NCBI GenBank assembly: GCA_046350695.1
Contig: JAXLZX010000002.1
Span: forward strand, 109,070-133,069
Direction: 5' to 3'
Length of the DNA: 24,000 nucleotides
Source of the DNA: Candidatus Saccharimonadales bacterium
GTDB taxonomy: Bacteria; Patescibacteriota; Saccharimonadia; Saccharimonadales; JACQNP01
In this document: in pieces, positions 1 through 24,000 of the stretch
Layout of the letters: every line of letters begins with the position of its first letter
How positions within the stretch are numbered: the stretch's first letter is position 1
The notes under the pieces: model-generated
The model's database searches: none
The model's input: only the letters and a program-made list of their open reading frames with translations
Told to the model about the DNA's origin: nothing
Position numbers and translations under genes: made by a program

Positions 1-65
1 ACGAAAAGTTAGACTTTTTAGCGGTAAATCCGTTAGACGTACTGAAGTAACAGTAGAATAAATAT

Positions 66-1517
66 CTACAAACTTTTCATTGTTTCAATATATTGTGCGC
101 CAAAAGCATCTTCAGCAGTGTTATCATCCATCGCAAACATCGTTATTCTAAGCATGGCGTATCCGCCATCTCCTTGTCTACTAAATATTGCACCTGGTTG
201 AACTGTAACACCATTAAACACTAATGCTTCACGATTAATATATGTTTGACTACCAATGGTCTTAGTGTGAAATTCCAAACCATGAATATTTACAGTCTTT
301 CTCTTCCCCTCTTGAGCTGCAGCCAAATAATACCCTTCTGCATCCTTGCATGAACCGCTCTTCATACTAACCCTTTCTCTGGTCACTGGAATAGCAGAAA
401 ATATATCCTCAGTCTGGGCTTTCTCTCTTACGTTCAACTGCTTCACTAAATCAAGTACTAACATTGCAGACCTTGACTCGTTAGGTAAGTCACTCGCTGT
501 AATCTTGGCTATTGAGTCTCGTATTTTAACCTCATCACCATTAAACAAAGAAGTTATAGACCTCGAATCATCGTTGACAATTTTAGCAAGCTCTCGGGTC
601 AATTCTGCATATCCATGTCCATATCTTTTTTCGTTAATCTCGGCAAATATCTCCTTTACATCCTCACTCATAACTAGTCCTGCCATACTAAATGCGCTCA
701 GTAAATCATTGCCAGTACTGGAATCAATAAATGGATTAGCCAGAATATTACCCGCATATGTTTTCTCTAAAAATTCTTTATCCGCATCTATCTCTATTCC
801 AATATTCCAATCAACTGAATCTAGATTTTGCTCATCTGCCTGCACAACACTCTGCAGCATAAAGCTCACGCCTTTCATATCTACACTAGGCATAATTATT
901 CGAAGTCTACCATCTTCTAAATATTCTGACCTAGCTCCAGATTCACCTTTGCTGCATGTAATCGCCTTTCTTAATAACTCAGTCGTTTGACTCTGGGCGT
1001 CATTATTTTTACCTGGATTACCTGACAACATAAATGTTAACAGAAAATCGGCATCTGCAATTTCACCAGTTTTTTCATAGAACCTGAACGAGCTACTACT
1101 AAATATAGTTTGATTGTCAAAGCTTGCTTGACTCGTAACTTCGTCGACAGCCTTCTGATATCTTTGGTAGTCCTGATCTGTTTCTAATGCCGTCTCTAAC
1201 TCAGAGACTGTAACATGATTAAGCTTACTAACTCCTACACTAGTGACAGTATTACTCCCGGACTCATCAATACTGACTAAGCCAGCATTAATTATAGGAT
1301 CTATCCTCAGTCTATCTCCTGAATACCCTCTATTAATACTTACTTCAAAACCACTAGATAAATCCCTAACAAAATTAGAACCATCAAAATCTCTAGGTAC
1401 GACATTAGATAAATAACCTGCAACCCTGCGTTCTGCATGCTGCATTCTTAGCTCATATAGTTCCGTATACAGACTCTCTAACTGCTGTTGCTCAGGTACT
1501 ATACAGACTTCAGACAT
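66..1517 (-). CDS. Hypothetical protein of about 483 aa; acidic, soluble, no recognisable domain. Downstream partner of the Fic/Doc-like gene.
   Basis: Long uninterrupted minus-strand ORF (track 66..1550, with GTG at 1550). I prefer the ATG at 1517 (MSEVCIV...), which lies 7 nt after the TAG stop (1525-1527) of the upstream gene. The GTG at 1550 would overlap that gene by 26 nt and has no Shine-Dalgarno (SD) sequence at usable spacing. No TM segment, signal peptide, Walker A or obvious nuclease motif seen by eye. Confidence 0.6.
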   Translation of the reverse strand: MSEVCIVPEQQQLESLYTELYELRMQHAERRVAGYLSNVVPRDFDGSNFVRDLSSGFEVSINRGYSGDRLRIDPIINAGLVSIDESGSNTVTSVGVSKLNHVTVSELETALETDQDYQRYQKAVDEVTSQASFDNQTIFSSSSFRFYEKTGEIADADFLLTFMLSGNPGKNNDAQSQTTELLRKAITCSKGESGARSEYLEDGRLRIIMPSVDMKGVSFMLQSVVQADEQNLDSVDWNIGIEIDADKEFLEKTYAGNILANPFIDSSTGNDLLSAFSMAGLVMSEDVKEIFAEINEKRYGHGYAELTRELAKIVNDDSRSITSLFNGDEVKIRDSIAKITASDLPNESRSAMLVLDLVKQLNVREKAQTEDIFSAIPVTRERVSMKSGSCKDAEGYYLAAAQEGKRKTVNIHGLEFHTKTIGSQTYINREALVFNGVTVQPGAIFSRQGDGGYAMLRITMFAMDDNTAEDAFGAQYIETMKSL

Positions 1518-1524
1518 AGCAATT

Positions 1525-2649
1525 CTAGTACTCCCTTGAAAAATCCGCACGATACAACTGGTTGTCCTTTATTGGATTACCATCATCACCATAAATAGTC
1601 CACAGTGGTTTATCGCCTGCTGTTGATTCGATCACTCTATTAAAATATTCAGCTTTTTCTTCTGCGTCTCTTGTAATTATTTCTAGGGCTTTATCATCAT
1701 CGACAGTCTCAAGCAAGGCATGCAGCGAACTCTTAATACCGTCTGAGTCTCCCCTGCTTGCTGCATCTAAGATACCTGGGGCATCTCCATACCTACAAGC
1801 ATACATAGGGCCAAATCCATTTTGCTGCATAATCTTAATAAATTTCTGCTTTAAATCAGAATCCGATATACCAGAAATTTTGTCAACCATTTCCGCTCGA
1901 TTAACTACATCGTCACCCCAGTATGCAATCAGCGTACCCATAGCTTTACGATTTTGTTTTTCTGTCTTTTCCTGGACGAACGAACTTACATAAGACCTAT
2001 CTGCATAATACATAGAGTTTCGCGCTTCTGGAGTAAAGCCTAAGACCCGTCTCATTGCAGCTTGATCATAGTGATTTGAAGTGTCGATGCCATACTTTAT
2101 CAGTTGATATACCGCCCTGGCAGTTCGCTTATTTCCGTCCTTGAAGGCCTGCATACCCACAATAATATTAGCCATGAGCTGACCCGCTTTACCAAGTTGA
2201 CCTTCAGCTGCAAATTTCTTAGTTACCTCTAATGCATTCGAAAATACTTCACCCCTTTTCTCTGGGCTTAGACCAACAAAACCTGCTACATATTCATCAC
2301 CCTGACCATGACCTAATACAACCTCTTCTTCGCTAACGTTTGAATCTTCTACGCCAAATAGTTTCATATTAACAAATGCAATGGCTACTGCTGCCTCGGC
2401 TTCATTTGCACTAGTAATCATTTCGCTACGTTTCTCTGGATCGCTCAGTATTTGATTGGGGTCGAGTTCTTTAAGTGCAGTCATAAGATTTGCGACGTCG
2501 CCAAACTCACCTCGTTCACCCGTATATTTCGTACCTTCTATTAGCTCTTGTTGACTCGGGACAGAATCAATAACATACCTAATATCAGGGGTCTGCTGTG
2601 GTAGTTTTGGTATAAAACCTGGCGCTTCGCCAATTAGTGTTTCGGACAT
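1525..2649 (-). CDS. Fic/Doc (Fido) fold domain protein with a degenerate core motif, 374 aa.
   Basis: The central segment LGKAGQLMANIIVGMQAFKDGNKRTARAVYQLIKYG matches the Fic core HxFx(D/E)GNGRxxR and especially the Doc variant HxFx(D/N)(A/G)NKR. The catalytic His position is Gln (CAG). ATG at 2649, TAG stop at 1525. The N- and C-terminal flanks are unassignable by eye. Confidence 0.6.
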   Translation of the reverse strand: MSETLIGEAPGFIPKLPQQTPDIRYVIDSVPSQQELIEGTKYTGERGEFGDVANLMTALKELDPNQILSDPEKRSEMITSANEAEAAVAIAFVNMKLFGVEDSNVSEEEVVLGHGQGDEYVAGFVGLSPEKRGEVFSNALEVTKKFAAEGQLGKAGQLMANIIVGMQAFKDGNKRTARAVYQLIKYGIDTSNHYDQAAMRRVLGFTPEARNSMYYADRSYVSSFVQEKTEKQNRKAMGTLIAYWGDDVVNRAEMVDKISGISDSDLKQKFIKIMQQNGFGPMYACRYGDAPGILDAASRGDSDGIKSSLHALLETVDDDKALEIITRDAEEKAEYFNRVIESTAGDKPLWTIYGDDGNPIKDNQLYRADFSREY

Positions 2650-2677
2650 TTTTTGTTTTTATTTATTAACAGATTAC

Positions 2678-2706
2678 ATTATAGCACAAAATTATGATTT
2701 TGTCTA
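2678..2706 (-). promoter_or_regulatory. Sigma70-type promoter for the Fic/Doc-like operon: TAGACA, 17-nt spacer, TGCTATAAT.
   Basis: On the minus strand the -35 TAGACA is at 2706..2701, the spacer is 17 nt, and the extended -10 TGC-TATAAT has its hexamer at 2683..2678. The predicted transcription start site (TSS) is near 2671, giving an A-rich leader of about 22 nt to the ATG at 2649. Confidence 0.55.
2686..2703. promoter_or_regulatory. Perfect 7-4-7 palindrome ACAAAAT-TATG-ATTTTGT inside the promoter spacer; candidate operator.
   Basis: Left arm 2686-2692 and right arm 2697-2703 are exact reverse complements. The element fills the -35/-10 spacer and overlaps 3 nt of the -35 hexamer. Confidence 0.35.
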
Positions 2707-2734
2707 TTGTTTGTAGTTGTGTTTGTAAAACTTT

Positions 2735-3121
2735 TTATCCTAGGCGAAGTTTGATTCTATCGATCACATCAGCAATAACAACCTGTGATTTTACAAGATA
2801 GTCATCTACGCCAAGCTTTTCGGCCTTTTCTTTGTCAGCTTCTTGGCTCAGTGCTGTCAACATTATGATTTTGACATTTGCTGTCTCTGGGGTATTTCGT
2901 AGAATATCAAGAACATCAAAGCCACTTACCTTAGGCATCATCACATCGAGCAAAATCAAATCCGGCTTATATTCCAACGTAGAGGCTAGGGCATCTTCAC
3001 CATTCGGCACCCTATGAACATTAAAACCCTCAGTTTTTAATCTTGTAATATAAACACTTGCTAAAGCATCATCATCCTCTACGAGTAATATTTTCTTTTG
3101 TTTTGTAGTAGTTTCTTCCAT
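2735..3121 (-). CDS. Single-domain response regulator (CheY-like receiver only), 128 aa.
   Basis: KILLVEDDD acidic pocket, LDVMMP phospho-acceptor Asp context, MLTAL, and the conserved Lys in YLVKS. There is no output domain. ATG at 3121, TAA stop. Confidence 0.85.
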   Translation of the reverse strand: MEETTTKQKKILLVEDDDALASVYITRLKTEGFNVHRVPNGEDALASTLEYKPDLILLDVMMPKVSGFDVLDILRNTPETANVKIIMLTALSQEADKEKAEKLGVDDYLVKSQVVIADVIDRIKLRLG

Positions 3122-3128
3122 AATGCTT

Positions 3129-3156
3129 ATGATACCTCAATTACTTATTTATGCAA
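3129..3156 (-). promoter_or_regulatory. Candidate promoter TTGCAT, 16-nt spacer, TATCAT, then 7 nt to the ATG of the response regulator (leaderless-type).
   Basis: -10 TATCAT at 3134..3129, seven nt from the ATG at 3121. The -35-like TTGCAT at 3156..3151 lies in the 3' end of pyrG. Confidence 0.35.
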
Positions 3157-4749
3157 TAGTGACTCGATAAAGCCAGCGAACATCGGGTGGGGCCGGTTCG
3201 GCCTTGATTTAAATTCTGGATGGAATTGGCTTGCGAGGAAAAAAGGATGATGCCTTGCCTCTATCATTTCCACTAAATTTCCATCAGGGCTTGTACCACT
3301 AGCAATAATTCCCCATTTTTCATATCGGTTCCTGTACTTATTGCTACATTCAAAGCGATGTCTATGTCTCTCAACAATCTTGTTAGTGCCGTAAACTTTT
3401 GCGGCCAGGCTACCTCTGGCAATCTCGCACGGATAATCACCTAGCCTCATTGTTCCGCCAGTATTGACCTTGTCCTCCTGACCAGCCATGGTGTTTATGA
3501 CAAACTCTTTTGAGCCGTCTTCAAGCTCAGGAGTAGATGCAGTATTCACGCCAGCATTCCTCGCGGCGGCAATTACGGCCATTTGTAGCCCGAGACATAA
3601 CCCTAAATATGGAACTTTGTTTTTCAAACAATATTGAGCAACTTTAATCTTGCCATTTAATGCTCTCGAACCGAAACCACCGGGTACAACAATTCCCTGA
3701 CAACCCTCTATCGCTTTCTCTATATCGACAATTTCTGTGTCTAGATTCTCTGCATCAATCCACTTTATTGACAGCTGAACATCTTGCCACCAGGCTGCCG
3801 AACGCAAAGCTTCAAAAACCGACATATAGGTGTCCTGATTCTCCAGATATTTTGCCACAACACCAATAGTAATTTTTTTGTCGTGTCTACTAGTTGCCTT
3901 GTCAACAACGTTACGCCACTGCTTCAGGTTAGGCTTTGAGTCTTTCAATCCAATCTTCTTTGTGATCACACTAGCAATACCCGAGTCCTCGAGCGTCAGT
4001 GGAACCTCATAAATAGACGAAGCGTTTGCCAAAAGTGATATTGCTTCCTCTGACACACCAGAGAACATACTCAGCTTTTTTATTACGTTTTTTGGAGATT
4101 CTTCTTCGCTCCTGACCACCAAAACATCTGGGGTAATACCAAGTCCGCGAAGATCACGAACTGCATTTTGAGCTGGCTTGGTCTTAAATTCGTGACTAGC
4201 ACCCAAATACGGCATGTAAACAACATGTACAAAGGCGCAATTCTCTCGACCGACACTAAATGAGAGCTCCCGAATCGCTTCAATAAAATTTAAACCTTCG
4301 TAATCACCGACTGTTCCACCAATCTCGACAATATGTACATCATATCCTTGCGATACCTTGATAATCTCATCCTGGATCGCTGAAGTAACATGAGGAATAA
4401 ACTGAACTGTTTTGCCTGTATACTTACCTGACCGTTCGTCGTTTATTACCTTAGACAAAACTCGTCCACTCATTAGAGAGCTACCTTGTGTTAACTCTTG
4501 ATCTAAAAATCGTTCGTAGTGCCCAAGGTCCAAATCGGTTTCTGCTCCATCAGCCGTCACAAAGCATTCCCCGTGTTCTGCTGGGTTTAGTAAACCAGCA
4601 TCTACATTAAGATATGGATCACATTTTTGGATATTTACTTTTAACCCACGGGCTTTTAGTAGGTTACCAATCGAGGCGGCGGTAATACCCTTTCCCAATC
4701 CTGAAAGCACTCCACCCGTAACAAACACATACTTAGTAGACTTTGCCAC
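3145..4749 (-). CDS. pyrG: CTP synthase, 534 aa.
   Basis: N-terminal YVFVTGGVLSGLGKG, the GATase Cys in GLCLGLQ, and HRHRFE/FHPEF motifs. Typical length. GTG start at 4749 preceded by AGGGAG. Confidence 0.97.
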   Translation of the reverse strand: MAKSTKYVFVTGGVLSGLGKGITAASIGNLLKARGLKVNIQKCDPYLNVDAGLLNPAEHGECFVTADGAETDLDLGHYERFLDQELTQGSSLMSGRVLSKVINDERSGKYTGKTVQFIPHVTSAIQDEIIKVSQGYDVHIVEIGGTVGDYEGLNFIEAIRELSFSVGRENCAFVHVVYMPYLGASHEFKTKPAQNAVRDLRGLGITPDVLVVRSEEESPKNVIKKLSMFSGVSEEAISLLANASSIYEVPLTLEDSGIASVITKKIGLKDSKPNLKQWRNVVDKATSRHDKKITIGVVAKYLENQDTYMSVFEALRSAAWWQDVQLSIKWIDAENLDTEIVDIEKAIEGCQGIVVPGGFGSRALNGKIKVAQYCLKNKVPYLGLCLGLQMAVIAAARNAGVNTASTPELEDGSKEFVINTMAGQEDKVNTGGTMRLGDYPCEIARGSLAAKVYGTNKIVERHRHRFECSNKYRNRYEKWGIIASGTSPDGNLVEMIEARHHPFFLASQFHPEFKSRPNRPHPMFAGFIESLLHK

Positions 4750-4778
4750 CTACTTAAAACTCCCTGTTTATAGATTAA

Positions 4779-4787
4779 ATACTACCA
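4779..4787 (-). promoter_or_regulatory. Candidate extended -10 (TGGTAGTAT) for pyrG.
   Basis: The minus strand reads TGG-TAGTAT at 4787..4779. This would give a leader of roughly 20-25 nt containing the AGGGAG SD before the GTG at 4749. The -35 is weak. Confidence 0.3.
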
Positions 4788-4940
4788 CAAGAACTTCAGG
4801 TATGGAACTCGGATCTATGTTTTCACAACATAACCTTTAATCGGCTTATCAATTAAAAAATTAAATCAAACGTAATCAACTGTACACCGCAAAGTAACCA
4901 GCACAGTCATCCCAAGATTTCATCTAAGTTGTAATCGGCA

Positions 4941-6161
4941 TTATTTAAGTAATTCTATTGCAGCTTGCTTTTGTGGATCTTGCTTGTCTTTGATGTTTTC
5001 ATCTGTAATTTCGACTTTTTTATCAGGCTCAATACCTTCTTCGTTGATATTCTTACCGTTTGGTGTATACCAACGAGCGACAGTAATCTTGAGAACACCA
5101 CCTTCGTTTAGAGGGCTAACTTGCTGCACACTACCCTTTCCATATGACTTATTACCAACTAACTGCGCCGCTCCATTATCTTTGAGTGCGCCAGCTGTGA
5201 TTTCACTAGCGCTAGCACTTCCCTCATTAATCAAGACTACAGTTGGAATGCCGCCAAGAATATTTGTTCCTGTCGACTTATAGGTTTTAATTGTCTTACC
5301 GCCCCTTTTCTCTTCCAATATCACCTTGTCCTTCGGTAGCCATATACTAGAAACGTCTACCGAAGCATCTAATAAGCCGCCCGGATCATTCCTTAAATCA
5401 ACAATTACACCTTTGACATTTTTACTCTTAAATTCGTTGGCAGCTTTTTGTGACAACGAAGCTGTGTCTTCTGAAAACCGACTTATTTTCATATATCCAA
5501 TATTGTTTTCATCAATTGAATACTCAACGCTTGGTATCGTAATCTGCTGTCTAGTAATATCAAAGTCTAGCTCTTGCTTACCGTCACGCACAACCTTAAT
5601 CTTCACTTTCGTACCCTCTGGCCCGCGAATCTTGGTTACTGCTTCAGACACAGATAGATCTAAAGCACTTTCATCATTAATTTTTACTAGAACATCTTTT
5701 GCACGAATTCCTGCCTTATCAGCAGGAAAACCAGATATAGGTGCCACAATTACAATTGCACCTTTTTCTTCGCCAAGTTCAGCTCCAATCCCACTAAACG
5801 AGCCATCGAGACTACTCTGGAAGTCTTCTGCTTCCTTTGTGTTCATGTATTCGGTATACTGATCGCCTGCCGCCTCTACCAGACCCTTCTTTAAGCCATC
5901 GATTAGTTGATCTTCTTTTAATTCACCATCAAAATCTTGCTTTAGTTTGTCATATATTGCTTCTACTGTTGAATAATTCAAGTTAGCGGGTAAGTTTTTA
6001 TTAGAGCTTGTCTGCTGAAGCTTGAGGTTATCCCCTACATTGATTCTTCCATTACCAATGAATAATCCGAGTAAGAATATAGCTGCAAACCCGAAAATTA
6101 TAAGTGCAGTATTTATACTACTCTTTTTGAACTTCATACCTATATTTGACTTACCCTTCAC
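4941..6161 (-). CDS. ctpA: Carboxy-terminal processing protease, S41 family with PDZ domain and N-terminal membrane anchor, 406 aa.
   Basis: Hydrophobic N-terminal helix, PDZ-like segment (GIGAEL...GFPADKAGI), S41 catalytic region NEGSASASEI and YGKGSVQ. GTG at 6161 is preceded by GGAGGAG. Confidence 0.85.
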   Translation of the reverse strand: MKGKSNIGMKFKKSSINTALIIFGFAAIFLLGLFIGNGRINVGDNLKLQQTSSNKNLPANLNYSTVEAIYDKLKQDFDGELKEDQLIDGLKKGLVEAAGDQYTEYMNTKEAEDFQSSLDGSFSGIGAELGEEKGAIVIVAPISGFPADKAGIRAKDVLVKINDESALDLSVSEAVTKIRGPEGTKVKIKVVRDGKQELDFDITRQQITIPSVEYSIDENNIGYMKISRFSEDTASLSQKAANEFKSKNVKGVIVDLRNDPGGLLDASVDVSSIWLPKDKVILEEKRGGKTIKTYKSTGTNILGGIPTVVLINEGSASASEITAGALKDNGAAQLVGNKSYGKGSVQQVSPLNEGGVLKITVARWYTPNGKNINEEGIEPDKKVEITDENIKDKQDPQKQAAIELLK

Positions 6162-6194
6162 TGCTCCTCCAACTATTTATTGCAACAGTAACTA

Positions 6195-6200
6195 ATTATA
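6195..6200 (-). promoter_or_regulatory. Possible internal -10 box (TATAAT) upstream of ctpA.
   Basis: Exact TATAAT on the minus strand in the 69-nt gap between the CHAP hydrolase gene and ctpA. No good -35. The leader would include the GGAGG SD. Confidence 0.3.
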
Positions 6201-6230
6201 CTGAGATTTAGCTGTAACAAAAATCAGAAT

Positions 6231-7394
6231 TTAATAATTTCTTGTTTGGTAACTAAGTTGACCAGTTAGATATGTATTATACTCAGATGTTGTAAAGGAT
6301 CCGCCCGAAACACTCTCGACATACATAGCATGACCCCAATTACCGGCCGTAGATATGGCCACGTCACCCGCTTGCGGCGTCCTATAAACTGGAATGCCTC
6401 TAGCATATGCAGCCTCTACCCAATCCCTGGCGTTTCCATAGTTTCTTGGGGCGGAACGGCCCGAAGCCTCAACAGCCCAAGCAGCATAGGATACACATTG
6501 TCTGGTGCAATATCCCCAGTCGTCAGGAGAGTCCGGCCATGAATCATTATTTGAACAAGCCCCTAGTTGCATACTAAACCCAGCGTTTGCATAAGGATAG
6601 GCTGTTGGACTAAAGCCCTTTACCGAACCCGGGAAACGTAGAAAATAGTATCCACCGTCTGGGTTAAAGTTGGCCCTTCTCTGCTCGGCAATCAGAGCAT
6701 CAATCTTCGACTGGTTGTTCTTTGTCTTCTCGTTAAACTCTGCTCTCTGGCTTTGATTGTATGACAACATATTGTGTTGTTTTTGCTGATTGGCAGCAAG
6801 TTGGGATTTTTGGGCTTCTTGCTCCTTAAGCAGTTTAGCTACACCCTCTTCCTTCCTAACTAGCTCTGCTCTTAAGATTGCAACCTTATCAAGCGTACCC
6901 TTGATTTTGTCTTTTACTGAATTTCTGTATTGCGCTTTATCAATATAATCACTAAGATCTTTACTGGAAGCCACCATTTCAAGTGTGGAAATATTACCTT
7001 CTAAGTACATCGCCTTAATATTTTGACCTAAAATCTTTTTTTGTTTAGCCAATTCTTCTTCGGCTTCCTTAATCTCACTTGCTAAACGCTGGCGTTCTTT
7101 CGCGTTTTGGTCAATCCTTTGCTGAAGCGCAGTGATTTCAGCCTGCAACTTTGCAATTGCATCCTCATAACTAACAGCTTGATCTTCTAGTCTAGAGATT
7201 TCATTTTTATATTTTGCGTTTTCGTTCTGAAGACTATTTATCTGATCCTGAATGGATTGAGCTAAAGTAGTGTCTATATTTGTAAAGCTCACCACGCTAG
7301 AGACAGCCAAAACCAACCCCGTTAAACCAAGTAATATTCTTCTAGCATTAGTTTTGATTATTTGTTTTATCATATCACCCTTTAACTGTAGCAT
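6231..7394 (-). CDS. PcsB-like secreted cell-wall hydrolase: signal/anchor, long coiled coil and C-terminal CHAP domain, 387 aa.
   Basis: N-terminal hydrophobic segment, then about 200 aa of heptad-like Q/E/K/L-rich sequence. The C-terminal CHAP signature has the Cys in CTRQCVSYAAW and the His in GHAMYVESV. ATG at 7394 is preceded by AAAGGAGG. Confidence 0.75.
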   Translation of the reverse strand: MLQLKGDMIKQIIKTNARRILLGLTGLVLAVSSVVSFTNIDTTLAQSIQDQINSLQNENAKYKNEISRLEDQAVSYEDAIAKLQAEITALQQRIDQNAKERQRLASEIKEAEEELAKQKKILGQNIKAMYLEGNISTLEMVASSKDLSDYIDKAQYRNSVKDKIKGTLDKVAILRAELVRKEEGVAKLLKEQEAQKSQLAANQQKQHNMLSYNQSQRAEFNEKTKNNQSKIDALIAEQRRANFNPDGGYYFLRFPGSVKGFSPTAYPYANAGFSMQLGACSNNDSWPDSPDDWGYCTRQCVSYAAWAVEASGRSAPRNYGNARDWVEAAYARGIPVYRTPQAGDVAISTAGNWGHAMYVESVSGGSFTTSEYNTYLTGQLSYQTRNY

Positions 7395-7440
7395 AAATTG
7401 ACCTCCTTTTCAATAGGCCGAGCATATTAATACTATCGAA

Positions 7441-8379
7441 TTACTTCGTAGTTTTGAACTTGAGATACCGTCGAGTTGCTATATATGAAGAAATGACACC
7501 GATTAATACACCTATACCAATCTGAGCAGACATTATTAACCAGAAATTATTCTTGAACAGACCATTAGCATATGGAATATCCAGAATTATACTCGTTGCC
7601 TCAATTACAGAAGCTGAAGCAAACATTGTACCAACAAGAAATACCGAAATAACTCCAGAGACTATTCCGTAGATCATTGTTTCAACAATAAACGGACCCC
7701 TGATATAGGCGGTGCTCGCCCCAAGCAGGCGCATAATCTGTAGTTCTTCACGCCGGTTGAAAATCGCCATACGAATTGTATTAAAGATAATTAACATAGA
7801 TACCAACAAGAATATGATAACCCCAACAAACCCGGCTTGGCGGAAGAATTTGGTAGCTTGTGAAATCTTATCTATAGCATCTTTACGGTCACCAGAATAC
7901 GAGGTCTCATCTGACTGCAGCTTCTTTATATCCTCTCTTTCTAGATATTGTTTAATTTCATCAATCCTATTGGGATCGATAGGCTTTATTTGTAAAGACG
8001 CCGGCAAAGGATTGTCCGTCTGAGAAATTGCCACCAGTAGATCAGGATTATCGGCATTTTGCTGTTTATAGATCTCTAGCGCTTTGTCCTTTGATAGGTA
8101 TTCAATAGACTTTACATTACTATTTGCTTTTAGCTCACTAATGATTTTTTCTCTATCTTTATCAGATATATTATCTATAAGATAAACAGATATATCTATT
8201 TTGTCCGTAATTTGCTTGATTGTTTGTGCAAACGTCTGATTAACGATAAGTGAAAATAACACTATGGTAAGTGTTATAACCATAACTGCCATAGCGGCAA
8301 TCCCAAGCGTAAGATTCCGGCCAAAATTCTGCATTCCAGCCCTAGTGATTCTAGAAAGGGTTATTAGTCGTCGTTTCAT
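7441..8379 (-). CDS. ftsX: Cell division ABC transporter permease FtsX, 312 aa.
   Basis: TM1, a large extracytoplasmic loop, then three C-terminal TMs. 4-nt ATGA overlap with ftsE. Sits directly downstream of ftsE. Confidence 0.85.
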   Translation of the reverse strand: MKRRLITLSRITRAGMQNFGRNLTLGIAAMAVMVITLTIVLFSLIVNQTFAQTIKQITDKIDISVYLIDNISDKDREKIISELKANSNVKSIEYLSKDKALEIYKQQNADNPDLLVAISQTDNPLPASLQIKPIDPNRIDEIKQYLEREDIKKLQSDETSYSGDRKDAIDKISQATKFFRQAGFVGVIIFLLVSMLIIFNTIRMAIFNRREELQIMRLLGASTAYIRGPFIVETMIYGIVSGVISVFLVGTMFASASVIEATSIILDIPYANGLFKNNFWLIMSAQIGIGVLIGVISSYIATRRYLKFKTTK

Positions 8380-9059
8380 ATCTGCTTATACTCCGCGTTT
8401 GCGCGGTCGCTCTCTATCTTTCCATCACTTATGACAATTACTCGTCGCTTTAGTTTATTCACTATTTCTTGGTTATGGGTTGTTAGTAAAACTGTCGTTC
8501 CATAATGGTTAATTTTCTCGAGTACTTTTATAACGTCCCAGGCATGTTTAGGGTCAAGATTCCCTGTTGGCTCATCAGCAATTAAGATTTTTGGCTGACG
8601 AACAATTGCCCGAGCTATGGCCACGCGTTGACGTTCACCACCAGAAAGCTCCATCGGCATACGCTTTTCTTTGCCCTTTAGACCAACAATATCCAATACT
8701 CTTGGCACGGTATGATTAATCTCTTTGTTGCCATAACCAACGATTTCCAATGCAAACGACACATTTTCAAATACATTTTTATTTGGCAGCAGTTTGAAAT
8801 CCTGAAAAACTACTCCAATTTTTCGACGGAGAAGTGGGATATCTCTGTCTTTTAGCTTGTCGTAGTCTACACCACCAACAATTATTTTACCGCTAGATGG
8901 CCGCTCTTCCCTGGTTAATAGTTTTAGTAGAGTTGATTTGCCGGCGCCACTTTTTCCGATTATTATAACAAACTCTTTAGGTTCAACATGTAGACTTATT
9001 CGGTCCAACGCTACGTTACTTCTGTTATATGACTTAGTTACCCTGTCTAGTAATATCAT
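8376..9059 (-). CDS. ftsE: Cell division ATP-binding protein FtsE, 227 aa.
   Basis: Walker A GKSGAGKST, ABC signature LSGGERQR, Walker B ILIADEPTGNLD. Paired with ftsX. Confidence 0.92.
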   Translation of the reverse strand: MILLDRVTKSYNRSNVALDRISLHVEPKEFVIIIGKSGAGKSTLLKLLTREERPSSGKIIVGGVDYDKLKDRDIPLLRRKIGVVFQDFKLLPNKNVFENVSFALEIVGYGNKEINHTVPRVLDIVGLKGKEKRMPMELSGGERQRVAIARAIVRQPKILIADEPTGNLDPKHAWDVIKVLEKINHYGTTVLLTTHNQEIVNKLKRRVIVISDGKIESDRANAEYKQI

Positions 9060-9067
9060 GCGTAAAT

Positions 9068-9076
9068 ATTATAGCA
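9068..9076 (-). promoter_or_regulatory. Extended -10 promoter TGCTATAAT, 8 nt upstream of the ftsE ATG (leaderless-type).
   Basis: The minus strand reads TGC-TATAAT-ATTTACGC-ATG. There is no SD between the box and the start codon. Confidence 0.45.
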
Positions 9077-9110
9077 AAGTTCTTATGTACTTATTAATTC
9101 TATATAGAAT

Positions 9111-10202
9111 CTAGCCATTTTCACTCAAATTCATTACTAAACTTGCCTCAATAAAACCATCAATTTCGCCGTTCAAAACTTTGTCCGGGTCACTAGATTC
9201 ATGTCTAGTTCTGAGGTCTTTTACCTGTTTGTAGGGATGTAGAACGTAAGATCTAATCTGGTTGCCCCACTCCGCTGACTGATTTGGTCCTTTCAATTCT
9301 GAAACCTTTTCGGCATGTTGCTCTATCTGAAGTTGAGCCAGACGCGAACGTAAAATTGTCATAGCGGTTTCTTTATTCTGTATTTGGCTTCGCTCATTTT
9401 GAATGGCAACAACTATTCCGGTTGGCAAGTGAGTAACCCTCACCGCAGAGTCTGTAGTGTTCACCGATTGACCACCATGTCCGCCACTGCGGTAGACATC
9501 AATTTTTAACTCTTTGTCATCTATCTCCACCTCATCTGGCGTATCAACCTTAGGCATGACCTCGACTTTTGCAAAACTAGTTTGCCGTAAATTGTCCGCG
9601 TTAAACGGACTTAACCTTACCAGCCTATGCACACCATGCTCATTCTTTAGCTTACCGAATATAAACTGACCTGATATTTCCAGTGATACGCTTTTAACTC
9701 CAGCTTCATCCCCAGATGACTCATCAATAACCGCAACATCATACTTATGTGACTCAGCCCAGCGTACATACATCCTCAATAACATCTGCGCCCAATCTTG
9801 AGCATCCGTTCCGCCAGCACCAGCATAAATTCCAAGGATTACATCGTGATCATCATAAGGTCCAGAGTATTGTAGCTCTCGTTTTAACTCACTAAACACA
9901 GTTTCTACTGATGTTAGCTGGCTTTGTAATTCCGTCTTGATTGAATCATCACCCAATTCTGCTAAATCCTTCATTTCATTTAGGTCGGTCTGAAGTTTTT
10001 GCCAAGGATTAATTCTCTGCTCTAGTTTGTTAATTTTTTTCATAACCTCTTGGGCGGCAAGGTTGTCTTGCCAAAACTCAGGCACCGATGATTCAGCCCT
10101 TAATTCATCAAGCTCCCTACACCTACCGTCTATATCGAGACTGGCAACGACTTTGCTTACTTCAATAAGCAATTTATCTATTGAAGAAATTAACTCCTGC
10201 AT
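9111..10202 (-). CDS. prfB: Peptide chain release factor 2, encoded in a single frame, 363 aa.
   Basis: SPF tripeptide (RLSPFN) and GGQ (SGGHGGQSVN). The full-length ORF has no internal frameshift site. Confidence 0.95.
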   Translation of the reverse strand: MQELISSIDKLLIEVSKVVASLDIDGRCRELDELRAESSVPEFWQDNLAAQEVMKKINKLEQRINPWQKLQTDLNEMKDLAELGDDSIKTELQSQLTSVETVFSELKRELQYSGPYDDHDVILGIYAGAGGTDAQDWAQMLLRMYVRWAESHKYDVAVIDESSGDEAGVKSVSLEISGQFIFGKLKNEHGVHRLVRLSPFNADNLRQTSFAKVEVMPKVDTPDEVEIDDKELKIDVYRSGGHGGQSVNTTDSAVRVTHLPTGIVVAIQNERSQIQNKETAMTILRSRLAQLQIEQHAEKVSELKGPNQSAEWGNQIRSYVLHPYKQVKDLRTRHESSDPDKVLNGEIDGFIEASLVMNLSENG

Positions 10203-10210
10203 TAGTCATA

Positions 10211-10219
10211 ATTATACCA
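10211..10219 (-). promoter_or_regulatory. Extended -10 promoter TGGTATAAT, 8 nt upstream of the prfB ATG (leaderless-type).
   Basis: The minus strand reads TGG-TATAAT-TATGACTA-ATG. No SD. Confidence 0.45.
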
Positions 10220-10261
10220 GCAACTCTCATCTTGAGCTCTAGCCGAGTTTTATTGTAAAAA

Positions 10262-11551
10262 CTATTTACTCCAGAGGACTGACAAATCACTATGTAGAGG
10301 ATCTATGAAATCTTGACCACAACTTCCCAAAACCCCCAAACCCCAAATATTATCCGCAAACATTGCTCGTGCAATATCAACAATCTTATCCTTATTTACA
10401 GACTCAATTCGTTCAGGAATCTTAAAATAATCATCAATGAACTCATCAAAGAAATATCGATACGCATATCTATTTGCCGTACCGCCAACAGTTTGTCCGC
10501 TTCGTTGAAACTTACCAAGACTGTACTGCTTGACTGCTACAATCTCGTCTTCAGTAATATTTCCGTTAAACACATCTTCAAGCTCTTTAATAATAACTTT
10601 AAATAAGGGTTTAGTATTCTTGGGCATAACTTGTGCACCAAACCACCAGTTACTACTTATCTTTGTCTGGCCGACACCTGAGCTCAAATGATATACAAGT
10701 CCCTTCTCTCTGGCAGTCCCCAAAATTTTTGAGTGCAAGGTCTCCGTTAACATCGAGTTAACTAAATTTAATGAATCTGTTTCCATTTCCGACATACGAC
10801 GTTTTGTAAAGGTGTCTATATAGAAGTAAATGTTTTCGACAGTTTCGTTTTCTAAATATAGAGGCTGTTTGAGTAGTTTAGGGGTTTCATTTGGCAGATC
10901 CAGCCTGGATTCACCGACTGGGATTTCCATATCCTCAAAAATGTTTTTTATAATCTTGATGCGCTCCCTAGTAAGTTTTCCAGCAATTACAAATCTCATA
11001 TTTTTTGCGTTATGTGTCGTTTTATAATGCTCAACTATGTCGCCTAATTCAACGTTATTAATACGTGTTAATCTTTCGGCATCAGTTAGAACTTGATAGC
11101 CAAACTTCTCTCGTAGATTTAGACTTAGTTCTCTAAAATGATTATTGGATCTGGCACTCAGCTCCTCGATAACATTACCGAACTCAGCCTTGAATTCCTC
11201 TTCTAAGAATAATGGTTTTGAAATTGAAATGGAAAGTAATTGTGCTATTCTATCCCATTCAAAATCCGCACACTCGGCTTCATAAACTATGTCATAGCTA
11301 CTAGTGCTAGCATTAGAATACGCACCATTCTTTTCGAATTCAGCCTGGAAAAGCCGCGCTTTTGGAATAAGCTCATTGGCACCCAGAAGCACATGCTCCA
11401 TTAGGTGCGGAGTCTCCCACTTGTCCTTTTCAACTAGGTATTCACCTGCCCTAAAGTTAATCAAAAAACTCATGACAGATGCATCTGGGACATTAATTAG
11501 CAGACCCCTGGCGCCATTGCCTAATTTCACTTCACTTACAGTGTGCTTCAT
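10262..11551 (-). CDS. M16 (insulinase/pitrilysin) family zinc peptidase, 429 aa.
   Basis: Inverted zinc motif HxxEH in TPHLMEHVLLG near the N-terminus. Typical length of about 430 aa. Confidence 0.85.
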   Translation of the reverse strand: MKHTVSEVKLGNGARGLLINVPDASVMSFLINFRAGEYLVEKDKWETPHLMEHVLLGANELIPKARLFQAEFEKNGAYSNASTSSYDIVYEAECADFEWDRIAQLLSISISKPLFLEEEFKAEFGNVIEELSARSNNHFRELSLNLREKFGYQVLTDAERLTRINNVELGDIVEHYKTTHNAKNMRFVIAGKLTRERIKIIKNIFEDMEIPVGESRLDLPNETPKLLKQPLYLENETVENIYFYIDTFTKRRMSEMETDSLNLVNSMLTETLHSKILGTAREKGLVYHLSSGVGQTKISSNWWFGAQVMPKNTKPLFKVIIKELEDVFNGNITEDEIVAVKQYSLGKFQRSGQTVGGTANRYAYRYFFDEFIDDYFKIPERIESVNKDKIVDIARAMFADNIWGLGVLGSCGQDFIDPLHSDLSVLWSK

Positions 11552-11560
11552 TGACGATTG

Positions 11561-14155
11561 CTACCTACGCTTGTTCCCTGCTTTTTTACGCTTACGCTCG
11601 GCTTTTCTGGCCTTCTTCTTTTTAGTCTTCTGCTCTTTTTGGGCTATGTTTTCTTCTCTTGCTGGAATGAAGTCAGTTTCGTGGAACTCTTCAGCCTCTA
11701 TGATCTTGTCTGCATTATCTACTGATTTCCTAGCTGCTTTTGTCAGATCAGTCTCAATAGTTTCATCAATACCGACCGGTTCAGCACTATAAATAGCCCT
11801 TACTACTTCCTGTCGTAGCGTTTCTTGCATCTTCTCAAAGAGTTGTTGAGACTGACGGCGGTACTCTACCAAAGGATCCCGCTGCCCAACTGATATCCAG
11901 TGAATACCCTCTCGCATATGATCCATATTCTCAAGGTGTTGCATCCACAAATTATCTAGAACCTGTAAGTATATATCTGTTTCAACCTTACGCATAACCT
12001 CCGAGCCAAAGACAGCTTCCCGCGTATCGTAAAGTTCTAATGCTTCAGTCTTTAGTACCTTTCCAAACTTAGAGGCTTCAGTGTCAAACAATCTATCTAA
12101 CGCCTCTTCGTCAAAAGGAAACACATCCTTAACAACTGATTCAAATTTGTCACTCAAAAGATGCTCAGAGCTTGCAATTTGTTCGGCTTGTTCTTCAATA
12201 ATCTTTTTTATTCGTTTACTTATGTCACCCTTGTGTAACATTTCTTTTCGCATAGCATAAGTAGCCTTGCGATGGCGGTTCATTACGTCATCGTATTGAA
12301 CGACATTTTTTCTAGTATCAAAGTTAAAACCTTCCACTTTTTTCTGGGCTGACTCTAATGATTTTGAGATTACACGATTTTCTATTGGAGTTTCATCGTC
12401 AACGCCCAATCTATCCATAACAGCATTTATTCTTTCGCCACCAAAAACACGCATAAGATCGTCCTCAGTACTAACAAAGAACTGAGAAATCCCCGGATCG
12501 CCCTGTCTACCAGACCTTCCACGCAACTGGTTATCTATTCGACGAGATTCATGTCTCTCTGACCCTAACACGAAAAGTCCACCAGCTTTTCTCGCTTCAT
12601 CATCAAGCATAATATCGGTACCTCTACCGGCAATGTTAGTAGCTAGCGTAACAGCACCTTTTTGTCCGGCTTTCTCAATTATCAACGCTTCACGCTCGTT
12701 ATTCTTGGCGTTCAAAACTTGATGAGGTACTTTTGCCTTAGTTAATAAGTTACTAAGAACTTCGTTCTTTTCAATCGACACAGTGCCGAGCAAAACTGGC
12801 TGTCCTTTTTGGTGTAGCTTTTTAACTTCGCGGACAATGGCCTTAAACTTGCCTTTTTCTGTTCTATAAATCCTATCTGGCATATCCTTCCTGGCAACTG
12901 GCTTATTGGGTGGAATTTGAATAACGTCCAGTTTATAAATCTGATGAAATTCTTCACTTTCAGTTTCAGCCGTACCAGTCATACCAGAAAGTTTTTCATA
13001 CAATCGAAAATAATTCTGGAAACTGATTGTTGCGAGTGTCATAGATTCTTCCTGAACCTCAACACCTTCTTTGGCTTCTATTGCTTGATGCAGACCTTCG
13101 TTATAGCGTCTACCCTTTAATAGACGACCGGTAAATTCATCAACAATAACTACTTCGCCATCAGAAGTTACTACATAGTCTTTATCTCGTTTAAACAGCG
13201 CCTCAGCTTTTAACGCTTGCTCGAGATGATAAATAATTCTGATATTTTCGGTTCCATATAAACTATCAATTCCTAATATTTTTTGAACATGTTCTATTCC
13301 ATCATCCGTTAATACGACCGACTTCTTCTTCTCGTCTACTTCGTAATCTTTATCCTTTTTCAGCTGACGCGTGACCTTAGAGAACTGTGAGTAAGCATTA
13401 CCGCTTGTTACAGACGGTGCAGAAATAATTAGAGGTGTTCGAGCCTCGTCAATTAGGATAGAGTCAACTTCATCGACTATGGCGTAGTGCAGTTCACGCT
13501 GACGTAATTGATCTACTTCTCTAACCATATTGTCACGAAGATAGTCAAAGCCAAATTCATTATTCGTACCATAAGTAATATCTGCCGCGTATGCCTCTTG
13601 GCGAGTACAAGGCTTTAAATGGCTCATTCTTTTATCGTAGTGATCCTTATTGACATAATCTTTGTCGTATATATAAGACTCGTCTGCAACAATTACAGCC
13701 GTCGTTAGACCCAAAAAACCATAAACCTGACCCATCCAGCCAGCATGAAGCTGGGCCAAGTAATCATTAACCGTGACAACATGAGCACCCTTGCCCGTAA
13801 GAGCATTTAAGTAAACAGGCAATGTAGCAACGAGCGTCTTTCCTTCGCCAGTTTTCATCTCAGCAACATTACCCTCATGCAAGGCCATGCCACCGATTAA
13901 CTGAACATCATAGTGTTTTTGCTTAATGGTTCGAAAAGCTGCTTCTTTTACGACAGCAAAAGCATCTGGCAGAATTTTATCTAAAGATTCTTTTTCTAAT
14001 CTTTTTTTGAGCTGTTTAGTCTGATCTGTAAGCTGCTTATCAGACAGTTTCTTATACTTATCCTCTAATGCATTAATATCTTTAACTCGTTTCTTGTAAC
14101 GCTTCAAAGTCCGGTTTTGCGGGTCGCCCAAAACCCGCTTCAATACTTTCTTCAC
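11561..14155 (-). CDS. secA: Preprotein translocase ATPase SecA, 864 aa.
   Basis: MKTGEGKT Walker A, DEVDSILIDEA, TNIAGRGTDI and LRGRSGRQGDPG motifs. GTG at 14155 is preceded by GAAGGGGA. The C-terminus is polybasic and has no Cys-rich zinc finger. Confidence 0.97.
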   Translation of the reverse strand: MKKVLKRVLGDPQNRTLKRYKKRVKDINALEDKYKKLSDKQLTDQTKQLKKRLEKESLDKILPDAFAVVKEAAFRTIKQKHYDVQLIGGMALHEGNVAEMKTGEGKTLVATLPVYLNALTGKGAHVVTVNDYLAQLHAGWMGQVYGFLGLTTAVIVADESYIYDKDYVNKDHYDKRMSHLKPCTRQEAYAADITYGTNNEFGFDYLRDNMVREVDQLRQRELHYAIVDEVDSILIDEARTPLIISAPSVTSGNAYSQFSKVTRQLKKDKDYEVDEKKKSVVLTDDGIEHVQKILGIDSLYGTENIRIIYHLEQALKAEALFKRDKDYVVTSDGEVVIVDEFTGRLLKGRRYNEGLHQAIEAKEGVEVQEESMTLATISFQNYFRLYEKLSGMTGTAETESEEFHQIYKLDVIQIPPNKPVARKDMPDRIYRTEKGKFKAIVREVKKLHQKGQPVLLGTVSIEKNEVLSNLLTKAKVPHQVLNAKNNEREALIIEKAGQKGAVTLATNIAGRGTDIMLDDEARKAGGLFVLGSERHESRRIDNQLRGRSGRQGDPGISQFFVSTEDDLMRVFGGERINAVMDRLGVDDETPIENRVISKSLESAQKKVEGFNFDTRKNVVQYDDVMNRHRKATYAMRKEMLHKGDISKRIKKIIEEQAEQIASSEHLLSDKFESVVKDVFPFDEEALDRLFDTEASKFGKVLKTEALELYDTREAVFGSEVMRKVETDIYLQVLDNLWMQHLENMDHMREGIHWISVGQRDPLVEYRRQSQQLFEKMQETLRQEVVRAIYSAEPVGIDETIETDLTKAARKSVDNADKIIEAEEFHETDFIPAREENIAQKEQKTKKKKARKAERKRKKAGNKRR

Positions 14156-14193
14156 TCACATCCCCTTCTGATAATTTGACTGTAACAAAATAT

Positions 14194-14222
14194 ATTGTAC
14201 CCTAATGACTAAAGATTGTGCA
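14194..14222 (-). promoter_or_regulatory. Candidate promoter TGCACA, 17-nt spacer, TACAAT for secA.
   Basis: -35-like hexamer at 14222..14217, 17-nt spacer, -10 TACAAT at 14199..14194. The leader would carry the SD before the GTG at 14155. Confidence 0.3.
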
Positions 14223-14261
14223 GGGTAATTTTGACAATCACCTATATATGTCTGTTGACGA

Positions 14262-14585
14262 TCATCGCGGCTCTACGACCCCAATTTCTTCTCCGAAAAA
14301 TGCAACCCCGTCACCAAAGCTTTCGTTCTTTGGTAAGCTATTCCATCTTTTAGCTCTTTCTGAAGTATTGGACTTGCAATCAGCCTGCATTGCATCTCTT
14401 GCCTCTTGACTCTCCCATTCAGCAACTACAAAAAAACAGCCGGCTTCGCTTCTGACTCTATGCAAGTGCGTCCCCAATGCTCCTTCGTATTCCTGTAAAA
14501 TTTTACTCCCCTTGCGCCAATAGTCAATGAATTCTTGCTCTTTATCTGGATCATTAAGCTCTATCTTCCAAACAAAACGATACAT
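14262..14585 (-). CDS. Small ABM/Dabb-fold (antibiotic biosynthesis monooxygenase-like) protein, 107 aa.
   Basis: Size and pattern (FxxxW...G...HxLxR...FxVxxEWES.EA) resemble ABM-domain proteins. This is a weak call made by eye. TGA stop. Confidence 0.45.
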   Translation of the reverse strand: MYRFVWKIELNDPDKEQEFIDYWRKGSKILQEYEGALGTHLHRVRSEAGCFFVVAEWESQEARDAMQADCKSNTSERAKRWNSLPKNESFGDGVAFFGEEIGVVEPR

Positions 14586-14594
14586 AATAGCAGT

Positions 14595-14954
14595 CTAAGT
14601 CTCCCGTTTTAAGCGCGATATGACCTTACGACGGATGCTGCGCGTGCCATGTGTTTCGGCATATTTTTTAATTTGATTTTTCATTTTTGCCTCTACAATA
14701 TCGATAGCTGCATAAATATTTATAGTTGTCTCTTTGGCCGTTAGTTTATCGTTAGGAAGTGTCAATATAACTTCACATGTGCGCTTTTTATTAGATTTTT
14801 CTTTCGCTTCCTTTAAAAGGATTTCAGCATGTGCGCTCTCTCTTGCCTTACGGGGTAAATATCTATCCAATTTGCCGATTTTATTTATTGCGTACTTATT
14901 AAGGTCTTCATCTATCATTATATGTACGCCTTTTATTTCCAATTTTTTTATCAT
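14595..14954 (-). CDS. hpf: Ribosome hibernation factor, short HPF/RaiA (S30AE) family, 119 aa.
   Basis: Pattern IKGVHIMIDEDLNKYAINKIGKLDRY...AHAEILL...CEVIL...YAAIDIVEAKMKNQIKK is typical of HPF/YfiA. ATGA overlap with serS. Confidence 0.8.
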   Translation of the reverse strand: MIKKLEIKGVHIMIDEDLNKYAINKIGKLDRYLPRKARESAHAEILLKEAKEKSNKKRTCEVILTLPNDKLTAKETTINIYAAIDIVEAKMKNQIKKYAETHGTRSIRRKVISRLKRET

Positions 14955-16249
14955 ATTTTTTCCTTTCCTCCCATATATGGCCTGAGTACTTCTGGTACAA
15001 TCACATTACCTTCAGATGTTTGATAATTTTCAATTATAGCAATTGGACCCCTGCTAAGTGGTAATGCCGTGGCATCATTCGTATGGATTAAACCAATAGT
15101 ACCATCGGATTTTCTAAATCTAGTCTTGAGCCGACGAGCCTGATAGTCAGTCATGTAATCAGCCGTATGCGTTTCACGGTAACTCTGTTGTCCTGGCATC
15201 CAAGCATTAATGTCAACTCCTCGGGCATTTGGCTTTCCTATGTCTGCAGTACATTTATTTAGTACTTGATATGGTATTCCTAGTAAATTCATAATCTTTT
15301 CCTGCAAAGCAACGAAAAACAGGTGTTCTTGCAACCCATTTTCGCCCACATCCAGACTCTCCATTTCAAGCTTATCGAACTGATGCATACGGAACATACC
15401 CTCCATATCCTTGCCATACGTCCCAGCTTCTCGTCGAAACGAAGATGCATAACCAATGTAACGCACCGGCAGTTCAGGTGCAGTAAGAATTTCGTTGGCA
15501 TGCATACTACCCAATACATGTTCGGCACTTCCCTGTAACCATAAGTCCTCGTTTTCGATTTTATACCTATCATCTTGAGGTTCAAGCCTATCCATTGCAT
15601 CGTAGAGTTCCGTTCGAATCATGAACGGTGGCAACACCGGCACGAAGGTCTTGTCACTTACTTGAAGATTGTTCTCACTAATCACCTGGCGTATAAAATC
15701 CTGGTCTGTTAGTTTATCCAAAATAAATTGAATAATAGCGAATTGTAACTTCACTAAATCGCCCTTTATGTAAGTAAATCTTGACCCAGTGACCTTAGCT
15801 GCTCGCTCCTTATCTAGCCAGCCTTTGGCTTCAGCGATTTCGGCGTGACTTTTTGGCTGAAAATCAAATTTTGTTGGCTCGCCAACAGTTTTTACTACCA
15901 CGTTCTCGTCTTCACTAGTACCAACCGGGACATCATCCAGTGGCATATTTGGAACCTGTTTAAGTATACCTAGCCACTCGTTTTGAACACTATCCAAGTA
16001 CTCTTCCCGCTCGGCTAGTTCAATCTTTATTTGTTTACCCTCATCAATTAGAGCTTGTTCGGGTTGACCTCCTTTCATTTTCTCGGCATTCTCGTTTCGT
16101 CGCTTTCTAATCTCTTCTACTTGCTGCAAAAGTTCGCTTCTTTGCGCATCCAACTGTATCAACTTATCAATATCAACAGAATACCCCTTCTGCTCGCTTT
16201 TTTGTTTTACCACGTCTGAATTGTCTCTAATGTACTGGATATCTATCAT
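14951..16249 (-). CDS. serS: Seryl-tRNA synthetase, 432 aa.
   Basis: N-terminal coiled-coil arm (MIDIQYIRDN...) and class II core motifs (FRREAG, MHQFDKLE, GLIHTNDATALPLSRG). Confidence 0.95.
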   Translation of the reverse strand: MIDIQYIRDNSDVVKQKSEQKGYSVDIDKLIQLDAQRSELLQQVEEIRKRRNENAEKMKGGQPEQALIDEGKQIKIELAEREEYLDSVQNEWLGILKQVPNMPLDDVPVGTSEDENVVVKTVGEPTKFDFQPKSHAEIAEAKGWLDKERAAKVTGSRFTYIKGDLVKLQFAIIQFILDKLTDQDFIRQVISENNLQVSDKTFVPVLPPFMIRTELYDAMDRLEPQDDRYKIENEDLWLQGSAEHVLGSMHANEILTAPELPVRYIGYASSFRREAGTYGKDMEGMFRMHQFDKLEMESLDVGENGLQEHLFFVALQEKIMNLLGIPYQVLNKCTADIGKPNARGVDINAWMPGQQSYRETHTADYMTDYQARRLKTRFRKSDGTIGLIHTNDATALPLSRGPIAIIENYQTSEGNVIVPEVLRPYMGGKEKI

Positions 16250-16256
16250 ATCTAAT

Positions 16257-16262
16257 ATTATA
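16257..16262 (-). promoter_or_regulatory. -10 box TATAAT, 7 nt upstream of the serS ATG (leaderless-type).
   Basis: The minus strand reads TATAAT-ATTAGAT-ATG. No SD. Confidence 0.4.
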
Positions 16263-16300
16263 ACTCAGATGATACAAGCTTACGAATCAAGACTGAATTA

Positions 16301-17284
16301 TTATTCGGTAAACAATCCAATTATTATCATGATAAAAACTATCCCATAAATGGCATACAAAATTATCGATCCTAGACTCCGCGATACTTTACGTCCAAGA
16401 GATGAGTTACTTTTTACCATCGCAGATATTCTATCTTCTTCGCTAACTTCGGGAATATAGTTGAGTGTGGTTTGTTTGTGCTTTATCTCGTCTACAACCA
16501 CATCAACAGACTCTAAGAGAAGCTTTACGTCGTTAGCATTACGTCTATCGGATGTAAGTATAAAAAATATGCTTTTATCAATAACTTCGATATCTTGGTA
16601 TTTACTTTTTTGCTGAACTGCTTGCATGACATCAGGTGTAATAATACTTAATGCGTCTATATTCTCTCCTGGCCGGTAATAAAGAGTAAAATCATTGGCA
16701 AAATTTCCCTCTAGCTTCACAGGCTCGGTCGCATCTCCACGTTTAGTAATAGACCATGAATACTTACTGTCTAGTATTAGATGTGGAAATGCCTTTCCAA
16801 GCCTGACCCTAGCTATAGTGTAATAGTAAGTTCTCCTATCTCTGCCGCTACCAATCGCGTACTGGTATATAAACACATCGCAGACATGTCCCTCGTAAAC
16901 AGCAGAAATTACCGAACTTACCTTACGTCCATGTCCAACGCCATACATACCGGGTGGTATAAAGTACGCATCGTCTACCGATATTTTCGCTATTTCCCAA
17001 GCGTTATTCTTAGCAAAGTTTTTCCACTCTTTGCTCCTTACTATTTCTACATTTCTTAGCATAAGATAGACCACGGAAAAAACTGCAATAAAAGTAAAAT
17101 AATAAATAGGGCCGGCGGTATCGGAAGCTACTCCAGAATTAAAAAATAATACTTGACCTATAAGTAAGAACACGAAAGGAACAGCCATTGCAAAGATTAC
17201 TGTAATCAATTTTCGCCTGTTATAACTATCCAATGTGACCAGACAAGAATAATCTATTTCTGCGAGTTTTTTATTATTTTCCAT
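16301..17284 (-). CDS. Membrane protein, DUF3137-like: two N-terminal TMs, a soluble core and a C-terminal TM, 327 aa.
   Basis: Hydrophobic helices at the N-terminus (ITVIFAMAVPFVFLLIG, IYYFTFIAVFSVVYLML) and C-terminus (IILYAIYGIVFIMIIIGLF). The segment EGNFANDFTLYYRPGENIDALSIITPDVMQAV resembles the DUF3137 signature as I recall it. 11-nt overlap with the upstream nuclease gene. Confidence 0.45.
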   Translation of the reverse strand: MENNKKLAEIDYSCLVTLDSYNRRKLITVIFAMAVPFVFLLIGQVLFFNSGVASDTAGPIYYFTFIAVFSVVYLMLRNVEIVRSKEWKNFAKNNAWEIAKISVDDAYFIPPGMYGVGHGRKVSSVISAVYEGHVCDVFIYQYAIGSGRDRRTYYYTIARVRLGKAFPHLILDSKYSWSITKRGDATEPVKLEGNFANDFTLYYRPGENIDALSIITPDVMQAVQQKSKYQDIEVIDKSIFFILTSDRRNANDVKLLLESVDVVVDEIKHKQTTLNYIPEVSEEDRISAMVKSNSSLGRKVSRSLGSIILYAIYGIVFIMIIIGLFTE

Positions 17285-18068
17285 TTTTCCTAGAACTTAT
17301 ATGTTTTAATGTTAACTCAGTTCTCGCTTTAGCGTAAGTACAGAAGTCACAATCACCGCCCATAGCCGCACTACCCACTGGTGGCATTTCATCGTTATCC
17401 ATACATTTTTTCATATCTTTAAGTGTTGGCTCTACCCAAGTATCACTACCTTTGTATGGGATTATCTTGGTCCTAAACTCTACACGATCATTAAAACCGT
17501 CGAGATCCATTCGCCCATTAGCATATACAAAATATCCTATATCGCTTACACTAAAACCATTTTGTCGCAACAGCCACTGATATACCTCAAGCTGTCTTTT
17601 GTAACTTATCTGCCAGTCTGAATCAATACCCACCTCGGCATCTTTCGCTGTAGCCTTGTAGTCTACAACAATTAGATTGCCCTTCTCGTCTACCCATATA
17701 TCATCAACTCCGCCAAACACGTGCAAGTTGGTTGGCCCATGAATTGCTACCACGCCCACAAAAGTTTCTCGCCAAGTATCAAGCTGTTCATGCTCAAATG
17801 GTATTGCATCGACTCCAAACTCTACCATTAAAGGGTGAGGCTGTTTCTTATTACGATAATCATCAAATTCCTTCTTAAACAATTCGTCTATAGCTTTGTT
17901 TATGTTAAATGGAGGCCCACTCGGACGCTTAATCTTAAGCCTGACATCAAGCCAAAAACACCGAGGACACTGCATAAACAACTCAATCTTACTTCTACTA
18001 ACCTTAAAAGCATCCTTTTGTCCAGGAATGTATGGTTTGTTTCTTTCTCTCCAGTAGTTTCCAGCCAT
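17274..18068 (-). CDS. PD-(D/E)XK nuclease superfamily protein, Cas4/RecB-like with flanking Cys pairs, 264 aa.
   Basis: Core GGVDDIW...LIVVDYKA (D...D/ExK) followed by QLEVYQWLL (QxxxY). CPRC lies near the N-terminus and C...CDFC near the C-terminus, as in Cas4/AddB-type Cys-stapled nucleases. Confidence 0.7.
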   Translation of the reverse strand: MAGNYWRERNKPYIPGQKDAFKVSRSKIELFMQCPRCFWLDVRLKIKRPSGPPFNINKAIDELFKKEFDDYRNKKQPHPLMVEFGVDAIPFEHEQLDTWRETFVGVVAIHGPTNLHVFGGVDDIWVDEKGNLIVVDYKATAKDAEVGIDSDWQISYKRQLEVYQWLLRQNGFSVSDIGYFVYANGRMDLDGFNDRVEFRTKIIPYKGSDTWVEPTLKDMKKCMDNDEMPPVGSAAMGGDCDFCTYAKARTELTLKHISSRKNGK

Positions 18069-18072
18069 CAGC

Positions 18073-18768
18073 CTATTGTAGCAATTTAGCTGACGTTACA
18101 ACAGAAGCTGTTTCAGCTCGTAAAGTGAAGTCGTTTACATTAATCTTCTCAATAATCTTGGTGTCAAATAATTCTTTTTCTGAGTCTGACCAACCTCCCT
18201 CGGGACCGACAAAAATCCCAAGATTGTCGTTCTCGGCAAACTTCCCCTCTTCGCCTTGTTCACAAACAAAAAGTTTAATTTTACTAGAATATTCTTCGAT
18301 TGCAGTTGTAAGTTTTATTGGGGCGCGAACTTCAGGAATATCACTACGACCACATTGTTCGGCGGCTTCGGTAACAATTTTTTTCCACCTCTCTAAACGA
18401 CTATCTGATAGATCCGTTTTATCACATCGATCTGAAATAATAGGCACGAAATTACTAATACCAATTTCTGTACATTTTTGAAGCACCCATTCGTTCTTAT
18501 CTTTTTTTAGTAGTGACCAAAAAAGATAAACCTCCCTTTTTGGAATTTGGCGCGACATTTCCGTAATTAATTTAAGATGGGCTTCTTTGTCATTTATCTC
18601 TTCAATCTCATAAAGCCTATCTGTCTCCCTGCCATCAAAAAGCACAATCTTTTGCCCTGGCTTAAACCGTAAAACACGGTTCCACTGGTTGAGTAAATTT
18701 GGATCGTGTAACCAAAAATCAGACCTAAGCTCTATATCCTCACCCGTATAAAATCTATGTAATTTCAC
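18073..18768 (-). CDS. rsmE: 16S rRNA (uracil1498-N3)-methyltransferase RsmE, 231 aa.
   Basis: MKLHRFY start, PUA-like N-terminal domain, and the SPOUT C-terminal motif IFVGPEGGWSDSE. GTG start in a GTGA overlap with the upstream ORF. Confidence 0.85.
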   Translation of the reverse strand: MKLHRFYTGEDIELRSDFWLHDPNLLNQWNRVLRFKPGQKIVLFDGRETDRLYEIEEINDKEAHLKLITEMSRQIPKREVYLFWSLLKKDKNEWVLQKCTEIGISNFVPIISDRCDKTDLSDSRLERWKKIVTEAAEQCGRSDIPEVRAPIKLTTAIEEYSSKIKLFVCEQGEEGKFAENDNLGIFVGPEGGWSDSEKELFDTKIIEKINVNDFTLRAETASVVTSAKLLQ

Positions 18769-19205
18769 GCCGCCACCATTACGCTCTGTATATCTAAAAC
18801 TGGCAGTAGTACAGGTGGAGAAATTCTACCCGATGGATTGTCATCTACGAAAGGACTAATTATACTTACGTCGAACATATCGGCTGCAAATGTTTGAATT
18901 TTAGGCATACTAAGTTTTTGCACAAACTTAATACCGGAAAAGTAGCCCTTCAAAGTTATCTCGTCAAATTGATGTTGGTAAACTTGCTCGTCAAGAGTTA
19001 GTCCTCTATTTAAAATAAATCCGCTCAACGAATGAATAATCAATGGTTTACTTCCATAAATTGTATCCGGATCACCTATAAGCTGTCGTGCCTGATCGGC
19101 AAGCTCAACGGCCAATTCCGGATGAGCCATATCTATATCCCACTGGAGTTCTTGCGCCAATTCAATTGGATTTCCTGGTATGAATATTGTGCTATCTACG
19201 CCCAT
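18765..19205 (-). CDS. Hypothetical protein of 146 aa, soluble, no recognisable domain.
   Basis: Intact ORF occupying the whole gap between two methyltransferase genes. ATG at 19205. Coupled to rsmE through a GTGA overlap. Confidence 0.55.
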   Translation of the reverse strand: MGVDSTIFIPGNPIELAQELQWDIDMAHPELAVELADQARQLIGDPDTIYGSKPLIIHSLSGFILNRGLTLDEQVYQHQFDEITLKGYFSGIKFVQKLSMPKIQTFAADMFDVSIISPFVDDNPSGRISPPVLLPVLDIQSVMVAA

Positions 19206-19211
19206 TTTGTA

Positions 19212-19217
19212 ATTATA
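19212..19217 (-). promoter_or_regulatory. -10 box TATAAT, 6 nt upstream of the ATG of the 146-aa ORF (leaderless-type).
   Basis: The minus strand reads TAG (stop of the upstream gene), then T-TATAAT-TACAAA-ATG. Confidence 0.4.
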
Positions 19218-19218
19218 A

Positions 19219-20457
19219 CTAATACTTGATCAATATAGCTAGACTTTCAATGTGTGGAGTTTTCGGAAAAAAGTTATAGCCTTCAATGGACTTGACTTCA
19301 TAGTCCTGCTGTAACAAAGCAATGTCCCTAGCTTGGGTTACCGGGTTACAGCTCAAATATACAACTATCGGTGGCTGTGCTGATTTAATTTTATCAATGA
19401 CTTTTGCGTGTAAGCCCGCTCTTGGAGGATCAACAACCAAAGACTTGTCACTACTAATATAATTGAGCGCTTCTTCACTACTCGCCAATAATATCGACTC
19501 TCTATTTTCTGCGTTTAGCTGAGCAAACTTTGTATTTTCAAAATCATTATCAATATAGTAATCAGCGCCGCCCACACAAACTCCTATAGTCCCAACGCCA
19601 CAATACAAATCAACAAAACTCTGCCCAGCTAAATTTTGTTTTATTTTTTTAATTGCCTGTTCAAAGATAGTTGTATTTACCTGGAAGAAGCTGTGGACAT
19701 TATAAATTAGTTTCTTACCAGATAAGTCATCTGACAACTCAACGCTACCATAGCTAAAAAGTGTATTTGTGAGTATACTTGCTGGACTTTTAGGATTTGA
19801 AAAACAAACTTCTACGCCCTGACATGCATCACCAAGCTCATCAATGTTTGGAAAGGTTTCATCCTTAACAAAGATTGCCGCGACAGTGTCACCCGTACTA
19901 TTAACTCTTAACAATAAAGTCTTTAGTTGGCTACCTCTAATTTTATGTTTGTTTAAAATAGCCACTATTCTTTGGGCTACTTGGTCGATCTCGGGTCTTG
20001 CTAAGCTGCTACCCTCAACTATAATCTTTCCCTGACTACCACGTCTATGCAATGCTAAGTGCAAGCCATCATCCTCAGCCCAAAATGAGTATTCCATCTT
20101 ATTCCTATAGTGCCACTGGTCGTCTGAGTCAAAAAAATCTACATCACCAAATTCTACTTTCTCTCTATGTAATGTTTCTTTTAGAATTTCGTGTTTAAAT
20201 TTATTCTCTGAATTTATGTCCATAATCTGCCATGGACTAGTGCTTAAATAAGCCTCGTCCCTAGGCTTAACGCGCAGTGATGACGGTTTGATAATTTCTT
20301 CTGCGACAGCCTCACAATAATCTTTTTTATTCTTTGTTATCCGAACGCCTACTTCTTCATCTGGTAAAGCGTTCCATACAAACACTACTCGCCCATCCGG
20401 CAGTCTGCCTATAGCTTGGCCGCCATGAACTAACTTTTCGGTTACGACCCTTTCCAT
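19219..20457 (-). CDS. SAM-dependent RNA (uracil-5-)-methyltransferase, TrmA/RlmD (RumA) family with N-terminal TRAM-like domain, 412 aa.
   Basis: VVDPPRAGL motif and the catalytic-Cys motif YLSCNP. FFQVN and DLYCGVGTIG form the SAM-binding site. The Cys cluster of Fe-S-containing RumA is absent. Confidence 0.85.
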   Translation of the reverse strand: MERVVTEKLVHGGQAIGRLPDGRVVFVWNALPDEEVGVRITKNKKDYCEAVAEEIIKPSSLRVKPRDEAYLSTSPWQIMDINSENKFKHEILKETLHREKVEFGDVDFFDSDDQWHYRNKMEYSFWAEDDGLHLALHRRGSQGKIIVEGSSLARPEIDQVAQRIVAILNKHKIRGSQLKTLLLRVNSTGDTVAAIFVKDETFPNIDELGDACQGVEVCFSNPKSPASILTNTLFSYGSVELSDDLSGKKLIYNVHSFFQVNTTIFEQAIKKIKQNLAGQSFVDLYCGVGTIGVCVGGADYYIDNDFENTKFAQLNAENRESILLASSEEALNYISSDKSLVVDPPRAGLHAKVIDKIKSAQPPIVVYLSCNPVTQARDIALLQQDYEVKSIEGYNFFPKTPHIESLAILIKY

Positions 20458-20465
20458 CTATTATA

Positions 20466-21419
20466 TCAGCGAGAATACAATCCAATGATCAGAACGACAG
20501 AAAACAGTACACGCAAGATCAAACTTATAAATACGTAGTTCTCCTGAACGGCTTCGTAGTTTGCAAACTTGCCTACACGCTTAAGTGCAAGTAACTGGTT
20601 TTTACCGATTATTGATGCACTAACAACCAGCACTACATAAAGTGCATAGACAAACCAAGTAGCTCTTATATCTCCGAAAACTATAGTGAAGATTGCGTAC
20701 GATATTATTACTAGCCACGGCAATATGCCAGTGATTAATCCTAGGTAATATTCTCTTATAGCTGCCTTTCCAGTTTCTACGGTACGTTTTTCAGCCATCC
20801 ATCCAGCGATCATTGTAACAATCATAAAACCACCAATAAGTTTCAGTGTTGCAATATCTAAAACCCCACTAAGCATGGCAACAGTTTCGACCATAATCGC
20901 AAAAGTAATAGCCATTTCAATCCATCGCTTTGGCATAACCTTAGCTTTTATTGAATCATCATGATCTTTTTTAAATCTAGTTAAGTAAAGTACTGGCAGA
21001 ACTATTGAAACAACCGCAAGCACAATTACTATCCATTTAATGTGCACATCCACAATCCCTTGAGTTGCTGGTGCAAACTGAGTGCCGTTAACACTGTTTA
21101 GTTCGTCCTTACCCCAATACCCAACACTAAGCTGAAAACTAAGGTTGCTCATCAAAAAGTATGCAGCAACAGCTATCAGTCCGTAAACAACTATACTTAT
21201 CGCATAAAGTTTCTGTAGCCTAGTTTTCGGTTCTTTAGATTTCTTACTATCTTTAGTCGTAATAGTCTTTTTTGAAACAACGACTTTTGTAGCAGTTGAT
21301 TTACTAGTAGACTTGGCCGACTTAACTGATGTGTTTTTAGAAGTTGGTTTTTTCGCTGCCGGTTTTTTGGCTTTTGTGGTTTTAGTCTTTGCCTTCGATG
21401 ATTTAGTTGTTGTAGCCAT
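20466..21419 (-). CDS. Heliorhodopsin-family 7-TM protein lacking the TM7 Schiff-base lysine, with a polybasic N-terminal extension (about 317 aa from the ATG at 21419).
   Basis: Blocks align with my recollection of heliorhodopsin 48C12: FKK...KRWIEMA (FKR...FRWVEYS), IAGWMAEKRT (LFGWLQEKYT), ITGILPWLVIISY (IAGIVPWIGLLIY) and GKFANY...NYVFISLILRVLF (GKWSNY...AYIVLSLVAKSAL). The start is set at the ATG at 21419 because TGGTATAGT lies 6 nt upstream. The track ORF begins at GTG 21437. Confidence 0.65.
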   Translation of the reverse strand: MATTTKSSKAKTKTTKAKKPAAKKPTSKNTSVKSAKSTSKSTATKVVVSKKTITTKDSKKSKEPKTRLQKLYAISIVVYGLIAVAAYFLMSNLSFQLSVGYWGKDELNSVNGTQFAPATQGIVDVHIKWIVIVLAVVSIVLPVLYLTRFKKDHDDSIKAKVMPKRWIEMAITFAIMVETVAMLSGVLDIATLKLIGGFMIVTMIAGWMAEKRTVETGKAAIREYYLGLITGILPWLVIISYAIFTIVFGDIRATWFVYALYVVLVVSASIIGKNQLLALKRVGKFANYEAVQENYVFISLILRVLFSVVLIIGLYSR

Positions 21420-21425
21420 GAGAGA

Positions 21426-21434
21426 ACTATACCA
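21426..21434 (-). promoter_or_regulatory. Extended -10 promoter TGGTATAGT, 6 nt upstream of the ATG at 21419 (leaderless-type).
   Basis: The minus strand reads TGG-TATAGT-TCTCTC-ATG. Confidence 0.4.
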
Positions 21435-21471
21435 CACTTATTACCACGAAAATGCAGTTTTATTGTCTACG

Positions 21472-21981
21472 TTATTTTAATTTTTCTGCAAATTTTTTAC
21501 GAAATTTTTCTAACTTTGGATTAATAACCGCTTGGCAATATGCCTGCTCGGGATGACTCATAAAATAATTACGATGGTAGTCTTCAGCCTCATAGAATTT
21601 ATTAAGCTTTTTGATTTTGGTTATAATTTTGCCATTCCATAATTGATTTGCAATACTCAGTGAGTTGTTTATTACATCTAACTGTTCGCTATTTTTGTAC
21701 AATATTATCGAGCGATACTGACTCCCTATATCATTTCCCTGTCTGTTAATTGTGGTTGGATCGTGAATCGACCAAAATATTTCCAATATTTCACCTAGCT
21801 TAATATCGTCTTCATTGAATTCAAGCTTGACCACTTCGGCATGATCTTGGATATTATAATAATTTGGGTCCTCGCCTTCACCGCCACTATAACCTGGCGA
21901 TACATATTCAATACCACTAACAAGCTGATAAGTAGCTTCTAAACACCAAAAACATCCTCCTCCTAAAACAATAGAATTCAT
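21472..21981 (-). CDS. msrA: Peptide methionine (S)-sulfoxide reductase MsrA, 169 aa.
   Basis: N-terminal LGGGCFWC active-site motif, and HDPT and YHRNYF motifs. Confidence 0.93.
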   Translation of the reverse strand: MNSIVLGGGCFWCLEATYQLVSGIEYVSPGYSGGEGEDPNYYNIQDHAEVVKLEFNEDDIKLGEILEIFWSIHDPTTINRQGNDIGSQYRSIILYKNSEQLDVINNSLSIANQLWNGKIITKIKKLNKFYEAEDYHRNYFMSHPEQAYCQAVINPKLEKFRKKFAEKLK

Positions 21982-21987
21982 ACATAT

Positions 21988-21993
21988 ATTCTA
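21988..21993 (-). promoter_or_regulatory. -10-like box TAGAAT, 6 nt upstream of the msrA ATG (leaderless-type).
   Basis: The minus strand reads TAGAAT-ATATGT-ATG. The only SD-like AGGTG is about 14 nt upstream, too far to be functional. Confidence 0.35.
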
Positions 21994-22025
21994 CACCTAA
22001 TTAATCTCATACTGAGAATAACGAT

Positions 22026-22637
22026 TTATTCGTGGAGAGTTGCATGTACGCTATATCGAGATAGACTAATCCCCTGCTGTTTACGCCTAATGATAACCGT
22101 TAAGGCAATTAAAGCGTTAGCTATAACTAAATAGAATGGATATAACAATGCATCTAATGTGAATGTCTGCAGGGACGCTATTGTAAAGACTGGCGCAATT
22201 ACACCAATAATAAATGTCTGCCAAGTTTCCTCTCCGGGCTTTACCCAAGAGTGCCTTAAAGTCGGTAACATAGCAATACAGTCAATTGTTACCGAAGCAA
22301 TAATTGCAACCGTTGGCGAGTCAAAGACTAACCAAAGAATTAAACCAACTAATGCCCCAATTTGACAAAAACCATCGAACCAAGAAAATTTAGCTATTCC
22401 ATACTTTATGCCAAGTATCACTACTATTGTAGTACATATAGTGCTGCCAGCCATTAATATTCCTGTGTTGATTTCTCCGGCCGCAAAGGTTGCAAGCATA
22501 GCTATACCAGTTAGAAGAGTCCAAGTAAACCATGACACAATATTAGGTTTTGTCCGACGCTTGACTATGTCTATCATGTATGGAATGACAGATACTATCG
22601 CAAGCATCCCGCCAATAATCGCCATTATATTTCGCAT
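22026..22637 (-). CDS. 7-TM membrane protein with internal duplication (3+1+3), PQ-loop/SWEET-like (about 203 aa from the ATG at 22637).
   Basis: Seven hydrophobic helices. TM1 (VSVIPYMIDIVKRRTKPN) and TM5 (IAMLPTLRHSWVKPGEE) carry a similar Pro-x(7-10)-KP loop motif. The start is chosen at ATG 22637 (MRNIMAIIGG) because of the promoter geometry. The track ORF starts at GTG 22679. Confidence 0.4.
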   Translation of the reverse strand: MRNIMAIIGGMLAIVSVIPYMIDIVKRRTKPNIVSWFTWTLLTGIAMLATFAAGEINTGILMAGSTICTTIVVILGIKYGIAKFSWFDGFCQIGALVGLILWLVFDSPTVAIIASVTIDCIAMLPTLRHSWVKPGEETWQTFIIGVIAPVFTIASLQTFTLDALLYPFYLVIANALIALTVIIRRKQQGISLSRYSVHATLHE

Positions 22638-22644
22638 TACAGCA

Positions 22645-22673
22645 ATAGTATATATACTATACTGAATTAGCAA
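22645..22673 (-). promoter_or_regulatory. Candidate promoter TTGCTA, 17-nt spacer, TACTAT, then 7 nt to the ATG at 22637 (leaderless-type).
   Basis: -35 at 22673..22668, 17-nt spacer, -10 at 22650..22645, then 7 nt (TGCTGTA) to the ATG. Confidence 0.35.
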
Positions 22674-22770
22674 GTACACCTAATAAAGTTGAATCCAAGC
22701 CAAGTACAGTCAGAGTGGCGCAACAGATTATTCTGCGTGTAGTGTTCAACTTTATGATATGTGAGAGCGG

Positions 22771-24000
22771 CTACTCTGTACGTAGCGCTTCGATTGGATC
22801 AAGCTTCGCGGCCTTGCGCGCCGGTAACAAACCCGCAATAGTTGCCACAACAACTAATAGCAGAATCAATATTACTATTTGCTTTATATCGAATACAAGT
22901 AGACTATCGTCACCAAGCTCTAGTGTTTTGGTAATCCACGGATTCAGCAGTGTCCCCAGAGCAAACGCCAACGTTGCGCCTATTGCGCCACCGATAAAGC
23001 CAATCCAGGCGGCTTCAAACCTAAACAGTCTACCCACATCTTTCTTTCTCATCCCAAGAGCTTTCATTAAGCCGATTTCTCTCGTACGTTGCAGTACGCT
23101 TATATACATAGTGTTAATGACTCCAAATAGTGAAGCAATCAAGGCAATCATACCGAATGTAATAACAATCCCTCTTAGTACTCCAATAATTTGGTTCAAA
23201 AATTCTTGAGTATCCTTAACGCTCTGTGACGTATATCCCATATTTTTTAAACTATCCTGAACCGCTAACAAATTATCTGGGTTGGTGCCATCTTTGACTT
23301 TTACGAATATATACGAATACTTTTGATAGCCCGGAGTACCTTCTTTAATGATATCGTTTAATCTTTTTGTATCATCAATACCGGCATACATATATAGCTC
23401 TGTTCCGGGCTGAGAAGTTACAGGTTTTTTCATAACGGCAACCACAGTGAAGTCTTCGCTATATTCAGTCTGCTGCTTATTGACCACCAGTTTGACCTTT
23501 TGCCCCACAGCATCATCAGCATTCGAAAAACCAAGAGCAGACAAAAAGCCCTCCGGCAAAAGCAGTTGCTTATCTTTTAATTCGGGTGGTATTTGCCCTG
23601 CCAATAAGTCTGGTTTTTGGTACGGGCTAAATGTACCTACTGCACCAACATATTTTTTCTGACCATCTCGGGTTATATATTTTAGGCTAACCGAAACGCC
23701 CTCCCTAACAGAATCAACACCATCAATTTTTAGGATTGTTTCAATGTCACCCTGGTCTAACTGCTTTATTTGAGTTGGTGCACCCGCCTGTGAAACAGCC
23801 TCACCAAATGAGTCGTCATATTCTTGTGGTTTATTTGTGTTGACTCTGTTGAATACCGCTTCATCAGCTGCCACAATCAATTCCGAGGGATCAAAATTAT
23901 CAGTAATAATTTTATCAACGAACTGTTGGGCACCGTTGCTGGCCGATAGGGTTAGAGTTAGGGCAAAAGCACCAACACCAATAGCCATAGCCGTCAACAA
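22771..24000 (-). CDS. ABC transporter permease, MacB/FtsX-like family; partial, with the N-terminus beyond the window edge.
   Basis: Large extracytoplasmic domain followed by three C-terminal TMs. The LQRTREIGLMKALGMRKKDV amphipathic segment and the terminal LPARKAAKLDPIEALRTE are typical of MacB/LolCE-type permeases. The ORF remains open at position 24000. Confidence 0.8.
   Translation of the reverse strand: MLTAMAIGVGAFALTLTLSASNGAQQFVDKIITDNFDPSELIVAADEAVFNRVNTNKPQEYDDSFGEAVSQAGAPTQIKQLDQGDIETILKIDGVDSVREGVSVSLKYITRDGQKKYVGAVGTFSPYQKPDLLAGQIPPELKDKQLLLPEGFLSALGFSNADDAVGQKVKLVVNKQQTEYSEDFTVVAVMKKPVTSQPGTELYMYAGIDDTKRLNDIIKEGTPGYQKYSYIFVKVKDGTNPDNLLAVQDSLKNMGYTSQSVKDTQEFLNQIIGVLRGIVITFGMIALIASLFGVINTMYISVLQRTREIGLMKALGMRKKDVGRLFRFEAAWIGFIGGAIGATLAFALGTLLNPWITKTLELGDDSLLVFDIKQIVILILLLVVVATIAGLLPARKAAKLDPIEALRTE

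What the first reader, a model, noticed from the sequence alone, without database searches (positions are those of the whole stretch)
66..1550. Roughly 480-aa acidic orphan protein coupled to the Fic/Doc-like gene
The second gene of the operon begins either 7 nt after the upstream TAG (ATG at 1517) or overlaps it by 26 nt (GTG at 1550). Neither start has a usable SD, so its translation is probably coupled to the Fido gene. I could not recognise any domain, TM helix, signal peptide or nucleotide-binding loop. A large uncharacterised partner tightly coupled to a degenerate Fido protein resembles an effector/immunity, toxin/antitoxin or target-adaptor pair more than housekeeping. It is the only part of this window with no core-metabolism explanation.
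Basis: inference. Interest (0 to 1): 0.65.

Follow-up and report, generated by a model that had tools for sequence, protein, structure and literature searches.

The report
Saccharibacteria family protein with Doc-like partner
The "orphan" is a real gene from a large, unnamed and fast-evolving protein family found across Saccharibacteria (TM7) genomes, and here it is co-transcribed with a Doc-like Fido protein that lacks its catalytic histidine; the pair looks more like part of a protein-modification signalling module than a toxin–antitoxin or defence cassette.

Summary
The ORF, its two candidate starts and the 7-nt gap or 26-nt overlap are as described. ATG 1517 is the supported start, giving a 483-aa protein with pI 4.7. 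It has no TM helix, no P-loop, and no Pfam, NCBIfam, PADLOC or PDB match.

It is not an orphan. A profile search found 197 cluster representatives sharing a ~230-aa C-terminal domain. Cys390 and Gly442 are invariant, and R298, G300, R308, D392, Y396, G436, P440, R457 and T459 nearly so. Named members are all Saccharibacteria.

In most sampled lineages the gene sits in one chromosomal slot, pyrG–receiver–[X]–rpmA. It evolves fast: about 30% identity where pyrG keeps about 70%.

The Fido-like partner (QAFKDGNKR, a Doc-type motif with His→Gln) was found in only one close relative. Other lineages carry FHA-like or unknown partners instead.

One lineage fuses the family domain to a canonical Fic domain (HPFHDGNGR) in the same slot. 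That Fic domain is weakly but significantly similar to the window's Fido protein.

Both window genes are under purifying selection and share one conserved promoter.

Best reading: a conserved core protein with swappable modifier or reader partners for Thr/Tyr modification. The biochemistry is unknown because both structure models failed.

The parts
66..1517 (-). CDS of the 483-aa acidic protein (stop TAG at 66-68). It belongs to a large uncharacterised Saccharibacteria family.
   Evidence: ORF and translation. The start is supported by homologue P0002 being called from the same ATG. Family: 197 representatives. dN/dS 0.19 against the relative.
69..767 (-). Conserved C-terminal domain (residues about 251-483). 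It holds the blocks PF.ET..A.EL...GL, RYG..Y..L(S/T)RE.AK.VN, G.C.D...YY, NGV.LP.G.L and LR.T.F.FD.
   Evidence: 150-sequence alignment A3 and per-column counts. Profile matches of distant members fall almost entirely in this part. The strongest constraint is at codons 401-483, dN/dS 0.07.
342..350 (-). Cys390-Lys-Asp392. The Cys is invariant (150 of 150) and the Asp nearly so (149 of 150). This is a candidate active or ligand-binding site.
1518..1524 (-). 7-nt spacer between the Fido TAG and the ATG of the 483-aa gene.
   Evidence: The relative keeps the 7-nt length but changes 3 of the 7 bases.
1531..1537 (-). SD-like AAGGGAG inside the last codons of the Fido gene, 13 nt upstream of ATG 1517.
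   Evidence: Sequence. Identical in the relative L001.
1525..2649 (-). CDS of the 374-aa Fido (Doc-like) protein, the first gene of the two-gene unit.
   Evidence: Pfam Fic E=0.0056, below cut-off. Similar to the Fic domain of fusion protein P0033: BLASTP E=2e-4; Smith-Waterman score 74 against shuffles at 34.7±5.4, 0 of 1000 reaching it. dN/dS 0.23 overall and 0.11 over codons 101-200.
2125..2151 (-). Fic/Doc-type motif QAFKDGNKR. It matches the Doc consensus HxFx(D/N)(A/G)NKR except that His is replaced by Gln.
   Evidence: Translation. Identical in the relative. Consensus taken from PMC4177925.
2678..2706 (-). Sigma-70-like promoter TAGACA-17 nt-TATAAT with a TG extension, about 29 nt upstream of the Fido ATG.
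   Evidence: Scan. The whole 85-nt intergenic region is 99% identical in the relative, while synonymous divergence in the flanking genes is 0.09-0.36.
2735..3121 (-). Single-domain response-regulator receiver gene. It is the conserved left anchor of the slot.
   Evidence: Pfam Response_reg E=2.6e-24. It lies next to the slot in L001, L002, L004, L006, L007, L013, L023, L024, L025, L026, L027 and L028.
2..61 (+). 3' end of rpmA (ribosomal protein L27). It converges on the 483-aa gene with the two stop codons 4 nt apart, and is the conserved right anchor of the slot.
   Evidence: Translation. L27 is adjacent in L001, L002, L004, L006, L007, L008, L023, L024, L025, L026, L027, L028 and L031.

Best explanation
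The gene at 66-1517 encodes a soluble, acidic member of a large, undescribed protein family. The family is a chromosomally anchored, probably vertically inherited (inferred from the conserved slot) and fast-evolving component of Saccharibacteria genomes. It is normally located between pyrG-receiver and rpmA.

Its conserved part is a ~230-aa C-terminal domain with an invariant Cys-x-Asp and conserved Arg, Lys, Tyr and Thr residues.

Around this core gene, different lineages carry different partners of the protein-modification signalling type:
- FHA-like (phosphothreonine-reading) proteins in several lineages.
- A canonical Fic AMP-transferase domain fused to the family domain in one lineage.
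- In this window, a Doc-like Fido protein co-transcribed from a single promoter and ending 7 nt before the core gene.

The most likely mechanism is inferred, not shown. The family protein is the hub of a Thr/Tyr-directed modification circuit, either as the substrate or as a regulated enzyme. The Fido partner binds it. Because its catalytic His is replaced by Gln while the rest of the Doc motif and the motif region remain under purifying selection, it probably acts as a non-catalytic or non-canonical adaptor or regulator rather than as a toxin.

Shown: gene structure, operon, family size, synteny, the fusion, partner turnover and selection. Inferred: physical interaction, modification and the role of Cys-x-Asp.
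For: Family and domain:
- 197 representatives, with the conserved C-terminal domain.
- The members that carry a taxon name are Saccharibacteria or Saccharimonadales.

Slot and rate:
- The slot pyrG-RR-[0-1 gene]-family-[0-3 genes]-rpmA is conserved in more than 10 lineages.
- Family identity is about 30% where pyrG is 59-71% and the receiver 71-80%.

Link to Fic:
- Fusion P0033 has the family domain at about residues 212-485 (E=1.8e-56).
- It also has a Fic domain with HPFHDGNGR at residue 623. Pfam gives 28.9 bits against a cut-off of 24, and it hits solved Fic structures (3cuc E=3e-4, IbpA, FICD).
- The fusion cluster has 12 members from independent assemblies, on contigs up to 1.19 Mb. It occupies the same slot.
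- The window's Fido protein is similar to that Fic domain: E=2e-4 and 0 of 1000 shuffles reaching the score.

FHA-like partners:
- L003 scores above the Pfam cut-off.
- L011, L002 and L026 score below it.
- L028 was picked up independently by a seed HMM at E=1.6e-6.

Operon and selection:
- One promoter, and no promoter-like or terminator-like site found between the genes. The junction and promoter are conserved in the relative.
- dN/dS is 0.19 and 0.23, lowest over the Fic-motif region and the C-terminal domain.

Not mobile or defence-like: no PADLOC, phage, plasmid or viral hits.
Against: - No fold or biochemical assignment was obtained. Both AlphaFold models are poor (pLDDT 40.8 and 37.7), and Foldseek gave nothing at E<=1e-3.
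- The Fido partner occurs with the family gene in only one close relative. Only one of the 152 family proteins checked by motif search is a fusion representative.
- Most partners in other lineages have no recognisable domain, and most FHA hits are below the Pfam threshold.
- The search for homologues of the Fido protein used only the word-indexed tool. 'One homologue' may therefore understate its spread.
- No interaction or modification has been shown.
Confidence: 0.45

Rival explanations
1. The pair is a toxin-antitoxin or effector-immunity module. The Fido protein is a Doc-like toxin and the 483-aa protein neutralises it, or the reverse.
For: - The motif is Doc-type with K at position 8. According to PMC4177925, Doc proteins are toxins of Phd-Doc modules.
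- The genes are spaced 7 nt apart in one operon.
- Both genes evolve faster than housekeeping genes.
Against: - The catalytic His is Gln in both known copies.
- The partner is 483 aa and lies downstream, unlike the small labile antitoxins of Phd-Doc modules described in PMC4177925. That Phd is encoded upstream of Doc is my own knowledge.
- Neither window protein has an (S/T)xxxE(G/N) inhibitory motif.
- The 483-aa family is chromosomally fixed and is present in many lineages without any Fido gene.
- No PADLOC, plasmid or phage matches.
Confidence: 0.12
2. The slot is a host-interaction locus. The family protein and its variable partners are exported effectors of the epibiont, aimed at its actinobacterial host and diversifying in an arms race.
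For: - Divergence is very fast relative to the flanking genes.
- Partner genes turn over between lineages.
- Fic domains are common effector domains (PMC4177925).
- The proteins are acidic, and many of the slot's proteins begin MSE or MTE.
Against: - There is no signal peptide or TM segment.
- No secretion-system genes were seen within the flanks examined.
- The gene is single-copy in every sampled locus and sits among housekeeping genes.
- dN/dS is about 0.2, which is not positive selection.
Confidence: 0.2
3. The adjacency has no functional meaning. The Fido-like gene is a decaying lineage-specific insertion into a tolerant, variable slot, and the family protein works independently of it.
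For: - Only one homologue of the Fido protein was found, at 90% identity.
- The catalytic His is lost.
- The slot's content varies widely between lineages.
- The canonical Fic gene near the family member in L030 is not adjacent to it and is not similar to the window's Fido protein.
Against: - The independent fusion of the family domain with Fic sits in the same slot.
- The Fido gene is under purifying selection, strongest around its motif: dN/dS 0.11.
- The shared promoter and the junction are conserved.
Confidence: 0.2

Closest known systems
Phd-Doc toxin-antitoxin module (phage P1 Doc, a Fido-fold kinase of EF-Tu)
   Same: The upstream protein carries the Doc-type variant of the Fic motif: F-x-D-G-N-K-R with Lys at position 8. 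It is encoded in a tight two-gene operon.
   Different: - The catalytic His is Gln.
- The protein is 374 aa, against about 126 aa for P1 Doc (own knowledge).
- The partner is a 483-aa downstream protein from an unrelated, chromosomally fixed family, not a small antitoxin. That Phd lies upstream of Doc is my own knowledge.
- Pfam Fic is below threshold and there is no PADLOC hit.
Class I Fic toxin with a separate FicA-type antitoxin that supplies the inhibitory helix (S/T)xxxE(G/N)
   Same: A Fido-fold protein is encoded next to a separate partner protein.
   Different: - Neither window protein has an (S/T)xxxE(G/N) motif.
- A motif of that form (SNMFEG, TSWFEG) sits at one conserved family column in fusion P0033 and in P0002. 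It occurs in only 6 of 150 members, and the window has TSLFNG there. It is therefore not a family feature.
Multi-domain Fic proteins in which extra domains provide targeting or regulation, such as IbpA and FICD
   Same: In lineage L006/L007 the family domain and a canonical Fic domain form one 729-aa polypeptide. This fits the family domain being a targeting, regulatory or substrate module for Fic.
   Different: - The fused domain has no homology to any described Fic accessory domain.
- In the window the two parts are separate genes in the opposite order, and the Fido part is degenerate.
FHA-domain phosphothreonine-dependent signalling modules of Gram-positive bacteria
   Same: FHA or FHA-like proteins are the most frequent recognisable neighbours of the family gene, seen in L002, L003, L011, L026 and L028.
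   Different: - No Ser/Thr kinase or phosphatase gene was seen in the flanks.
- The window itself has no FHA gene.
- Most FHA hits are below the Pfam cut-off.

Membership tests
Fic/Doc (Fido) superfamily - upstream 374-aa protein | Nine-residue active-site motif: HxFx(D/E)GNGR for Fic, or HxFx(D/N)(A/G)NKR for Doc (PMC4177925) | tested here: inconclusive
   The motif is QAFKDGNKR. F, D, G, N, K and R match the Doc consensus. The first position does not; see the next row.
Fic/Doc (Fido) superfamily - upstream 374-aa protein | Catalytic His at motif position 1 | tested here: not met
   It is Gln (codon CAG) in the window and in the 90%-identical relative.
Fic/Doc (Fido) superfamily - upstream 374-aa protein | Pfam PF02661 score at or above the gathering cut-off | tested here: not met
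   17.9 bits against a cut-off of 24, E=0.0056, matching residues 151-183 only. There is supporting similarity to the bona fide Fic domain of P0033.
Fic/Doc (Fido) superfamily - upstream 374-aa protein | All-alpha Fido core fold of six to eight helices | tested here: inconclusive
   The AlphaFold model is almost entirely helical, but its mean pLDDT is 37.7 from an alignment of two sequences.
Phd-Doc / FicTA toxin-antitoxin modules | A small antitoxin partner that neutralises the toxin; for Fic class I, one carrying (S/T)xxxE(G/N) | tested here: not met
   The partner is 483 aa and lies downstream. A regular-expression search found no such motif in either window protein.
Phd-Doc / FicTA toxin-antitoxin modules | The two genes co-occur as a cassette across genomes | tested here: not met
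   The pair recurs only in L001 (pyrG 96% identical) and in L008, a 2.5-kb contig identical to the window. About 17 other lineages have the 483-aa family gene without the Fido-like gene.
Known anti-phage defence systems (PADLOC-DB 2.0) | A match to a model of a known or candidate defence protein | tested here: not met
   Neither protein matched any family at E<=1. There were no phage, plasmid or viral-contig relatives.
Undescribed Saccharibacteria 'RYG...CxD' family (defined here) - 483-aa protein | C-terminal domain with invariant Cys390 and Gly442 and near-invariant R298, G300, R308, D392, Y396, G436, P440, R457 and T459 | tested here: met
   The window protein carries all of these residues except Pro440, where it has Gln (P145 Q4 A1 of 150). 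Sources: alignment A3 of 150 sequences and the per-column counts.
Undescribed Saccharibacteria 'RYG...CxD' family (defined here) - 483-aa protein | Location in the pyrG-receiver-[X]-rpmA slot | tested here: met
   Window order on the minus strand is pyrG 3145-4749, receiver 2735-3121, Fido 1525-2649, family gene 66-1517; the rpmA 3' end is at 2-61 on the plus strand. The same slot is seen in more than 10 other lineages.
Any curated protein family or solved structure - 483-aa protein | A significant sequence or profile match | tested here: not met
   Pfam, NCBIfam, PHROGs and PADLOC found nothing. In a Pfam scan of 66 members, only the fusion's Fic domain scored above its family cut-off, one other hit (BFN_dom) reached E=0.0033, and no family recurred in more than two members. 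PDB searches with the single sequence and with a 150-sequence profile found nothing.

The most novel reading that the evidence does not exclude
The family is the core of a previously unrecognised, Saccharibacteria-specific post-translational signalling system. Its conserved domain would be a new enzyme or regulated hub with a Cys-x-Asp/Arg site. Its state would be written by Fic/Doc-type modifiers (fused, adjacent or degenerate) and read by FHA-type partners, possibly controlling the epibiont's growth or division. The slot lies next to ftsEX, a CHAP hydrolase gene and a Ctp-type protease gene.
Probability: 0.25. Interest if true: 0.7.

Novelty: new variant of a known kind. Interest (0 to 1): 0.45.

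Why it matters
Saccharibacteria have tiny genomes in which a large share of genes have no known function. A family present across sampled Saccharibacteria lineages, with no detectable homologue, is a good candidate for biology specific to the epibiotic lifestyle.

The fusion with a canonical Fic domain and the recurrent FHA-like neighbours give a concrete hypothesis to test: regulation by Thr/Tyr AMPylation or phosphorylation. They also give a starting point for a new Pfam entry.

The window's His→Gln Doc-like protein would be an example of a Fido pseudoenzyme retained under selection.

If the adjacency turns out to be fortuitous, the result is simply one more conserved hypothetical family.

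Tried and rejected
- **Single-sequence family searches.** Pfam, NCBIfam, PADLOC, PHROGs and PDB gave nothing for the 483-aa protein.
- **Word-indexed homologue search.** It found only 4 proteins. Repeating it with a 4-sequence profile added none.
- **Structure prediction.** The models have pLDDT 40.8 and 37.7. Foldseek against PDB then gave no match at E<=1e-3, so I draw no fold conclusion.
- **Profile against PDB (150 sequences).** Nothing below E=1.
- **Recurrent weak Pfam hits across 66 members at E<=10.** None recurred in more than two members.
- **Iterative search with the Fido protein against all ORFs of the fetched loci.** Only its own orthologues appeared.
- **The (S/T)xxxE(G/N) inhibitory-helix idea.** The motif is present at one conserved column in only 6 of 150 members and is absent in the window. 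I rejected it as a family feature.
- **Phage, plasmid or viral origin.** No matches.
- **Rfam.** No RNA family in the window.
- **Literature.** Searching Saccharibacteria or Patescibacteria with Fic or FHA found nothing about this family.
- **Canonical Fic gene near the family member in L030.** It is two genes away and not similar to the window's Fido protein. I treat it as weak support at most.
Full report
**Observation**

On the minus strand the window carries four genes in this order:
- pyrG at 3145-4749.
- A single-domain response-regulator receiver at 2735-3121.
- A 374-aa gene at 1525-2649.
- The target ORF at 66-1550.

The 374-aa gene ends with TAG at 1527-1525. ATG 1517 follows after 7 nt, and GTG 1550 would overlap by 26 nt.

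ATG 1517 is the supported start. The 86%-identical homologue is called from the same ATG, and several homologues checked start with MSE.

The product is 483 aa with pI 4.68. It has no hydrophobic segment compatible with a TM helix and no Walker A motif.

'No usable SD' needs qualifying. AAGGGAG sits 13 nt upstream of the ATG, inside the last codons of the upstream gene, and is conserved in the relative. About half the genes in the window lack any SD motif, so absence of an SD says little here.

**Operon**

The only strong promoter-like site in the region is TAGACA-17-TGnTATAAT at 2706-2678, matching 11 of 12 positions. It lies upstream of the 374-aa gene. The scan found no promoter-like or terminator-like site between the two genes.

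The 85-nt receiver-Fido intergenic region is 99% identical in the relative L001. Synonymous divergence in the flanking genes is 0.09-0.36.

The two genes are therefore one transcription unit with a conserved control region. The 483-aa gene's stop codon lies 4 nt from the stop codon of the convergent rpmA.

**The upstream protein**

Pfam Fic matches residues 151-183 at E=0.0056, 17.9 bits, below the cut-off of 24. The motif is QAFKDGNKR.

The published consensuses are HxFx(D/E)GNGR for AMPylating Fic proteins and HxFx(D/N)(A/G)NKR for Doc kinases (PMC4177925). The window motif is the Doc variant with the first His replaced by Gln. The 90%-identical relative has the same Gln, so this is not a sequencing error.

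The word-indexed search found only that one homologue.

**The 483-aa protein is not an orphan**

The word-indexed search found just four proteins. An exhaustive HMMER profile search of 1.84 billion representatives found much more:
- 197 clusters at E<=1e-3.
- 161 clusters at E<=1e-10.
- 76 clusters at E<=1e-30.

Most members are 500-590 aa. Matches of distant members fall almost entirely in profile positions about 280-510.

In a 150-sequence alignment Cys390 and Gly442 are invariant. R298, G300, R308, D392, Y396, G436, P440, R457 and T459 are at least 90% conserved; the window itself has Gln at position 440. No His is conserved, so a Cys-His protease triad is unlikely; that is inference.

Nothing in the curated libraries matches the family:
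- Pfam, NCBIfam, PHROGs and PADLOC.
- A Pfam scan of 66 members at E<=10.
- PDB, even with the 150-sequence profile.

The members that carry a taxon name are Candidatus Saccharibacteria or Saccharimonadales. All other named members are annotated only as 'hypothetical protein'.

**Synteny**

The family gene lies in the slot pyrG-receiver-[0-1 gene]-family-[0-3 genes]-rpmA(convergent)-methyltransferase-LPG_synthase_TM-xseA-xseB in W, L001, L002, L004, L006/7, L009/23/24, L013, L025, L026/27, L028 and L031.

Other members sit elsewhere:
- Next to nrdR in L014-L020 (Pfam on the L015 gene).
- Next to ychF in L005.
- In three further contexts in L029, L030 and L032.

The family evolves fast. Against loci whose pyrG is 59-71% and whose receiver is 71-80% identical to the window's, the family protein is 28-33% identical.

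Against the close relative (pyrG 96% identical) dN/dS is 0.19 for the family gene and 0.23 for the Fido gene. Housekeeping neighbours give 0.03-0.12. The minima fall at codons 401-483 of the family gene (0.07) and codons 101-200 of the Fido gene (0.11), the segment that holds the motif. Both are real genes under selection.

**Partners**

The Fido-like gene accompanies the family gene only in L001 and in L008, a 2.5-kb contig identical to the window. Elsewhere the flanking genes differ.

- FHA or FHA-like proteins:
  - L003, a 230-aa protein above the Pfam cut-off.
  - L011, two paralogues, one at E=8.6e-4.
  - L002 and L026, upstream proteins of 532 and 543 aa.
  - L026, a downstream 368-aa protein.
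  - L028, a 260-aa protein found at E=1.6e-6 by an HMM built only from the others.
- Partners without any recognisable domain occur in L004, L005, L013, L023, L025, L031 and L032.

**Independent link to Fic**

One family representative, P0033 (729 aa), has the family domain at about residues 212-485 (E=1.8e-56). A canonical Fic domain follows, with HPFHDGNGRTAR at residue 623:
- Pfam gives 28.9 bits against a cut-off of 24.
- It hits solved Fic structures: 3cuc at E=3e-4, IbpA and FICD.

Its 90% cluster has 12 members from NCBI, JGI, ENA and Logan assemblies, on contigs up to 1.19 Mb. It is the only gene between the receiver and rpmA in L006 and L007. It is therefore a genuine fusion in the same slot.

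The window's Fido protein (residues 85-180) aligns with the Fic domain of P0033:
- BLASTP E=2e-4.
- Smith-Waterman score 74 against 34.7±5.4 for shuffles, with 0 of 1000 reaching it.
- It is the best non-self hit among all ORFs of the fetched loci, though weak by HMMER at E=0.11.

A further family member, in L030, has a canonical 183-aa Fic gene two genes upstream. That gene is not similar to the window's Fido protein and may be coincidental.

**Interpretation**

The data fit a conserved core protein with swappable partners of the modification-signalling type: Fic/Doc writers and FHA readers.

In the window the partner has lost the catalytic His but keeps the rest of the Doc motif under constraint. 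That points to a binding or regulatory pseudoenzyme, or to non-canonical chemistry, rather than a toxin.

The interaction itself, any modification, and the function of the Cys-x-Asp/Arg site are inferred.

The data do not fit a mobile toxin-antitoxin or defence cassette:
- No PADLOC, phage, plasmid or viral matches.
- A partner of the wrong size.
- No inhibitory motif in either window protein.
- A fixed chromosomal position.

A host-directed effector locus and a functionally meaningless adjacency remain open as rivals.

**Limits**

The models are poor and the Foldseek output is uninformative.

The partner census covers about 18 lineages, not whole genomes. The exhaustive search was used for the 483-aa protein only, so the apparent rarity of the Fido protein rests on the less sensitive tool.

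Noticed in passing
window 8376-9059, 9111-10202, 14951-16249, 17274-18068, 18765-19205, 21472-21981 (all minus strand): At least six genes have a TATAAT-like hexamer (TATAAT, TACAAT or TAGAAT) ending only 6-9 nt upstream of the annotated start codon, with no SD motif. This suggests leaderless or near-leaderless mRNAs are common in this genome. About half of the 22 long ORFs lack any SD-like motif.
   Followed up: partly
window 2650-2734: The 85-nt receiver-Fido intergenic region, which holds the promoter and an A-rich leader, is 99% identical to the relative L001. Synonymous divergence in the flanking genes is 0.09-0.36, so there is strong constraint on this non-coding stretch.
   Followed up: partly
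window 59-68: The stop codons of the convergent rpmA (TAA at 59-61, plus strand) and the 483-aa gene (TAG at 66-68, minus strand) are 4 nt apart, with no room for a terminator between them.
   Followed up: no
L023:7656-8369, L031:3615-5450, L002:7866-9629: Downstream partners of the family gene in three lineages share a C-terminal motif of the form DG(S/V)...HR(A/W)AA. L023 and L031 match at BLASTP E=3e-8. By eye it resembles the ParB/sulfiredoxin 'DGxHR' signature, but Pfam found nothing.
   Followed up: partly
L031:462-1823: The upstream partner (453 aa) has, by eye, an FHA-like segment and a C-terminal Cys...His...Asp pattern (GVCRHMA...HEWARY...IID) like that of transglutaminase-like proteases. 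Pfam gave no hit, and the local FHA HMM gave only E=1.2.
   Followed up: partly
P0033 residues 332-337; P0002 residues 322-327; window residues 322-327 (nt 537-554, minus strand): At one conserved family column the fusion protein has SNMFEG and the window's close relative has TSWFEG. Both fit the Fic inhibitory-helix pattern (S/T)xxxE(G/N). The window has TSLFNG. Only 6 of 150 members fit the pattern, so it may be chance.
   Followed up: yes
window 2735-4749 and the same genes in L001, L002, L006, L023, L025, L026 and L028: A stand-alone receiver-domain gene immediately follows pyrG in all of these Saccharibacteria loci. From memory this resembles the pyrG-spo0F adjacency of Bacillus subtilis; I did not test it.
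   Followed up: no
L015:4343-6142 (minus strand): In the lineages where the family gene sits next to nrdR, the gene transcribed divergently from it encodes a 599-aa protein with an mTERF domain (Pfam E=5.9e-13). That domain is described mainly from organelles.
   Followed up: no
L021:2842-3798 and L021:5337-5624: One distant family member is flanked by a tyrosine recombinase (Phage_integrase, E=5e-31) and a Cdd1 'pathogenicity locus' protein. No other sampled locus showed recognisable mobile-element genes immediately beside a family member.
   Followed up: no

What the first reader, a model, noticed from the sequence alone, without database searches (positions are those of the whole stretch)
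2116..2151. Fic/Doc core motif with the catalytic His replaced by Gln (QAFKDGNKRTAR)
The 374-aa protein carries an otherwise well-preserved Fido active-site loop preceded by the usual hydrophobic helix (LMANIIVGM-QAFKDGNKRTAR-AVYQLIKYG). The canonical Fic motif is HxFx(D/E)GNGRxxR, and the Doc kinase subfamily uses HxFx(D/N)(A/G)NKR. This sequence has the Doc-type NKR but reads CAG (Gln) where the essential His should be, and Ala in place of Pro. Three explanations fit: a catalytically dead Fido scaffold, an enzyme with altered chemistry, or a very recent single-nucleotide inactivation, since CAG is one step from CAC/CAT. The Fido domain sits between about 150 aa and about 170 aa of unassignable sequence, unlike small Doc toxins. 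No Phd-like antitoxin gene lies upstream.
Basis: partly seen in the sequence, partly recalled or inferred. Interest (0 to 1): 0.7.

Follow-up and report, generated by a model that had tools for sequence, protein, structure and literature searches.

The report
Gln/Lys-variant Fic protein in Saccharibacteria
The gene is a real but very divergent Fic/Doc-type protein from a Saccharibacteria genome, and its glutamine in place of the catalytic histidine is an old, selected variant (always paired with lysine) already catalogued by sequence analysis, though its chemistry has never been tested.

Summary
Window 2151..2116 (minus strand) encodes QAFKDGNKRTAR in a 374-aa ORF (1525..2649).

- **Family call:** it holds only at profile level. 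Pfam Fic scores 17.9 bits for this protein, below the cut-off of 24. However, 13 of 17 family members hit Fic, the family profile hits FICD homologues at E=2e-5, and hhalign gives 93-96%. The top fold matches are Fic proteins.
- **Recent mutation:** refuted. A 90%-identical orthologue keeps the motif with three synonymous changes. All 12 members of a deep clade have Gln+Lys. All 8 members of the sister clade have canonical His+Gly (bipartition 199/200).
- **Location:** both clades sit in one hypervariable slot (pyrG, response regulator, slot, rpmA) of Saccharibacteria genomes.
- **Not unique:** 87 viral-contig loci encode QxFxDGNKRT in proteins that look like real Fic/Doc members; all 7 sampled pass the Pfam cut-off. 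Only 1 locus has Gln+GNGR and only 3 have Asn/Asp/Tyr+GNKR. Khater & Mohanty (2015) already described a Gln-type "D2" Doc clade.
- **Dead or active:** unresolved. Motif conservation, and antitoxin genes next to some small Gln-type Docs, favour a functional ligand-binding site that is probably catalytic.

Verdict: a new member of a known kind, of moderate interest.

The parts
1525..2649 (-). 374-aa Fic-like ORF (stop codon included) carrying the Gln/Lys motif variant
   Evidence: ORF list and translation. A 90% orthologue, P0001, exists. An exhaustive HMMER search found 18 relatives. dN/dS against the orthologue is 0.23.
2116..2151 (-). Active-site loop QAFKDGNKRTAR (residues 167-178). Gln167 sits at the catalytic-His position and Lys174 at the second-Gly position. 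Asp171, Gly172, Asn173, Arg175 and Arg178 are retained.
   Evidence: Gln aligns to the catalytic His of FIC-1/FICD. N173, R175 and R178 are invariant and D171 and G172 nearly invariant across the family.
2050..2499 (-). Fido core, about residues 51-200 (helices, flap and motif helix pair)
   Evidence: hhalign of the family alignment against four Fic/Doc alignments gave 93-96% probability, with aligned ranges 51-194, 120-189, 133-194 and 149-201. The AF2 model has pLDDT 83.8. The top Foldseek hits are Fic proteins.
2263..2319 (-). Predicted beta-hairpin flap (residues about 111-129, strands 111-114 and 121-125) ending at the invariant Pro129
   Evidence: Secondary structure of the model. 'VAGFVGLSP' aligns with the flap 'VGITGTNYxP' of Fic proteins and with 'FTPVSPE' of FIC-1. 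P129 is invariant.
1528..2037 (-). Family-specific C-terminal helical domain (about residues 205-374) with the conserved 'LQQxGFGP' element (Q275, G280)
   Evidence: High pLDDT in the model. Q275 is nearly invariant and G280 invariant. No Pfam, NCBIfam, PHROGs or PADLOC hit.
2524..2556 (-). N-terminal 'SQQELIEGTKY' (residues 32-42), a possible degenerate remnant of the Fic inhibitory-helix motif (S/T)xxxE(G/N)
   Evidence: It lines up with 'SSQIEGNTY' of class-II-like Fic proteins only in the zero-confidence extension of the hhalign alignment. The model has low pLDDT here. The Glu is kept only in the window protein, P0001 and P0013. This is a lead, not a finding.
2678..2706 (-). Sigma-70-like promoter, TAGACA-17 nt-(TG)TATAAT, matching 11 of 12 positions and ending 29 nt upstream of the ATG
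   Evidence: It is a consensus match only.
66..1517 (-). Downstream co-transcribed ORF of unknown function. It is 483 aa from the ATG at 1517, 7 nt after the Fic-like stop codon. An alternative GTG start at 1550 gives 494 aa and overlaps the Fic-like gene.
   Evidence: It is conserved only next to the 90% orthologue, at 86% amino-acid identity and dN/dS 0.19. No hit in Pfam, NCBIfam, PADLOC, PHROGs or PDB sequences.
2735..3121 (-). Upstream single-domain response regulator, the conserved left border of the variable slot
   Evidence: Pfam Response_reg, 85.9 bits. The synteny recurs in loci L001, L292, L294 and L297.

Best explanation
**Shown**
- The ORF is a genuine but highly divergent Fido (Fic/Doc-superfamily) protein.
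- It belongs to a small family so far found only in Candidatus Saccharibacteria.
- The family sits in a hypervariable slot between pyrG, a response regulator and rpmA.
- The gene has a promoter-like site of its own and is followed 7 nt later by an ORFan.
- The active-site loop is the Gln/Lys variant QxFxDGNKRxxR. In this family it replaced the canonical HxFxDGNGRxxR once, on the branch that separates two well-supported clades. It has been kept under purifying selection since.
- The same Gln+Lys pairing recurs in many unrelated Fic and Doc proteins.

**Inferred mechanism**
- The flap, the Asp, the Gly-Asn-Lys-Arg anion nest and the final Arg are conserved. The protein therefore most likely still docks a target strand and binds a nucleotide or other phosphate-bearing ligand with a metal ion.
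- The Lys, as in Doc, probably reorients the nucleotide relative to AMPylating Fic enzymes.
- The Gln cannot act as a good general base. It would instead position the attacking group.
- My best guess is an active, Doc-like phosphoryl- or nucleotide-group transferase (or hydrolase) with altered chemistry or acceptor, not a dead scaffold.
- It acts either inside the cell or on the host bacterium of this epibiont.
For: **Identity**
- Pfam Fic matches the motif region at 17.9 bits.
- 13 of 17 family members hit Fic, best E=4.7e-8.
- The family profile hits C. elegans FIC-1 at E=2.2e-5 and FICD at 1.7e-3, with Gln aligned on the catalytic His.
- hhalign gives 93-96% probability over about residues 51-200, including the flap.
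- The AF2 model with the family alignment has pLDDT 83.8 and pTM 0.83. Its Foldseek hits are nearly all Fic proteins, with probability up to 0.99.

**Fixation and selection**
- P0001 is 90% identical with the same motif.
- dN/dS is 0.23. The motif carries 3 synonymous and 0 non-synonymous differences.
- 12 of 12 Gln members have Lys and 8 of 8 His members have Gly. The Q|H bipartition has 199/200 bootstrap support with the motif columns excluded.

**Synteny and taxonomy**
-.

**Gln/Lys as a selected state across the superfamily**
- 87 viral loci carry QxFxDGNKRT, all in-frame in Fic-like proteins.
- Only 1 locus has Q+GNGRT and only 3 have N/D/Y+GNKRT.
- 7 of 7 sampled proteins pass the Pfam Fic cut-off and 2 pass the NCBIfam Doc cut-off.

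**Hint of activity**
- 23 of 30 small Gln-type Docs keep a small upstream ORF, against 74 of 104 for the His type.
- Two of these upstream ORFs are bona fide MazE/AbrB-family antitoxins.

**Role of Lys in Doc**
- PMC4177925.
Against: - No biochemical evidence exists for any Gln-type Fido protein in the literature I could search.
- None of my three PDB sequence probes returned a solved Gln-type structure.
- His is the general base in every characterised Fic and Doc enzyme, so loss of catalysis remains plausible.
- The window protein itself fails Pfam's gathering score.
- Foldseek E-values are weak, about 0.1.
- I could not inspect model coordinates, so the active-site geometry is untested.
- dN/dS of 0.23 is clearly more relaxed than in the neighbouring housekeeping genes, which range from 0.03 to 0.12.
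- Antitoxin linkage was shown for small Doc-like proteins, not for this family.
- The viral locus counts are not dereplicated.
Confidence: 0.55

Rival explanations
1. Pseudoenzyme. The Gln/Lys Fido domain is catalytically dead. It works as a nucleotide- or phosphoprotein-binding module, for example a regulator, sensor, or decoy or adaptor for the variable neighbouring protein.
For: - The universally essential catalytic His is missing.
- dN/dS is relaxed compared with the neighbours.
- No antitoxin or inhibitory partner is conserved with this family.
- The ligand-binding residues are conserved, and binding without catalysis would equally explain that.
- Khater & Mohanty also considered inactivity.
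Against: - Gln is used almost exclusively rather than other one-step replacements of His: 87 loci against 3.
- Gln is strictly coupled to Lys: 87 loci against 1.
- A merely dead site would tolerate many residues.
- Some small Gln-type Docs retain cognate MazE/AbrB antitoxin genes, which implies toxicity.
- The flap for target docking is retained.
Confidence: 0.3
2. Recent strain-specific point mutation (CAC or CAT to CAG) or sequencing error in an otherwise ordinary Doc or Fic gene.
For: CAG is one step from CAC or CAT.
Against: - Gln is present in independent assemblies of a 90% orthologue from three samples.
- It is present in 10 further homologues down to about 23% identity.
- It covaries with Gly to Lys, a change that needs at least two nucleotide substitutions in the Gly codon.
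- The motif carries only synonymous differences between the window and L001.
Confidence: 0.01
3. Classical Doc-type toxin of a toxin-antitoxin pair, with a neighbouring gene (for example the downstream 483-aa ORF) acting as the antitoxin or immunity protein.
For: - It has the Doc-like NKR loop.
- It is tightly coupled to the downstream ORF, 7 nt apart.
- It lies in a variable accessory slot.
- Other Gln-type Docs are in TA-like operons.
Against: - No small Phd, YefM or AbrB gene lies upstream.
- The protein is 374 aa with a Fic-type flap and a final Arg, unlike the roughly 125-aa Doc.
- There is no NCBIfam DOC_P1 hit.
- The partner ORFs differ completely between family members: 483, 114, 328, 445 and 164 aa, with no detectable homology between them.
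- There is no PADLOC hit.
Confidence: 0.08
4. Chance resemblance. The protein is not a Fido domain and the motif is fortuitous.
For: - The single sequence is below the Pfam threshold.
- There are no NCBIfam or PDB single-sequence hits.
- Foldseek E-values are about 0.1.
Against: - Family-level hits are significant.
- The sister clade carries a perfect canonical HxFxDGNGRxxR.
- The flap and helix pattern align with Fic proteins beyond the motif.
- The motif occurs in none of 100 shuffles.
Confidence: 0.03

Closest known systems
Doc clade 'D2' of Khater & Mohanty 2015 (Sci Rep 5:10804, PMC4454073), consensus Qx[F|Y]x[D|E][G|V]NKR
   Same: Exactly the same active-site variant: Gln for the catalytic His together with the Doc-type Asn-Lys-Arg. 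It is bacterial. It was proposed to be kept by selection, and its function is unknown.
   Different: - D2 proteins were described as usually single-domain, small Doc-like proteins.
- This protein is 374 aa.
- It has a Fic-type beta-hairpin flap, the final Arg of the Fic motif (R178) and a roughly 170-aa C-terminal domain.
- Its nearest relatives are His/Gly Fic proteins, not Docs.
- The Gln/Lys state therefore arose here independently of the small Docs.
P1 Doc toxin (HxFx(D/N)(A/G)NKR), a kinase that phosphorylates EF-Tu
   Same: Lys replaces the second Gly of the Fic motif. In Doc this forces ATP to bind in an inverted orientation, so that phosphate rather than AMP is transferred (PMC4177925). 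The helix-loop-helix around the motif aligns with 96% hhalign probability over residues 133-194.
   Different: - Doc keeps the catalytic His.
- Doc is about 126 aa.
- The Doc consensus quoted in the Pearl ends at NKR and P1 Doc has Leu where the final Arg would be; that Doc also lacks the flap hairpin is from my own knowledge of the family.
- Doc is paired with the upstream Phd antitoxin.
- None of this applies here.
AMPylating Fic enzymes of the FICD / FIC-1 / SoFic type (HxFx(D/E)GNGRxxR)
   Same: These are the best sequence-profile and fold matches. They share the flap followed by Pro, the Asp, Gly-Asn, Arg and final Arg of the motif, and 'GY(D/P)' after the motif helix. The sister clade of this family has the full canonical motif.
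   Different: His is replaced by Gln and the second Gly by Lys. There is no clear (S/T)xxxE(G/N) inhibitory motif. There is no TPR or wHTH domain. The C-terminal domain is family-specific.
Gln-type Fic/Doc proteins on viral contigs
   Same: They carry the same QxFxDGNKRT loop. Some classes (about 250 aa and about 350 aa) also keep the final Arg and the flap, as the window protein does.
   Different: There is no homology outside the Fido core: at most 31 bits to the family HMM. Their genomic contexts are different (phage or prophage; TA-like for the small ones).

Membership tests
Fido superfamily / Pfam Fic (PF02661) | Score at or above Pfam's gathering threshold (24 bits) for the protein itself | tested here: not met
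   The score is 17.9 bits, E=0.0056, over residues 151-183 only.
Fido superfamily / Pfam Fic (PF02661) | Significant homology at family-profile level | tested here: met
   13 of 17 family members hit Fic, best E=4.7e-8. The family profile hits FIC-1 (5jj6) at E=2.2e-5. hhalign gives 93-96% against four Fic/Doc alignments.
Fido superfamily / Pfam Fic (PF02661) | All-alpha Fido fold with the motif loop between two helices, plus a beta-hairpin flap | tested here: inconclusive
Canonical AMPylating Fic | Motif HxFx(D/E)GNGRxxR with catalytic His and the second Gly | tested here: not met
   The motif is QAFKDGNKRTAR. His is replaced by Gln and Gly by Lys. F, D, G, N, R and the final R are present.
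Canonical AMPylating Fic (classes I-III) | Inhibitory helix motif (S/T)xxxE(G/N) | tested here: inconclusive
   'QELIEG' at residues 34-39 is positionally suggestive, but only in the zero-confidence part of the hhalign alignment. It is not conserved in the family.
Doc toxins (TIGR01550 DOC_P1) | Motif HxFx(D/N)(A/G)NKR | tested here: not met
   NKR is present but His is replaced by Gln.
Doc toxins (TIGR01550 DOC_P1) | Match to the NCBIfam Doc model and small single-domain size (about 125 aa) | tested here: not met
   There is no NCBIfam hit even at E up to 10. The protein is 374 aa with extra domains.
Doc toxins (TIGR01550 DOC_P1) | Upstream Phd-, YefM- or AbrB-type antitoxin gene | tested here: not met
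   The upstream gene is a response regulator. The 85-bp spacer holds no ORF.
Doc toxins (TIGR01550 DOC_P1) | Kinase activity on EF-Tu | not testable with these tools
   This needs biochemistry.
Khater-Mohanty 'D2' Gln-type Doc clade | Motif Qx[F|Y]x[D|E][G|V]NKR | tested here: met
   QAFKDGNKR fits the consensus.
Khater-Mohanty 'D2' Gln-type Doc clade | Single-domain Doc-like architecture and phylogenetic placement within the Doc subfamily | tested here: not met
   The protein is multi-part and 374 aa. Its closest relatives are His/Gly Fic-type proteins in the same genomic slot. Similarity to small Gln-type Docs is limited to residues 149-201. The D2 sequences themselves were not available for a joint tree.

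The most novel reading that the evidence does not exclude
The strictly coupled Gln+Lys pair defines a distinct catalytic class of Fido enzymes. Its chemistry would differ from both AMPylation and Doc-type phosphorylation. For example, Gln might orient water or a non-hydroxyl nucleophile, giving a hydrolase or a transfer to a new kind of acceptor. This Saccharibacteria family has His/Gly and Gln/Lys sister clades in the same genomic slot. It would then be a natural switch pair for working out that chemistry, possibly in an epibiont-host effector role.
Probability: 0.15. Interest if true: 0.75.

Novelty: new member of a known kind. Interest (0 to 1): 0.4.

Why it matters
Fic/Doc enzymes are a major class of post-translational modifiers, and the catalytic His is treated as indispensable. 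A Gln variant was catalogued in 2015 but I found no published test of it.

This locus adds three things:
- A deep, clean His/Gly versus Gln/Lys split inside one orthologous, syntenic family. That makes it an ideal matched pair for experiments.
- Evidence that the variant also occurs in long Fic-architecture proteins, not only in small Docs.
- Superfamily-scale counts showing that Gln is specifically selected and obligatorily coupled to Lys.

If Gln/Lys Fido proteins prove active, the accepted catalytic scheme for the family needs an extension. If they are binders, they form a large class of bacterial and phage pseudoenzymes. Taken alone, though, the window gene is one more uncharacterised accessory protein of a Saccharibacteria genome.

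Tried and rejected
- **Single-sequence searches.**
  - NCBIfam and PDB sequence searches found nothing useful.
  - The word-indexed homologue search found only P0001.
  - Run with the family profile, it found only P0001 and P0014.
  - The exhaustive HMMER search was needed to reach the family.
- **Structure without an alignment.** It was unusable, pLDDT 40.6.
- **Collection scans with the family alignment.**
  - The first alignment was too divergent.
  - GTDB and JGI metagenome scans each matched 600 motif stretches but confirmed no relative.
  - The candidates were probably swamped by unrelated Doc/Fic proteins with the same loop.
- **Partner gene as a conserved module.** Rejected. The 483-aa ORF occurs only next to the 90% orthologue, and the slot ORFs of other family members are unrelated.
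- **Defence-system or phage-family assignment.** No PADLOC or PHROGs hits.
- **A solved Gln-type structure.** None was found with three different probes. A designed-repeat hit is spurious.
- **Literature.** Nothing beyond the 2015 in-silico description of a Gln-type motif, and nothing on Fic proteins in Saccharibacteria.
Full report
**1. Observation**

Window 2116-2151, read on the minus strand, is CAG GCC TTC AAG GAC GGA AAT AAG CGA ACT GCC AGG, which translates to QAFKDGNKRTAR. It covers residues 167-178 of a 374-aa ORF at 1525..2649. The degenerate pattern for Q-x-F-x-D-G-N-K-R-x-x-R occurs once in the window and in none of 100 shuffles.

**2. Is it a Fido domain?**

Taken alone, the protein does not pass the tests:
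- Pfam Fic scores 17.9 bits against a cut-off of 24, and only over residues 151-183.
- NCBIfam gives nothing.
- phmmer against PDB sequences gives nothing relevant.
- A single-sequence AlphaFold model is useless, pLDDT 40.6.

The word-indexed homologue search found only one 90%-identical protein, P0001. The exhaustive HMMER scan of 1.8 billion cluster representatives found 18 relatives. With these:
- 13 of 17 family members hit Pfam Fic, best E=4.7e-8.
- A profile of the alignment hits C. elegans FIC-1 (5jj6) at E=2.2e-5 and human FICD at 1.7e-3, with Gln aligned on the catalytic His.
- hhalign against four alignments I built from Fic and Doc proteins of viral contigs gives 93-96% probability.
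  - The longest confident alignment covers window residues 51-194.
  - It includes the flap: 'VAGFVGLSP' against 'VGITGTNYxP'.
- AlphaFold with the 17-sequence alignment gives pLDDT 83.8 and pTM 0.83.
  - The model is an all-helical body.
  - It has a beta-hairpin at residues 111-125.
  - The motif loop lies between helices 152-166 and 173-185.
- Its Foldseek hits in the PDB are almost exclusively Fic proteins (FICD, IbpA Fic2, BT_2513, SoFic). Their E-values are weak, about 0.1, with probability up to 0.99.

**3. Is Gln fixed?**

Yes.
- P0001 keeps the motif, and P0001 occurs in three independent assemblies.
- The two genes differ at three synonymous sites inside the motif and at no non-synonymous site there.
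- Gene-wide dN/dS is 0.23, with dS 0.20. This is purifying selection, though more relaxed than pyrG (0.07), ctpA (0.03) or the response regulator (0.12).
- In the family alignment, the window protein and P0001-P0011 read Q-x-x-x-(D/N)-(G/A)-N-K-R-T-(A/S)-R.
- P0012, P0013, P0014, P0016 and P0017 read a canonical H-x-x-x-D-G-N-G-R-x-x-R, as do three proteins I found in GTDB genomes (L214, L215, L272).
- So 12 of 12 Gln proteins have Lys and 8 of 8 His proteins have Gly.
- A neighbour-joining tree built without the motif columns separates the two sets with 199/200 bootstrap support.
- N173, R175, R178 and P129 (the end of the flap) are invariant across both clades. D171 and G172 are nearly invariant.

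The 'recent point mutation or sequencing error' reading is refuted.

**4. Genomic setting**

PyrG, two genes upstream of the target, finds its best matches in Candidatus Saccharibacteria/Saccharimonadales MAGs, at up to 85% identity. The rest of the window is a co-directional run of housekeeping genes.

Every family member for which I could fetch context lies in the same place: ctpA, pyrG, response regulator, the slot, then rpmA on the opposite strand, a methyltransferase, an LPG-synthase-like gene and xseAB.
- This holds for the Gln-type window protein, P0001, P0002 and P0004.
- It also holds for the His-type P0013.

The family therefore looks vertically inherited and positionally orthologous.

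The slot itself is hypervariable. In 61 GTDB species genomes the distance from the response regulator to rpmA ranges from 8 bp to 6.8 kb, median 1.45 kb. Only three of the 80 loci carry a Fic-motif protein there.

The accompanying ORFs differ completely between members (483, 114, 328, 445 and 164 aa, with no detectable homology between them). No conserved two-gene module exists.

In the window, a strong sigma-70-like promoter match lies 29 nt upstream of the ATG: TAGACA, 17 nt, (TG)TATAAT, 11 of 12 positions. The 483-aa ORFan starts 7 nt after the stop codon. The two genes are therefore probably one transcription unit. No Phd-like gene is present.

**5. How unusual is Gln/Lys?**

Not very.
- A scan of IMG/VR for Q-x-F-x-D-G-N-K-R-T found 87 loci.
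  - All matches are in-frame and preceded by the typical hydrophobic helix.
  - The proteins fall into size classes of about 120-140, 220-250 and 350 aa.
- Seven of seven sampled proteins pass Pfam's Fic cut-off, and two pass NCBIfam's Doc-toxin cut-off.
- Control patterns of the same stringency show the pairing is specific.
  - Gln with GNGRT occurs once.
  - Asn, Asp or Tyr (other one-step replacements of His) with GNKRT occur at three loci.
- These counts are not dereplicated.

Khater & Mohanty (2015, PMC4454073) listed Qx[F|Y]x[D|E][G|V]NKR as one of five Fic/Doc motif classes. They called it clade D2: 45 sequences, mostly single-domain, bacterial. They argued from selection that it may retain function. 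I found no biochemical or structural follow-up.

**6. Dead or alive?**

This is not settled. The sequence evidence leans towards a functional site:
- Everything in the loop except His and Gly is invariant or nearly so.
- The flap is kept.
- Gln is chosen over other substitutions, 87 loci against 3.
- Gln is obligatorily coupled to Lys. According to the Doc literature, that Lys flips the ATP orientation and turns an AMP-transferase scaffold into a kinase (PMC4177925).
- 23 of 30 small Gln-type Doc-like genes keep a small upstream ORF, against 74 of 104 for the His type. Two of these ORFs are bona fide MazE/AbrB antitoxins. This suggests that those Gln-type Docs are still toxic.

My best guess is an active enzyme of altered chemistry in which Gln positions rather than deprotonates the nucleophile; I rate the catalytic reading itself at about 0.35-0.4. 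A nucleotide- or phospho-ligand-binding pseudoenzyme is the main rival, at about 0.3. The 0.55 given for the best explanation covers the well-supported identity and selection claims together with this weaker mechanistic guess. A classical toxin-antitoxin reading is unlikely for this locus.

One possible lead: 'SQQELIEGTKY' (residues 32-42) resembles the inhibitory-helix motif 'S-x-x-I-E-G-N-x-Y' of class II Fic proteins. It lines up with that motif only in the unreliable extension of an hhalign alignment. It is poorly conserved and lies in a low-confidence part of the model.

**7. Verdict**

- The family call is correct at profile level.
- The most mundane explanation, a recent mutation, is excluded.
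- The feature that made the finding look striking is a known, widespread motif class of unknown function.
- New here are a small, Saccharibacteria-restricted, Fic-architecture family in which the His/Gly to Gln/Lys switch happened once between two syntenic sister clades, and the superfamily-scale counts for Gln specificity and Gln-Lys coupling.
- I rate it a new member of a known kind, with interest 0.4.

Noticed in passing
window 20466-21437 (-): A 323-aa ORF matches Pfam Heliorhodopsin (102.6 bits, E=2.8e-29). This is a heliorhodopsin gene in what looks like a Saccharibacteria genome, next to msrA and tRNA/rRNA methyltransferase genes.
   Followed up: no
window 66-3121, and loci L212-L291 at about 9600-12000: The interval between the response-regulator gene after pyrG and rpmA is a hypervariable slot in Saccharibacteria. 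Across 61 species genomes it ranges from 8 bp to 6.8 kb, median 1.45 kb. It is filled with unrelated ORFans.
   Followed up: partly
window 66-1517 (-): A 483-aa ORFan lies 7 nt downstream of the Fic-like gene. It has no hit in Pfam, NCBIfam, PADLOC, PHROGs or PDB sequences. Its only relative among the Saccharibacteria loci searched lies next to the 90% orthologue, at 86% amino-acid identity and dN/dS 0.19. It is a real gene under selection with unknown function.
   Followed up: partly
viral loci L004-L090, L211, L299-L301: Across viral contigs, Gln at the catalytic-His position is almost only found with the Doc-type Lys: 87 loci, against 1 with GNGR. Other one-step His replacements (Asn, Asp, Tyr) with GNKR are rare, at 3 loci. 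Counts are not dereplicated.
   Followed up: yes
L017 and L032 (viral contigs): Small Gln-type Doc-like genes lie directly downstream of MazE/AbrB-family antitoxin genes (Pfam 32.0 and 40.2 bits against a cut-off of 24.7). Several other upstream ORFs end in a shared '...R(R/K)L(A/S)K' tail. This suggests Gln-type Docs are still neutralised toxins.
   Followed up: partly
window 2560-2580 (-), residues 24-30: A conserved 'R-Y-(V/I)-I-D-x-(V/I)-P' stretch sits in the otherwise disordered N-terminus of the longer family members (window protein, P0001, P0002, P0003, P0005, P0007). The N-terminal 'M-S/T-E' is nearly invariant. This could be a docking or export signal.
   Followed up: no
L230 and L282 (GTDB records): Two contigs carry pyrG that is 72% and 67% identical to the window's Saccharibacteria-type gene. 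They are titled 'Burkholderiaceae bacterium' and 'Candidatus Binatia bacterium'. They are probably mis-binned Saccharibacteria contigs.
   Followed up: no
window 1-24000: All credible genes lie on the minus strand, and GC skew is uniformly negative across the window (cumulative -4.4). This fits one replichore with strong gene-strand bias. The only long plus-strand ORFs overlap minus-strand genes and look spurious.
   Followed up: no
window residues 63-64, 112, 126, 135, 181, 203, 301 of the ORF at 1525-2649: Besides Gln167 and Lys174, eight positions are conserved in the Gln/Lys clade but differ in the His/Gly clade. They include Gly126 in the flap, and Tyr181 three residues after the final Arg. 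They may be co-adaptations to the altered active site.
   Followed up: no

Follow-up and report, generated by a model that had tools for sequence, protein, structure and literature searches.

The window analysed here, a stretch of 24,000 nucleotides (24 kb), comes from a Candidatus Saccharimonadales MAG. The bacterium is a tiny symbiont belonging to the CPR. The minus strand of the window carries a complete heliorhodopsin-like (HeR-like) gene between two neighbours of the same orientation, with a short promoter-like element just before its start codon:

19219-20457, minus strand: TRAM/uracil-5 (U5) RNA methyltransferase gene, downstream neighbour (PF05958 and PF01938)
20466-21419, minus strand: complete HeR-like gene, 317 aa from ATG plus stop codon, identical to NCBI MFO0920323.1
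21426-21434, minus strand: extended -10-like element TGGTATAGT (conserved as TGnTATAGT), 6 nt upstream of the ATG
21472-21981, minus strand: msrA (peptide methionine sulfoxide reductase), upstream neighbour (PF01625, 172.9 bits)

The preliminary description had placed a heliorhodopsin homologue at 20466-21215, which fits the seven-transmembrane (7-TM) core, but the gene runs on to 21419 and a 66-aa Lys-rich tail was left outside. A program-made reading of the ORF goes further still, covering 20466-21437 and counting 323 aa from a GTG. Translation most likely begins at the ATG at 21419 and yields 317 aa, since this form matches the NCBI protein, since every homologue compared starts with MATTT or MAT.. 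and since the TGnTATAGT element lies so close upstream. Residues are therefore numbered here in the 317-aa form (Arg303 and Glu168 are R309 and E174 in the 323-aa form). The same arrangement of -10-like element and ATG is repeated at loci L001, L003, L004 and L005, and TGGTATAGT is likely to be the promoter of a leaderless transcript; a promoter and terminator scan gave a signal no higher than background, and Rfam and tRNA scans across the 24-kb window gave no matches.

The msrA gene adjoins the HeR-like gene in 19 of 24 GTDB loci, and the U5 RNA methyltransferase gene, which starts 8 nt past the HeR-like stop codon and is probably co-transcribed with it, is its neighbour in at least 16 of these 24. 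Since the genome is small and highly syntenic, such a conserved gene order is weak evidence of a functional tie to MsrA or to the methyltransferase. The closest signalling gene is a lone response regulator (2735-3121), about 17 kb off, and no histidine-kinase gene lies beside the HeR-like gene.

Fold, Schiff-base position and pocket

The protein matches the Pfam Heliorhodopsin family (PF18761) with 102.6 bits, far over the cut-off of 26.7, and scores 99.3 against the stricter equivalog model NF038020 of NCBIfam, just under its cut-off of 100, which would explain why NCBI labels MFO0920323.1 a 'hypothetical protein'. The Pfam profile search gave no match to the type-1 family Bac_rhodopsin. The AlphaFold2 model (pLDDT >90 over 207 residues) shows seven helices, with ORF residues 100-132 forming a hairpin, and Foldseek superposes it on the solved heliorhodopsins (HeRs) TaHeR and 48C12 with target-normalised TM-scores of 0.85-0.90 and an rmsd of 2.4-2.9 Å over about 250 columns, at 20-24% identity in the structural alignment. 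The ten best PDB matches are all HeRs (E 5e-13 to 2e-10, target-normalised TM-score 0.84-0.90), and type-1 rhodopsins come after them in the Foldseek PDB list, only at E 2e-3 or weaker. The features on which the following analysis bears are:

20469-21221, minus strand: 7-TM heliorhodopsin core, residues 67-317, including the long AB beta-hairpin (AlphaFold2 and Foldseek)
20511-20513, minus strand: Arg303 codon CGT, in the column of the 48C12 Schiff-base Lys241 (four alignments)
20523-20525, minus strand: Ser299, equivalent of S237 (alignment)
20604-20627, minus strand: helix 6 stretch VVSASIIG, 48C12 positions 203-210, in which F203, F205, F206 and N207 become V, S, A and S
20841-20888, minus strand: stretch between Glu178 (helix 3, codon 20886-20888) and Lys193 (helix 4, codon 20841-20843)
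20916-20918, minus strand: Glu168, in KRWIEMA, equivalent of the counterion E107 (alignments)
21222-21419, minus strand: N-terminal tail, 66 aa, predicted disordered (pLDDT <50)

Predicted-inside loops hold 8 Lys/Arg residues, predicted-outside loops 3 and the N-terminal tail 21, a distribution that is consistent with an inverted topology with the N-terminus inside. This topology would place the tail in the cytoplasm. Lys makes up 32% of the tail, Thr 23% and Ser 17%; the tail has a net charge of +19 and a conserved motif MATTTKS(T)KAKTKT, measures at least 30 aa in 148 of 194 family members and shows a dN/dS of 0.03-0.19.

Arg303 aligns with Lys241 of 48C12 and with the equivalent Lys of TaHeR by four approaches: phmmer against PDB chains, a 48-sequence profile against PDB chains, MAFFT L-INS-i and MAFFT auto with 196 sequences. 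The alignment is ungapped from the NY..E..Y motif through the end of helix 7, where SLVAKSAL of 48C12 faces SLILRVLF, so that the SxxxK motif reads SLILR, and helix 7 (YEAVQENYVFISLILRVLFSVVLIIG) contains no Lys. Considering this agreement and the Foldseek superposition on solved HeRs, we reject a misalignment of Arg303. E107 and S237 are direct hydrogen-bond partners of the Schiff base in 48C12 (PMC7049168); both positions are kept, as Glu168, the proposed salt-bridge partner of Arg303, and as Ser299. Of the other counterion-stabilising serines, S76 remains Ser in the MAFFT alignments (helix 2 is displaced by one residue in the other alignments) and S111 becomes Thr.

The preliminary description had recognised most of this: the family assignment, now borne out by the profile search, the predicted structure and the multiple alignments with 48C12 and TaHeR that it had proposed as checks; the replacement of the Schiff-base Lys by an Arg encoded by CGT at 20511-20513; the absence of Lys from the last helix; the conserved counterion context KRWIEMA; and the motifs GW..EK, PW and NY...Y..SL, all of which are present. 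Its suggestion that His23 and His80 are both replaced by Tyr stands for the former, whereas the partner of His80 is Pro with one aligner and Leu with another. The loss of both cavity histidines still holds, since helices 1 and 2 contain no His.

Around the Schiff-base position, the cavity residues H23, H80, N101, Y108, N16 and E230 are replaced by Y, P (or L), M, M, Y and Q, the last being Gln292, which takes the place of the cytoplasmic-cavity E230 in this protein and its closest relatives. Pocket aromatics are also lost (Y108M, F203V, F205S and F206A). The same holds in the clade of 24 sequences, all with Arg, to which the protein belongs (see below): none of the 24 has an aromatic residue at positions 108/203/205/206/209, and helix 6 carries a small-residue motif (consensus GAGxIG), with a mean of 3.8 small residues out of 5 at positions 203/205/206/207/210. 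W173, P172, G145, W146 and Q213 are retained. By a rough hand estimate from residue volumes, the net change in pocket side-chain volume is negative, so the pocket is not obviously filled, and a hydrophobic ligand may occupy it non-covalently.

The retained pocket residues and the lack of bulky side chains filling the pocket, by the same rough estimate, would suit a protein that is still a photoreceptor and binds retinal or another chromophore non-covalently or through a different Lys; moreover, Lys-less bacteriorhodopsin and bovine rhodopsin work, less efficiently, with aminated retinal analogues, according to studies as cited in PMC4915679. We nevertheless give this reading very little probability: helix 7 offers no Lys, the aromatics listed above are gone from the whole Arg clade, and retinal synthesis is not known in the lineage (PMC9296517). 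The conserved Lys residues of the Arg clade all lie in loops or at helix ends, with the exception of Lys193, which pairs with Glu178 and is the only conserved membrane-embedded Lys; from the helical register, it would point about 120 degrees away from the retinal-facing side of helix 4. Since Lys193 is found in 78% of the whole family, Lys241 forms included, it is no replacement specific to the Arg forms, and we discarded a relocated Schiff-base Lys.

Glu178 and Lys193, at the positions of V117 and L132 of 48C12 in the extracellular half, are a charged pair specific to the family: E is found at column 117 in 105 and K at column 132 in 152 of 194 sequences, with a co-occurrence odds ratio of 25. 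The extracellular half of 48C12 is fully hydrophobic by contrast, and charged or polar residues now occur at every level of the membrane (R165, E210 and Q292 on the cytoplasmic side, E168 and R303 in the centre, E178 and K193 in the extracellular half, D188 at the surface). Such residues could form, together with the vacated pocket, the pathway of a light-independent channel or transporter, and some viral HeRs are reported to transport protons. Scramblase activity is known for other opsins. The channel or transporter reading, too, has little probability. Glu178 and Lys193 lie at the interface of helices 3 and 4, at what would be the site of the S112/S113-N138 link of 48C12 (from PMC7049168), so that a structural link seems a better description than a pore lining, and the gene has no specifically linked transport-related neighbour.

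Selection on the gene and losses of the helix 7 lysine

The HeR-like gene is under strong purifying selection, with a dN/dS of 0.07-0.13 (0.115 against relative P0002 and 0.086 against P0004). The same Arg is found in relatives at 94%, 93% and 88% identity. Its codon is CGT in the gene studied here and in P0002, CGC in P0004 and AGA in P0006, which lies on the 942-kb contig Ga0558716_00036, and the full-length ORF is intact in 24/24 members of the all-Arg clade. The low dN/dS and the three Arg codons agree with the earlier statement that the Arg is no single-base error from AAA or AAG. The identical protein is also present on two contigs. On all these grounds, we reject a sequencing or assembly error and a decaying pseudogene, which have next to no probability.

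The helix 7 residue is Lys in 120, Arg in 44 and another residue in 29 of 193 family members, in the survey of Lys-less forms that had been suggested at the outset; at 50% identity, 29% of clusters lack Lys. At E below 1e-30, the family counts roughly 480 members. On a rough tree of 187 sequences, about 30 losses of Lys and about 14 Lys-to-Arg changes are counted, which suggests that Lys was lost many times independently in the Saccharimonadia family. The order msrA, HeR-like gene, U5 methyltransferase, RsmE, PD-(D/E)XK nuclease and SerRS is common to Arg-form and Lys-form loci. Thus, the two forms are orthologues of one syntenic, vertically inherited gene of Saccharimonadia.

An acid is present at column 107 in 42/44 Arg forms, 91/120 Lys forms and only 7/29 neutral forms (Fisher p = 4e-9, a value that ignores phylogeny), and at column 107 or 237 in 43/44, 108/120 and 8/29, respectively. 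Charge at column 241 and acidity at column 107 therefore vary together across these aligned sequences, neutral replacements being mostly without the acid. Homology and this covariation together suggest a contact between Arg303 and Glu168 and to a closed pocket.

These patterns also bear on a rival reading, that the whole tail-bearing Saccharimonadia HeR family, Lys forms included, is retinal-free, and that Lys and Arg interchange freely because the helix 7 residue is merely a buried positive charge. The numerous Lys losses and Lys-to-Arg changes, the proportion of Lys-less clusters and the coupling of the positive charge to an acidic residue at either column 107 or column 237 would all be expected from it. 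Lys forms, too, are without H23, H80, N101, Y108 and N138, and even a Lys-intact flotillin-associated rhodopsin (FArhodopsin) binds no retinal (bioRxiv 10.1101/2025.04.29.651185). However, Lys still predominates (62-71%) and is also inferred for the root, and other Saccharibacteria rhodopsins efficiently take up external retinal (PMC9296517). In addition, Lys forms keep F206 more often (54/120 against 8/44 Arg forms) and have more pocket aromatics (1.44 against 0.55), suggesting that pocket decay follows the loss of Lys. We therefore regard the rival as unlikely. A related reading, in which all tail-bearing Saccharimonadia HeRs are light-independent, Lys and Arg are interchangeable buried charges coupled to Asp or Glu, and the hairpin and the tail carry the real function, is rather doubtful but worth stating: if it were true, a retinal-independent core activity of HeRs would be exposed within experimental reach, in a genome that is minimal and keeps the same genes beside it.

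A probable chromophore-free heliorhodopsin derivative

Our preferred reading, to which we assign a probability of roughly 70%, is that the gene encodes a chromophore-free heliorhodopsin derivative, a core membrane protein that this Saccharimonadales bacterium inherited vertically and that selection maintains. Since the Lys that holds retinal is replaced by Arg, it most likely functions without light. A light-independent derivative had already been put forward in the preliminary description, and the low dN/dS, the three Arg codons, the 24-sequence all-Arg clade and the lost pocket aromatics indicate that this was probably right. Its remark that this type of genome usually cannot make retinal agrees with the absence of blh, the retinal-producing enzyme, from rhodopsin-carrying Saccharibacteria (PMC9296517); no retinal-related gene was found within the 24-kb window.

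Mechanistically, Arg303 would make a retinylidene Schiff base impossible, and its guanidinium would pair with Glu168, recreating the buried pair of charges otherwise made by the protonated Schiff base and its counterion. The small residues of helix 6 and the newly acquired Glu178-Lys193 link, which would join helix 3 to helix 4, might then let the bundle close round an empty pocket, holding the protein in one light-independent state. Most speculatively, such a 'dark' HeR could act as a dimeric membrane scaffold or regulator through its conserved extracellular hairpin, its polar cluster on the cytoplasmic side (Arg165, Trp166 and Glu210) and its Lys-rich tail, predicted to be cytoplasmic. First candidates for a partner would be MsrA and the U5 RNA methyltransferase, encoded by the conserved neighbours, although the cytoplasmic loops, with a conservation below that of the extracellular hairpin, do not favour a cytoplasmic partner.

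What heliorhodopsins do is debated: among other proposals, they would be sensors, regulate glutamine synthetase or photolyase, or act in oxidative stress. The Arg clade amounts to a natural experiment on this question: the chromophore would have been given up while selection stays strong, the genomic position is fixed and orthologues with Lys exist. It could separate the role of a light-free scaffold from the contribution of retinal, since the Arg form can be set against a Lys-bearing orthologue such as P0025. That a positive residue at the Schiff-base position goes with an acid at the counterion position further suggests how opsin bundles may stay stable after retinal is lost. Finally, two rhodopsin surveys kept only sequences with the helix 7 Lys or checked for the SxxxK motif (PMC9601134, PMC9166423), and about 29% of the clusters of the HeR-like family would fail such a filter.

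Comparison with known systems

Compared to the type-3 rhodopsins 48C12 and TaHeR, the HeR-like protein shares the 7-TM fold with the long AB beta-hairpin and the residues R104/W105, E107, S237, E149, G145/W146, P172/W173, Q213 and Y226, as well as the dimer residues D127 and Y179. It differs from both in having Arg for Lys241 and in the addition of the 66-aa Lys-rich tail and of the Glu-Lys pair in the extracellular half. Replaced residues of 48C12 are H23, H80, N16, N101, Y108, S111, N138, M141, F203, F205, F206, N207, Q26, S242, W246 and Q247.

Lys-less rhodopsins, Lys-to-Arg forms included, are already known among type-1 rhodopsins and have been mentioned in passing for heliorhodopsins: more than 10% of microbial rhodopsins, 'including HeRs', are without the Lys according to Yamauchi et al. 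2019, in the words quoted in PMC10730872. A full-text search of the literature found no description of a Lys-less heliorhodopsin clade.

The N-terminus of the HeR core, cytoplasmic by the predicted topology of the HeR-like protein, also carries an extra module in MORN-HeR and Znf-HeR (Bulzu et al. 2021, PMC8612252). Unlike in these proteins, the extension found here is a disordered Lys/Thr/Ser-rich tail with no folded domain, and the gene has no adjoining histidine-kinase gene.

Haloarchaeal ORPs (Becker et al. 2016, PMC4915679) resemble the HeR-like protein in having an opsin fold, a lost Schiff-base Lys and decayed pocket residues, and they account for about 30% of haloarchaeal opsins, a share close to that of Lys-less clusters in the HeR-like family (29%). 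They have Arg in group A and Leu or other hydrophobic residues in group B (PMC4915679). In contrast to the HeR-like protein, they are type-1 proteins of the Bac_rhodopsin family, their membrane orientation is opposite to the one predicted for it, and they form one monophyletic clade. Group A ORPs adjoin HAMP/MCP transducer genes, whereas no such gene was seen next to the HeR-like gene in the window; the likeness to group A is limited to the Lys-to-Arg change. As a rhodopsin-fold homologue with no helix 7 Lys, encoded by an intact gene that is kept (dN/dS 0.07-0.13), the protein can be counted as a Lys-less opsin-related protein.

Rh-noK and FArhodopsins are natural retinal-free rhodopsin homologues in streamlined genomes, as the HeR-like protein most likely is. 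The wild-type betaproteobacterial Rh-noK is reported to bind no retinal and to form a pigment once the Lys is restored. Both are type-1 proteins and have a functional proton-pump paralogue in the genome, unlike the HeR-like gene, which is a single syntenic orthologue in the loci and flanks that were read: no second rhodopsin gene lies in the 24-kb window or in the flanks (up to 6 kb) of related loci. In FArhodopsin, bulky H84 and E120 exclude retinal, whereas the pocket residues of the HeR-like protein are instead smaller; the FArhodopsin bundle is intact without retinal (bioRxiv 10.1101/2025.04.29.651185).

A heliorhodopsin homologue with arginine at the Schiff-base position

The heliorhodopsin (HeR)-like gene almost certainly starts at the ATG at 21419 and encodes 317 aa, since the 317-aa product is identical to NCBI MFO0920323.1 (deposited as "hypothetical protein" with a Candidatus Saccharimonadales MAG), since all its homologues begin with MATTT or MAT.., and since a TGnTATAGT element is located 6 nt upstream. 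Residues are numbered from this ATG (plus 6 in the 323-aa ORF), and columns follow the numbering of 48C12, which is, like TaHeR, a solved HeR.

20466-21437, minus strand: HeR-like ORF from the ORF scan of the window
21426-21434, minus strand: extended -10-like element TGGTATAGT, ending 6 nt before the ATG
20511-20513, minus strand: CGT codon of Arg303, on the Lys241 column of 48C12

The TGnTATAGT element is found at the same distance from the ATG in four distant orthologous loci (L001, L003, L004 and L005, there just upstream of position 6001), and this repeated placement suggests that the gene has its own promoter and a leaderless transcript.

The preliminary description had assigned the protein to the HeR family, and this assignment is borne out by the Pfam Heliorhodopsin profile (102.6 bits; cut-off 26.7), by the predicted fold and by structural comparisons. 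The NCBIfam HeR equivalog model gave 99.3 bits for a cut-off of 100, which would explain the "hypothetical" label of the deposited record. 48C12 and TaHeR were the top matches among solved structures. AlphaFold2, supplied with 48 homologues, gave a model with a confident core (pLDDT >90 for 207 residues), in which seven helices are predicted together with the long AB beta-hairpin that characterizes HeRs. When this model was submitted to Foldseek, solved HeRs came first (target-normalised TM-scores 0.84-0.90, rmsd 2.4-2.9 A) and type-1 rhodopsins ranked far below.

Arg303 was aligned to Lys241 of 48C12 and to the equivalent TaHeR Lys by all four approaches used (phmmer, the family profile against PDB chains, MAFFT L-INS-i, and MAFFT on 196 sequences), with no gaps from the NY..E..Y motif through the end of helix 7, a helix that contains no Lys. 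The Lys-to-Arg replacement, its CGT codon and the Lys-free last helix are thus confirmed, as is the counterion context KRWIEMA, in which Glu168 corresponds to E107. Ser299 (S237) is also retained, together with the 48C12 positions R104/W105, E149, G145/W146, P172/W173, Q213 and Y226 and the dimer residues D127 and Y179. The positions of His23 and His80 had both been described as Tyr: this holds for H23, while H80 matches Pro or Leu because the aligners disagree by one residue on the register of helix 2. His is entirely absent from helices 1 and 2. The observation of a Lys-less HeR homologue is real, and its interpretation as a scaffold that cannot bind retinal covalently is supported.

Lysine loss, putative charge pair and retinal pocket across the family

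When 1.84 billion cluster representatives were searched with a profile, 3152 proteins matched the HeR family at E up to 0.001, of which 480 did so at E up to 1e-30. Among the best 150 representatives, one of which is a fragment without column 241, this column carries Lys in 107, Arg in 16 and another residue (T, A, L, V, Q, S, N, I, Y or E) in 26; in all 193 column-bearing sequences, the counts are 120, 44 and 29, respectively, and in 24 loci from GTDB species-representative genomes, 15, 9 and 0. From these residue counts, which provide the frequency survey proposed in the preliminary description, Lys is missing in 29% of clusters. In a neighbour-joining tree analyzed by Fitch parsimony, the inferred root state is Lys, and the tree suggests ~30 Lys losses and ~14 Lys-to-Arg changes, both of which are rough counts because they come from a distance tree with mixed sampling. 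The window protein falls in the largest all-Arg clade (n=24; the Arg clade). Lys is also missing in 16 of the 32 HeRs with a canonical AWQ helix 7, where it is replaced by N, L, V, S, Q, T, A, R or E; most also carry a basic N-terminal tail.

Lys-less HeRs with an AWQ helix 7: P0047, P0138, P0153, P0157, P0159, P0162, P0168, P0169, P0173, P0178, P0182, P0186, P0188 and P0191-P0193

In 48C12, the protonated Schiff base is hydrogen-bonded directly to E107 and S237 (PMC7049168). An acid is found at column 107 in 42/44 Arg forms and 91/120 Lys forms versus 7/29 neutral forms, and at 107 or 237 in 43/44, 108/120 and 8/29, respectively. A positive rather than neutral residue at 241 is associated with an acid at 107 with an odds ratio of 13.5 (p = 4e-9, uncorrected for phylogeny). 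Arg303 would then pair with Glu168, and this pairing would preserve a buried ion pair like the one normally present in the pigment.

Around this putative pair, the pocket of the window protein carries the changes Y108M, S111T, S112F, N138M, M141T, I142M, F203V, F205S, F206A, N207S and A210G. None of the 24 Arg-clade sequences has an aromatic at 108/203/205/206/209, and their helix 6 (consensus GAGxIG) has on average 3.8 small residues at the five positions 203/205/206/207/210, versus means of 1.44 aromatics and 2.0 small residues in Lys forms. F206 is retained in 54/120 Lys forms versus 8/44 Arg forms. This residue pattern fits a pocket that decayed after the loss of Lys, with helix 6 perhaps packing inward.

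A substitute Schiff-base Lys was considered and rejected: with the exception of K193 (48C12 L132), the conserved Lys of the Arg clade all lie in loops or at the ends of helices, and K193 is present in 78% of the whole family regardless of the residue at column 241. K193 co-occurs with Glu178 (48C12 V117) across the family (odds ratio 25), forming a charged pair in an extracellular half that is fully hydrophobic in 48C12.

20841-20843 and 20886-20888, minus strand: codons of Lys193 (helix 4) and Glu178 (helix 3), extracellular-half charged pair

Since helical register predicts these residues on the meeting faces of helices 3 and 4, where 48C12 has an S112/S113-N138 link that the window protein has lost, we read them as a structural link.

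Conserved gene order and selection

19219-21981, minus strand: msrA, HeR-like and TRAM/U5 RNA methyltransferase block, order kept down to 29% identity (L001-L031, loci of relatives)
22026-22679, minus strand: 217-aa multi-pass membrane ORF between an FtsX/MacB-type permease gene and msrA, no Pfam match

The 24 GTDB loci come from Saccharibacteria, Saccharimonadales or Patescibacteria MAGs, with three exceptions (a single bin carries the label Limnocylindria, and two records have no title beyond "bacterium"). The genes are arranged in the order msrA, HeR-like, TRAM/U5 RNA methyltransferase, RsmE-type methyltransferase, PD-(D/E)XK nuclease, SerRS, hibernation factor and SecA; the window, P0002 and P0006, all Arg forms, have this order in common, and the Lys forms P0025 and P0037 largely share it. 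The three-gene block persists in a distant Arg form (P0043) and in the Lys-bearing P0046 (29% identical), where a NUDIX gene is inserted between msrA and the HeR-like gene. In the GTDB set, msrA adjoins the HeR-like gene in 19/24 loci, sometimes in inverted orientation, and the methyltransferase lies downstream in at least 16/24; in the window, the U5 methyltransferase starts 8 nt past the HeR-like stop codon. This shared order indicates that the Arg and Lys proteins occupy a single ancestral locus and are orthologues rather than paralogues.

The remaining genes of the window (GC content 39.7%) are housekeeping genes, none of its genes is retinal-related, and rhodopsin-carrying Saccharibacteria lack blh (PMC9296517). 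From 66 to 22679, every family-matched ORF is on the minus strand, forming a long co-directional housekeeping array. Among its annotated genes are those for the FtsX/MacB-type permease, MsrA, SerRS, RF, FtsE/FtsX, a CHAP hydrolase, a Ctp protease, CTP synthase and a response regulator that stands alone; synteny with L001 was used to position SecA and the hibernation factor. The large ORFs 66-1550 and 1525-2649 had no Pfam match, and tRNA and Rfam scans of the window gave no match. An unannotated ORF similar to 22026-22679 is found in the closest relatives (L006, L007) and is absent from L001.

Arg303 is shared by relatives at 94%, 93% and 88% identity and by all of the following 20 (51-63%), and its codon varies among relatives (CGT, CGC or AGA). 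Nei-Gojobori dN/dS of the window gene is 0.115 versus P0002 and 0.086 versus P0004 (0.07-0.13 for the core alone). Judged from these sequence comparisons, this is a maintained gene.

The N-terminal tail, possible roles and known Lys-less opsins

21222-21419, minus strand: 66-aa N-terminal tail with conserved motif MATTTKS(T)KAKTKT, outside the core covered by the preliminary description

The tail (32% Lys, 23% Thr, 17% Ser; net charge +19) is predicted to be disordered (AlphaFold2 pLDDT <50), contains the conserved motif MATTTKSTKAKTKT and is under purifying selection; 148/194 family members have a tail of at least 30 aa, irrespective of the Schiff-base column. It would be cytoplasmic given the predicted inverted topology, and its possible ligands are nucleic acids, acidic lipids and partner proteins. 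Outside the membrane, conservation in the family alignment (20469-21221, minus strand) is highest in the extracellular AB hairpin (KDEL..S...T.FAPA, its D, L and A near-invariant family-wide) and CD loop (SGV.D) and lower in cytoplasmic loops, so that the outside face may matter as much as the inside.

A chromophore-free, charge-locked state is reasonably supported for the window protein. Reported HeR activities include regulation of partners (glutamine synthetase, photolyase) and, in some viral HeRs, proton transport; scramblase activity, which some other opsins possess, was reported to be lacking in TaHeR and in a second HeR. A link between HeRs and oxidative stress has also been proposed, with which the msrA neighbour is consistent, synteny in such small genomes being weak evidence.

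The existence of Lys-less HeRs was already noted by Yamauchi et al. 2019, at least as quoted in PMC10730872: the Lys is absent from >10% of microbial rhodopsins, "including HeRs". In the literature, we found no description of a Lys-less HeR clade; a large rhodopsin survey was restricted to sequences with the helix 7 Lys (PMC9601134), and a CPR genome survey checked each candidate for an SxxxK motif (PMC9166423). Our main additions are the repeated loss of Lys throughout the family, the covariation at the putative charge pair, a fixed gene order shared with the Lys-bearing orthologues, and the basic tail.

Altogether, the window protein is a heliorhodopsin-type Lys-less opsin. Among type-1 rhodopsins, Lys-less opsins are well known, and other Lys-less or retinal-free cases include betaproteobacterial Rh-noK and flotillin-associated rhodopsins. 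The closest parallel is provided by the haloarchaeal opsin-related proteins, ~30% of haloarchaeal opsins, in which group A carries Arg and group B a hydrophobic residue (PMC4915679).
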